Shown: one piece after another, positions 1-64,000 of the stretch
Layout: each line of letters begins with the position of its first letter
Position numbering within the stretch: position 1 is the stretch's first letter
Source of the DNA: Zootoca vivipara
Lineage: Eukaryota
Assembly: GCF_963506605.1 (NCBI RefSeq)
Contig: NC_083289.1
Coordinates: 54,064,001-54,128,000 of the forward strand
Direction: 5' to 3'
Length of the DNA: 64,000 bases
Notes under the pieces: model-generated
What the model was told of the DNA's origin: nothing
Seen by the model: the letters and a program-made list of their open reading frames with translations, nothing else
Database searches by the model: none
Position numbers and translations under genes: made by a program

Positions 1-209
1 GGGGGTGGGCGCCGCTGGACGTCCACGGGCCACGCCAAAGAGGCCAGCGAGCCGCGCCTAGGCAGCCGCCTGGAGCCCCCTTGGCAGGGACCCGCAGAGT
101 TAAGAGACTGGGGGGGGGTGAGAGCCTGCTCCGTCGAACCCCCGGGGGTGGAGTGAGTCAGGCGCATAGAGGAACGTAGAGAGAAGGCAGCTGTCCTTGG
201 GGGCGCCGG

Positions 210-1260
210 CGAGGAAAGACGAATGTAGGAACATAAGGAAAGCCAGCAGTGGACAACCAGATGCCCGTAGGAAACCAGCAAGCAGGATCCGAGCCCAGGA
301 GCGACACTCTCTCGTCCTGTGGTTTCCAGTAACGTATTCAGAAGCATGGCTGCCTCTGACTGTGGAGGGCAGAGACGACCCTTCGTGGCTGGTAGCCCTC
401 CTCGATAGTCTCGCTCCTCCTCCTCCTCCTCCAGGAATTTATACGATCTTTTTGTCAAGCCGTCCAAGTTGCTGCCCATCGCCTACCTCCTGTGGTAGCG
501 AGTTCCATAGGTTAATTCTTGCGCAGCGTGAAGAAAGACTTTCTTTCTGTCCCGAATCTTCCGACATTCGGCTCCCGTTCGAGTGTCGTGAGAGAGGAAG
601 GAAAAAACTTTCCACTTTCTCTAGGCCGTGCGTAATACTATAAACTCCCCCCCCCCCCATGTCTCATTTTATTTGCCTTTTCTCTAAAGTTAAACCAAAC
701 AGTCTCAAACACGCAACTTTTCCCCATAGGGCAGTCGCTCCAGCGCCTTGATCATTTTGTGGCCCTTTCCCGAACCTTTTCCACAAACAATATCCTGCGG
801 ACGCCCCATAGATTTGAATAATAGCATTATGATATAGACAGCTTTCTTGTCAATAATGATCCTTAGCGCGGAGGTTGCCTTTTCCAGAGCTGCCGCGCAC
901 AGAGGGCGCATCTTCATCCGTATCTCCACTAGGACCACAAAGTCGTGATCCTGACCAGTCTCTGCCAGTTCAGACTCCATAAACATGTGACATTAAGACT
1001 TTTCGCCCCCGTGTATTGTAGACACTTTTCTACAATGAATTGCCCTTTGGTTACAATGACCCTGAACAGTTTAGTGCAGGCATCCCCAAGCTCGGTCCTC
1101 CAGATGTCTTGAGACTACAACTCCCATCATCCCTAGCTAACAGGAACAGTGGTCAGGGATGATCGGAGTTGTAGTCCCAAAACATCTGGAGGGCCGAGCT
1201 TGGGGATGCCTGGTTTAGTGCCTCCAGCAAACGTGACCACTTCGCCGCTCATCTATAACT
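210..1260 (-). mobile_element. Old, degenerate CR1-type LINE fragment, interrupted by a hAT MITE
   Basis: Minus-strand remnants of the CR1 ORF2 C-terminus (KMIKALERLPYGEKLR; INLWNSLPQEV) and 3'UTR-like sequence near 210-400. Boundaries are approximate. Confidence 0.6.
1077..1212. mobile_element. 136-bp hAT-superfamily MITE
   Basis: Terminal inverted repeats CAGGCATCCCCAAGCTCGG...CCGAGCTTGGGGATGCCTG. Perfect 8-bp TSD GTTTAGTG at 1069-1076 and 1213-1220. Confidence 0.9.
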
Positions 1261-1334
1261 CGTTTAGAAAGCACAGATCCCGATCCTTGGAGGACTCCGC
1301 TTCTGCATCTCTCCTTTGGTGGCCGGGTCCATTT

Positions 1335-2990
1335 CATAGAATCATAGAATCATAGAGTTGGAAGAGACCACAAGGGTCATCCAGTCCAACCCCCTGCCAA
1401 GCAGGAAACACCATCAAAGCATTCCTGTCAGATGGCTGTCAAGCCTCTGCTTAAAGACCTCCAAAGAAGGAGACTCCACCACACTCCTTGGTAGCAAATT
1501 CCACTGCCGAACAGCTCTTACTGTCAGGAAGTTCTTCCTAATGTTTAGGTGGAATCTTCTTTCTTGTAGTTTGAATCCATTGCTCCGTGTCCGCTTCTCT
1601 GGAGCAGCAGAAAACAACCTTTCTCCCTCCTCTATATGACATCCTTTGATATATTTGAACATGGCTATCATATCACCCCTTAAGCTTCTCTTCTCCAGGC
1701 TAAACATACCCAGCTCACTAAGCCGTTCCTCATAAGGCATCTTTTCCAGGCCTTTGACCATTTTGGTTGCCCTCTTCTGGACACGTTCCAGCTTGTCAGT
1801 ATCCTTCTTGAACTGTGGTGCCCAGAACTGGACACAGTACTCCAGGTCAGGTGAGGTCTGACCAGAGCAGAATACAGTGGTACTATTACTTCCCTCCCCT
1901 TCATGGATCAATGCCTTGTCGTGGCGAAGGGGCTTGAATAACTCAGAGAAGCTATGAGCTATGCCATGCAGGGCCACCCAAGATGGACAGGTCATAGTGG
2001 AGAGTTTTGACTAAACGTGATCCACCTGGAGAAGGAACTGGCAAGCCACTCCAGTATCCCTGCCAAGAAAACTCCATGGACAAAGACAACAGGCATAGGT
2101 CCATGGGGTCACGAAGAGTCGGACACGACTAAACGACTAAACAACAACAAAAGATGCTATACTCCTATTGATGCAGCCCAGAATTGCATTGGCTTTTTAA
2201 GCTGCTGCATCACACTGCTGACTCATGTCAAGTTTGTGGTCTACCAAGACTCCTAGATCCTTTTCACATGTACTGCTCTCAAGCCACGTGTCTCCCATCC
2301 TGTATTTGTGCCTTTCATTTTTTTTTTTGCCCAAGTGTAGTACCTTACATTTCTCCTTGTTAAAATTCATCTTGTTTGCTTTGGCCCAGTTGTCTAATCT
2401 GTTAAGGTCATTTTGAAGTGTGATCCTGTCCTCTGGGGTATTAGCCACCGCTCCCAATTTGGTGTCATCTGCAAACTTGCTCAGGATGCCCTCAAGCCCA
2501 TCATCCAAGTCATTGATAAAGATGTTGAATAAGACTGGGCCCAAGACAGAATCCTGTGGCACCCCACTAGTCACTACTCTCCAGGATGAGGAGGAGCCAT
2601 TGATGAGCACCCTTTGGGTTCGGTCAGTCAGCCAGTTACAAATCCACTGAATGGTAGCATTGTCTAGCCCGCATTTTACCAGCTTCATTACAAGAATATC
2701 ATGGAGCACCTTGTCAAAGGCCTTGCTGAAATCAAGATAGGCTATATCCACAGCGTTCCCTTCATCTACCAGGCTTGTAATTCTGTCAAAAAATGAGATC
2801 AATTAGTCTGACATGACTTATTTTTCAGGAACCCATGCTGACTTTTAGTGATCACAGCGTTCCTTTCTAGATGCTCACAGACTGTTTGCTTAATGATCTG
2901 CTCTAGAATCTTTCCTGGTATTGATGTCAGGCTGACTGGGCGGTAATTGTTTGGGTCCTCTCTTTCCCCCTTTTTGAAAATAGGGGCATT
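1335..2990 (-). mobile_element. Young 5'-truncated CR1 LINE (reverse transcriptase C-terminal half)
   Basis: RT motifs YLDFSKAFD, GVPQDSVLGPVLFNIFIND, KFADDTKL and the CR1 C-terminus [19 protein letters not shown]. (ATTCTATG)n 3' tail at 1335-1356. Interrupted by a BovB derivative at 1896-2151. Confidence 0.95.
1896..2151 (+). mobile_element. Internally deleted (bipartite) BovB/RTE derivative
   Basis: BovB 5'-region sequence (GGGCCACCCAAGATGGACAGGTCATAGTGGAGAG...GGAGAAGGAACTGGCAAGCCACTCCAGTAT) is joined at ~2097 to the BovB 3' end (GGTCCATGGGGTCACGAAGAGTCGGACACGACT) with a (CAA)n tail. Confidence 0.85.
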
Positions 2991-3182
2991 TCTCCCTGCT
3001 TCATGAAACTTAGCCAACCTCTGATCCGGAAGAGGACATCTCTGCTCTTAGAATTATGGAATTGAAGAGTTGGAACTTGGAAGGGACCTCAAATGTCATC
3101 TGTTTCAACTCCCTGCGATGCAGGAACCGCAGCGAAAGCAGTTCCTCTTATTCCTTCACTGCTAAGCTTACTCGAGAGTAGT

Positions 3183-3272
3183 GTATCTGAAGAAGTGTGC
3201 ATGCACACGAAAGCTCATACCAAAATATAAACTTAGTTGGTCTTTAAGGTGCTACTGAAGGAATTTTTTATT
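3183..3272 (+). mobile_element. Penelope-like element fragment carrying a minimal hammerhead-like motif
   Basis: Sequence CTGAAGAAGTGTGCATGCACACGAAAGCTCATAC...TTAGTTGGTCTTTAAGGTGCTAC, flanked by a 15-bp direct repeat TTACTCGAGAGTAGT (3168-3182, 3273-3287). The same family recurs at 3385-3590 and 61599-61855. Confidence 0.7.
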
Positions 3273-3384
3273 TTACTCGAGAGTAGTTGGTGAAGTACTT
3301 TGTCGAAAGGCTCTTGAAAGCCCGCGGACGCTTTGAGAGCGGGGCCTCAGGGCCACCCGCGGTGCGCCTGTTACTCGTTTGCAG

Positions 3385-3590
3385 AGTCAGGTAGGTAGCC
3401 GTGTAGGTCTGACGCAGTACCTCTGCAAACGAAATACAGTAGAACCTTAGCGACCAACTAAGTTTGTTCTAGGTACAGTATAAGCTTCGTGTGCATGCAC
3501 ACGAAAGCTTATACCTATAACAAACTGAGTTGGTCTCTATGGTGCTACTGGAGTAATCTTTTTAAATTTTTATTTCCTTTGCAGAGGTAC
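3385..3590. mobile_element. Penelope-like element in inverted (hairpin) configuration
   Basis: Imperfect palindrome centred on GTGTGCATGCACAC (3489-3502). Outer arms GTACCTCTGCAAA (3417-3429) and TTTGCAGAGGTAC (3578-3590). Confidence 0.7.
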
Positions 3591-3933
3591 ACTGCCCCTG
3601 ACTGTGGACGCTCAGTTTAGCCACGGAGAGACCTTAGGGTAGAGGAGATCGGGAGATTGGGGAGCTCGCGACTGAGCCCGGCTGCTTTGAAGCGGCTCCT
3701 CCATGTCGCAAAGACGCAGCCGCGTTAGCCTCGCCAGCCTCCGCAAGCCGGGGATGCGGCGGGACAGGAGCAGCGCTCCCGGGCTTGCCTGGAGCCCAGC
3801 CAGCTGATGGGGGCAGTTGGCGCCCCCTCCCTGTAACAGCCTGCGGGCGTGGCCCCTATCCCTTCCCTCCAGGAGGTGCCCAGAGGCGGCGCTGATGGGC
3901 GGAGAGCCCCTGGAGACCGAGGGAGAGGCCCCA

Positions 3934-3959
3934 GGCGGGGCGGGGCGCCCCCTTTAAAA
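3934..3959 (+). promoter_or_regulatory. alpha-globin proximal promoter: tandem GC boxes and TATA-like TTTAAAA
   Basis: GGCGGGGCGGGGCG at ~3934-3947 and TTTAAAA at 3953-3959, ~45 nt before the ATG. Lies inside a CpG-rich island spanning ~3690-4990. Confidence 0.65.
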
Positions 3960-4004
3960 GAGCCGCTCGCGCTCTGACGGCACCCGAGACTTTGAGCTGC
4001 CAGG

Positions 4005-4650
4005 ATGGTGTTGACCGACGACGACAAGAACCACGTGAAGGCCGTTTGGGCCGAGATCCAGTCCCATGCCGGGGACATCGGCGCCGAGGCCATCACCAGG
4101 TAAGCCCGCCCCGTCGGGCACAGACCCTCTCCCGGGGACGAGGCCGCGGGCCGGGCGGGAGTCGGACCGTCGTCTCCCTGCTCCTCTCCTCCTCCTTCTC
4201 CCGCAGGATGTTCGCAGCGCACCCCACCACCAAGACCTACTTCGCGCACATCGACGTGCACCCCGGCTCCGCTGACATCAAGGCGCACGGCAAGAAGGTC
4301 GCGGCGGCCATCGGTGAGGCCGTGGCGCACATCGACAACATCGCCGGCGCCCTCGACAAGCTCAGCGACCTGCATGCCCAGAAGCTGCGCGTGGACCCCG
4401 TCAACTTCGCGGTGAGTCTCTCTCGCTCCCCGTCGGGGCTCCAGGGCAGGCGGGCGGGCTGGATTCCTGCTTCGCTCCGTCCGGGGCCCCGACTAACGCT
4501 CTCCCTCCGCTTTTCCCGCAGCTGCTGGGCCACTGCATCCTGGTGGCCATCGCCTCCAACCACCCGGGGCTCCTCAAGGCCAGCACCCTCGTCTCCATGG
4601 ACAAGTTCCTGGGCCGCGTCGGTATCGTGCTGACCTCCAAGTACCGCTAG
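4005..4650 (+). CDS. HBA: Hemoglobin subunit alpha-A (142 aa, 3 exons)
   Basis: Exons 4005-4099, 4207-4411 and 4522-4650 (95/205/129 nt, canonical alpha sizes); GT-AG introns of 107 and 110 nt. Protein [49 protein letters not shown]...KAHGKKV...[25 protein letters not shown]...LTSKYR with distal and proximal His intact. [12 protein letters not shown] is alphaA-type. Confidence 0.97.
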
Positions 4651-4716
4651 ACCCCACGAAGCCCAAGCCCGCCGGAGGAGCCGCCTCGACGCCGCCCCGC
4701 GACCCCCAAACACCAC

Positions 4717-4722
4717 AATAAA
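4717..4722 (+). terminator. alpha-globin polyadenylation signal
   Basis: AATAAA 66 nt after the stop codon, followed by T-rich sequence. Confidence 0.85.
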
Positions 4723-7328
4723 CCTGCTCTTGACTTTATCTGATCTCTCACGTCTTCTTGGGCTGAACTGGGGGCGGGCGGGAAGAAGGGAGAGGGGGCC
4801 CCGGGGGCCTGGACGGCTCTGGCGAGGGAGACCCCGTCCCGCGGGATAGTCCCTACCTTGGCGCTCCTTGAACCCGGGGCCCTTGGACCGAGTCGCCTGC
4901 TAGGTGGGGGCCCTGAAAGAGCCGCAGGCACGCGTGGCCTTTGCCGGACGGGGGCGCAGAGTCCGGCTCCGTCCAGCCCGAAAGCCCCGAGAACCACAGC
5001 TGCCAGCCCGTGTATGCAGTACGGCCCAGGTTGGATGCAAAAGAAGGCAGCTTCCTAGGACTCTCCGCTCGAGGGCAGAGGCAGCCCCCTCCCCACAGCC
5101 AAGCCCACTTCAAGGCCGGGGGGCAGTGCTAGGGGTCCCCTCCACACCCGCACTGAGAGGGCACGGGAAGAGGCCCCCAAGCAGGAACTCTGCCTGGGAG
5201 GGGGCGACTCGGGCTCTGGAACCACCGCCAGTTCCTGAGATCCCGAGGACCCACCAGAGCAATGGGGAAGGGCGCATGGCGGCAGTCGGAGAAGCCACGC
5301 ACACAGTGGCACAGGTGGGCTGCGTGGGCCAGATCTAGCCCAGCGCCAGGAGGCCCATTGCAATGGCGGCGGCGCCCCAGAGGCAGGGCCAAAAGCCCTC
5401 CGGGTTGCAGGAGGGGAACCAGAGTTTGCATCCCTGCGTCTTGGGCTTTTGGGGGTCAAGTCAAACCGTTGGAAGGCTGCGGCGCCTGCTGTGGCTGCAG
5501 AGGCCGATATGGGAGAGACGTGACGTGCTTTGGTGCAGTTGGGGGCCGGGCGGGGCACCTGAAGATGTCCGGTTGTAGACGCACCTGCTGCTGCTGCAGA
5601 CGCACCAAGACATCTCTTCTCTCTGCTCCCCGCAGAGGTTCTTCTTCCTCTGCTCATTGCTTTGGATGCACGACTTGTCTACCTGTCTCTGGGGAATCAG
5701 AGACCCTCTAAAAATACCCACAGCCCCAGCAGAGAGAGGGGGCAGCTTCCCGCTCCCCCCCCAAAAAAACACCTCCCCTTCCCCGCTGCTGCTCTCTGAG
5801 ATGATGCTCTAAGAAACTACTGTAAGCGGAGCCCGCTGGATCAGGCCAAATGCCCCTCTAGCTCCGCATCCTGTCCTTACGGGCTGCCCAGGCAAGCTCC
5901 TTCCTCGGTGTCCCACGTCCTGCTCGCTCGGCCAGGCAGAGCCTCGGGTCAGGCAGGAAGGCAAACGTCAGGCACCTCTGAAGCAGAAAGGAGTTGGCTC
6001 TGGGCCCCAAGGGGTTAACCCCATGTGGGGCCTCGGGGCAGCCGCTGAATTCCCAGCGCGCAGGCGCCCCCTGCTGCTCCTGGGTGGGAATGGCAGGAAG
6101 GGCAGCCCTTTGGGAAGCGAGGCCTCAGTCTGCCCCCCCCCATCAGCTCATGTGCCCCCGCCGGAGGGGCTTTTCTGCATGTGGTGCTCCCCCCGTGCCC
6201 CCCTGCACGAGTCGAGGGCTGCAGAGCCAGCCGGGCTTTTGGCCCCAATCCAACACGCACCTCTCTCCCGCAGTTACCTAAAAAATGCTGCAATGAAGTG
6301 GAAAGGCCCCTTTACTGCCACCTTAGCATCCTGTCTCCTCCCCTGGACTGCTAAGCCAAAGCCTTTGGGGGGGGTGCCCTAGAGGCTTCCTGCCAGCATG
6401 GAGGGCAGGTGGTGGCTGTGTGGGGGTTAAGGGGCTGGGGCTGGGGGGGTGCTACTGCTGCCTGAGCCAGCAGAACTCCAGTGCAGGGCAGGGTGTGTGT
6501 TTCGTGTGAGTTGTGGGGCTCAGGAGATTCTTCAGAGAAGGCTGCTCTGAGCTGCAGAAGGGCAATGGGGGGTAGGAAGAAGTGGCGCTTGCCTGCTCTC
6601 CTGCCCCAGACCAGTCGCTCTGGAGGACGGGGAGTCCAGGACCCTGCGCCCTCCAAGGGAAAGACCGCAGCTGGGAAGCTGCCTGGTGTGGAGACAGGCC
6701 TAGGTGGGGAATGAAGCTGGGAACTTCTGCATGCCAAGCAGCTTCTCTGTTGCAGAGCTGTGGCCCTTTGCTATGAGTGCAGACCTGGCTGCTGACTGGC
6801 CACCTAAGCACCCAGGGCAGAGCTCAGGCCTGGGCCGCCTCACCCTTTCATGCCCAACCTGCTCCCCTGGGTTGCCACCAGCTTGGCATCTGCTTCCAGC
6901 CAGTCACCTCCCACCATCCTGCCTTCTCTCGCCTGCTTCTGCAGGGGATCTTCCTGGACTCTCCCCGTCCTGCCAGCTTGAGCCTCGCCCTTCTTCTGAC
7001 TTTTGCCTTGGCCCATGTGGTCTCAAAGGAAGATGGCAGCCTGCCAGGGGACGGGCCAGACTGGCTCATAGCTGCCTTTTCGGACCAATGGATCTTCAGG
7101 TTTCCAGGCAGCTCAGGGGTCTGTCTGGCAGCAGCACCTGGCGAAGCATTCTGCATGCAAGGCAGGTGCTCAACCCCTGAGCTACATCCCTGCTCCCTTG
7201 CTTGACTCCTTGCTGTGGCCTTAGGCATGCTTCTGCACCTGCGGAGAAGGGGCCCAATCCTGCAAGAAACCCGTGGCAGAATTGACCAGGCACCCTGGAT
7301 AGAGGTCCCAAAAGTAAATGCTGTCCTC

Positions 7329-7334
7329 TTTATT
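7329..7334 (-). terminator. Globin Y polyadenylation signal
   Basis: TTTATT on + (AATAAA on -), 60 nt downstream of the GbY TAG. Confidence 0.75.
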
Positions 7335-7394
7335 CCATCAATACAAACGTAAGAAGGGGGGGAGAGCGTGGAGCAGGGTACCCCCTTCCTTTCT

Positions 7395-7549
7395 CTAGGG
7401 AGAAAGGGGGCGACTGTAGGCGGCTTCTACTTCTGCAAAGACGGCGTCAAAGAACTTTACCCAAGAGAGCCTCATGTCATCGGTGAACTCATCTTCCAGG
7501 AGTTCTTGGAAGACACAGAGAATGGTCTGAAACAGAAGCTGGGCAAAAA

Positions 7550-7585
<36 letters not shown>

Positions 7586-10500
7586 TAGGGGGCAGCTTGG
7601 GATGCATTCCCAGTGACCTCCAAGGCTCTAACCACTAGGCTCCCTTTCCAGAAGCCCTTGCTTGAGCGCCTCATGGATTCCCTGCCTGGCTTAGCCTGCA
7701 GGAGACAGCCCCAGGAAAGGCATTAAGCCTGATGGGGGGGGGGAGGGCAGCGGAGGAAGCCTGTGGCTGCTCTTGTGGCAAAGAGCAGTGCTGAGGAGGC
7801 CCAGCTGGGCTCCCTATCTGGTCCCTGAGGCCATTTCCCCCCAAGCCGTGCCCACCTGTCCCACACCTGATGCCACCTGTGCCAGCAGGTGTGGCCCGGG
7901 CACTTGCACACTTCCTGGGGCCTCCTTGCAGGGAAAGCTGGGGTGGGCTGCGCCAGGGAGTTCTTCGTCTGGAAGGTCCTGTCTGCAGCCCCCTGGTGCC
8001 TTCAGTGAGACCTGCTTGGCTTGGCTTCAGAGCACCCCTGCGCCAGACAGGCTTTGCAGTGAGCCCCACTGATGTGGCCCCCTGACCTCAAGACAATGCC
8101 AGGAGAGTGGCAGGGGGTGGCCTGCTGGGGATGCCAGGATCAGACTCAGGTCCCCCCCCCCCATGGGATGTATAATCAACGATGCAGTCAAATGCAACAT
8201 TTCCTGTTGCCTAGAATGGTGGACACACAGGGGAATGTGGCTCTAGACCGGGAGGGCTTCCTGTCATACCTGCTCTGGAGCATCCTCCCCCTGTGTGTGG
8301 CCAGGTAGGTGGGCGGGACCTTAGCAGACCCTACAAAAGGGCTGGCCATGCAGGCACCTTCCTCTTCTGCTCTCTTGGGCTCTCTGCTGGCTCTTAGCCA
8401 GCAGCACATGGCAGGACGGAAGCCACAAGGTGGAAAGTCTGAGGCCTAGCTCAGACTTCTTTTCTCTACAAATGTAACTGTAACTGCAACATGAAGCCTG
8501 CCTTCAAAATTCTTTACCCTTACTTTTAAACAAGACTGTCGTGTTGTTGTTGTTGTTGTTGTTATTATTATTATTATTATTATTATTAGTGGGAAATAAA
8601 AGGGGAAACTTACCAGCAACAATCCAGACTGGATTGCGTAACTTAAATGATTCTAACGAATCCATCAACTTGGCAATGCACAAGGGAATGTGCTCTGCTG
8701 CTTGCTCACTAGCGTGAGTGAGGAGGGATGATGTTTAATCAATATATCCTCTCCTACTTTCCTCAACATGCCCACACCCCCTGTGCCCCCTCCGGTTTGA
8801 AGGATCCCAGTTGCCCCGAGGGCACGCTGCCAGCCCAGCAGCTCCTGTGTCCTCCCCGCTTGCTCGCCCCCCCCCACTACCTGGAACATCTGTGAGGGCA
8901 CTTGGTGGACGTTCTTGTGGTTTTCCACCAGGCGCGCCACCAGCCGGCAGCCCTGCTTCCGGTTGTCCACGTTTTCAACCAGCTGGTTCAGAGCCACCAT
9001 GACCCTCCGGCCATGGGAGCCCACCTCAGGGTCCCCCAGCAGGTCGCCTTCCGTTGGGATGTTCTTGAAGAACTGCTTGCTGTCAGGGTGGTCTGTGAAG
9101 AACCTGCGTGCGGAAGAGCGAAGGTTCGCCTTGAGCGCAGAGCTCAGATTTCGTACAGACCCTTTTGAGTATCGCTGCCAAAGGCTGTGGGGGAAGCAGC
9201 ATTTGACCCCCTTCTTAACTCTCCCCCCCCCCTCTGGGCCTGGCTGAGGAGGACAGCCTGGCCTCACGGTCTGCAGAGTCTGCTTTGCTCAGGAGTCTCA
9301 GCTGGGTTCTTTCTAGAAGTGTCTGCTGGCTGCCGGCTGCTCCCTCCCTGACCGCCCCGCTTGATCCCCTGTGGATTTGGTTTGCATAGATGGTGCACTC
9401 CCTCAACTCTGTTGGGTGGGTGGCAGTAATGCCCAGTGGCCTGTTTCTTTCACTAATCAATAGGCCCCTCGACCACAGAAATCTCTGCTTCCAAACCTGG
9501 ACAAAACAGCATTCACAGAAGTCTGATCTTACTTGTCCTGCTCTGCCCCCCCCCCTTCCACTTAATTCCAGAAAGGAATTTGTAGATGGCTTTCACCCAC
9601 ACACCCACTTGGGACCTCCGGAAAGCAGAGGATGCCAGGGGAGCTGCAGCATATCTTCTGCAGCAGACATTCTGCCAGCCTCCTCTGGCTCCCACAACAA
9701 TGGCCTCCTGCTTCCCTCCAAGAGCTGCTCACCTGGAAGTCGCCCTTCCCCAGCCAGCCAGCACACTGCAGGGTTCTGAAGAGGAGCCCAGCATCCCAGA
9801 GGCCCCTCTGCTCTCCCTGAAGCTGCTAGTGGGGGCTCCTCCCTGAACAGAGGTGGAGAAATGGCCACCCCCTGCTTTCTGTCTCTTTTTGTCTCTGAGG
9901 GGTTCACCGATGATGTGCACCCAAAGGGCCCTCAGGAGGAGGAGGAGAGGATGGTGCCCTCCATCTCCTAACTCTTTCTAAAAGTCATTCTGATATGGCT
10001 CCAGGAGGTGCTCAGGAGGTGGTCTCTTAAATGGTGAGGGAGTGAAGCCAGGGGCATTGGATGGGGGCGGTCCGCCCTGGGTTCCACTCCAGGGGGGTGC
10101 CACTTGGCGCCCTCACCCCCTCGATTCCCAAGCCGAGCCTCCAGGCTCCCGGTAAAAAGTCCGCTCAGCGGTGCGCCAAGCGGACTTTTTACCGGGAGGC
10201 TGGGCTTGGGAGTCGCGGGGGTGGGGGCACCAAGTGGCACCCCCCCCCGCTGTGCCAAGTGGGCCTTCTACCTGGATCTGGAGGCACGCGGCTTTGGAGT
10301 CGCCGGGGGCGGGGCGGCGATACCCCGCTACGTAACACGCATGCGCAGCGCGATGCTGCGCATGCGTCGTTATGTGGCGGGATATCACCGCCCCCGCGCC
10401 TCCAAAGCCGCTCACCTCCAGCTACAAACTCCAGGTAGAAAACCCGCTCGGGATGCTGTACATGCATGTTACGTAGCAGGGTATCGCCGCCCCCCCGGCG

Positions 10501-11905
10501 CCTCCATAGCCGCGCGCCTCCAGCTACAAACTCCAGGTAGAAAGCCCACTCCTGAGCTACAAACTCCTGAATAGGCTTTTTACCTGGAGTTTGTAGCTGG
10601 AGGCGCGGGGCTTTGGAGGCGCCGGGGGGGCAGCGATACCCCGCCACGTAGCGACGCATGCGTTGTTATGTAGCGACCCCCCCCCCCGGTGCATGGCAAT
10701 TTGCCGCCCTGGGTGCCGCAGCGGCTCGCTACGCCGCTGAGCGAGCTGAGTGAAGCAAAGGGCTGCAGTGGGTTGAGGCCCGTTGCCTTCTGCATGGACT
10801 GCAAATGAGGTATGAAAAAGGCCAGGCTGTTACACAAAACTAATTCAATCCTATGTTGGAGGTGCAAACAGGGGGAGGGGACAATGGGGTGGGGCTGTGA
10901 AAAAAGTAAGAACTTTTGGGATATTGTATATGAGGAACTTAAAAAAATGTTTAAACAAACATTTGCGGAAAAAACCGGAAGCCTTTCTTCCAGACATTCT
11001 GACAACTGATATTCCAGATGACAAGAGGAGGGTTTTCTTACATGCAACAACAGCAGCAAGAATGTTGATTGCCAAAAACTAGAAGGGAGATAAAATTACA
11101 ACGAAGAAAGAACGGCAAATCAAATTATGTGAACACTTAGAACTAGCAAATATGACAGAGGCAATCAGGAACCAAACAATCCAAAAATTCAAAACTGAAT
11201 GGGAGTGTTACAGAGTATATTTAGAAGAACAGCATTCCCAAACCAAAATTCTTAACATGCCGTGATTAACTTTCGCAAATTAGATAACAGGCAGATAATG
11301 TACGTCATGTAAGAGCAATGAGCTAAACTGCGAAAAGGTGAAAAAGGACACAGTTAAAAAGAAAGAATGAAGGGTCCGTGGAGAGAAGTCATTTTTGAAG
11401 TATGAACGTAGAAGTGTTACTTGATGTTGAGCTATTATGATTTTCCTTTATGTATGTTATTGTGTTTTGAGTAATGAATAGAAATAACAGCAGTTCTAAC
11501 AAGCAAAGTTAATAAAGAATGTATCTATATACAGTGGTACCTTGGTTTGCAACCGTTTTGAATTACAACCACGTCAAACCCTGAAGTGTGTGTCCCTTAC
11601 AACCCCCTTTTTTTTATTGCAACCCTTTGGGGGGGGGCATTGGCGAAAGCGTGCCTTGGGTTATAACCTGTTTTGGTTTACAACTGGACCTCCAGAACGG
11701 ATTACGGTTATAAACCAAGGTATCACTTTAAAAGAGAAAGGCCAGGCGGGGAGAAACCGCCTCCGGCCACCAGGCGGCAGCACCTGACCTGATGAGAATG
11801 AGCCTGCCATTGGCTTCCGCCTCGTCAAAAGCCTTGAGCCAGCAAGTCTGGATGTGCAGCAGCTGTAGATCAGTCAGAGGCACCAGGGGCTCCAGGATGG
11901 GCAGC
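7395..11905 (-). CDS. GBY: Globin Y core exons; no ATG in this span
   Basis: Minus-strand exons 11905-11789 ([39 protein letters not shown], phase 2), 9103-8881 (223 nt; [74 protein letters not shown]) and 7538-7395 ([47 protein letters not shown]). Introns at canonical globin positions; CD1 Phe, E7 His and F8 His present. FKNIP.EG...[11 protein letters not shown] is GbY-like, and the position 3' of alpha-globin matches known GbY synteny. Confidence 0.9.
7551..7584. repeat. (TTA)n microsatellite abutting the GbY last-exon acceptor
   Basis: About 11 TTA units, ending 10 nt from the AG at 7540-7539. Confidence 0.95.
8541..8588. repeat. Compound (GTT)n(ATT)n microsatellite
   Basis: Read directly from the sequence. 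Confidence 0.95.
10049..10748. mobile_element. CpG-rich non-autonomous hAT-like DNA transposon with internal tandem and inverted repeats
   Basis: CAG...CTG termini and 8-bp TSD AGTGAAGC (10041-10048, 10749-10756). Internal hairpin at ~10127-10210. Repeated CCTCCAGCTACAAACTCCAGGTAGAA units in both orientations. Confidence 0.75.
10790..11520 (+). mobile_element. L1/Tx1-type LINE 3' fragment
   Basis: ORF2 C-terminal Cys motif [10 protein letters not shown]...[10 protein letters not shown] and [13 protein letters not shown], frameshifted. AT-rich 3'UTR ending in AATAAA. Confidence 0.75.
11532..11728. mobile_element. Tc1/mariner (Tigger-like) MITE
   Basis: TA|CAGTGGTACCTTGGTTT...AAACCAAGGTATCACTT|TA inverted termini. 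Confidence 0.75.
11765..11783 (+). promoter_or_regulatory. Candidate CTCF site
   Basis: GGCCACCAGGCGGCAGCAC resembles the CTCF core CCASYAGRKGGCRS with one mismatch. Motif match only. Confidence 0.5.
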
Positions 11906-12299
11906 CTGGGGAGGGGAGAAGAAGGAGGCAGGTGAGCTGGGCCTCAGGACCTTGGAGAGCTCAGGCTTGGAGGCCAGCAAGCAGCATCCCCTGGGGCCCA
12001 GAGGGAGAGAGAGCCCCTGGTTCCATCTGCAGTTCCAGGTGGGGCTCAGGCCCCGTTAGGTAGGGGCCCCCGAATCGGGCTTGGTGGTGCTGATGGAGGA
12101 CCTTTGCGGCAAGGAGGGCAGTGGGATTGTGCGCCTAAGATTCTCCCGCTTTGTCCATTTGACTTTCATCCGGAGTTTGTGCAGAGCAGTAGAAATATTA
12201 TCGATACGCCAAACCCACGTCAAGGGACAGTCATTGAGAGCCCCAACTCCTTTTGAATTATTGTTGGGATTGGCTAGGAAGGCAGAACAGGGTGGGGAG

Positions 12300-13730
12300 T
12301 CCAGACTCTAAAGTATGCTAATCCTAGTGGATATGGCTACAGCAGGTGGCTTCAGGTAGATGTGGGAAGCTGATTGGCAGATGACTATCAGCAAGGAGGT
12401 GTGGACCTCAATGTGCAGGAGGGAATTTCCTTTTAAATCAGTCTTGGCCCTTACTCGCTCCTCCTACTCGCCTGGAGGAGACTGAGAGGAGATATTAGTG
12501 CCACCTTCAAGTATCTGAAGGCCTGTCGCACGGAAGAGGAAGCAAACTTGTTTTCTCCTGGTCTGGAGGGTAGGACTTGAACCCATGGCTTCAAGTTACA
12601 TACAAGAAAGGAGATTCTGACTCAACATCAGGAAGGCCTGACAGTAAGAGGGTAGCAGGGCCCAGAGCTGTTCAGCAGGGGAACTGTCTCCCTCAGGAGG
12701 TTGCAGAGTCCCCTTCCTTGGAGGTTTTAAAGCAGAGGTTGAATGGCCACCTGTCATGGATGCTTGAGCTGAGATTCCTGCATTGCAGGGGGTTGGGCTA
12801 GGTGACCCTTGGGGGTACCTTTCAATTCTGATTCTATGGCCAAACTGCTGGAGTATCTCAGGTTCTAACCAAACCATGTGGTGGACGTGTGGGAAAGTGG
12901 CTCAGTTCTGGGCGGAAGTATTTGTCCAAATAGAAGCAACTACTGGACAAATGCCTCTAAATGCCTGGAGCTGGCTCTCTGCAATCTTTTTACAGGAGGG
13001 AGTATTAACTTACAGCTTCACCCTTTAGTAAACCTTTTTCGAGCTGCCAGGCTCATAAGAACAAGATACGGGAAGAACTTCAAGGAGGTTTCTCTGACAA
13101 ATTGGTCCAATTAAGTATGCCAAACTGAACTTGTGGAATTATAAAGCAATAAAATAAAATTGCTACAAGGCTCGAGGCACAAAGATTCTCTTGCTGCTGA
13201 TTGGCTCAGCTTTATTATGCGCATGGTTAAATATAAACTTCCTTCACATTGCAAAACATTTTGGTTTCCTTAAACAGTTTTTTGCCTGCTGTACAAACAG
13301 AAGTTTTTTTTGGATAAGAACTTACTATGCTCTTTGGTTCTTATTCTGCATCATGTGCTTTCTAAACCCCAGCTTCAGGGTTGGGCTGAGATATTTAATG
13401 ATTTATCTATATGACGTCTTTATATGTTGAAATAATTAAATACAAATTAGTTTAAAAGTGGGGACTTTTAAAAAGAACTTGCACACGCTGCACAGTTGCT
13501 CTGTGGACTTTGCTCCCACAAGATGTATTAATGGCCAGCAGCTTGGACAGCTTTAAGAGGGATGGGAAAATTAATGGAAGATTGCCACTGCAGCTAGTGG
13601 CCATTGATTATGTTCTACTTCCACAACTGGAGGTCATTTGTCTCAGTTTTGCACTCAGGTCCTGCTGCCGGACTTCCCTTTTGAGGCATCTGGTCGGCCG
13701 CTGTGAGAACAGGAGGCTGGACTAGGAAGG
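12300..13730 (+). mobile_element. Degenerate L1 3' fragment with a nested CR1 3' fragment (~12470-12838) and a further old CR1 fragment (~13480-13730)
   Basis: CR1 peptide LPQEVAESPSLEVLKQRLNGHL with an ATTCTGATTCTATG tail. L1-like CWSISGSNQTMWWTCGKVAQFW. LPQDVLMASSLDSFKR in the second CR1 piece. Confidence 0.6.
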
Positions 13731-13887
13731 CCTTTTCTTTGCGCTTCCAGATTATTGGCACTTAGGAGGGCATTGTGAAAACTTAAAACTGTGTTACGAG
13801 CTGTATTGTAACACATCTATGGCACGGCCACACGTGGAACGCTTTACTTATCACAGTTCTCTTTATTCTACTTTCCGGGATGTAATT

Positions 13888-14137
13888 CAGGGGCCAGCAA
13901 ACTTTTTCAGCAGGGGGGCGTTCCACCGTCCCTCAGACCTTGTGGGGGGCGGACGGACTATATTTTGAAAAAAATAAATAAAATATGAACGAATTCCTAT
14001 GCCCCACCAATAACCCAGAGATGCATTGGAAATAAAAGCACACATTCTACTCACGTAAAAACACACTGATTCCTGGACCGTATTTAGAAGGCCATTGGGC
14101 TGGCTCTGGCTCCCGGGCCTGAGTTTAACTACCCATG
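13888..14137. mobile_element. hAT-type MITE (same family as 51209-51675 and 44118-44335)
   Basis: Start CAGGGGCCAGCAAACTTTTTCAGCAGGGGG is shared with the copy at 51209. Degenerate end and TSD. Confidence 0.7.
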
Positions 14138-14343
14138 ATGTAGTGCATACAGTTCTGGTTATTACCTAAAAAATATTTTAAGAGCTGGGAAAAGCGCAGG
14201 AGAGGGCAATGGAGACGATCAGTGGTTGGAGGAGCAAGTTCCCCAAAAGGAAAGGGAACAATTTGATTGCCGTCAGGCTGAGACAGCCCAACAGGAACCA
14301 CAGCCCTACAGTTGCAGAGCAGAGGCCAGGGGTGGGGAGTAGG

Positions 14344-14906
14344 TGTGGCGAAAAAGTTGGTTTTGCTGGACAGGTTGGTTCAACAAGAGTTTCTTTTTTC
14401 TTTCTTTCCCTGCCAGCAAATGGTTCAGAAAAGGCAGCTTCTGATTGGCTGTGGTTCCGGGAGGGAGAGTTTAAAAGCAGAGGATTTGAAGAGAGACAGG
14501 GAGGTGCAGTTGGAATTGAGGGTGGAGAGGTTGGGAGACAGGTTGAGGTAAAAAGAGGGAAAGGTTGCGAACAAACAAAAAAGAATTTCCACCAGATATT
14601 TTGGGACTCCAATTCCCATCATCTCTGACCACTGGTCCTGTTAGCTAGGGATGGTGGGAGTTGTAGTCCCAAAACATCTGGAGGGCAAAGTTTGGCTATG
14701 CCTATTATAAAAAAAAAGGAACCAACTTATAACGCAACCAAAAACAACTGAGGATGAGTTAAATAGCATTGTATTCCTGAAGTAACCTAAGTTTTTTTAC
14801 TTGTGTTATATACTATCTTGCCTTAAACAAATCTTTATTGTTTATTTAAAGAAAACCCACCTGAGACTCCAACTGGCTAGTTATCCCCTCACAACGGTCC
14901 CCCACA
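14344..14906 (+). mobile_element. Possible solo LTR, with a partial hAT MITE at ~14595-14703
   Basis: TG...CA-like ends and the LTR-like promoter string CTGATTGGCTG...TTTAAAAGCAGAGG. No clean TSD found. Confidence 0.3.
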
Positions 14907-15018
14907 GGATAATATGGGTTAGAATTTGAAGAGAAAAAACCTTCAGATAAAGGGTTGCTCAGTGAGGTGGGGGCAGATCCGAGAGAGACGGGGGCCAAGG
15001 GCTTGAGAGGAAAAAGTA

Positions 15019-15432
15019 CAGTGGTGCCTCGCTTAACGAACGCCCTGCTTAACGAAATTTCCGCTTAACGAAAGGATTTTTCGAGCGGAGGTTGCTTCGC
15101 TAGACGAATGCGTTTTCGTCTAGCAAATCGCGGTTTCCCATAGGAATGCATTGAAATTCAATTAATGCGTTCCTATGGGCAAAAGTGTTCTCGAAGCTAC
15201 GAACATGAGTTTGACCAAACTGCGGGAGGCAGTGGAAGACAGGAGTGCCTGGCGTCCTCTGGTCCATGGGGTCACGAAGAGTCGGACACGGCTAAACGAC
15301 TCAACAACAACATGGGCAAAAAACAATTCGGAAAAAATGCAAATGCATTCCTATGGGACTCGCTGGACGAATTTTTTCGTTATAAGAAAAGACCCGTGGA
15401 ACGAATTAAATTCGTCTGGCGAGGCTCCACTG
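15019..15432. mobile_element. Tc1/mariner MITE with a nested BovB 3' fragment
   Basis: TA|CAGTGGTGCCTCGC...GCGAGGCTCCACTG|TA. BovB 3' end at 15185-15311 (EATNMSLTKLREAVEDRSAWR, (CAA)n tail) with a 10-bp TSD ATGGGCAAAA (15175-15184, 15312-15321). Confidence 0.88.
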
Positions 15433-15904
15433 TAGCTTGCGGCATCTGTGCTTTAGCTGGCAACTGCCTTGAACGTCGCTCATCATGGCTTGGAGTTACT
15501 CATAAAGTCTACCTCTAGGGTCCTCTTGTATGATGCGTGTCATCCAGGTGGATTTTAATGAATTCAATAGCGCAAAAGGTTACTACGAGTCATGGGGTGT
15601 GTGGCGGATGCCGTGGATTTAAAAAATAGTACATTCATAGAGTTTAGCTTATTTTTTAGTTGCTAACTTGTTAATATTGCTTCATAGATTATAAATGTCT
15701 ATTTGGTGATCGTATGACGTATGCTGCAATTATGCTGTTTAGCTTATTTTTTAGATGCTGGTTTGATAATGGTGCTTTCATGGATTGCAATCACGCTACA
15801 GACCATTTTCTATTGCAGGATTTATGCTGTACTTGTTATTGTTATGTATGTATTGTTTGGGTAGAAAATGGCACCCAGTCGGCAACTTTAGAGTCTGTTG
15901 CGTT

Positions 15905-16876
15905 TATAGAATCATAGAATCATAGAATCATAGAGTTGGAAGAGACCACAAGGGCCATCCAGTCCAACCCCCTGCCAAGCAGGAAACACCATCAAAGCAT
16001 TCCTGACAGATGGCTGTCAAGCCTCTGCTTAAAGACCTCCAAAGAAGGAGACTCCACCACACTCCTTGGCAGCAAATTCCACTGCCGAACAGCTCTTACT
16101 GTCAGGAAGTTCTTCCTAATGTTTAGGTGGAATTTTCCCTCTTGTAGTTTGAATCCGTTGCTCCGTGTCCGCTTCTCTGGAGCAGCAGAAAACAACCTTT
16201 CTCCCTCCTCTATATGACATCCTTTTATATATTTGAACATGGCTATCATATCACCCCTTAACCTTCTCTTCTCCAGGCTAAACATACCCAGCTCCCTAAG
16301 CCGTTCCTCATAAGGCATCGTTTCCAGGCCTTTGACCATTTTGGTTGCCCTCTTCTGGACACGTTCCAGCTTATCAGTATCCTTCTTGAACTGTGGTGCC
16401 CAGAACTGGACACAGTACTCCAGGTGAGGTCTGACCAGAGCAGAATACAGTGGTACTATTACTTCCCTTGATCTAGATCAGGCATGTCAAACCTGCGGCC
16501 CTCCAGATGTTTTGGACTACAATTCCCATCTTCCCCAACCACTGGTCCTGCTAGCTAGGGATCATGGGAGTTGTAGGCCAAAACATCTGGAGGGCTGCAG
16601 GTTTGACATGCCTGATCTAGATGCTATACTCCTATTGATGCAGCCCAGAATTGCATTGGCTTTTTTAGCTGCTGCATCACACTGCTGACTCATGTCAAGT
16701 CTGTGGTCTACCAAGACTCCTAGATCCTTTTCACATGTACTGCTCTCAAGCCAGGTGTCTCCCATCCTGTATTTGTGCCTTTCATTTTTTTTGCCCAAAT
16801 GTAGTACTTTACATTTCTCCTTGTTAAAATTCATCTTGTTTGCTTTGGCCCAGTTGTCTAATCTGTTAAGGTCATT
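15905..16876 (-). mobile_element. Young 5'-truncated CR1 LINE, near-identical to 1335-2990
   Basis: (ATTCTATG)n tail and ORF2 C-terminus [30 protein letters not shown]. Interrupted by a MITE at 16479-16614. Confidence 0.95.
16479..16614. mobile_element. 136-bp hAT MITE
   Basis: TIRs CAGGCATGTCAAACCTGC...GCAGGTTTGACATGCCTG. TSD ATCTAGAT (16471-16478, 16615-16622). Confidence 0.92.
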
Positions 16877-17028
16877 CTGAATTTGCTGCCAGAGTAGCTG
16901 CAAGTTCTTATTTATTACAGAAGAGAGGGAACCTGAACCTGTTTAGAAGAAAGGCAAGCGGCATGGACAGCTTCCCTCTCTTCTGTAATAAATAAGAACT
17001 TGCAGCTACTCTGGCAGCAAATTCAGAA
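16875..17028. repeat. Perfect 57-bp inverted repeat with a 40-bp spacer
   Basis: 16875-16931 is the reverse complement of 16972-17028. Confidence 0.92.
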
Positions 17029-17229
17029 GAGAGGCAAGTTCTTCTTTAGGGAAGTTCTTCCCTGTTTAGGGAAGTTTTTAATGACTGATGTTTTAATATA
17101 TTTTAAATCTTTTGTTGGAGGACTCCCAGAGTGGCTGGGGAAACTACATCGTCATCATCATACTTATTAATTATTATTATTATTATTATTACTTCCTTAG
17201 ACAATGTGCCATTGGTGAGATCTTATCTG

Positions 17230-18950
17230 CACGGGCTCCCTTGGCTTAAAAGGCGATGAGTCCAATCCACGGAGAAGCGCTCTCCGCAGCTCCAGGCAGG
17301 CCGTCTCAATGGAGCCTCCCTGCTCGGGCGCAGTCCCCCTGTCCGGCTCCCTCCCTTCCCGGGCCTGGCTCGGCCCCCGCCCCTACCCCACTCACTCAGG
17401 GGGCGCCCTGCACCAGGAGCGCCCGGGGGAAGCCATGCCTCTGCCACCACCGAACTTTCGACCGACAACGGCCGCGGGGGGCGGTTGGGGGGCGCTTCGC
17501 GAGGCGCGCCGGGGAGACGCTGCCGCTTGCCATATGAGGGGTTTTTTTTTTTGCAAAGCTCCTGTCGAGGGGGGCTCCACCCCCAAAGGGCCATGTGGCC
17601 CAGGGGGCTCCGCGCAAGATGCGCCCGTGCGCCGGCGGGCGGCTTCCCGGCGAGGCTCCCCGTCCCCGTCCCCGTGCGCGGTGCAGCGGTGCCACTGCCA
17701 GGCCCGTCGCTCGTGCCCGTCTCCGGGAGGGTTAGGGGCGGGGCACAGCCCGCAGCGCAGCGGCCGAGGCGCGCGCCCGCAACCGCCTCCCTCCCTCTGT
17801 CCGTCCCTCCCTGGCCCCCCCCCTCGGGTGTCCCCGTGACGTCAGCGCCGGCCCGGGGCCTCGGCGGGCGATGGCGACGCAGGAGGGCGAGAAGGCAGGC
17901 GCTCCGGGCTGAGGCGCGCCTGCTGCTGCCGGCTTCCCCTGGCCCCGGGGGCCGCCGCCGCCACGGCTCCGATGGCGTCCGGCCCGCTCGTGCTGGCGCT
18001 GCTGGTGCTCCTGGCCCCCGCCGCCCCCTCGCCCGCCAAGGAGACGCGGAGCAGCAACGGCGGCGGCCCCGACGGTAAGTAACGGCCGGAGGCAGCGCCA
18101 CTGCCCGGCGGAGCCGCACTGCGGAGCAGCGGGACGGAGTGGCACTCTGCACACGCCTAGAGGACCGCGGCTCCTGCGCCTTCGTGACAGGGTCGCGCCT
18201 GGCAGGGACAGCGGCGCCTCCTGCCCCGCAGCTGCTTGGGGGGATTGGGTGTGTGTGTGTGGACCGTTTCCCTCTTCCTGACCCGACACCTTTGGATGCT
18301 CGCTCGGGTTTGAGCCCGTGGCGGCGGCGGCAGCGGAGGAGGGGCGCAAGGAGGCGAGACGGAGGTCCAGTTCAGCCACGGCGCAGGTGGCCTTGGGTTA
18401 CCTCGGGGAGAGGCCCGCGGGCCGCCCCGTCTTCAGTCTTCCAGCCCCCTTTAGCCCCCTCGCCCGCAGAGAGAAGGCGCTTGTGGGGACCCCAGCAGTC
18501 ATTTGGCTAAAAGGGCCCCCTCCCGGCCAGTCCCTGTTGGAGGTGACCCCTTCCTCGGGTTGCCTGGGGGGGAGGGGCGCCGTGTTTTCGTCTCTTATTT
18601 GGGGGAACGGATGGTTCGTCCGGTTCTCGCTTGGCGCGGGGGGGGGGCGGGGCGGTGCCGCGATGGAAAAGTGCCGCTGCCAGGCTGGGGCGGCGCCCGG
18701 GTCACGGAGTCCTTGCTTTGCCCGGGGAGGCCGGTGGCGCAACGCCCGGTTCCCAGTTACCCGCAGGGCAACCTTTGCCTTTGCAGCGAGTTGCGCGGGC
18801 GGCGGGGCGGGACGTTGGTTGAGCATCACTTGGGCGCGTGGAAAGCGGCGGAGGGGGTCTCTCTCCTCGCCGGAAGAGCGGCGGATGGCTGGACCGGTCA
18901 GGCAGGCTCCCTCCCTCCCGCCCGACGGGTCAGCCGGCTTGTCCGCATTC
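17230..18950. promoter_or_regulatory. CpG island / PGAP6 promoter, probably bidirectional
   Basis: Very high CpG and GC content. GC box GGGGCGGGGC at 17735-17744 and perfect palindromic CRE TGACGTCA at 17837-17844. No TATA box. Confidence 0.85.
17396..17436 (-). CDS. Candidate first coding exon of globin Y (MASPGRSWCRAPP-E)
   Basis: Minus strand GAGGC ATG G (G at -3 and +4), then 13 codons plus GA, then donor GA|GTGAGT at 17396/17395. Phase 2 matches the acceptor at 11905 (GA|G = Glu). No transcript evidence available. Confidence 0.55.
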
Positions 18951-21900
18951 TCTCGCGTGTGCGCCTTGACTCAGCGCCCACTGCTTCCTCTGCCTTGGGG
19001 AGAACCAGCACCCCTCCCCCAGCGGATTCCTTTCCTTTTAGGGTCGGTCACCCGAACCTCCACTTCTTGCCCATCTTAGACTTGATCTTGTTGCGTGAGG
19101 GGCTGAGCATGGGGTGCAGGGGGTTGGCATGGCACACCCTGCCCCGTCCCCTATCCCTGCCTATCGCACCTTTGTTTGTCAGTCACTGCGCTGTGCACTC
19201 CGCAAACAGGCAGGTGCCTGGCGCCCTGGTCCCCGCAGGCCAATCCCCTGGGCTTGCCGGCTCAGCCCTTTCAGGAAATGCCAGTCCTTGTGGCAGGCTG
19301 TGTGCTTGGCAGAGCTGCCTCCTCCCCATGACCTCCTTTCCTGAACTCCCCTTGACCTTGCTGCAGGGCAAGCTTGGGCAAGGCAAGACCTTCCTGGCCC
19401 TCAGGGGGAAGGGGCAAGCACCAGGCCAGCTTCTATTGCCTGGAGGCCAGAGAGGATCCCGTGGCTTTGGACAAGCCCCCTGCCAGCTCCTTGTGGGAAG
19501 CCAGAGGCATGGGGGGGCACTGCCCGCCCCTTCATGCTGCTGCACTTGGCAGAGACTGGCGGGGGGGGGGGGGCTGGCTGCTGATCCGCCTGTGGTGGGA
19601 AGCACTACCTGCCCAAGGCTGGCTGAGCCAGAATTCTTTCCCCTGCCCATTTCCTGACCGCCTGCCCCCCTCCTCCCCCCGCAGACCGGTCCTTAGTGGC
19701 GGAGTATTTCGTCCAGGGTGCCCAGAAACTCTCCTTCTACAGCTGGTATGCCAATGCCAGGCTCTTCCGCTTCCGCGTGCCAGAGGATACCGTCCAGCTG
19801 CGCTGGCTCCTTCAGGCGGCCCAGGGAAGGGGTCCCGACTGCGGCAGCACAAACGTCACCATGTACGTAGCTACCTCCCCCTTCTCCCCGGGGAGCTCAG
19901 CCTGCCGGCTTCCTCCTGGAAAGAGGGTGGCCGCCTCCCCTCCTTCTGCCCCACTGACCTGTGTGTCTCCTGCTGACTTCCAGCCACTTCCGCCATGGTG
20001 CCCCTCCTGTTATCAACCCCCTGGGCACGCAGTTCCCAGCCAACACAAGCGTCCGCCTCGCCTACAATCTGACCACGACTCTGGCCACTCTGGTGCAGAA
20101 CACCACCTTTGTCAATGTCACAGGGCCTGCCGCAGGCGACTGGTTCATGGTGGCCCACCTGCCCAAGGCTGCAGAGAGGATTGAGGTGAAGGTGAGAGCA
20201 GGGGGCCTGCTTGGTTGGAGTCTGGGGGGTGGGGGTGGGAGGATCCTGCAGCTGCTGCATTGGGACTTTGCTGGCAGTTTCTGGACGATCTTCTGCTGTG
20301 CCCGGGGCTGCAGGCGGAGGCCCCTGAATGTCCTCTTGTGCCGAGTGTGGCCTCCTCCTGCCAGCCACGGTGGTCCAGGAGGCTGGCCGTGATGCGTCCC
20401 TCCCTCCCTGCAGGGCATCTCAACGCCATGCACCTACAGTTTCCAGCCGGACATGTTTGTGCTGCGCGTCATCGACACGCTGATTCTTGAGCCCGACACT
20501 CCTGTGCAGCAGTCCATTGCCCAGCCCGCCAGGCCCCTTCATGCCAAGTGAGTGCCCCCCATCTCCCTGGGCACCAAATCCTGGTGCTGGTGGGCCTGCC
20601 ATGTGCTGGCCAGCTAGAGTCAGCCGCTCCTCCCTCTCTATCCTTCTTCCCCCTGCAGGGTCTTTGTCCCCGGCTACAGTGCCGTGCTGCACTTTGAGCT
20701 GAGCGGCTGCAAGGTGAACACTTCCAGCCCCTGCGCCCTCCGTGTCACGCTGGGCTCTGCCACGCTGCCTTTGCGCTCCCAGAAGGTGCTCAACTGCTCC
20801 GGGGACTGCAGCGGCGTCCTCGCTTCGCCACCGTGGGAGAAGTGGCTGCCCATCACGGTGGAAAGCCTCAGCGGCCCTGGGACCAAGGTCTCCTTTCAGC
20901 TGAAGGCCTCCTTCACAGGTGTGTGCCAGCTGCAAGAGGGGAGGGGCAAAGGTGGGGTGCCAAGCTGTGTCAGCTCGCCAGTGCCTGAGTCTCTGCTGCG
21001 GATGCCCCAGCTGTGGGTCAGGAGGTGGGTTGCCCTGCCCTGCTGCCTTCTTGTCCTGAGGCCCTCGCTGACCCTGTGCCGTATCCTTTGCAGTATGCCA
21101 GCCTGACAGGGCCAGCTCCTTCCTCAGCTTCTACCAGAGCCTGAACCGGAGCCAGGAGGCACCTTTGCCAGGAGGAAGCCCCAACGCCACCCTTGGCCAA
21201 AGCAGCCCCTGCCTGCGCAACCAGCCTGTCATCCGCGAAGACCTGGACGTGGTGTCTCTGCATTTCCGTGTCCTTGGGGACGTTGGTGTGCCTGTCCAGG
21301 CCGAGCCCCCGGCTTTGCTTCTCTTCAACCTGAACTCGGGCATGGACAGCGGGGGGACGCTGGTGCTGAATCTGGCCCTTAACCAGGTAAGAGGGTTGAC
21401 CTGGCACTGCCCCTCTTGGGGCACTGAAGCCTGACTGCTAGGGGAGAGGTGCCAGCTGAGTTTCTTTCCTGCTTTGTCCTTGCAGACTGACTGGAGCCTT
21501 GGGAATGCCTCGGTGTGGGCCTGCTTGAGTGCCAGCTCCCCTGTGCTCTCTGCGAACGCCACGAGGGGCTGCCACACAGGTACATGGCACAGCAGGTCCT
21601 TGCTCGCAGCAACGACCGGTGCTGGGGGTGGGAATGCCCGGGACAAAGTGCTTCTCTGCTTGTTGCACCCGAGCCCTGGGAGGGCACTGAAACTGGCAGG
21701 CTGGGCGCTGGTTGCTGACGGAGTTTGGGCACTAACAGCAGGCCTGCCTCTCTTCTCTGCCCCACAGCTTTCTCCCAAGGCTACCCGCTGAACGTGTCCA
21801 CCTCTTCTCCAGATGCTACACTCATCATCCCGTACCCAGAAACGGACAACTGGTTCCTGTCCCTGCAGCTCCTCTGTCCGGAGGCTGTGGGGTGAGTCCT

Positions 21901-24630
21901 GTCACTCTGGTGGTGCCAGCAGTAGTGGTGGCAGCAAGGCCTCTGGGGCCAAGGTTCCTGAGCACCTCTCAGGCAGGGGTTTCTGCTGCCTGGTACTCCC
22001 CTTGCCTTGGGCCTCTTTGCCTTTGTGGGTTGGTGCCAGGAGGGCTCAGTGTCCTTGAGTGGCACATGGGTGCTCTCTCTCTCTCTGCAGGGAATGTGAC
22101 AAAGCCAAAGCCCGGGTGTCTATTGTGACCTACCTCAGCCCCTGCTTCGATAACTGTGGGACGTATGGGCAGTGTAGCCTCCTGGGACGCAGTTACCCTT
22201 ATGCCGGGTGCAGCTGCAAAGCGGGTAAGAGCTTTTCTGGACTGCCTGGGGCCAAGGCCACCAGGGCCTGTCCCTCCTCTACCCTCCTTTCCTCCTCTTT
22301 GGCTTCCTTCCCTGGGCAGGGCTAGCCTGACCATAATCAGCATCTGTTCTCCTCAAACCTCTCATGCCCCAAGCCCAGAGTGAAAAGGCCGCAGGGTGGT
22401 ATCCTGCACAGCAACCAGCCTCTTAGAAAGTGAGCCTAGCTGGAGGGGGCCCATCCTGGGGGCTCTGGGGGATGCTGCGCAAGGTGGCAGCCTTAAGGAT
22501 GGGCCCTCCGCTCCCCACCTGGGGCAGAGGCTGCATTGGCGCGATGCTCCTGACAGGTAACGCTGCCTCCCCTGGCAGGCTGGAGTGGCTGGAGCTGCAC
22601 GGAAGACACCAAGGCCCAGCCTGTCGGCACACAGATCCTGGCCACGCTCCTGCTGACGCTCAGCAACCTCTTCTTCCTGCCGGCGATCGCTGTTGCACTT
22701 TACCACTACCACTTGGTGGAAGCCTCCGTTTACACCTTCAACATGTTCTTCTCCACCGTACGTCCAGGCTTCCCCTTCAGTGGGATGGGTGCTGAGCGGG
22801 ATCCCAGCCGCCTGTTGGGGTGGGGCAAGGCCCGAGCAGGCCCTTCTCTGGGGGGCACGGCAGGCAGGCAAGCCAGCCCAACCCTCCACTTTCTCTGCTT
22901 GCCTCATTCTGGTAGTGGGGCGGCTGGGGGAAAGCGGAGGGCTCCTTGATCCTGGTTCAGTGCCCCTTGCACTGCCCTGTGGCATCCTCAGGCTGCTGCT
23001 CTGGCCATGTGCCCAGTGGGGCTTTGGCACCTCCAGACTTTGGGCTCAGGTGGCAAAGAGCTGCAGTGGGAGTGGGGCCTTCTGACCGGCACCTTTTCTC
23101 TCCTCTGTGGCCACAGTTCTACCATGCCTGTGACCAGCCCGGCGTTGCAGTGATGTGCATCATGGATTATGACACACTGCAGTTCTGCGACTTCTTTGGC
23201 TCTGTGGTCTCCATCTGGGTGACCGTCCTGTGCATGGCTCGACTGGAGAAGACCCTGAAATATGTACGTTGGGGGCAAGCCAGCAGGTGGGGTACTGCAT
23301 GGGAGGGGGCTGTTGTTGGCAGCGAGCCCCTCTAAAGCCAGGGCAGGCCCAGTCCTGAGCTCACACCTTGAGTGTCGCCAGCACGACTTCCCCTCGGGCG
23401 GGAGGCACTGAATAAGAAACAAAATGGATGCAAGAAAATGAACGCTATGTATTTTTGCCCTGTGTATTTTGCGGGTTTCCCATCCTGGTGTTGCCAGGTG
23501 GACTGAGAGCCAGAGTTGGGCCAGAGAGGCAGGCAGGCAGGCTTCCCGTCTTCCTGGGCCTCCGCTGCTGTTTCTCATTGAAAAGCAAGGGTGTCACTGG
23601 ATGTTAGAAAAGGTAAAGATGCCAGCAGTATGGCCAAATGTCCCAAAGGCGGAAGGGGCTGCATGAGGACTCAAGGCACCATTTCGCCAAAAGGCAGAAT
23701 GCAGAGTTCAGAAATGAACTATCCCAGCAAGATTTTGTGGCTGGGACCTCCTGTCTTTGCCCCTGGCATCCTGAAGTGATACCAGCAGGTGAGCTGGAGC
23801 GGCCCGGGCTGCCTTCCTCATCCACCAGCCACAGACTCCCAAGGAGGTTCCAAGAACAGCTCTGACTTCTCCTCTCCTTCCTTGCAGGTCCTCTGTGTGA
23901 TGGGGACCCTGTTCATCGCCATGTCACTGCAGCTGGACCGCCGAGGGGTTTGGAACATGATGGGGCCCTGCCTTGTTGCCCTCCTCATCATGATTGCCGC
24001 TTGGGTAGGTGGCTCCTTCTATGACCCCTTATGGATCGAGTCTTGAGCATCTCCTGGCTCAGGTTGCAGCTCTTAGCAGTGGGCTGGGCGGAACCTGCAG
24101 CAGGTATTTTACCTTTAAGGTGTAGGCTTCCCCCGCCCTTAACTTCATCACCCATCAAGCGCTTTTGGAGCGCAGCCAGCTGAGGAAAGACCCAGCTGAC
24201 TCCTCCCAGAGCCTTGGGCTGGGTGGGTGGGTACGCCTGGTCTCCGTGGATGGGCAGAGCCCACATCTAGAGACCCTCTGGCTGTCCTCTGCCCTACCTG
24301 GGATGGCTCATAACCCCCGACCTCCTCCTGCAGGTTCACCGTGGCGTGACACGGCGCGACTGCTACCCGCCCTCCTGGAAGCGCTGGGCTTTCTTCCTCT
24401 GCCCTGGGATCACCCTGGCTGTGGTGGCAATTCTGGTTTATGCCTTCATTCAGACCAAAGAGAACTATTTCTACACCCACAGCATCTGGCACATCCTGGT
24501 GGCCTCCAGTGTGGCCTTCCTCCTCCCACCCGGAGACAAGCTCCAGAATCCGTGGGACTGGCCCCGCAAGCTGCTCTGCCGCTACCAGATTTGCAAGAAC
24601 GACCGCGAGGAGCTCTATGCGGTGACGTGA
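17972..24630 (+). CDS. PGAP6: Post-GPI attachment to proteins factor 6 (TMEM8A), 755 aa, 13 exons
   Basis: Exons 17972-18074, 19685-19862, 19984-20191, 20414-20547, 20659-20918, 21094-21386, 21486-21579, 21768-21891, 22091-22224, 22579-22757, 23117-23263, 23888-24004, 24334-24630 (2268 nt; all GT-AG, phases consistent). Signal peptide MASGPLVLALLVLL; motifs LSFYSWY, GAPPVINPLG, EGF-like CFDNCGTYGQC..CSCKAGWSGWSC, TLSNL, FYHACDQPG, YTHSIWH; C-terminus YQICKNDREELYAVT. Confidence 0.96.
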
Positions 24631-25921
24631 CGGACTGAGAGGGGGCGGGCTCTCATGAGGCGAGGCTCTGGCCCCAAGTGTCTCCCTCCACGCTTCCGGG
24701 TCGGGGCCACCCATCCTGCAGGAGAGACCATCACGCTGGCTGGGTGAAGAACAGGGAGCTGCGAGGGTCCACAAGACAGACAGCTCACTGGTCTTCATCC
24801 TAACCTGAGAGGTCGCTCCCTCATGGAGCAGGTCTCTCCTCCAGTGGAACCAGCAGCGCTTTCTGGAGCCTTCAGGTGCATCACCGCAGCCTGCTTTCAT
24901 TGAATCTGCGTGGCTGGGAACTGGGAAGCAGGCAGTCCTGCAATGCTGGGAGTGGGGCTGGAGTGACAACGAGAGTCCAGTGTTTGTAGCGTGGTGGGCG
25001 ATCCCAAGACAGGAGGCTGGTGTGCAGCTCTTGGCACCCTCACTCCAGTTAGTGTGGGTTGCTCAAACCCAGGAAGGGTGTGTGAATGAATGAATGCCTG
25101 GGACAGGAGGAGAGGCGTCCTTGCTGGCCATGGTTGGAGGTACCATGTATTGCTCAGGGAGGTGCCAAGTTTCTCTGTCCTGAACTAAAAAGCTGAGCTG
25201 GAGCAGCCCAGTTCTGTTCCCCTGCCTGTGGGTGCCAAGCGAGCTCTGCCGCTCACTGCCAGGCCTGACTTGGTCATGTGATATTGCTGAATGAAAACCT
25301 CATGGCACTGTTGCCATTCAGCGGTGCGCATCCACCAGCCAGGTGGTTTAAGATTCTTCAACTGCTGGTGGGCTTTGGACTTGGGTGCAAGCAGGGGGAT
25401 CCTGTTCTTGCATCTTTCTCTCCCCCACTTTGGGGCTGTTCCCCGTTTTGGGGGAGCCACAATGAATGTAAAAGCCCTCAGCCAAATGACTGAGCTCTTT
25501 GCAGTCCAGGAGCTCTTAGTCCTCGTGGGCAGGCAAGAGCCCAGCACTGTTTGCTCACCCGTCTTCTGGCTCTTGCAGCTGGCACTGCTGGGCCAGGATG
25601 AGACCCTTTTGCAAATGCAGACACAAGTGGAAGAGCCAGGAACTCCAGAGTGTTCTTTTAGCGCAATAACACACACTCCTGTTTCAAGGTCCTTAATTTG
25701 GGGTGTTTATTTATTTTTTCTTCCCCGTAGTCACTGCAGGGGATGGAAGGGACACTAATCTTAAATGGGAAAATGGTTATTTTGTTGATTACCTCAGGAA
25801 GAACTTCAGCAACTGCAGTTCAGAAAGTTCTGTTAGTACCTTGTTAACTTAATGTTATAATACTTTGCCTTTTGGAAGCTGTTTAAATCATTTTAAGCTG
25901 TTTAAACTGTCATTTCGTTCA

Positions 25922-25983
25922 ATTAAAAGTCATGCACACTGTGCTCCTTTGCCTTTGGTGCTTACTTCCAGCAATCTAATAAA
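25922..25983 (+). terminator. Candidate PGAP6 polyadenylation signals
   Basis: ATTAAA at 25922-25927 and AATAAA at 25978-25983, after an AT-rich 3'UTR end. Confidence 0.55.
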
Positions 25984-26897
25984 AAGTGCAGGGAGTGCGC
26001 CTGACAACCCTTGGAGCAGAAGCAGGAGGCACCCTTCCCCCCCCCCGCCCCACAGCAGACTGGGCAGCCTCCACTTTGGGACTCTTACCTCGACCTTGGA
26101 AGAGCTGCCTTCTGCTGTGTGGGGTGATGGCTGGCCAGCCACACAAAGTTTGCTCAGAGATGAGGGGGCTTCTTGCTTCAATTCTCTGTGTGCCACTTAC
26201 TTCATCAAAGGTCCAGAGGGTGGCAACATGATCATGGGGCCTTTTCTGCAGTGACTGCCTGCTGTAGGATGCTCTCCTTGGAGAGCCTCGCACGGCGCCT
26301 TTATTACATATCTTTAGGCGCCAGAAACTTAACTAAACAATTTAGAAGAGTTTGGATTTGATATCCCGCTTTATCTGTGAGGTGAGTGGGGCTGAGAGAC
26401 TTCAGAGCAGTGTGACTAGCCCAAGGTCACCCAGCAGCTGCTTGTGGAGGAGCGGGGAAGCGAATCTACTGCTCCTAACCACTACACCACACTGGCTCTC
26501 AAGGTTTAGTAGAGGGGGGGGTTGTCTTTTCCCCTCCCCTTTTCCCATTATTATATTATGCATTTTGTGTTTTATGCTGTAACCTACCCTGTGGTCTTTT
26601 GATGAAGGGCAGTGTATGGTTGGTTGGTTGGATCCATCTGTCTCAGGGGACTGTGCCCTTGGGGGCGAAGGCAAACTCTTGGAAGGTTGCAGTGCTTGCT
26701 GTGGCTGTAGAGACCTGTGAGGTGACGAGACCGATACAGGAGAGACATGTTTTATTGCAGCAGGGGCAGGTGAAGACATCCAGTTGTGCTGCACCATGGT
26801 GTTTCTTATCTCTGTGCTCCTCCCAGTGGTTATTCCTCCTCTGGTCACTGCTATGGATGCACAATCTGACTGCCTCCAGGCACTGTGGTCGTAGTAG

Positions 26898-27278
26898 GGA
26901 GCGGGTGCTGCTGCTGTGGTCTAAACCACTGAGCCACTTGGGCTTGCCAATCGGAAGGTCGGTGGTTTGAATCTGGGGGTGAGCTCCCATTGCTCTGTCC
27001 CAGCTTCTGCCAATCTAGCAGTTTGAAAGCACACCAGTGCAAGTAGATAAACAGGTACCGCTGCGGTGGGAAGGTAAATGGCGTTTCCGTGTGCTCTCCA
27101 TTGACAGCCCTCCATTGTGCCAGAAGCGGTTTGGTCATGGTGGCCTGGCCACATGACCCGGAAAGCTGTCTGCGGACAAACGCTGGCTCCTTTGGCCTGA
27201 AAAGCGAGAGGAGCACCGCAACCCCAGAGTCGCCTTTGACTGGACTTAACCGCCCAGGGATCATTGACCCTTTTTACT
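26898..27278 (+). mobile_element. Sauria SINE
   Basis: GCTGTGGTCTAAACCACTGAGC...CTAGCAGTTTGAAAGCAC...GCAAGTAGATAAACAGGTACCGC...CACATGACCCGGAAAGCTGTCT. Matches the copy at 50078. Confidence 0.85.
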
Positions 27279-27279
27279 G

Positions 27280-27545
27280 TGGTTGCCTGCAAGGAATTGC
27301 CACACGGCAGCATTGATGTCGGCCAGCCTTCATGTCCCATTTGCAGACATCTTTGTAACACAGCGTTGGCCTGGTGCGTGAAGCCAGCTCCCAAAAGAGC
27401 ACATCCTTGGGGATCCTGCCATCTTCCAGTCCGTGGATATGGCCAAGCCAGCGTAGATGTTGCTGAGACAGGAGTGCAAACATGCTGGGAATGTGGGCTT
27501 GGGAGAGCACATCTGTCCTGCCATGTGATACCCAATTTCCCTGAC
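27280..27545 (-). mobile_element. Old RTE-clade LINE fragment
   Basis: IPSMFALLSQQHLRWLGHIHGLEDGRIPKDVLFWEL resembles the RTE C-terminus. Confidence 0.7.
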
Positions 27546-27659
27546 GCAGCACATAAATTTAATAAATAATAATAATAATAACAATAGATTAATACACCCT
27601 AATGATAAGAGGGTTAGTGACCCCATTCCCTGCTTCAGTCCGCCTCCCGTGGTTGTTGT

Positions 27660-28140
27660 ACGAGGGGAAGAGGGCGCGGGGGGAGAAGCGCAGCACCCGC
27701 GCCCGCCTGGAGCCCCTGGGGAAAGCGGGGCGCTGTGGGGGCGAAGCCGAAGCAAGGAGAAGGCCTGGTCGCCCCGACTCCCGCGCGCGGCCTTGTCGAG
27801 CGAAGCCCCCTCGGATCCTCGCGAGGCGCCGCGGGCCCGCTGCCATGGTAACGGCGGAACTCTCGGAAACGCGGCGCTCTCGCTTCCCTTAGGTCACGCC
27901 CTCAGCGGCGCTCTGCTCCAATGAGAAGGAAGCAGGAAGAACATCCTTCTTTCCTCCCCGTCTCGCGGCCGCGCTTTGCTTCCGGGTCGGCGGTGCCCTG
28001 CGCCTGCGCGAGACCGCTTCTTGACCTTTGCCCTCGCTTTGGCGGAAGGAGCTTGCGCCATGGCTCGGCGGGCGCAGACGGAGGCCTAGGGGACGCCCGA
28101 CCGACTGACCGGCAGCCCTCCTTCGCTCTCTCGCCCTCTC
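27660..28140 (+). promoter_or_regulatory. MRPL28 CpG-island promoter with RFX-like, ETS/GABP and NRF1 motifs
   Basis: GCTGCCATGGTAAC at 27839-27852, CTTCCGG at 27979-27985, TGCGCCTGCGC at 27999-28009. An acceptor at 28147 implies a non-coding first exon in this region. Confidence 0.65.
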
Positions 28141-28158
28141 GGTTCAGCCGGCGGCGGG

Positions 28159-30738
28159 ATGCCTCTGCACAAGATCCCTCCGCGGCTGTGGGACGCGCTG
28201 AAGCTGCAGAAGGGCATCTACGCGCGCCTGCCGGCCCACTACCTCCGCGCGCTGAAGGAGGAGACCGCGGCGCCGCCCGTCGCCGTCCACTGGAAGCCCC
28301 GCGGCGTCCAGCACGCGCGGAACCGCAAGACCGGCCAGCGGGAGCGCGTGCAGGACGTGCCCGTGCCTGTCTACTTCCCTCCCGAGAGCCAGCAGGGCCT
28401 GTGGGGCGGCGAGGGCCTGGTGTGCGGCTGGCGCTACGCCAAGGGAGACAAGGTGCGCAGCCGGGGCCCAGGGGGCGGGGCGGGGCGGGCGGACCCCGGC
28501 TCGGGGGAAGGTCGGGGGCGCATGCCTCGCACGGCGGAGGAGGCGCCTGGCTCCAGGATCCGGGGAGCCGCTGCTGCCGGTCAGTAGAAGCGACGCCCAG
28601 TGGGGCCTCCCATTCAGTCTAAGCTGTCCCTTCCCAGCTGCCAGGATCTTGGCTGCACCTGCTCTTCCTTGTGTCCACAGCTTGCCGCCAGGGTAAAGAA
28701 GACCTGGAAGCCGCAGCTCTTCTATCGAACTCTCTACAGTGAGATCCTGGATAAGACGCTGACGATTACAGTCACTATGCGGACGATGGACCAGATTGAT
28801 GCCGCCTATGGCTTTGATTATTACATCTTAAAGGTAGGTTTGTGGTGATAGCTTGACAGGCTGTTCTGTCTGCAAGCGTGGGAAAGTCAATATGACAGCT
28901 ATCAGATGGATACTTCATGATGGCTGTGAACGGTGTGGCATGAAGCAGCCTTTGTGGGCCACATCCCAGAGCTCTCCTTTGAGTGATGCAGGTTCTTCCC
29001 TGAACTATTTGCCAGAAATCATAAGGACTGTAGTCTGCTTGCCCTTGAAGGCCTCTCTTTGCCCTGAACAAATAAGTGGAAACTGTTGACGAGCCGTTGC
29101 ATCTTTCTCTGACCTCACAGACCCCAAAAGCTGAGCTGTGTTCTAAACTGGGCATGGACCTGAAACGCACAATGCTTTTACGACTTGCCCGCCGGGATCC
29201 TTCCCTCCATCCAGATGACCCAGCAAAGAGGGAGGCTATTTACGACAAATACAAGGTGGGTGCCTTCCTTTGCTGCGAGGGCCTGGAGGGGCCCATAAGT
29301 GGTGGCCTTCCCGTGGGAATGCTGCAGTACCATTTCAGTTCCCTCTCAGTTCAGTTTGGTCCAGGGAGCTATTGTAGTGGGTGAAGAGGCACACCTACGA
29401 ATCAGGAAGTCCCAGTTCAGATCTTGCAGTGTTGCTTTAAGGATTACAAATAGAATAATGTCTGTAGAATGCTTTAAATACATAATAGTAAAAATTATTT
29501 CCCCACCCCAAGATGCCCACATTGGTTGGGTGATTGCAGTAGCTAATTTTTTGCTTTTGAGCCAGCATCCACCATAATCTGCAAATCATCATTCTTGTAG
29601 CAACAATAAGGGCTGTAGATTTGTTATGAAAGCTTTCCCCAGCTTTTTCCCCAGCTGTGCTCTATCTCCCAATTCCTAGAATTTGGCTAGAGGGACACAC
29701 GGCGCTGGTGGAAGTTGCATAGTTAGAGGGCATAGAAAGGCCCGTATAACTATCCTTAATATGCCTGCGGATATAATGGGGGTTGTTACTGTCTTTCCAC
29801 CCCTGGTAATGTGGAATCCAGTGGCATCTTGGGAAAGGCTGTAGTGACAAGGGTGATAGAGCCCACATTTGCTTTGTATGCCCTATTATCAGCAGGATAG
29901 GGTTGGGAACCCCTGAAAAGCTGCTAGTCAGTGAACAATATGATGGGCTAGTGGTCTGACAAGGTAGTTTTCAATCTTGCTGTCTTTGCTGTCTCCCAAT
30001 GAGTCTCTGTGCTGAGAGCTAACATGTGTTACCTTTGCATGCAGGAGTTTGTGATCCCAGAGGAAGAGGCAGAATGGGTTGGGCTGAGTTTGGAAGAAGC
30101 TGTGGAAAAGCAGCGACTCCTGGAGAAGAAGGTATGTCTTCACCCTTTGTGTTTGTGGCCCAGTCCCAGTCAAGTATTGTCTCTGAAACATCCACCTATG
30201 ACCCTCGAAGCTGTGTAAAATAACAGTGCTTTATGCTTTTATGCTAAGGTGCAATACATTCCATTGCTAAGGTTTGCTGTTTATGGGACTACATGCAATA
30301 TAGTTTGCTTAGTTACCGAGGGGTGGGAGGCAACTTAGTCAGACTCTGCAGATGCTAGTCTGGCTCCTGTAATCACTTGTATCCAAAATGCTGTGGATTT
30401 CTCTCGAGGGCTGCTGTGATGCTTTGGATTAGCTCACACATAACACTTAAGGCGTGTCTTACTTGGATTATCTGAGCCCAGCCCAGAGGCTTCACTGTGA
30501 AAAAGCCACGTTAGTAAATCTGGGATTATAATCTGTGGTTAACATTGACTGTGGCCTTGTTATAAGGTGCAAACCTAGCCTTTGTGCAATCCGGTCTCTT
30601 CCTCACCGTGTCTTCCCTCCCTGCCCCCAATCTTTCTCTCAGGACCCTGTTCCTTTGTTCAAAGTCTATGCAGAAGAACTGGTGCAGCAGCTCGAAGCAC
30701 AGAAACTGTCTGAATCGGCTGAAGTGCAGAAGGTCTAA
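28159..30738 (+). CDS. MRPL28: Mitochondrial ribosomal protein L28 (bL28m), 254 aa
   Basis: Coding exons 28159-28452, 28681-28833, 29121-29255, 30045-30131, 30643-30738 (765 nt). [11 protein letters not shown]...GLWGGEG...KTWKPQLF...LYSEILD...[24 protein letters not shown]...[18 protein letters not shown]. polyA candidates ATTAAA 30778-30783 and AATAAA 31267-31272. Confidence 0.97.
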
Positions 30739-31879
30739 CAGGAGAATCAAGTGCTGTGAACTTCTCTTTGGGCTCATATTAAACAGACCAAGGGATGGAA
30801 CTTTCCCCCTGATAGAGCTGGATCCAGAATGGTTAAGTATGTGCTCATTGTCTGATACTTGTGGCATAAAGGCTGCTCTGCCCCCTGGACTTGGGAGGGA
30901 CTAAGCTGCCTTGAGTTACCTCCTCACGTTCCATTTACGATGCTTTTGCCGTAAAGAAAAGGAGGAGGCTTTCCTTCATGGCTTCCCAGCTTCTCCTGCA
31001 GGTTGCTGCTCAGTCTCTACACCTGCAGCCACCATGTGGTCCGTGATCCCCAACTTTGAGGCTGGTCGTCATGAGAGCCTTTTGCCACCAGGCTTTGGAG
31101 CACCCTAGAATGCAGCCCGCCTTGGAGTCCTCGTACACCCTCAGGTCTGCAGGGCCAGACAGCAACATTTGCAGCAGAATAGAAAAGCAGTCGGCTGACT
31201 TCTCTTGAGGAATAAGCCACATCCTGTAACCTTAATTAAGATCCAAAGCACAGCAGGAAAGAAAAGAATAAATGGCTTGTGAAATATTATTGAAACAGTG
31301 TAGTTGTTCTTTTTAGCTGGAGTAAGAAACCAAAGAAACCAAAGGGACAAAAGCTGGAGCGTTAGGAACTGGCTTCCTGCCTCCCCAGCTTCTGCTTTGA
31401 TCTACCTGGATGCTGTGTGGCAGACCTCTGAGCCCCTGTGTCCCTGCTTTCTGGAATGTCCCTCAAGCCCAGTTAAGGCACATGCCTACCAGGACATGGT
31501 CTGGCTGTTTTGATGTGTAGAAGGAACACAAGCCCATTTGCCCTCCCAGGCATAGACCAGGAAAGTGGCAGCAGCAGCAGCAGCCACTGGGAGAGGCAGC
31601 CTGGGCAGCATCAAGGGGTGGGGGCACGGCAGCTTTGTTTACATAGAGCAGCAAGAATTTCTGTATGCAAGCATCTGTTCCTGTCCTGAAGTCATCTGAG
31701 TTCAGCTTTAGTTGCCAAGTATCCTATGGCTCCTTAGTTTTAAATGAAAGAGTCACCTTGATGAGTCAGGCTGCAGTGTAATGGCCCTCATTTATTTATT
31801 TTAAAATTATACACCCCACTTTTCACCATTTATAGGGTGCAAAGTCGCTTACAGGATAAAACACACAGTATACAAAAAT

Positions 31880-31955
31880 GAAGACAGGAGTGCCTGGCAT
31901 GCTCTGGTCCATGGGGTCACGAAGAGTCAGCCACGACTAAATGACTAAACAACAA
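31880..31955 (+). mobile_element. BovB 3' terminal fragment
   Basis: GAAGACAGGAGTGCCTGGCATGCTCTGGTCCATGGGGTCACGAAGAGTC...AAACAACAA. Confidence 0.8.
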
Positions 31956-32044
31956 ATACAAAATTAAAAATGTTAAAATTTAAAATCTAAAGAATTTAAA
32001 TAGCATGTGGGACTGAAAGTTTCTACTTCAAATCTTGCCTTGCA

Positions 32045-32048
<4 letters not shown>

Positions 32049-32122
<74 letters not shown>
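32049..32122. repeat. Compound (TC)n(AC)n microsatellite
   Basis: Read directly from the sequence. Confidence 0.95.
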
Positions 32123-32123
<1 letters not shown>

Positions 32124-35100
32124 AACGTATAGTATAATTTGACCACAAAAAGGTGGTCATTGGCTGCTAGTAATGGCCCTGTACGAGCTCCAGTATTGGA
32201 GGTGGTTTGCCTCTTCACCTGTTTGTTACACTTGTTCTCCTCCCCACTTTCCCCTTTATCCTTACGACAACCCTGTGAGGGAGCCACTGGCCTAAGGTCA
32301 CTGAGCAAGCTTTATGGCTGAAAGGGAAATGGAACCCTGGCCGCTCCAACTGCTGCACCCCCCTGGCTCTTGAGTAGCAGCTGCTTGGGGGTACGAGTAA
32401 AGAGAGGGCTGTTGTGATCATGTCCCACAGGCATCTGCTTGTGAGTACAGGATGCTAGACTAGATGAGCCTTTGCAGATGTGCTGATGTGAGCAGGACGG
32501 ATAGGAGAGCTTGTGGAGTGCTGGGGCTTCTGCTTGCTGCCTCTGACTGGAGTCTGCCAGATGCCTTGGGGAGGCACAGAAACAGGGCCTTCATCATTTG
32601 CTGTCTTGTCTAGCTGGTAATGAATGACCAGATACCTTGATGTAAATGTTTCTAAAGTCATTTGTGTTATGGTCATTACAACATAGTTGACACCTGGGGG
32701 AATAATCCTGTCTTTTTGTTTGGAACCTGCTGCCTGCTGTTGCCTCTGATGCCCCCCTGAGATGTTTGTGTGTGTTTTGGGGGCTGTCTGAGAAATAACA
32801 GCTCCAGTCTCTAGTTCTATCATCCTCAAATTCCCTGATGGCCTCAGCTGTCCTTTTCTGCGACTTTTCCAAGGCCAGGCTATCCTTTTTGAGACTCTCT
32901 CTATCTCTGTGGCCATTGCCTGCTCCAGATTCTCCGGATGCTCTTCGGAATGTATCGTTCTGTGGTGTGGCTTCTATGGGTGGGAAGCCTCCTTGATGAG
33001 CTGCCAATGCTATGGAAGAGGCTCCCTCCTCTTCTTCTCCTTCTCTTGGTGCAGCAGGTTCCATCCTTTGGCCTTTGCCTCCTCTCTTTTTGCAGGAACT
33101 TACTTAAATGTCAGTTGCTGGCTGTTAGGGTTCCAGGTCGCATTTGCCAGCCAAGGGCACTTCAGGGCTGGAAAATCCCTATCCTTGGGACTACAGGGGT
33201 GTGGGGCCACCAGACACCTGTGGGCTTGGGGGCAAGTCCAAAGCGATGCAGGTGCCCACGATATGCTCCTGCCCGAAGGCAGAGGCCCACATGACAGTGG
33301 AGCCCCCCCATGGAGAGAGTCTCGTGCCTTTTACTGGCCATGTCTTCATCTGACTCCTTGGAGAAAGTGGCGTTTGGTGATGTGCCTCTTCCATGCTAGA
33401 CAGGTGCCCGCTTCACCGCTGGTACCGTGGGAAGGAAGGTCCTAGTCAGTCTGCAATAAATTCCCGTGAAAGGCAAAAGCAGCTGATGCAAGAATAATGT
33501 TCATTCAATTGGACTGCCACAATATCCTCCCCGCACCCCGCTGCAGCTCGATGCTTTTCGCTCTCCTCTCTCTCTGCCTTCAGCCTTCGTTTTCCGCCCA
33601 AAGATTCCTCGGTTTGGCGCTGGGTAGGGCCGCCCGTGCACCAGAGGAGTCCCATGACCGCGAGGCGCTGTGCGCTCAGTTGCCACGAGGAGTGGAAGGT
33701 GCTCAGATGGGGAAAGTGAGGTGGCACCTTCTTCCCACGGCGTCGGGGAGTTTGCTGCCTCTTCTTGCCTCGCCCTAAAAGCCGAGGGGGGGGGGGAAGC
33801 GGTCCTAGGCGGGATGAAAGTGTCCTGTCTCGACTGTTTATCCGGCAATTATAAGTACATCAGTGGTGCCTACGGGGGCTGGTTGCCATAGCTACAATAG
33901 GATTTGAAGGACCATCCTTTGGTCGTGGCCTCAGCCAATCAGGGTGAGGAGCCAAAGCTGCAGTATAAAGTAAAGATTGCCATCATCTTCCAGCCAGTCC
34001 GTGGCCATGAAAGGCAAAGAGGCTCCCAGAGTGCTGGGAAGTGTTCCGGATGGGTCCTGTCATGGCGGACGGCGGAAGAACCAGCAGGAGGCCGGCGCTG
34101 CGCAGACGGCAGGTGAGACAATGGAGGCCCTTCCTCGGCCGCCATTGACGGCTCCTTCTTTCGCCATCACCCCTCGGCTGCCCCGTCCTGCCCTGGGCCG
34201 CCGCAAGCCGCCACCCTGCCCTGCCCCACGAAATAAGAATAAAAGGCGGACAAAGGAAACCGGGATGGGGAAATATGGAGCTCCTCTCCCTGGGTTGCCT
34301 TTGTGGGCCTTTCAGATTGCATTTCGCAAAGCCAGCTCATTAGAAGCCCCCAGCTGGGCTCCTGCAGAGCGAGGTTAACGCCCCACGGCTGCCACCCACT
34401 GGCCCCTCCCCCCCTGAGGGCCACCATTTGCCGCAAAGCCACTCCAGCTTGGGAGGCGCATTTCTCAGCGGGGTGGGGTGGGGGAGCGCTGTGCCCAAAT
34501 TTGCCGCCCTCCCCAGCCCCTTTCCTGGAGGTAATGCCCAAATGCCCGCTTGGAGATCAAAGCCCCCAAGGGTTGTGGCAGAGTTGCACGTTTGCTATTG
34601 TGATGGTGGGGAGGGAGGAGGAGGAGGGGCGCTGGGTGACAGCGTCAGGAGGGCGGGGGGTGTCCCCGCTGCCACCCCCACGCTTGTAAATGTCTTGGCA
34701 CTAACAGATGAACTTGCCTTGCACAATGGACACGGCAGGGAACGAAGCCTGGTGGGGAGAGGAAGAGGGGGCTCTAAACTTCTCCAAACTAACACAGGGT
34801 GGGGGGGGGTGCGTGAAAAGCAGAACTGCTTGAATCTGTGATCTGCCCCTCATCGGTCAGCTTCTCCCAGCAGGAGGCTCTGAGCACCTTGTGAGCTGTC
34901 CAGCGGCTCTTGTCCTTGTCTGAAGCTGACGGAGGCTTTCTTTGCCAGTCTGGTGGAGGCGACAGACTGTCCATTTTCCTCCCCAAACCATGTGGCTGTG
35001 GGCTTAGGAGGTGGGCACAAACTCTTTCCTACCTGACGGAAATAGTGTCCAGCGATTTCTCTCCTCCTGCCGGACGCAAAAGCCTCCCGCCATGTATCTT

Positions 35101-38100
35101 GGATGGGGAGGAATCTCACAGATGGCAAAGGGAAGGCCATTGCGTCCCCTTCAAAGGGACATTCTAGGGCGATTGTTGCATTATTAGGTGAACTCAAAGA
35201 AGAAAATCTTTTAATCCACTGTGGCTAATCCAGTCTACTTTTGTTGGCCATGACACATTCAGCCCCAACAAAAGGTGCTTCGGGGTCGACACCGGCATAC
35301 ATAATGCATTTGTAACCCGGCTGCTCTGCTGTCAGAGCGGCAGATTGACAGGCTCCCCCCTCCCTTCCGCCGCCCCCCTGGGGCTGGGACAGAGGCGCCG
35401 CCAAACTTTTATCAAGTTTTCATCTCTCGTTCCAAAGAGCTTTGCTTGGTGTGCAAGAAAATGAAGGAATCGGCACCTCGCTTAAAGCGGAATCCTCTCT
35501 CCCGCTGGGCTTGGCTGGAGCGCTCAGGCCGGCAACCTCAAGGGGGGGCAGAGCGGGGCTGACATTGCCTTTTGCAGGAGCCGTGAACAGCTGGGAGAGG
35601 AGCCAGGGGGCTTTGCCCAAAAGGGACCCTGGGATCTCGCCACTGGGGCCGTCAAAAGTGCAGTCGCCCCTTCCTCGCCGTCAGTGCAGGGGGAGGCTGC
35701 CCATTCCCTGCCAAGCGCAGCTCCACAGGCAAGAGGATTCTGGACATGGAGCAAGCACATTTTGGGCAGGGTGGGGGTAGGTGATAGTTAAGGGGGCTGC
35801 TGATCGGATTAAGCAGGGTGTGGGGGGGTTTTCACAGCCTGCGACCTGCCCCTCCTGGTCACTTTGGGTCCCTCTGCCCCCCTTAAGCCTCCAGGGAGTC
35901 CCATGGGCTGTGTGCGGCTTCAGAGTGGGCTGGAATAGGGCGGCACAGTCTGTCCCTTCAAAATGGGCAGCTGCCTCTTCCCTGGCAAGGGCTCTGGAGA
36001 GGGCAGGGAAGATGGTCCTGGGAAGAAATGTGAAAAGGGGGTGGGAAGAGGGAGAGCCTGCCTCCCCCCAGCTCTCTCTTCCTGGTAAGGCAGCTGCATG
36101 GAGGAGAGCCAAGACTCTCTGCTGCCCCTCGCTGAGGCCGAGAGGAGGTCTCTGGGGCAGAAGGAAGGCCGGAGAGCTCAGCTGAGCAGCGGAGGGAGCT
36201 TCTTGGTCCCAAGGGCGGTTTCACGATGTTTGTTGTACCTTAAATGCTACCAGATTTTATTTCAGCAGTGGCTTTTATAGGTCCATTTCACCACCACCAC
36301 CACCACCACCATCATTTTATTTGTAAGCTGCCTTTCCATAGTTAAAACAACGCTCAAGGCGGCTTACGACATGACGAGATTTACATAATTACCAACGTAA
36401 CAAAAGCCGTAAGCAATAAATGAAACACAAAGGTACACAACCAAATGGAAAACATTTCCGCATAAATCATAAAATCTAAAACTAAAAATACAACATTAAT
36501 ATCAATAACAATTTAAAACGACATAGATAGAAAATAAAAACAATCTATGGATGGCTCCCAGCCAGGAGGGCTCTGCTTTGCCTCCCCAGTTGCAAGTAGC
36601 AATACCTCTGAATCGCAGCTGCTGGAAAGCGCTGGGAGGGAGGGGGGGTTGTGCTCACATCCTGCATTGGGACTTCTGGTTGGCCCCTTTGAGAACAGGA
36701 TGCTAGGCGAGATGAGCCATGGGCCTGATCCAGCTGTAGGCTTTCCTCCTGTTCTTATGTACAAAGGTTTACTCTCAGTGGCAGGTAAATAGGATTAAGA
36801 TCAATATTCAATTCAGACCCCACCATTCCTCCCAAAGGAGTCCAGGGCAGCCAACACAGGATTGAAAACCTTCTAAAAAAAAGCTACGAACATTCACTTG
36901 TCTCCCCACCCATGATTTCAGGGGTGCCGGGAACAGTATCTCTTGGCCATCCAACGCATCTCTCTTGGAAGAGGGAGGCTGATGCACCTGGCCAGGTGGT
37001 CCTTCCACAAATGGGAAGCAGTCGCTGCAAAGGCCCTGCCTGGGGTCCGGGCCAAATGGGCAGCTCCAGCCATGGCCTCATCCACTCACAGCAGGGTCTG
37101 AAGTGGTTCGCCTTGGCAGAGGGGCCCTTGCAGGTACTTGGGGCCAGGGGATTTAGGGTTTGGGATGCTAGGAATAGGACTTCGAATTTGCCCCAGCAGC
37201 ACTTTCAGGGCCAGTGACAAAGACATTCTTTCGAGGCAGGGGGTGGGTCGCAGCCCACAAACACCCCCCTAACTGTGGGGGTGCTCCTGCTGCTGTGCAA
37301 AGTGCCCCCCCCCCGGTGTGCAAGACTTGGGCTAGTGGGCTGGCTTGTTTTGCTTAGACTAGGTAGGATCTCTGCAATTTTAAATGCATGAGTCCCAAGT
37401 ATCTGCTGATGATTTCCAAATAGCTAAGAGGCGAGAAGGTGCCTCAGGGCGAGGCCTGCCCATCCTGCATTCTTTTGAAGCTGGCCCCAACCTGATTCTG
37501 TAGAGCGCTGCTTGGTTTTGCTCCCACATTTTGCTGTGTCCAGCTCTGGGCATGCATGCCCACCAGGACAGGTTGGTGAGGAGGGTCCTGTGAACCTTCT
37601 GTCTCCCCGCTCCTTTGACCTTGCACGGGTATCCTTGTAGAGCACAAATCTCTTGCACTGCTGCCGATGCCAGGGGGCACTGACTTATGGGGCAGGGGAG
37701 CTACTGAAGGGCATAGTGGCTTCTTGCTCTTTTCAGTGTTTGGGGAGGGGGAGATGGGCAGGTTAATGCTGTGCAGAAAGGGGGGGACGGACAGATCTAG
37801 TGTATTACCAAGATGTTCCCAAAGGGCTGGCAGGGCTTGCGACTGGTGATGCCACAAATGGTGATGGAGATGGGGACCAAGGCAGTCCAGCCGCTGCACT
37901 TGCCAGAGATCTGTGGCCCACGGAGGCAGGCATTGCAAGTCTCCCAGAGGTGTTATGGAGACTAATAAAGAATAATTGAGGTGATCCATTATTTAAACAG
38001 ATAACAGTCCTACTTTTATTATTATTTGGATTTACTGTATATCACATTTCCTCTGAGCAGCTAAAGGTGGTGCACATGGTCTCCCCCCCGGCCACATCTT

Positions 38101-40699
38101 AACCTCACAACAACCCTGAAAGGTAAGTCAGGTAGAGGGAGGCAGTGACCAGGCCAAGGTCACCCACTGTGCTTTGAAAGCTAGGTGGGGAATTCGAACT
38201 CTGGTCTCCCAGGTCCTGGCCCAAGACACTGCTATAGCGCACAGTCTCCGTGTGATCTCTCCATCTGTATCTGCTGTGTGCTGCAGCATCCCAACAAAGG
38301 GGATCTGTTGAAGCTGCTGGGTGGAAGGGACACCCTTAAAAATGCTTTTAAATGTCCTTGGAGAAGAGGAGAGTTTTTGGCTGCTGCCACCGTGTTGGTT
38401 CCTGTTGGTTCCTCCCCCCTCCCGCTTTGCCCCTCTTTGCCCCTTGGGAGAAATGGGCCCTTGGAGCAGACCTTGATGTCTGCGTGGGCAACTGGAGAGA
38501 GTAAGGCCACACGCTGTTTAGGATTTTCTCTGTAGGCGAAACTCGTCACCTGGATTGGAGCCCACAAAAGAGCCTGCAGCCCGTGCTGGGTGGGGTCATG
38601 GGGTCCTCTGCCCCGGCTGAAGGAAGCCGACTGTTTTCAGAGGTAGCCCCCTCCCCCCCCAACCCTTCACTGCAAGCATGCAAGAGGACAGCTTCTCTTA
38701 AGGTAATAGCAATACAGCATTTGTTTAAGTATTTATAAGCTGCACTTTCATGGTGAATGTGACCTGGTCAACGCAATAAAATCAGTGTGAACTTAGTCTG
38801 TTCGACCCCTGGAACCGTTCGAAAACTGAGGCAGGGCTTCTGATTGGCTGCAGGAGCTTCCTGCACTTCAGGGGAAGCCGCGTCGAAAATTTGACTTCCG
38901 AGAAACGGGACACTTACTTACAGGTTTGCGGCGTTTGGGAGCTGATTTGTTTGGGAGCCAAGCCATTTGAGTACCAAGGTACCACTGTACAGAAAAAGCT
39001 CACATTCCGATGGTCTGTGTTAACAGCACAGTTTTTAGATCTCGGAGGAAGCAAGCAGTGCCTCCCTCTGGACTTGAGGGGTGCAGGTGCCCCCCCCCCT
39101 TCAGATGGGCTGGGTGCTGCCTCCTGCCAGCAAGCATCTACCATCACCCGAGAGGCAGTGGACTGGGACCTGGGAGACCTGGGTTCAGATTCCCCACTTG
39201 GCCAGTGCTTTCCCCCCAGGGGTACTAAGGGGCACGCAGTACCAGCACCTCTTGTTGTTGTTGTTGTTAATAAGTGTGGCACTTGCTGTAACAACTTCAA
39301 GGTGAGTCCGGGCACCTCTTTTGCGAGAAAAAAGCACGGCACTCGGCCATTGGGCGCAGTGGGTGACCTTGGGGGCCAGTGCCTGCCACTCAGCCCAGCT
39401 TACCTCACAGGGTTGTGAGGATGAACCAGGAAGAGCTCCATGAAGGCAACCTGGAGCTCCTTGGAGAAAATGGTGGGAAGTGCAGTAAATCAATGGATCA
39501 ATATATAGCCATGGCCTGTCTGCCATTTTCATAGGAAAGCGGGGCTTTTGCTGGGTGCTATAGTCCCACAGCTGGGGGGATTCTTAGGCAGAGGATTGTG
39601 CTAGCACAGCAGAACTGTACTAGCAAATTTACACTTCCAATTTTTGTGCTGGCCTGTAATCCTGTGTAGAATGCAGCAGTGTGTGTGTGTGTGTGTGCAT
39701 AGAATTATACCATAGCAGTTTATAACAATTTTAAACCTGACAGCAAAATCATAAAAGGTTGACGGCAAGGGATAGCCAAAAACGAAAGGTTCCCCCAGTT
39801 GGCTTCGCCTGCAAGGTGGTCTTCCATCCTTGCGTTGGATAAGTGGGAGGGCAGAGCAGAGTCCGAGATGTCACTTTATTTACTTATTGAATTTATATAC
39901 CGCCCTATACCCAGAGGTCTCAGGGCGCTTCACATGTGTGACACAGGCCCAGAAAACCCTCGGGGGAAGATGGGGAAGCCGATTTAGTTGGGCTAGATGA
40001 CTCTTGGGGGTCCCTTCCAACTCCATGATTCTACGACAACAAAGGCATGTGTGTGTGTGTGTGTCAGCCTGGCCACGTGGGCCTCTGTGTGGATGGGGGT
40101 GGCTTGTCCCTTGGCTTCAGCTCACCAATGTTTTGAATGCTGCTGAAGTTTAAGAGCAGAAGCAGCTGCCTCCCGTCTCCCTGCACTTGGCTGTTGCCTT
40201 CTATTTATTTGATTTATACCTCCCTTCGTCAAAAATATCTCAGGGTGCTTCGCGAGATATAAAAAACAGACCTAGATCAAAGATGCACAAACAAATAGCC
40301 CCGACAGAAGCAACAAAACAGTACGCCCCCCCCCCAAAAGGGCAACGGCTCAATGCATATTTTCTAAGCTTTGTGTATAGATTTTTTCACATGGGTATAA
40401 CCTTTAAAAGTCACTTGTAATAAGAGGAAGAAGGTTTTAAAGAATATAAGGCTTTATGGACGTGCATGAACAAGTACAGTACATTATAATGGAACCAAGA
40501 GGGGGAGTGGAGGGAAGTCGACCAAAAAAATTATGGTTTAATCTGGTTATGATTTTTTTCCGCCCCCCCCCCCCGTTTTGTTATTTTTGGAAAATCAAAC
40601 AAATGTTATCAAAAAACAAAACGAAAACAGTAACCCCCCAAAAAACGTGTTTAAAAAGCTGTGGAATATTCATCGTCCCAAGGCCTCTTCGAGGACCCC

Positions 40700-41500
40700 G
40701 CGTCCTCCTTGAGGGTGGTTTATTTCATGGAGCCCGGGGGGGACCCCGGGGGTGGTCTAGTCCGACCCCTGGCCGGGCCGGTGCCTGGGCCCAAGCCTCC
40801 CGTGCTTCCGGTCCGCTCTTTCCCCCGGCCGGGCGGGCGGGCAGGCAGGCAGGCAGCAGCGCCGCCTAGTGGTCCGCGCCGGGCCGAGTCCTCCCCTCGC
40901 GTTGCTAGGCGACCTCCCCCGCGGCCCGCATGCGCGCGCAGCCCCTGCGCTCCCTCCCTGCCTGCCTCGGCCTCCGGTGCCCCGGAGCGTCCTGTGGGGG
41001 CGCTGGCGAGCCTCGTCCGTCTCCGGCGGCGGCGGCGGAAGGGAGCGCGAGGGAGGCCGGAGAGGAGGCCCAGGCCGGGAGACGGAGGAGACGGAGGCCC
41101 ACCCCAACCACCAGCACCAGGAGCAGCGGCGGCGGCGGCGGCGCAGCGGAAGCCCTCGGCCGGAGAGGCGGCGGCGGCGGCGGCGCGGATGATGGCGGCG
41201 GCGGAGGAGGAGTCTCGGGCCCGCCGGCCTTGCGCGGCGGCGGCTTCCTGTCCGGGGCCGCGGCCGTCGCTGGCCTCCTTGTCCCGGTGAGGGAGACAGG
41301 CGGAGGGAGACGGAGCAAGGCGGGCCTGCGCCTCCTGCCCTCGCCCGGCGCCGGGGTCGGGCGGCCGCCTTCACACGTGCCCGTCGCGTGTCGGGGTCAG
41401 GCGGCGGGTTCCGAAGGGGCGCGGAGGGAGGAGGGTCTCCCCCCAGGAAGTGCCCCGTCGGACCCCCCCCCTCGGCGGGGCGGGCCGGGCCCCCACGAAG
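40700..41500 (+). promoter_or_regulatory. AXIN1 CpG island and first (leader) exon ending at 41286
   Basis: CpG island with (GGC)n runs. Donor CG|GTGAGG at 41286/41287; the next acceptor is CTTGCAG|C at 42177/42178 ahead of the AXIN1 ATG. Confidence 0.75.
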
Positions 41501-42239
41501 GGGTCGCTGAGAGCTCCCTCCGGAGGGACCCCCAGGGTCATCTAGTCCACCCCCTGCAAGGCAGGAGTCTGTTGCACCCCCACCCTGAGACTCAGAGGGG
41601 GGTGGCTTTTTCCAGGGCAGCTGGGAATGGGGGGGACAGGGCAGCCCCTCAGTCCTCCAGAAATGACTCTCCTGTCCTGGAGAGAGAGCTCTTCCTGCTG
41701 GTGGGTTCTTGCCCATTCACCTCTTAAGATCCCTCAGCGACACTTTGCACAAATAATCTTTTCGGGAGGTTTCTTTAAAGTCCCTGCTGCATCGTATTGC
41801 ATCCCGGTGTGCTGTCAAAAAAAAAGCTACGACCGGTGTTGATTTCCCCCCTTTGGGCCTTTCCAGGATCAGGACCAGAAAGGGAAATTGGTCGTGTTAT
41901 CTTTGCAGTGCGGGAATTGACAGGAAGTTCTTAGGGTTCAGGGGGGCCATCGCCCGTCTGAGGATGATGGGGAAAGGAGCGTGTGATACGTTCAGGCTCT
42001 TTGCGTGGCTCGTTCGGAGCCCTGGGCTCTTAATTTGGGGGAGAAGATGCTCATCTTTTTCCCGCTTTGCCCGACAAAGCCTTGCCTTATTTTCCTTCGA
42101 ATGGGCTGCAGGGCCTTGGGAAGGGTGAGCCTGCGAGCGTTGCGCTGCTTTCTAACCGTCCTTCTCCAACCTTGCAGCCGGCCGTGTGTCTCCCCCCTGG
42201 GGCAGGGGCTGCTGGGCCGCTGAGGCGTGGGCCGCCGTT

Positions 42240-42266
42240 CTGCTGCTGCTGCTGCTGCTGCTGCTG
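42240..42266 (+). repeat. (CTG)9 repeat in the AXIN1 5' leader
   Basis: Ends 20 nt before the ATG at 42287. Confidence 0.9.
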
Positions 42267-42286
42267 CACCCGCGGATGCCGTCAAG

Positions 42287-44363
42287 ATGAGTGTGCAGGG
42301 CCAAGGTTTCCCTCTGGACCTTGGGGGGAGATTCACCGAGGATGCTCCGAGGCCCCCGGTGCCAGGAGAGGAAGGGGAACTCGTTTCCACGGACCTGCGG
42401 CTAAGCGGCCACGGCTTCTACTCCGGGAAGTGCGATGCCATCAAAAGCGAGACTTCCACGGCCACTCCGAGGCGCCCCGACCTGGACCTGGGCTACGAGC
42501 CGGAGGGGAGCGCTTCTCCCACCCCTCCCTACCTGAGGTGGGCAGAGTCTCTTCACTCTCTGCTGGACGACCAAGATGGGATCAACCTCTTCCGGACCTT
42601 CCTGAAGCAGGAGGATTGCGTGGACCTGCTGGACTTCTGGTTTGCTTGCAGTGGCTTCCGGAAGCTGGAGCCATGTGACTCCAACGAGGAGAAGAGGCTC
42701 AAGCTGGCCAAGGCCATTTACAAAAAGTACATTCTGGACAATAACGGGATTGTGTCGCGGCAGATCAAGCCAGCCACGAAGAGCTTTATAAAAGATTGCG
42801 TGATGAAGCAGCTGATTGACCCGGCCATGTTTGACCAGGCCCAGACAGAGATCCAGTCCATGATCGAGGAGAACACGTACCCCCTCTTCCTTAAGTCGGA
42901 TATTTATTTGGAGTATACAAGGACGGGTGGGGAGAGTCCGAAGGTGTACAGTGACCAGAGCTCAGGGTCGGGGACAGGAAAGTGTCTCCCCGGCTATTTG
43001 CCTACCCTTAACGAGGACGAGGAATGGAAGTGCGACAAAGAGGTGGAGGAGGAGATGGCCGGCCGGGAGTCTGCTCCCTCCAGCCGACTCACCCAGAAGC
43101 TTCTCCTGGAGACGGCCACGCAGCGAGCCACGTCGTCCAGGAGATACAGTGAGGGGAGAGAGTTCAGGTGAGAGCTGCAGGTTGTCTTCGCGTGAGCCGC
43201 GCTTGCTTGCCCCGCCATGTGGTGCTGGTGGTTGCAGGGGGGACAGAAGCCTGCTTCCGCCAGGTAGCAGGGCAGGATGTGGAGGCGCCCCCTGGCAGCT
43301 GGGGAAGAGCTGGAAGGGGGTTACAGGCCCAGCTCCTTTCAGCGGCAGAGATTTGAGCGAAGCTCATCCCCAGCCCTGCCGCCTGGAGGGTGCAGGTGCT
43401 GGGGCCCGATCCTGGATCTGTGTGCAGAACAGGTGCTCTGCCGCTTGGCTGCGGCCCCTGCCTGAAGCTCCTGGCAGTTTTGCTGTCCTGCCTAACTGCT
43501 CTCGCAACAAATTTGGTGAAGTTATCGATAGATGCATTGCTGGAAATTTCTCCAGAATTGGCCTCTGGGTCTCACACTGTCTATTCCACCCCATCCCAAC
43601 GACTTTGTCATAACCTACCGTAGAATAAGCTCTAAACTTGCTAGAAGAACATAGCACATAAACTAGTAAGATTAAAGAAGACCCACTCAATCCAGATATC
43701 CCATGATCAACTTCCAGGCTCGAATTACATTTTATTTTATGATTGTCTCTCTTTGCCCCCCCACCCAACCCCAACATAAACAGGTTCTAGAAACAGCCCG
43801 GGAGCTCCAAGGAGTGCTTTTGCGGGACCCCCTCCCTCTTGCTAGGATCTGGAGATAGGCTCTTCCACCCCCCTCCCCCTATTGCATTTACTGTCTTAGC
43901 AGTCTGGAGGGCAACAGCTGGATTTCATCGTCCACCAAGCAAATTCCCCCCCCCTTGTTGCAGATGCTGGGAGCTTTCTGTTTTGAGTACCGTTTTCATC
44001 TGAGTTTTGAAACAGGAATGTTGCATGCGAAACTGCAAGAGAAGGAGACCCTTCACTGATCTCTTGCTAGTTTAATCAGGAGGTTCAAACTTCCTTGTGG
44101 AGTTTGAACCTCCAAGTCAGGGGTAGGCAGTCTAAGGCCCGGGGGCCGGATGCGGCCCAATCGCCTTCTAAATCCGGCCCGCGGACGGTCTGGGAATCAG
44201 CGTGTTTTTACATGAGTGGAATGTGTACTTTTATTTAAAATGCATCTCTGGCTTATTTGTGGGGCATAAAAATTCGTTCTTTTTTTCCTCCAAAATATAG
44301 ACCGGCCCACCACCTGGTCTGGGGGCAAAGTTTTGGAACTCCTAAGAGACCCTTTCAGGGAGG

Positions 44364-44394
<31 letters not shown>

Positions 44395-57605: not shown

Positions 57606-59427
57606 AAAAGTGAACGATTCATGTGGCGGAAGCCTAAAGGGCCATTCACTGTTAACAACTCATTCTCAAATTGCCCCCCTTAAAAATCAAATTGCTCCCT
57701 TGTGGGGCGTGTGCCCCACGTCAGGAACCACAACCTTAGCCCCTCGCAGCTTCTCTCTTTGCATGTTTGGCTGCCCCAACTTCCCCCCTCCAGGCCTTCC
57801 GAAGAAGATGCCCCCCCACTTCCCCATGGAGCTCCTCCCCCTCCATTCAGAGGGTGCAGTTACCCAGGGAAGGGGCAGGAGGCAGAGGGCCTCTTATCTG
57901 CTGCTCTGCACTGATCTGTCGGGAAGGGGGTTCTTGCGGGGGGGGGGGCATACGAGAGGGAAAGAACCGGCCAGACCTTTGACAGGTTTTTCTTCCAATT
58001 CCACAAGGAGGGGGAAATTGGTTTCTCTAATTCCAGTGGCACTCTGTGTGATTCTAAAATTCACCCCCCCCCCGCCTCTTTCAGTCCCTTCTACAGCAGT
58101 TGTACTATCCCAAAACCTCTTCTCCTTTCTCTCCCCCCCCCACAGCTCTTCCGGGGTCAAGAAGCAGCTGCCCCATGAGTTGCCCCGGCCGGTCTCTGTG
58201 GAGCGCCCCATGGCCGTCCACCCGTGGGTCAGCGCCCAGCTGCGCAACGTCGTCCAGCCTTCGCACCCCTTCATCCAGGACCCCACCATGCCCCCCAACC
58301 CGGCCCCCAACCCGCTGACGCAGCTGGAGGAAGCCCGGCGGCGCCTGGAGGAGGAGGAGAAGAGGACGGGGAAGCCGCCAGCCAAGCAGCGGTACGGCCA
58401 AGGGGGGCGCTCTTTGGGGGGGAGGGGGGTGGCCTTGTCCTGGCCGCGGGATGGACCAAGAATGGGTGGGTGACTGTCTCCCCCCAAAGCCCCTGGGCCT
58501 GCACCTGGTCCACTGTCTTTTAGAGCGAGGAGAGGGCTGCTAGGAAACAGATAGAGCTTTTCCAGTGAAACGAGTCACTTAGCCGGCACCTCGTCAAGGT
58601 TTACTTTATTTAGACGTTACTTTGAGAAATTTTTGTCTTTTCTATATCCAAGTTTCTTTGGGGAAATTTAAACCTATTATGTTTCTTTGAGTAATCGTTA
58701 GTTGAGTTTTAGTATCGTTCACTTTATCAATATCTCGTGTCAGGGATTTATCACGGCATAGTTTTGTTGTTGTTGTTTTGCGCGGGTTTGGCTCCCAGGC
58801 AGGCAGGCAGGCAAAAAAGCCCCGAGCAGCTGCAGATGGGGGCCAAAAGACACTCCCCACCCTCAAGGGCTTGTAGCCAACGGGGGGGGGGAGCATGTGC
58901 CTTGCAGGGGTTCTGCTGCCCTCCAGGGGCTGGTCTGGCCACTCCACTCACGGGTGAAACTGCAACCCGGCGCTTGCTGCTGACTGGTGGGTTCTGTGCA
59001 CAGTCCTCCCCTTTGCACTTTTACCTGCAAAGCAGAGCAGCACTTGGGGGTGGGGGTGGAGAAGGGGTCCCAGCAGCCCTGAGGGGCCTGGGAAGAGAAA
59101 GTGCCCCCTTCTCCTCTGGGGCCTTGGGGTAGTGGCTGGCGGGGGTTTCTCAGCTGCAACGGAGAGAGCAGCTCCCTTTGCCCTCACTGCGAGAAGCGAG
59201 GTTACAGGGAACCAGGCAGAGGGCCTTCTCGGTAGTGGTGCCCGCCCTGTGGAACACCCTCCTGTCAAATGTCAAGGAAATAAACAACTATCTGACTTTT
59301 AGAAGACACATGAAGGCAGCCCTGTTTAGGGAAGTTTTTAATGTTGGATTCTATTTTTAATAATTTGTTGGGAGCCGCCCAGGGTGGCTGGGGAAACCTA
59401 GCCAGATGGGCAGGGTATAAATAATAA

Positions 59428-59463
<36 letters not shown>

Positions 59464-62400
59464 GCTCCATGTTGCTCGCTGCTTCTTTGACTTGAGGAAC
59501 GGACAGAGCTGCTTGGGTTCTCTGCTGCAGTTGGGGGTCTGTGGCGTGAGACTCACTGGCTCTGTGAGAACCCCCCAGCAAAGACACTGGCGAATGTGAG
59601 GGGGCTGAGGGGGTGTGGGCTGTGTGCATTTTGGGCACAGGTGACTAGCTCTCAGCCCCCTTGCTCATGGGGGGAAGCCACCTCTGCTGCTGGCGCCCCC
59701 TTCATAGGAACAAAGGAGATCCTGCTGGATCCAGCCAGTGGCCCATCTAGTCCAACATCCCAAAGCCCCAAAGGGAATCTGGACGCAGGGCCTGCCTGAG
59801 CCCAGGGAGACTCTCAGCTGCTGTCGATCAGAAGCATCGCTGCCTCCTCTGACTGCGCCGTCAGAGCGTAGCCGGGGGACTACTGGCCATTGAGAGCCCT
59901 CTTCTCCTCCGCAAAGTTGTCTGATCCCCTTTGAAACCCATTCATCCTCCTGCCCAAAGCAGCCACGAGGTCGGCTCCTGTTGTGTTTCTGGGCCCCGAG
60001 CAGAGCTGTGCTTTGGGTCTCTTGCCAGGCGAGGCGTCTCTCCCGGACTCCCTCCTTTCCCACGTGGCTTCTCAGCAGCCGGCAGAGCTTCCCTCCTGTT
60101 CTCCCCGGGAGAGGGCCAGAGAGAAGAGGCCCCAGTTCCCCAGCCTTTGGGGCCTGCACCCCACGGGGCTCCCCGGCCTGCGGCAGGAAGGCTTGTCTAA
60201 TGTCTGAGATTGTTCCCCAGGTATGCCCAAGAGGTGATCCAGCGAGGTCGCTCCTCTGTCAGGCCGGCTTGCATGCCGCTGCTGAGTGTGGTGCCTGCCG
60301 TCTCCGACCTGGATCTCTCCGAGTCTGAGTATGTGCCCCAGCTCTTCGTGTCTTCTCCCTCCCACCTACCCGCCCTGTAGTGCCTCTAGAACCCTCCCCA
60401 CCCCCCACCCTGGGGGGCTTCACTCTGCCGCCTTGCCAGGACCGGCCTCACCCATGGGGCAGCTGGACCAGGGAGCCCAAATGCCACTGGGCACAGCAGA
60501 GAGGCTGCAGCGACCCCTCTGGAGCCCCCTTGGCCCCAACGTGCCCGTTTGCTCGCTGCTGGGAAGCCTCCGATCTGGGAGGCAGCAGCCACTAGGCAGG
60601 TGGAGAGCCTAGTTTTTTTTCTGGCCTCAGCCTCCCACCTGCCCCTGGTGCCCAGTGCAGCTCAGGTGCTAGCGGCAGGTAGTTTGGGGCAGCTTTGAAA
60701 TGGGAGTAGACAAGTTGGAGGAGGAGGACGAGGAGGAGGAGGAGGAGGGTCCGTGGCTTCTAGTGCTGATGCCAAGTGGTGCCAGTGGAAGGCCACCTGC
60801 TTCTCATTGGGGGGGGGGGCAACAGCAGGAGAGGGCTTCATAGAATCATAGAATCCCAGAATCATAGAGTTGGAAGAGACCACGAGGGCCATCCAGTCCA
60901 ACCCCCTGCCAAGCAGGAAACACCATCAAAGCATTCTTGACATATGCCTGTCAAGCCTCTGCTTAAAGACCTCCAAAGAAGGAGACTCCACCACACTCCT
61001 TGGTAGCAAGTTCCACTGCCGAACAGCTCTTACTGTCAGGAAGTTCTTCCTAATGTTGAGGTGGAATCTTCTTTCTTGAAGCTTCTGGCCTCCAGCTGCT
61101 GCATTTGGCCACAGGGAGAGGGTGCTGGGCCAGGGGGGCCTTTGTGGCAGCAGAGTTTCTCCGATGTTCTTCCCAACCTGTTGCCAGGAGGCCTGTCAGG
61201 CTGGTTCTGTGGCTTGCCTTTTGGAGAATAGTGGGGTAGGGGAGCTGAAAAGAATGCCAAGATTTTTCGCATCTGTCAACCAATGTGCTCCTACATGGGT
61301 AGTACATGAGTCTCAAAAGCCCAGGACACACATTTCCACAGATCTCTAGAGGTTCTGGTGGCTCACTTACCAGAAGGAATGTATTTAGTGTTAACTCTGG
61401 AAGTGCAGACTCGATTCTGACTAAATTAAGCCTCCTGGTGTATACAGTCATACCTTGGATCCCAAACGCCCTGGAACTCGGACGTTTTGGCTCCCAAATG
61501 CCGCAAACCCGGAAGTGACTGTTCTGGTTTGCGAACTTTCTTTTGGAACCCGAACATCCGACAGGGCTTCCACGGCTTCTGCTTGGCTGCAGGAGCTTCC
61601 TCTAGTGGTTATGGTGGCTCACTTACAGAAGTAATGTAGTCAAAACAAAACAAAAAAAAATTCCTTCCAGCAGCACCTTAGAGACCAACTAAGTTTGTCA
61701 TTGGTCTGAGCTTTCTCAAACCAATCAGAAGAAGTGTGCACGCATGTCAATGACAAACTTAGTTGGTCTCTAAGGTGCTGCTGGAAGGAATTTTTTTGTT
61801 TTGTTTTGACTACAGTACATTACTTCTGTAAGTGAGCCACCATAACCACTAGAGGGCCATGAACATTTGTGTTCTGGTCTTTTTAGTCTCCTTTACCCAT
61901 GCACTGATACCAAAGGGGCGCTCGGTTGCCAGATGTGAATTTTATTCCAGCTCTCCTGCCGCACTAGAAGGTTTTGTGTCTGGTGCGGCCAATGGCCCCT
62001 CATTGCTTGCGCTGGAGCAGTGGGCTGGGACGGCTTCTTGCTTGGAGCCCCTCCTGCCCCTTTTCCTTGAGAGGAGAGCTGAATTGTGCAGGAGCCGAGC
62101 TGTGGGCTGGTCCAGGGCTCTTGGCGAAGCTCCTTGAAGGAGGCTCCTTGGCAAGCGAGGGCTTTTGCCTTAGCAGGGACATCTTGGGGCCGAGTCGTTC
62201 CCCGAGAAAGAGGTGGCATTCTTTTGTCTGAACAAACCCTCCAGTCTTTGGGGCAGCCTCCCCCCCCCACTCTTTTGGGAATGTCTTTTGCTCAGCTCCC
62301 TGCCTAGTAAGCGTCGCTACATTGGGGGCATCTGTCTCCCCCTTCCCCAGATAGCAATGCCGGTATGGCTGCAGGACCTGCAGGACCCCCCCTGGCCTGG

Positions 62401-64000
62401 TCACCCCCTTCTCTGGGCTGTGCCTTGTTCTTCTCTCTGTGTTCCTGCCCTTTGGTTACAGGAAGTTCCAGTCACCTGCCGCCCTTCTCCTTTGCGCTTC
62501 TGGGACTGTAGAGGAAGCTGTTCTCCCCCCAGAGCTTCCTGGGTTCTGATAGGGGGTGCCTGTGCCGTTCTTGCCCCTGGTTCGCAAGGGAGCCGGTTCC
62601 CTCCCTCCTCCAAGGAAGCTCAGCAGGTGATGTATCCGCTTCCCGCGGTGTAAAGGGCTTGCACTGTGTTTGCCTTGCAGGGCGAAGGTGCAGAAGAGGC
62701 CGGGGGGCAGCTCCGCTCAGCCCTGCGAGAACATTGTGGTGGCCTACTACTTCTGCGGAGAGCCCATCCCCTACCGCACCCTGGTCAAAGGCCGCGTCGT
62801 CACCCTGGGCCACTTCAAGGAGCTGCTCACCAAGAAAGGGAACTACAGGTGAGCAGGGAGGGATGCCTCAGGTCCCTGGCCAATGAGCCTCGCCTCTTTG
62901 GCTCCAGCCTCTGCCCCTAGGGGTGACAAGCCCCACAGACGTGTGGGCCCAACTCTGATGGTTGGCACAGAACCAGGAAAGAGGCAGGGGGAGGGCGCCT
63001 GGGAGACGGATCACTGTGCAAATCTCACCTCCACAAAACCAAGCCAAGAGGTCCTTGGAGAAGGAAACTCAAGTCAAAACCCGATTTTGTTTGCACCAGA
63101 GCTGAGGAAGCCTGTGCCAAGGGAAACCCCAAACACACTATATGGCACGTCAGTTGAGCATGTTCAGAGTTGCACGCTTTCTTCTGAACCGACAATTTCC
63201 ATTTTTTTGCAGAACCTCTCCTTTAGTTTCTGGGCAGAGAGCAGATTGGGCCCATTTTAGAGGTGGGGGTGGCGGGATTCGGGGGCAGCTGAGCTGTGAG
63301 GGGAGCCCTCTGTCAGCGCAGCCATGCACCACATGACCCTTCTTCACATTCTGATGAGGACTAGAGACTTGCTTTAAATCAGGGGGAGCTGTGGGGATCC
63401 TCCTGGTGTCGCCAGACTTCAGCTCCCAACAGCATGGCCAGCAGTCAGAAATTATGGGAGCTGCAGTCCCAAATCCCCTGGAGTGACACAGATTTCTCCA
63501 CCCCGGTTTAAAAAGTGCGCTGGGTTGCCGGTCATTCTGCATCAGGATCCGCAGAGGGTTCGGCCCATTAGTCTGCCGGAAGCCCTGCAAAAGTTTGCAC
63601 ATTTCCTCTGTCCTCGTCACTTGTGCTAAAACGCTGTTGATGGTTTCCAGTGAATCTGTAGAGTTGGAAGAGAGCCTGAGGTTCTTCTGGTCCAAGAATA
63701 TTTTGCCCAACATGGGTGCTCGGAGGACAGGGCCCAGCTGCGGGCAGGGTGGGATTCTGGCCCGGGGTCCTCCTTGCTGCCCCTTTGCCTTCTGCTTTGA
63801 GTTAGTGCTGGAAAGCCCCCACTGAGCCTCCGAGAGGCCGCAGGCTCTGGACCCCCCCACAGCTCTCTGTCCCTGTCTTGCAGGTATTACTTCAAGAAAG
63901 TAAGCGACGAGTTTGACTGCGGCGTGGTGTTCGAAGAGGTGCGGGAGGATGAGGCCGTCCTGCCCATTTTTGAGGAGAAGATCATTGGGAAGGTGGAGAA
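42287..64000 (+). CDS. AXIN1: Axin-1 (last few codons lie beyond the window edge)
   Basis: Coding exons 42287-43167, 52605-52745, 55013-55109, 55315-55452, 55961(or 55958)-56493, 56839-57015, 58146-58391, 60221-60328 (108-nt alternative exon), 62681-62848, 63884->64000. Tankyrase-binding [16 protein letters not shown] domain, GSK3-binding [15 protein letters not shown], beta-catenin-binding [18 protein letters not shown] domain [13 protein letters not shown]...[13 protein letters not shown]. Confidence 0.98.
44118..44335. mobile_element. hAT-type MITE fragment
   Basis: CAGGGGTAGGCAGTCTAAGGCCCGGGGGCCGGATGCGGCCC start. Internal sequence is the reverse complement of 13990-14080. Confidence 0.65.
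44713..45430 (+). repeat. Copy A of a diverged duplication within AXIN1 intron 2
   Basis: Colinear with 51888-52545; shared blocks include TTATGGTTGCCACAA, CAAATTAAAC.ATCCAGAATAAA, CCCATAGCAGAAG and GAACCATGGACTCCTTGGAGAAAAAGGTGGGA. Confidence 0.85.
44898..45033. mobile_element. 136-bp hAT MITE
   Basis: TIRs CAGGCATCCCCAAAC...GTTTGGGGATGCCTG; TSD CACTAAAA/TACTAAAA. Confidence 0.9.
45518..45839. mobile_element. hAT non-autonomous element
   Basis: CAGGGGTTGGCAA...TTGCCGCCCCCTG; perfect TSD CTCTAGAC. Confidence 0.88.
49582..49918. mobile_element. Tigger-like Tc1/mariner MITE with an internal tandem duplication
   Basis: CAGTGGAACCTCGGTTTATGAAC...GTTCATAAACCGAGGTACCACTG|TA. The GGACCCATCTGGAACGGA...TTCCGGAACCAATT block is present twice. 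Confidence 0.88.
50078..50460 (+). mobile_element. Sauria SINE (near full length)
   Basis: tRNA-like head, CTAGCAGTTCGAAAGCAC core and (ACCTTT)n tail. Confidence 0.9.
51209..51675. mobile_element. hAT non-autonomous element containing a (GCT)n repeat
   Basis: CAGGGGTCAGCAAACT...AGTTTGCCTACCCCTG; perfect TSD GTCTAAAG. Confidence 0.9.
51814..51826 (-). promoter_or_regulatory. Candidate CTCF site in AXIN1 intron 2
   Basis: Reverse complement CCACCAGAGGGCG matches the CTCF core. Motif match only. Confidence 0.55.
51888..52545 (+). repeat. Copy B of the AXIN1 intron 2 duplication, including a tRNA-derived SINE
   Basis: Colinear with copy A. Retains the SINE head GGTGTAGTGGTTAGAG...GGGTTCAAATCCC at ~52230-52285. 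Confidence 0.85.
59160..59462 (+). mobile_element. L2-type LINE 3' end with (TTA)n tail (shorter copies at ~17047-17190 and ~46810-46895)
   Basis: [14 protein letters not shown]...[14 protein letters not shown] followed by GTGGCTGGGGAAAC...TATAAATAATAAA(TTA)n. Confidence 0.8.
60838..61078 (-). mobile_element. Young CR1 3' fragment
   Basis: Near-identical to 1335-1566 and 15905-16140. Confidence 0.92.
61599..61855. repeat. ~105-bp-arm palindrome built on a Penelope-like insertion
   Basis: Arms 61599-61703 and 61748-61855 are near-perfect reverse complements. Inner parts are the same repeat family as 3183-3272. Confidence 0.88.

Follow-up and report, generated by a model that had tools for sequence, protein, structure and literature searches.

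The globin Y gene (GbY) of Zootoca vivipara, read on the minus strand of the 64-kb stretch of DNA analysed here (the window), lies between an alpha-globin gene and a TMEM8A/PGAP6-type gene, both on the plus strand, and it poses a simple question: where does its translation begin? A sequence-only reading had held that the ancestral ATG is lost and that the first exon has become internal, and had offered three explanations, namely an upstream coding exon, initiation on a CUG codon or incipient pseudogenisation. We found a CTG codon at the old start, an exon further upstream, a splice between the two exons in one contig, and an open frame. It is very probable that the upstream coding exon 17436-17396 is spliced to position 11905 and that the predicted start on its ATG gives an intact GbY of 174 residues with a 20-residue N-terminal tail. 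The first of the three explanations was thus borne out, the exon having been found and its splice seen in contig X9, while CUG initiation and pseudogenisation gained little support. The features of the locus are collected in Table 1.

Table 1. Features of the globin Y locus, with positions in the 64-kb window
Feature	Position	Strand	Description and evidence
Alpha-globin gene	4005-4650 (ATG 4005, stop 4648-4650)	+	First gene from the left
Polyadenylation signal	7329..7334	-	AATAAA; sequence
Last coding exon	7395..7538	-	144 nt including TAG
Middle globin exon	8881..9103	-	223 nt; Phe65, His83, His115; contig X8 joins it to 11789
37-nt cassette in intron B	11042..11078	-	AG acceptor, GTAAGA donor; contig X9 joins its 5' 30 letters to 11789
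Former first exon, now internal	11789..11905	-	117 nt, phase 2 on both sides; contig X9
CTG at the ancestral initiator position	11884..11886	-	Leu21 of the 174-aa protein; sequence and contigs
Splice acceptor	11906..11940	-	Branch-point-like CTCAC, A at -28; polypyrimidine tract; CAG; used in contig X9
Extra first intron	11906..17395	-	5490 nt, GT..AG, phase 2; several high-copy repeats inside
Alternative first exon, 167-aa isoform	17212-17193	-	RefSeq; ATG 17212, C at -3
CpG island	17250..19250	.	GC 0.65-0.78, CpG observed/expected 0.68-0.90; between GbY ATG 17436 and TMEM8A ATG 17972
New first coding exon	17396..17436	-	41 coding nt; ATG 17436-17434; 13 codons + 2 nt; donor GTGAGT after 17396
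TMEM8A/PGAP6-type gene	ATG 17972; PF12036-matching exons at 22572-24627	+	Pfam
Alternative first exon, 214-aa isoform	26748-26588	-	RefSeq; ATG 26748, A at -3

Identity of the gene and state of its old start

With alpha-globin on its left and TMEM8-type exons on its right, the gene has the synteny expected where globin Y is present. The plus-strand neighbour is named TMEM8A/PGAP6 by synteny; three of its exons match PF12036. The gene from about 28159 is taken as MRPL28, also by synteny, the piece of it that was tested being without a Pfam match; about 100 nt before its ATG (28159), an upstream open reading frame of 9 codons was read by eye on the plus strand (~28060-28090, approximate coordinates). 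The order alpha-globin, GbY, TMEM8A, MRPL28-like gene is the sauropsid one, as given in the accessible text of PMC5786229 and PMC4524481.

The protein matched turtle models at 45-51%, platypus and tailed-frog models at 38%, and cytoglobin structures at 28-31%. Phe65, His83 and His115, which we take to be the CD1 Phe, the E7 His and the F8 His, were invariant in 25 of 25 alignment rows, and PF00042 was matched. The structure predicted by AlphaFold2 from 25 sequences (mean pLDDT 90.3) matched cytoglobin and myoglobin in a fold search; its globin part reached 93-98, residues 1-11 stayed below 50, and helices run from residue 26. In this model the 20-residue N-terminal tail is likely to be flexible. 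In the parts available of the two sources, turtle 'cytoglobin-1-like' records are identified as GbY (PMC4524481), and the function of GbY is called obscure (review PMC7475203).

The loss of the ancestral ATG was confirmed, the minus-strand codon at 11886-11884 being CTG in the window and in two contigs. The first, a 902-nt contig of a DNA-type run (X2), spans 11675-12576 with no other letter, and this run bears the same study code as the best sequence holders, of which it is not fully independent; the second, from run X9 of another study, covers 11789-11905, again with no other letter. A sequencing error at 11886 is excluded by these contigs, which both read CTG, and Leu is also present at the site in Lacerta agilis. 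With the CTG taken as the first codon, the three exons (11886-11789, 9103-8881 and 7538-7395) measure 98, 223 and 144 nt. These are the lengths of the platypus GBY coding exons (PMC2529266, Table 1), and the CTG therefore occupies the place of the ancestral initiator; models from turtles, platypus and tailed frog begin with Met in its column. As had been described, 154 codons and one terminal stop are counted from 11886, an in-frame TGA lies at 11946-11944 with no in-frame ATG between it and the CTG, and the remaining gene is intact in its frame, its splice sites and its AATAAA at 7334. Without an upstream exon, the first in-frame Met would come at codon 68 of the 154, past the distal His.

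Translation from the CUG at 11886 would yield the 154-aa protein of the ancestral type, either by itself or together with the 174-aa form, which we hold to be very improbable. The codon is one base away from ATG and has a G at +4, but its context is weak at -3 (C), as had been noted. At 300-500 nt above the old exon there are CACCC, CCAAT and GATA motifs (CCAAT at 12377 and 12273, CACCC at 12294 and GATAA at 12202, within 12377-12202 on the minus strand), which are perhaps the remains of a proximal promoter. No CpG island was found in the region above the old first exon, which speaks against a start there, as does the presence upstream of an in-frame ATG in strong context, spliced on.

The upstream exon and its splicing

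The acceptor proposed from the sequence (AG ending at 11906, exon starting at 11905, 19 nt before the CTG, with the frame open) has pyrimidines at 21 of the 22 positions from -25 to -4. Contig X9 (200 nt, depth 4.1) matches the window exactly at 11789-11905. Since the match stops exactly at 11905, the acceptor is not a chance match; the contig then passes into the upstream exon, so that the former first exon has indeed become internal. The loose end past 11905 counts 44 letters, and the 30 that are displayed are all (30/30) those of 17396-17425, a 30-mer unique in the window. The middle exon is 100% identical to the Zootoca vivipara RefSeq protein and has a single match in its own genome (8 candidates scored), on which ground a second GbY copy or a retrocopy was rejected as the origin of the spliced contig.

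The exon reached by this splice encodes the N-terminus of RefSeq XP_034986447.1; its coding length is counted from the ATG. Joined to the three exons downstream, it gives a 174-aa translation that is identical to that record. The exon was located by mapping the RefSeq protein to the window. When we scanned upstream for an exon with an ATG and a strong donor, none passed the cut-off of 5, because the true donor (TGA/GTGAGT) scored 4 of 7. A tblastn search of the window with long Podarcis N-termini, done with the low-complexity filter off and with many spurious GC-rich matches, had as its best match P. muralis at 17961-17395 (E 7e-29), which was used lightly.

Six runs, RNA by record or by guess, bore on the old exon: two gave a piece of it and one crossed the acceptor, so that the 5' junction is that of one contig (X9), from a run whose RNA status is a guess. 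Contig X8 joins 11789 to the middle exon; it starts within the old exon and is thus silent on the 5' side. The productive path is a composite of contigs X9 and X8 and of the RefSeq model, no single record spanning the upstream, old and middle exons productively. Coverage was sparse: raw RNA runs X5-X7, of which about 6 in 100 reads were sampled, barely covered the GbY exons, the joints and loose ends listed for them being taken up by repeats, and over the old exon run X7 gave no read and run X10 no contig. The search for runs holding the sequence listed none on record as RNA. At position 9090, contig X8 has T for C (coding strand), that is Tyr58 instead of His58, as in Lacerta and Podarcis; the difference is probably allelic.

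The new ATG is in a strong context (G at -3 and at +4), and its exon sits inside the CpG island. GbY and TMEM8A are head to head with their ATGs 536 nt apart, and the island is likely to be a two-way promoter common to both genes. Transcription would then probably start in the island and translation at ATG 17436, and the product would be a 174-aa protein with a flexible N-terminal tail. Above the new start on the minus strand, out-of-frame ATGs are present at 17594 and 17533; they would compete with it if transcription begins above them. The reading frame that begins at 17533 runs for 45 codons and finishes on the final three bases of the upstream exon.

RefSeq lists three isoforms whose sequence is common from the acceptor on, each model translating to its stored protein. 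Their first exons, at 17436-17396, 17212-17193 and 26748-26588, each have a phase-2 GT donor. It seems hardly credible that one of the last two (167 or 214 aa) predominates and leaves the 174-aa form in a minor role: both are RefSeq isoforms with a GT donor and a frame open in the window, and their listing makes the 17436 exon the probable rather than the certain main 5' exon, but neither peptide was present in any relative retrieved, unlike that of the 17436 exon, and the only junction seen uses 17396. The exon at 26748-26588 is on the far side of TMEM8A, some 1 kb below the following CpG island (27500-28500), and a transcript from it would cross all of TMEM8A antisense.

The other end of contig X9 does not go on to the middle exon but enters, at 11078, a 37-nt cassette, whose 3' end was deduced from its donor and from the 39-letter loose end of the contig. 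Inclusion of the cassette is predicted to shift the frame and to bring a stop at codon 72, more than 200 nt before the last junction. A stop that far ahead of the last junction makes a transcript a target for nonsense-mediated decay, as a cassette-bearing GbY transcript would be. The old exon is symmetric (117 nt, phase 2 to 2), and skipping it preserves the frame; Podarcis lilfordi (P0006) and Ahaetulla (P0046) have models of this kind, whose products would be without the first helices.

Globin Y N-termini in squamates and turtles

Automatic gene models were gathered by protein searches and cluster look-ups for 33 squamate species, 21 turtles, two monotremes and one frog; three of the 33 squamates had no model of the old exon and were excluded, which left 30. 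A profile search of 50% representatives yielded no further informative GbY N-termini. The GbY records are misnamed throughout (beta-Z-like, alpha-D-like, cytoglobin-like, myoglobin-like, and even superoxide dismutase).

The old site is without Met in 23 of the 30 squamates (2 lacertids, 4 iguanians, 13 snakes and 4 geckos). Six keep it (three Podarcis, Rhineura, Varanus and Tiliqua), all of which also have an extended model, and the Lerista model (1/30) begins one residue after the site. Of the 21 turtles, 20 have Met at the old site, and the other has it one residue further on. The lost ATG is thus no peculiarity of the Zootoca genome, and the four-exon model was already in RefSeq. In the echidna model (P0102) the old start is occupied by Ser, and a Met stands seven residues further on, at a position that is Lys in platypus; this monotreme may have undergone a start-codon change of its own.

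The described form of GbY has three coding exons and 154-156 aa from the ancestral Met; that of Zootoca has four exons and 174 aa, and this extended form is common to most squamate models. Lacertids, Rhineura, Varanus, Pogona, several snakes and Gekko all have an extension of precisely 20 residues. As in Zootoca, it is made up of 14+6 residues in Lacerta agilis and in three Podarcis species, and 12 of the first 14 residues are identical between Zootoca and P. raffonei. The upstream-exon peptide is identical at 11-12 of 14 positions between Varanus and five snakes and at 9 of 14 between Rhineura and Varanus, but only at 2-5 of 14 between lacertids and other squamates. From these models, squamate GbY seems to be a gene of four coding exons with a conserved tail of about 20 residues, and to have lost its ancestral start repeatedly.

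The splice sites were compared through the alternative models. The skipping models of Podarcis lilfordi and Ahaetulla join residue 14 directly to the middle exon, and the donor is therefore at the same point. The point at which models part lies 6 residues ahead of the old site for Zootoca and three snakes, and 5-7 residues ahead of the Met for the turtles Mauremys mutica and Pelodiscus. Since the turtle models diverge near the same point as the squamate ones, the acceptor would be older than squamates, which suggests that the acceptor 19 nt before the old ATG predates the loss of the Met.

Leu occupies the old site in 16 of the 23 Met-less squamates (2 lacertids, Sceloporus and 13 snakes), a bias that the use of near-cognate codons, hence a CUG start, could explain; but Leu is the simplest one-base change from Met anyway, and Pro, Ala or Val stands there in geckos, anoles and Pogona. 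In Anolis and Sceloporus, a Met stands three residues after the site. The Met follows Pro in five of the six Met-keeping squamates, a residue which by the genetic code forces a C at -3; in the four turtle species whose extended models have the Met, it follows Ile, which forces an A.

Counted on the accepted squamate tree, the old Met appears to have been lost three to four times, with a regain possible in some lineages. Already in the turtle-squamate ancestor, a non-coding 5' exon would have preceded this acceptor, 19 nt ahead of the old ATG. Early in squamate history, initiation would have passed to an ATG lying in frame within the 5' exon; the old ATG, internal and in a weak context, would have become dispensable and then been lost in geckos, in iguanians, in snakes and in Zootoca together with Lacerta. 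The two facts of the sequence-only reading (ATG lost, exon become internal) thus stand, but the order that it implied does not: the exon was likely internal first and the ATG lost later.

GbY could also be decaying in the Zootoca lineage, with a real upstream exon, a product under relaxed selection and many non-productive transcripts, a situation which we judge highly unlikely. Over positions 21-174, Zootoca (P0004) has 15 private residues, among them His58 (Tyr in X8), against 3 in Lacerta and 5 in P. raffonei. Its end branch is longer (0.12, against 0.028 for Lacerta and 0.012-0.028 for the relatives), Tyr64, which is nearly invariant, is replaced by Phe, and the sole contig showing the 5' junction carries the frameshifting cassette. 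None of six outgroup rate tests was significant at 0.05, though (chi-square <=3.0; GbY alone, no control gene). Phe65, His83 and His115 are retained, and the Met loss is common to many squamates with intact frames. The gene itself does not look like a pseudogene: its 174-codon frame is open and has an ATG, its splice sites are canonical, two of its junctions are in contigs and its polyadenylation signal is intact. The gene tree, which comprised GbY and no other globin type and whose alignment included the old start site, grouped Zootoca with Lacerta (92/84) on a backbone without resolution.

Comparison with known systems

The apparent anomaly of the Zootoca gene is thereby removed, the gene being intact and correctly modelled. 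A three-exon annotation would label squamate GbY as truncated or as a pseudogene, and recombinant work based on it would use the wrong N-terminus. The locus also offers a clean case of start-codon turnover, both starts being kept in Podarcis, Varanus, Rhineura and Tiliqua and only the new one in other lineages.

The mechanism is ordinary, and the gene model was already captured by automatic annotation under wrong names; the comparative squamate pattern offers globin specialists something new, if modest. RefSeq XP_034986447.1 ('hemoglobin subunit beta-Z-like isoform X2') has the same 174 aa and the same four exons; automatic and misnamed, it is silent on the lost ATG and on the squamate-wide pattern. 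In the literature searched, which did not extend to subscription papers such as the original frog and anole GbY papers, no extra exon, N-terminal tail or lost start was found for squamate GbY. Compared with platypus and turtle globin Y, as described in the accessible parts of PMC2529266 and PMC4524481, that of Zootoca has four coding exons, not three, 174 aa, not 154, and Leu, not Met, at the old start.

Globin X, according to the available text of PMC3176823 and PMC4524481, resembles squamate GbY in having an N-terminal extension ahead of the globin domain, by which it is anchored through myristoylation at Gly2 and palmitoylation at Cys3. Unlike globin X, GbY has Ala (as in Zootoca) or Ser (as in Lacerta) as residue 2 in the squamate rows of the alignment, none of which has Cys3; no anchor of the globin X type is therefore predicted.

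The sauropsid inversion brought TMEM8A beside the globin cluster (PMC5786229, in the part available). A possible but doubtful extension of our reading is that it supplied GbY with a CpG-island promoter and a 5' exon, that squamates made this exon coding, and that the 20-residue tail conserved between the monitor lizard, snakes and the worm lizard serves, under selection, in targeting or interaction, which would make squamate GbY functionally unlike that of turtles, frog and platypus. The inversion as the source of the promoter is speculative; a hint comes from stingray, the GbY exons of which are annotated into Luc7l (PMC13023373, in the part available) and are therefore on the same strand, the 5' end of GbY facing the later breakpoint.

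In these sauropsids the arrangement of GbY and TMEM8A can be set beside a more general one. It is known that genes can acquire a 5' exon from the two-way CpG-island promoter of a neighbour, the start codon turning over in the process. The GbY locus is like these in its head-to-head genes, in the short first exon within the island and in the probable decay of the old start after a new one arose upstream. It differs from them in that an ancient globin is affected, and in its possible tie to the sauropsid inversion, as far as the latter is described in the available text of PMC5786229.

Follow-up and report, generated by a model that had tools for sequence, protein, structure and literature searches.

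The locus analysed here raises the question of whether an old globin gene is driven from the promoter of the GPI-phospholipase gene with which it lies head to head. In the 64,000 nt of Zootoca vivipara DNA that were analysed (hereafter, the window), the minus-strand ATG of globin Y (GbY; A at 17436) and the plus-strand ATG of PGAP6/TMEM8A (A at 17972) are separated by 535 nt, and the two genes, encoded on opposite strands, face away from each other. A CpG island spanning approximately 17200-19200 encloses both ATGs, so that the diverging start codons in one island described by the first-pass annotation were recovered as described (features in Table 1). As in a CpG-island head-to-head promoter, the island contains no TATA motif (pattern TATAWAW, either strand, 17200-19200), again as claimed, and this absence is uninformative because 0.0 such motifs are expected at the G+C content of the island.

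Table 1. Positions of the genes, exons and motifs at the GbY-PGAP6 locus (numbering of the window).
Feature	Position	Strand	Remarks
Alpha-A globin gene	4005..4650	+	tail to tail with GbY; TTTAAAAG box
GbY exon 3, coding part, 144 nt	7395..7538	-	polyA-type hexamer from 7334
GbY exon 2, 223 nt	8881..9103	-	Pfam Globin match
GbY classical exon 1, 117 nt	11789..11905	-	acceptor 19 nt before ancestral start position; no in-frame ATG
CTG at ancestral start position	11884..11886	-	Met in Podarcis, turtles, platypus, frogs, coelacanth
First coding exon, RefSeq isoform X3	17193..17212	-	island edge; N-terminus maps here, donor AAGGAA/GTAATA
WGATAR site (TTATCT)	17223..17228	-	GbY intron 0, 11 nt before isoform X3 ATG; chance level
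GbY E0, extra first coding exon, 41 nt	17396..17436	-	ATG to donor GA/GTGAGT, within island; spliced ORF match
Inter-ATG interval	17437..17971	none	G+C 0.76, CpG o/e 0.91
Two upstream ATGs, out of frame	17533, 17594 (17531..17594)	-	in GbY leader if the start site lies further up
GC box GGGGCGGGG	17735..17743	+	chance level, P 0.19
CRE, full palindrome, TGACGTCA	17837..17844	none	128 nt before PGAP6 ATG, ~400 nt before GbY ATG
PGAP6/TMEM8A coding exon 1	17972..18074	+	signal-peptide-like; donor GTAAGT at 18075
First coding exon, RefSeq isoform X1	26588..26748	-	beyond PGAP6 3' end, towards MRPL28 island; residues 1-54 match 100%

On the plus strand, the later exons of PGAP6 match DUF3522, and an MRPL28-like gene follows, which we take to be MRPL28 in line with published synteny. 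The TMEM8A/MRPL28 order agrees with the gene order given in PMC4524481, and PGAP6 has been described as a GPI phospholipase A2 (PMC5147002). The PGAP6 ATG is preceded by an out-of-frame upstream ORF of 13 codons (17871-17912, plus strand, context GCGATGG), which could restrict PGAP6 translation if transcribed.

The gene on the minus strand is globin Y, as indicated by Pfam, fold, tree and synteny. It forms a four-exon spliced ORF (41 + 117 + 223 + 144 nt, all introns GT-AG) whose 174-aa product is identical to the lacertid RefSeq protein XP_034986447.1, which may have been built on this same DNA; the GbY start codon predicted by the first-pass annotation is thus upheld. The product contains a globin domain (PF00042, E 3.5e-22), and F65, H83 and H115, presumably CD1 Phe, E7 His and F8 His, are invariant in 29 aligned rows. 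Its predicted structure (pLDDT 90.9) matches cytoglobin and hemoglobin folds; residues 1-10 have a pLDDT of 50, with values above 90 in the globin core, and the 20-residue N-terminus gained through E0 is probably disordered in this model. In a tree of exon 2 (20 rows), GbY is nested with turtle and platypus GBY (93), and the Mb-like, Cygb-like and Hb rows from the same species fall outside this group; the corresponding identities are 50-62% to turtle and platypus GBY vs. 21-30% to the other globins of Z. vivipara. The location, 3' of the alpha-globin cluster and before TMEM8A-MRPL28, is that reported for GbY (PMC4524481, PMC5786229).

The alpha-globin genes themselves show additional copies. 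Some 180 kb upstream of the window, the alpha-A globin gene has a near-identical copy (97% over 1053 nt). A diverged alpha-A-like gene (67% over 667 nt) adjoins this copy back to back on the opposite strand, and a second alpha-D-like gene is present elsewhere in the genome. The alpha cluster of Z. vivipara looks duplicated or split. Two repeat structures lie within GbY introns. The one at 10090-10650 in intron 1 is rich in CpG, carries several inverted repeats nested in one another (arms of up to 87 nt, 89%) and is probably a non-autonomous transposon. The other, at 16875-17028 in intron 0, is a 61-nt inverted repeat (98% complementary) whose copies are separated by 32 nt and which sits at the margin of a CR1-like fragment.

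The three exons of platypus GBY measure 98, 223 and 144 nt (PMC2529266, Table 1). In the lizard gene, a 98-nt exon 1 ending at the present donor would begin with the CTG at 11886, 19 nt past the acceptor. Neither an in-frame ATG nor a CpG island nor a TATA motif was found in or just before this classical exon 1. Because the exon lacks an in-frame ATG, the full protein requires an upstream exon, unless the CTG initiates, and the main candidate for this exon is E0, which lies within the island. E0 is single-copy in the genome, and the same peptide is present in gene models of Podarcis and Lacerta. RefSeq annotates three first exons for GbY, namely E0 in the island, that of isoform X3 at 17212-17193 and that of isoform X1 at 26748-26588. 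The X1 exon and the MRPL28 island are some 1 kb apart, so that GbY may tap two neighbouring islands; X1 would be an antisense transcript across all of PGAP6.

To place this exon structure among relatives, 105 proteins were gathered via protein searches (6, 48 and 47 hits) and cluster look-ups, with one row per species possessing exon 1, squamates being represented by their E0-like isoform and turtles by the short one, and models without exon 1, such as those of Python and Salvator, being left out. The rows are gene models, rather than genomes or reads, from species related to one another, and do not count as independent events. At the ancestral start position, Met is present in 6 of the 30 squamate rows vs. 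all 18 outgroup rows (12 turtles, platypus, 4 frogs and coelacanth), and all 11 longer turtle isoforms retain it as well. In 20 of the 30 squamate rows, the segment from the junction to the helix A Trp is devoid of Met; the ancestral position is occupied by Leu in all 13 snake rows and by Pro or Ala in geckos. Exactly 20 extra residues precede it in lacertids, Rhineura, Varanus, Pogona and most snakes, 12-21 in geckos, Anolis, Sceloporus and Tiliqua, and none in Lerista. The E0 peptide is conserved in length and recognisable in sequence in Varanus, snakes, Rhineura and Pogona. An extra N-terminal exon across squamates is well supported by the models. In Podarcis lilfordi and the snake Ahaetulla, some isoforms skip exon 1 and pass from E0 straight into exon 2 after residue 14. 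A test of whether the junction residue is compatible with a codon ending in G was passed by 31/31 and 11/11 rows and was set aside as near-trivial, since 13 of the 20 amino acids pass. The source labels of these proteins read cytoglobin-like, myoglobin-like, hemoglobin-like or superoxide dismutase, and a single hit was named globin Y.

The position of E0 inside the island is established in lacertids only. Podarcis models continue on the minus strand through the island (matches to 17426-17928, E 2e-14 to 1e-5), which, although such extensions may be model artefacts, shows E0 to be contiguous with the island in this genus. In the king cobra, PGAP6 exon 2 appears in antisense within one model (36.6 bits, against 28.5 for the best of 100 shuffles), compatible with a head-to-head layout in a snake. 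The window yielded no significant match for the long N-terminal extensions present in Pogona, Thamnophis, Liasis, Vipera and turtles. In the turtles Mauremys and Pelodiscus, isoforms part ways seven residues ahead of the Met, at the same point as in squamates. The acceptor is therefore probably common to both groups, and the upstream exon may predate squamates and could even predate the inversion discussed below. No crocodilian or tuatara GbY was retrieved in the protein searches.

With the gene structure in place, the promoter motifs of the island can be considered. The perfect CRE noted by the first-pass annotation is the sole full CRE within the 64-kb window and exceeds chance: 0.001 copies are expected in the interval (P 0.0008, 5000 dinucleotide shuffles; the motif was named after being seen), 24 of 100 shuffles of the whole window contain a CRE somewhere, and none of five other G+C-rich stretches contains one. 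A Podarcis muralis model reads ADVT across its position, which is compatible with a kept CRE. The other two motifs to which that annotation had drawn attention, a GC box and a GATA site at the island edge, are present and were rejected as evidence of anything. GC boxes occur at chance level (3 seen vs. 3.6 expected), and the WGATAR site, with P 0.23 in the island, falls on the downstream side of the first GbY donor and outside the inter-ATG interval. Around the X3 exon, the island edge harbors a GC box (17377), a CCAAT motif (17262) and the GATA motif (17223), all at chance level save for a 9-mer GC box (P 0.03). Between the two ATGs, no TATA-like, CCAAT or GATA motif of an erythroid globin-type promoter was found; the alpha-A globin gene in the same window has the TTTAAAAG box, and GbY is without one.

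Does the CRE confer a cAMP response, as had been proposed? A full CRE near the start is one hallmark of a cAMP-inducible promoter; the other, a TATA motif (PMC5740062), is missing throughout the island. According to the same study, TATA-less CRE promoters of mouse neurons bind CREB yet are not efficiently induced, which contradicts the proposed response. cAMP control of GbY is thus unlikely. The CRE is three times nearer to PGAP6 than to GbY, and its most likely role is basal CREB/ATF support, chiefly for PGAP6.

RNA reads from 4 of the 17 listed runs were placed on 8800-20600. Three of these are raw runs from one study, tissue unspecified, with about 6 in 100 of the reads of each run used. 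The PGAP6 joint 19862-19984 was covered by 2, 3 and 27 reads in the three raw runs, and the libraries are stranded because 31 of the 32 PGAP6 joint reads have the first mate on the minus strand. PGAP6 was detected in all three runs, whereas the depth in the GbY exon-2 bin was 0, 0 and 0.38, that is, about one read in one of them. Per exonic base, the values were 1.4, 3.0 and 29 for PGAP6 vs. 0, 0 and 0.7 for GbY, so that GbY RNA was absent or about 40-fold lower. These values weakly contradict the co-expression with PGAP6 suggested earlier; correlated expression is frequent among head-to-head pairs but is not a strict requirement for them. Among the joints listed (15 of 65), none belonged to GbY, the E0-exon 1 joint included, and the first exon of isoform X3 was not seen in the reads placed on that stretch. 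Minus-sense depth in the island bin 17468-17861 was zero; this is uninformative because PGAP6 exon 1 was nearly bare, too (0, 0 and 0.9). In another run, guessed to be RNA and picked for containing GbY, a 204-nt contig aligns to 8881-9072 and departs exactly at the exon-2 donor 8881, compatible with a spliced GbY transcript. A run search with GbY exon 2 produced no RNA run among the matches listed. High depth at 12.7-17.1 kb was repeat-derived, and five minus-sense reads ending at 11781 were not counted, being intronic, partly repeat and from about two starts.

Taken together, the geometry, the exon structure, the lost ATG and the excess of PGAP6 over GbY RNA in the three runs are observed, and the reading that we consider probable is that GbY is a weak divergent product of the PGAP6 island via E0, far below PGAP6 and not under cAMP control. 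Use of the island is likely, because the first coding exon lies in it and no ATG, island or TATA precedes classical exon 1. The suggestion that GbY is driven from the PGAP6 promoter thus survives in this respect, without its co-expression and cAMP components. A possible route starts from the sauropsid-shared inversion that placed TMEM8A instead of LUC7L beside the alpha cluster (PMC5786229) and would have brought the TMEM8A/PGAP6 island to a position about 5.5 kb upstream of GbY. Antisense transcripts arising there would reach a U1-type donor (GTGAGT at 17395) before the first polyA hexamer on the minus strand (17097), an order that favours stable transcripts (PMC6172195) and may have stabilised them. 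Once stabilised, they could be spliced to the acceptor that precedes the old ATG by 19 nt. The upstream exon would then, in squamates, have acquired an in-frame ATG, adding the 20-residue N-terminus, after which the old ATG may have decayed in many lineages, making the upstream exon obligatory. The output of GbY is probably low and one-sided, and the two out-of-frame ATGs at 17533 and 17594, if transcribed, would cut it further. To the longer history, in which the inversion supplied the promoter of GbY, the exon has been coding since the squamate ancestor and repeated ATG loss has left most squamates dependent on the island of a neighbour, we assign an even chance.

A rather unlikely alternative is that the island houses separate promoters, with GbY starting near 17480-17530 or at the island edge, following its own tissue pattern and possibly receiving help from the alpha-globin enhancers in red cells. 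The out-of-frame ATGs favour such a short leader, isoform X3 is annotated at the edge, and the unequal RNA levels would also fit, as would the chicken island upstream of TMEM8, which contacts an erythroid site (PMC2794187). However, the edge motifs, apart from the 9-mer GC box, are at chance level, the Podarcis models cross the entire island, and turtle GbY is reported to be low in all tissues tested, blood included (PMC4524481). A true co-regulated bidirectional promoter, with one core, correlated levels and a CRE that gives both genes a cAMP response, is improbable. It would account for the 535-nt spacing, the single island and the palindromic CRE above chance, and head-to-head retrocopy pairs are indeed co-expressed (r about 0.6; PMC4772013). 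Against it stand the one-sided per-base depths in all three runs, the poor inducibility of TATA-less CRE promoters (PMC5740062) and the proximity of the CRE to PGAP6. A minor or artefactual status of the upstream exon, with the CTG at 11886 initiating or with GbY barely translated and its RNA leaking in antisense from the PGAP6 and MRPL28 islands, would agree with the near-absence of GbY reads, the three annotated first exons and the Leu at the old start in snakes, but is very improbable given the conserved E0 peptide, the invariant globin core residues and the Pro or Ala of geckos at the old start.

Our preferred reading, a weak divergent GbY transcript from the PGAP6 island, can be compared with known systems. 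The lizard gene shares with platypus, Xenopus and turtle GbY the position 3' of the alpha cluster, the exon lengths of 98, 223 and 144 nt, the first counted from the old start (PMC2529266, PMC4524481), the clade and the heme-pocket residues, and differs from them by a fourth coding exon upstream (174 aa vs. 154-156 aa), a CTG in place of the ancestral ATG and a first exon in the CpG island of a neighbour. Platypus and Xenopus GbY, located beside LUC7L and without a PGAP6 neighbour, already show broad low expression (PMC2529266), which contradicts the suggestion that broad expression of the lizard gene stems from this promoter. Mammalian CpG-island head-to-head promoters with starts within 1 kb (PMC7817982) are likewise divergent, spaced by less than 1 kb and free of TATA motifs, whereas the lizard spacing is known from ATGs and the output was strongly one-sided in the runs seen.

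The description of the locus as a mirror image of the capture of chicken TMEM8A by globin enhancers is a loose one. The same inversion and the same island beside the alpha cluster are involved; in chicken, enhancer capture was shown by 3C and expression (PMC2794187), whereas promoter sharing in the lizard is inferred, and birds lack GbY. Moreover, in chicken this island region makes contact with erythroid elements, so that the effects in chicken and lizard need not be opposite; because chicken TMEM8 is erythroid, the lizard island could likewise pass erythroid input to GbY instead of shielding it. The closest parallel is the promoter piggy-backing of retrocopies, in which a head-to-head neighbour promoter is also reached via an added exon (PMC4772013). 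Unlike retrocopies, GbY is ancient and contains introns, the inversion supplied the neighbour, the added exon is coding, and co-expression was not seen. Promoter borrowing via exon gain is thus already known. The literature searched, subscription journals and supplements aside, contained no mention of an extra exon or island promoter of GbY, and no case of an old globin borrowing a promoter after an inversion and losing its own start codon was found in it.

GbY has been called the least understood vertebrate globin (PMC7475203). If the longer history outlined above is true, the four-coding-exon GbY of most lizards and snakes would be untranslatable without the CpG island of its neighbour. With a squamate-wide extra coding exon, experiments using the 154-aa form would carry the wrong N-terminus, and the 535-bp element makes the regulation of GbY testable. 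The lizard would also offer a natural and dated example in which an inversion rewired an old gene, at the very locus of enhancer capture in chicken.

Follow-up and report, generated by a model that had tools for sequence, protein, structure and literature searches.

The globin Y (GbY) gene of the lizard Zootoca vivipara reads CTG at its ancestral start codon, which raises the question of where its translation begins. The window, that is, the whole stretch of 64,000 nucleotides that was analyzed, carries the gene on its minus strand. A preliminary description, made from the letters alone, had proposed a candidate new first exon at 17436-17396 with a GTGAGT donor, joined across a 5,490-nt intron to the acceptor at 11905 and giving a four-exon, 174-amino-acid, N-terminally extended GbY. 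The exon, donor, intron and acceptor are correct to the base and the protein is exact, being equal to RefSeq XP_034986447.1; the exon is not new, since NCBI has already annotated it as part of isoform X2. On the evidence of gene models compared across squamates, 17396-17436 is probably the genuine first coding exon of Zootoca GbY. The features of this gene model are as follows.

17396-17436, minus strand: coding part of the GbY leader exon (first coding exon), 41 nt, with ATG at 17436-17434; matches XP_034986447.1.
17390-17395, minus strand: splice donor GTGAGT of the leader exon, with GT at 17395-17394.
11906-17395, minus strand: GbY intron 1, 5,490 nt, repeat-rich.
11789-11905, minus strand: exon 2 (ancestral exon 1), 117 nt, encoding (E)...LILI(R); all three RefSeq isoforms join here.
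11884-11886, minus strand: CTG (Leu) at the ancestral GbY start, column 23 of alignment A2, 98 nt from the exon end.
8881-9103, minus strand: exon 3, 223 nt, globin core with the distal and proximal His; Pfam Globin PF00042, E 5e-13.
7395-7538, minus strand: coding part of exon 4, 144 nt including TAG; AATAAA follows at 7334-7329.

Read on the minus strand, the leader exon and its donor are gaggcATGGCTTCCCCCGGGCGCTCCTGGTGCAGGGCGCCCCCTGA/GTGAGT (here and below, a slash marks the exon junction). The exon translates as MASPGRSWCRAPP plus two spare bases, the GA of a split Glu codon, and its ATG stands in the Kozak context gaggcATGg, with the purine G at -3 and G at +4. The acceptor at 11905 (...ttctcccctccccag/G) is strong, with a pyrimidine tract and cag/G, and lies 19 nt upstream of the ancestral start position. 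The four coding exons, all on the minus strand, add up to a GbY CDS of 525 nt and 174 amino acids, in which neither a stop nor a frameshift was found, and all introns are GT..AG.

XP_034986447.1 is entitled "hemoglobin subunit beta-Z-like isoform X2" [Zootoca vivipara] and has 174 amino acids. It was matched at 100% identity by the exon-3 query (region 55-129 of the translated interval 8668-9267, minus strand), and identity was established exon by exon, with the split codons GA/G (E14) and AG/G (R53) read by eye. Each of the four exon translations is identical to its segment of the record; the record and the window model share the same four exons and the N-terminus MASPGRSWCRAPPELPILEP, with no sequence difference. 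The record is a computational model, misnamed beta-globin/cytoglobin-like, and no experimental study of it was found in the literature. Two further isoforms are annotated with other first exons.

17193-17212, minus strand: coding part of the isoform X3 first exon, MAHCLR plus AA, with ATG at 17212 and donor GTAATA.
26588-26748, minus strand: coding part of the isoform X1 first exon, 53 amino acids plus GG, with donor GTAGGT.

The X3 protein has 167 amino acids and starts MAHCLRK/LPILEP; the X1 protein has 214, and its first exon lies beyond the 3' end of the neighboring PGAP6-like gene. X1, X2 and X3 all join the acceptor at 11905, the leader exon being one of three annotated alternative first exons.

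The assignment of the gene to GbY was examined by domain content, exon structure and gene order. The product has a globin domain with the distal and proximal histidines, and the columns of His83, His115 and His119 are invariant in 19 aligned sequences. Counted from 11886, the coding exons measure 98, 223 and 144 nt, the lengths published for platypus GBY (PMC2529266, Table 1), and the interval 11886-11789 alone equals platypus exon 1 with its 98 nt. The AF2 model, computed from alignment A1, is a seven-helix globin with a mean pLDDT of 88 and a pTM of 0.82; in the leader, pLDDT is below 50 for residues 1-12 and near 60 for residues 13-20. The 20-residue leader is therefore predicted to be disordered and to precede a normal globin fold. 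In the maximum likelihood (ML) tree the Zootoca tip branch is 0.13, about twice the 0.057 of Lacerta, and the stem leading to the lacertids is long (0.54). At conserved sites Zootoca has a few substitutions of its own, among them Y64F and SWEKFF to SWVKFF. Zootoca GbY shows mild acceleration, not decay.

The neighborhood of the gene gave a concordant assignment, and the leader exon was located at the edge of a CpG island.

17230-18500, no strand: CpG island, GC 0.74, CpG observed/expected 0.83, with the PGAP6-like first coding exon inside and the GbY leader at its edge.
17972-18074, plus strand: PGAP6-like first coding exon, MASGPLVLALLVLLAP..., signal-peptide-like, with donor GTAAGT.

An alpha-globin exon lies on the plus strand at about 4.2-4.45 kb, four colinear plus-strand exons at 22.5-24.6 kb match Pfam DUF3522 (TMEM8 family), and AXIN1, with its RGS and tankyrase-binding domains, lies at 42.2-43.2 kb. 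The Pfam scan of the first ten plus-strand neighbor ORFs returned AXIN1 only, and the DUF3522 matches came from a second ORF set. The order in the window is alpha-globin (+), GbY (-), PGAP6/TMEM8A (+) and AXIN1, with GbY tail-to-tail with the alpha-globin gene and head-to-head with PGAP6; alpha-globin, the DUF3522 exons and AXIN1 are the flanking genes expected of a GbY orthologue. This order agrees with the published sauropsid synteny, in which TMEM8A is the neighbor of GbY, brought to the cluster by an inversion (PMC5786229, PMC4524481). The exon had been described as lying in the PGAP6 CpG island, and it does so, at the island edge, the island being shared head-to-head with the TMEM8-family gene. 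The ATG at 17436 (-) and the ATG at 17972 (+) are 535 nt apart, so that two head-to-head genes stand less than 1 kb from each other in one CpG island, the arrangement expected of a bidirectional promoter. From this layout it is reasonable to infer a promoter common to GbY and PGAP6.

The canonical ATG of exon 1 is the one expected GbY character that was not found, CTG standing in its place. Column 23 of alignment A2 holds M for the turtle, alligator and platypus sequences and L for those of Zootoca and Lacerta, and no in-frame ATG occurs between the upstream stop and the CTG at 11886, in the old exon 1 and its upstream continuation. The ancestral Met is kept in 4 of the 16 squamates (Podarcis, Varanus, Tiliqua and Rhineura); in Anolis and Sceloporus a Met stands three residues downstream of the ancestral column, and the remaining ten lack one in the vicinity. 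The 154-amino-acid, three-exon form that starts from the old Met is that of turtle, alligator and platypus. Since the Met is present in these three and in only four squamates, loss of the start codon was secondary and recurrent; and as most squamates have lost the ATG, its absence is a clade trait that gives no ground for excluding the Zootoca gene from the GbY family. Zootoca groups with Lacerta agilis in the ML tree (93/87), which fits a single Met-to-Leu change in their common ancestor, with the column itself being part of the tree data.

Squamate sequences were collected by an exhaustive representative search, cluster look-ups and a profile search with alignment A1; the orthologue comparison is built on predicted proteins, not on cDNA or peptides. 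A leader of about 20 amino acids is present in 15 of the 16 squamate GbY models in alignment A2, namely, in lacertids, an agamid, iguanians, Varanus, snakes, a skink and geckos. The sole leaderless squamate is Rhineura, represented by its 154-amino-acid isoform X2. Total length is 174-175 amino acids in ten squamate orthologue models, with the split codon at the same place, and the leader starts with M-A in 14 of 15 species and with M-S in Lacerta agilis. The N-termini read as follows.

Podarcis raffonei: MASPGRSGSRAPPE/LPILEPM, old Met kept; a 154-amino-acid isoform from the old Met is also modeled.
Lacerta agilis: MSSPGSSRSRAPSL/LPILEPL, Leu at the old start, as in Zootoca.
Pogona: MADVGGSGGKRESG/PPFPVSV.
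Varanus: MAVFGGSSGRLKVG/LPSSEPM.
Liasis (python): MAVFGGPSGKLKAG/PFLSDPL.
Notechis and Naja (elapids): MAIFGGPSGKLKVG/PP.SDPL.
Thamnophis: MAVFGGPSGKLKVG/PPASDPL.
Candoia: first 14 residues the same.
Gekko: MAAAPASSGGRGKAG/PGELSPP.
Heteronotia: ...SRTKAG/EPPLQPL.
Eublepharis: MAASSSRAKAG/EP...
Anolis sagrei, Sceloporus and Tiliqua: shorter leaders.

The snake leaders follow the pattern MA[VI]FGGPSGKLK[VA]G/PP.SDPL and the gecko leaders ...[KR].KAG/, whereas the lacertid leader (MASPGRS..RAPPE) has diverged from the toxicoferan and gecko pattern (MAVFGG.SGKLKxG). The coding length of 13 codons plus 2 nt is identical in Pogona, Varanus, python, Notechis and Naja. Leader identity reaches 16-17 of 20 residues between python and an elapid or colubrid; for Zootoca it is 18 of 20 with Podarcis and 14 of 20 with Lacerta. 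Within lacertids, Lacerta matches at 14-15 of 20 leader residues compared with a core identity of 0.89-0.94, the leader diverging faster. Naja naja E2320_012351 and Liasis KAM6423817, two submitter annotations made outside the NCBI pipeline, agree on this first exon, and the leader exon is thus not an artefact of one predictor.

These comparisons also bear on the origin of the leader. The preliminary description had asked for conservation of the exon in lizards that share the CTG, and the leader is indeed kept in Lacerta agilis, where Leu likewise stands in place of the ancestral Met. Its further suggestion, that exonised promoter-antisense sequence rescued or repurposed GbY, is not supported, as the leader is common to geckos, a skink, lacertids, iguanians, Varanus and snakes. 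With such a spread, the leader long predates the change from ATG to CTG, and Podarcis, where leader and old Met occur together, counts against the rescue story as well. A recent rescue specific to Zootoca was ruled out by the equivalent leaders in 15 of 16 squamates.

Several other explanations of the segment were weighed. Considered by sequence alone, the leader exon is not unique: the 18 kb upstream contain five GTRAGT motifs on the minus strand, the leader donor among them, and exons with an ATG, an open frame and the right phase number 3 with a GTRAGT donor and 235 with any GT. Homology lifts the leader exon above chance. Chance would mean that a short open frame between an ATG and a GT fits the phase by accident in a GC-rich island. 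These 235 candidates, 3 of them with a consensus donor, lend this reading some room, but the peptide is homologous in Podarcis and Lacerta and the same coding length recurs in Pogona, Varanus, python, Notechis and Naja, and coincidence is extremely improbable. Decay is somewhat less so, although still improbable: Zootoca GbY would be decaying or untranslated after the loss of its start codon, and the upstream ATG would be accidental and exploited by the predictor. The change from ATG to CTG, the longer Zootoca branch and the changes at conserved sites are in line with this. So are the RNA reads over 11760-17750, which come from three raw-read RNA-seq data sets of the species and from a small contig run; their depth is zero on 11760-12359 and 17160-17750, the intervals that hold the two exons and the promoter, with about 6% of each run read and no expressed exon as a positive control. 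Coverage within 11760-17750 consists of repeat-like intron patches only, and the reads on intron 1, 95-99% alike in patchy pile-ups with loose ends, behave as dispersed repeats. Expression of GbY is, however, low in turtles too, where it does not exceed about 10^4 copies per ug RNA (PMC4524481). Against decay stand also the intact 525 nt with three canonical introns, the retained heme-contact histidines and the confidently predicted globin fold, Lacerta agilis, whose gene is still intact with the same Leu and a leader, and the species that keep the old Met and carry the same leader.

An untranslated leader is the strongest of these competitors and is still unlikely. Here the exon would be transcribed and spliced but belong to the 5'UTR, translation would start at the CUG at 11886 or the ATG of X1 (26748) or X3 (17212) would be dominant, and the leader peptide would be an artefact that arose when the annotation extended the ORF. 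Gene predictors carry a reading frame up to its first in-frame ATG, and a 5'UTR exon could for this reason pass as coding. Three alternative first exons are annotated in Zootoca, a model of 154 amino acids from the old Met exists in Podarcis, and the listed Rhineura isoform also has 154; in addition, the Podarcis models run further upstream in a frame that differs from that of Zootoca, which indicates that ORFs extend easily in the GC-rich leader exon. The out-of-frame ATGs at 17533 and 17594 that had been pointed out earlier are present in the sequence and could suppress the ATG at 17436; the former opens a small reading frame.

17396-17533, minus strand: possible uORF, out-of-frame ATG at 17533 in the context cctcatATGg, 45 codons, TGA at 17398-17396.

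The TGA of this uORF forms the final three bases of the leader exon, and the second out-of-frame ATG lies at 17594 on the minus strand; both are relevant only if transcription starts upstream of them, in which case they would precede the leader ATG. Yet 10 of 16 squamates keep an intact globin ORF although Met is absent from the old start and its vicinity, the CUG context gagcccCTGg is poor, with C at -3, and the X1 and X3 first exons have no counterpart in any of the other species' models examined. Furthermore, between Varanus and snakes the leader amino acids are as conserved as the core (13-14 of 20 residues compared with 0.71-0.72), and conservation over such a distance argues, at the level of predicted proteins, for a translated rather than an untranslated leader.

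A genuine first coding exon, as in NCBI isoform X2, is the preferred reading, and the following course of events would account for it. The leader exon supplies the ATG and 13.7 codons and can be spliced over the 5.5-kb repeat-rich intron to the acceptor 19 nt above the old start codon. The exon and its ATG probably date back to the squamate ancestor or earlier, and may have followed the sauropsid inversion by which GbY came to lie beside TMEM8A. Once translation started upstream, the old ATG would have become dispensable and would have been lost repeatedly, with CTG the outcome in the Zootoca/Lacerta lineage. Transcription probably proceeds from the bidirectional CpG-island promoter. The leader has no acylation motif and no assigned function, and its minimal role would be to provide a start codon. 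A more far-reaching version is doubtful, although conceivable: all squamates would have remodeled GbY into a gene of four coding exons, driven from the PGAP6/TMEM8A CpG island that the sauropsid inversion had brought close, with a new upstream ATG and a conserved leader of about 20 residues, MAxxGGxSG[KR]xKxG-PPxSDP, acting in localization, stability or regulation, which would have freed the old start to decay in most lineages. The searchable papers make no mention of such a four-exon remodeling with a functional leader in squamate GbY, and the literature search found no paper on a squamate GbY leader or extension.

For this window the outcome is ordinary, since NCBI already holds the gene model that was rebuilt from raw sequence. 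The wider squamate pattern, which rests on gene models, is of modest interest for globin researchers; GbY is the least understood vertebrate globin, with its function and heme coordination state unknown (PMC7475203). The models suggest that squamate GbY starts one exon earlier, with a conserved leader and repeated loss of the original start codon. Squamate GbY sequences used for phylogeny or expression should accordingly include the leader, and an exon 1 without ATG should not be scored as a pseudogene. A promoter shared with PGAP6 may explain broad low-level expression of GbY. In platypus, expression peaks in testis (PMC2529266), and in turtles it is low and spread over tissues (PMC4524481).

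Several GbY models are automatically named "cytoglobin-like" by NCBI; GbY forms its own clade (PMC3156568), and the name "cytoglobin-1-like" was flagged as wrong by the turtle authors (PMC4524481). Published descriptions give GbY 154 amino acids and three exons (PMC2529266). The canonical GbY of platypus, turtle and alligator and that of Zootoca share the globin fold and, from the old start, the 98/223/144 structure; in Zootoca, however, the old ATG is CTG, and an extra 5' coding exon plus 19 nt of former leader add 20 residues. In alligator, models X1 and X2 use a common acceptor some 7 codons ahead of the ATG. Globin X (GbX) and squamate GbY are both vertebrate globins with an N-terminal extension. 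GbX is anchored to the membrane by myristoylation at Gly2 and palmitoylation at Cys3 (PMC4524481). The GbY leader is unlike it, residue 2 being Ala in 14 of 15 leaders and Ser in that of Lacerta agilis, and it has no conserved Cys, the cysteines of squamate leaders being sporadic (C9 in Zootoca, C4 in Tiliqua). The earlier view that the Zootoca leader lacks Gly2 and is not predicted to be myristoylated thus extends to all 15 leaders. The squamate leaders do not fit a GbX-type acylated globin, being without Gly2 and a conserved Cys3. Cytoglobin carries a disordered N-terminal extension of about 20 residues on its globin core; it is a different paralogue from GbY, and an N-terminal extension is found in both.

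The first exons of the RefSeq globin Y (GbY) isoforms X1 and X3, both spliced to the acceptor at 11905, and two exons of neighbouring genes lie in the window as follows.

26588-26748, minus strand: first exon of isoform X1, 53 aa plus a split codon, donor GTAGGT
17193-17212, minus strand: first exon of isoform X3, MAHCLR+AA, donor GTAATA
About 4200-4450, plus strand (opposite to GbY): alpha-globin exon 2
42224-43168, plus strand: an exon of AXIN1, with Pfam matches to a tankyrase-binding and an RGS domain (E 1e-26 to 1e-29)

GbY and the alpha-globin gene are arranged tail to tail, GbY being inverted relative to the alpha-globin cluster.

The isoform X3 first exon lies ~185 nt downstream of the donor of the X2 first exon and could be the X2 first exon with a later donor, in which case the frame opened by ATG 17436 would be short, ending ahead of the X3 start. 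The isoform X1 first exon is located past the PGAP6-like gene, on its 3' side, and the X1 transcript would cross the whole of PGAP6 antisense and then splice to 11905. No counterpart of the X1 first exon was found among the GbY models of other species examined.

The intron between the X2 first exon and 11905 carried patches of RNA reads (12360-17160) at 95-99% identity and up to hundreds-fold depth; many loose ends were present, as were small internal joints. Such pile-ups are typical of expressed dispersed repeats at other genomic sites rather than of this locus.

Zootoca 17396-17594 (minus strand) was set against the Podarcis models P0003, P0022, and P0023. In the models of Podarcis muralis and P. 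lilfordi (252-409 aa), the peptide that starts at Zootoca ATG 17533, MASGSVSPARLAKRPPTAPRGRCRSKVRWW..., shares the reading frame of the globin; in Zootoca it is out of frame with the globin and stops at the exon end. Thus, the DNA above ATG 17436 is conserved, whereas the reading frame is not.

Upstream in-frame extensions also occur in modelled GbY isoforms outside squamates, namely, in Alligator sinensis (P0180 and P0182), turtles (P0013 and P0016), and echidna (P0183). The echidna model has Ser at the position of the platypus start Met and a 41-aa extension. Both alligator isoforms share GKYLAIT ahead of the Met, and this common sequence points to an acceptor of a 5'UTR intron located roughly where the squamate acceptor lies.
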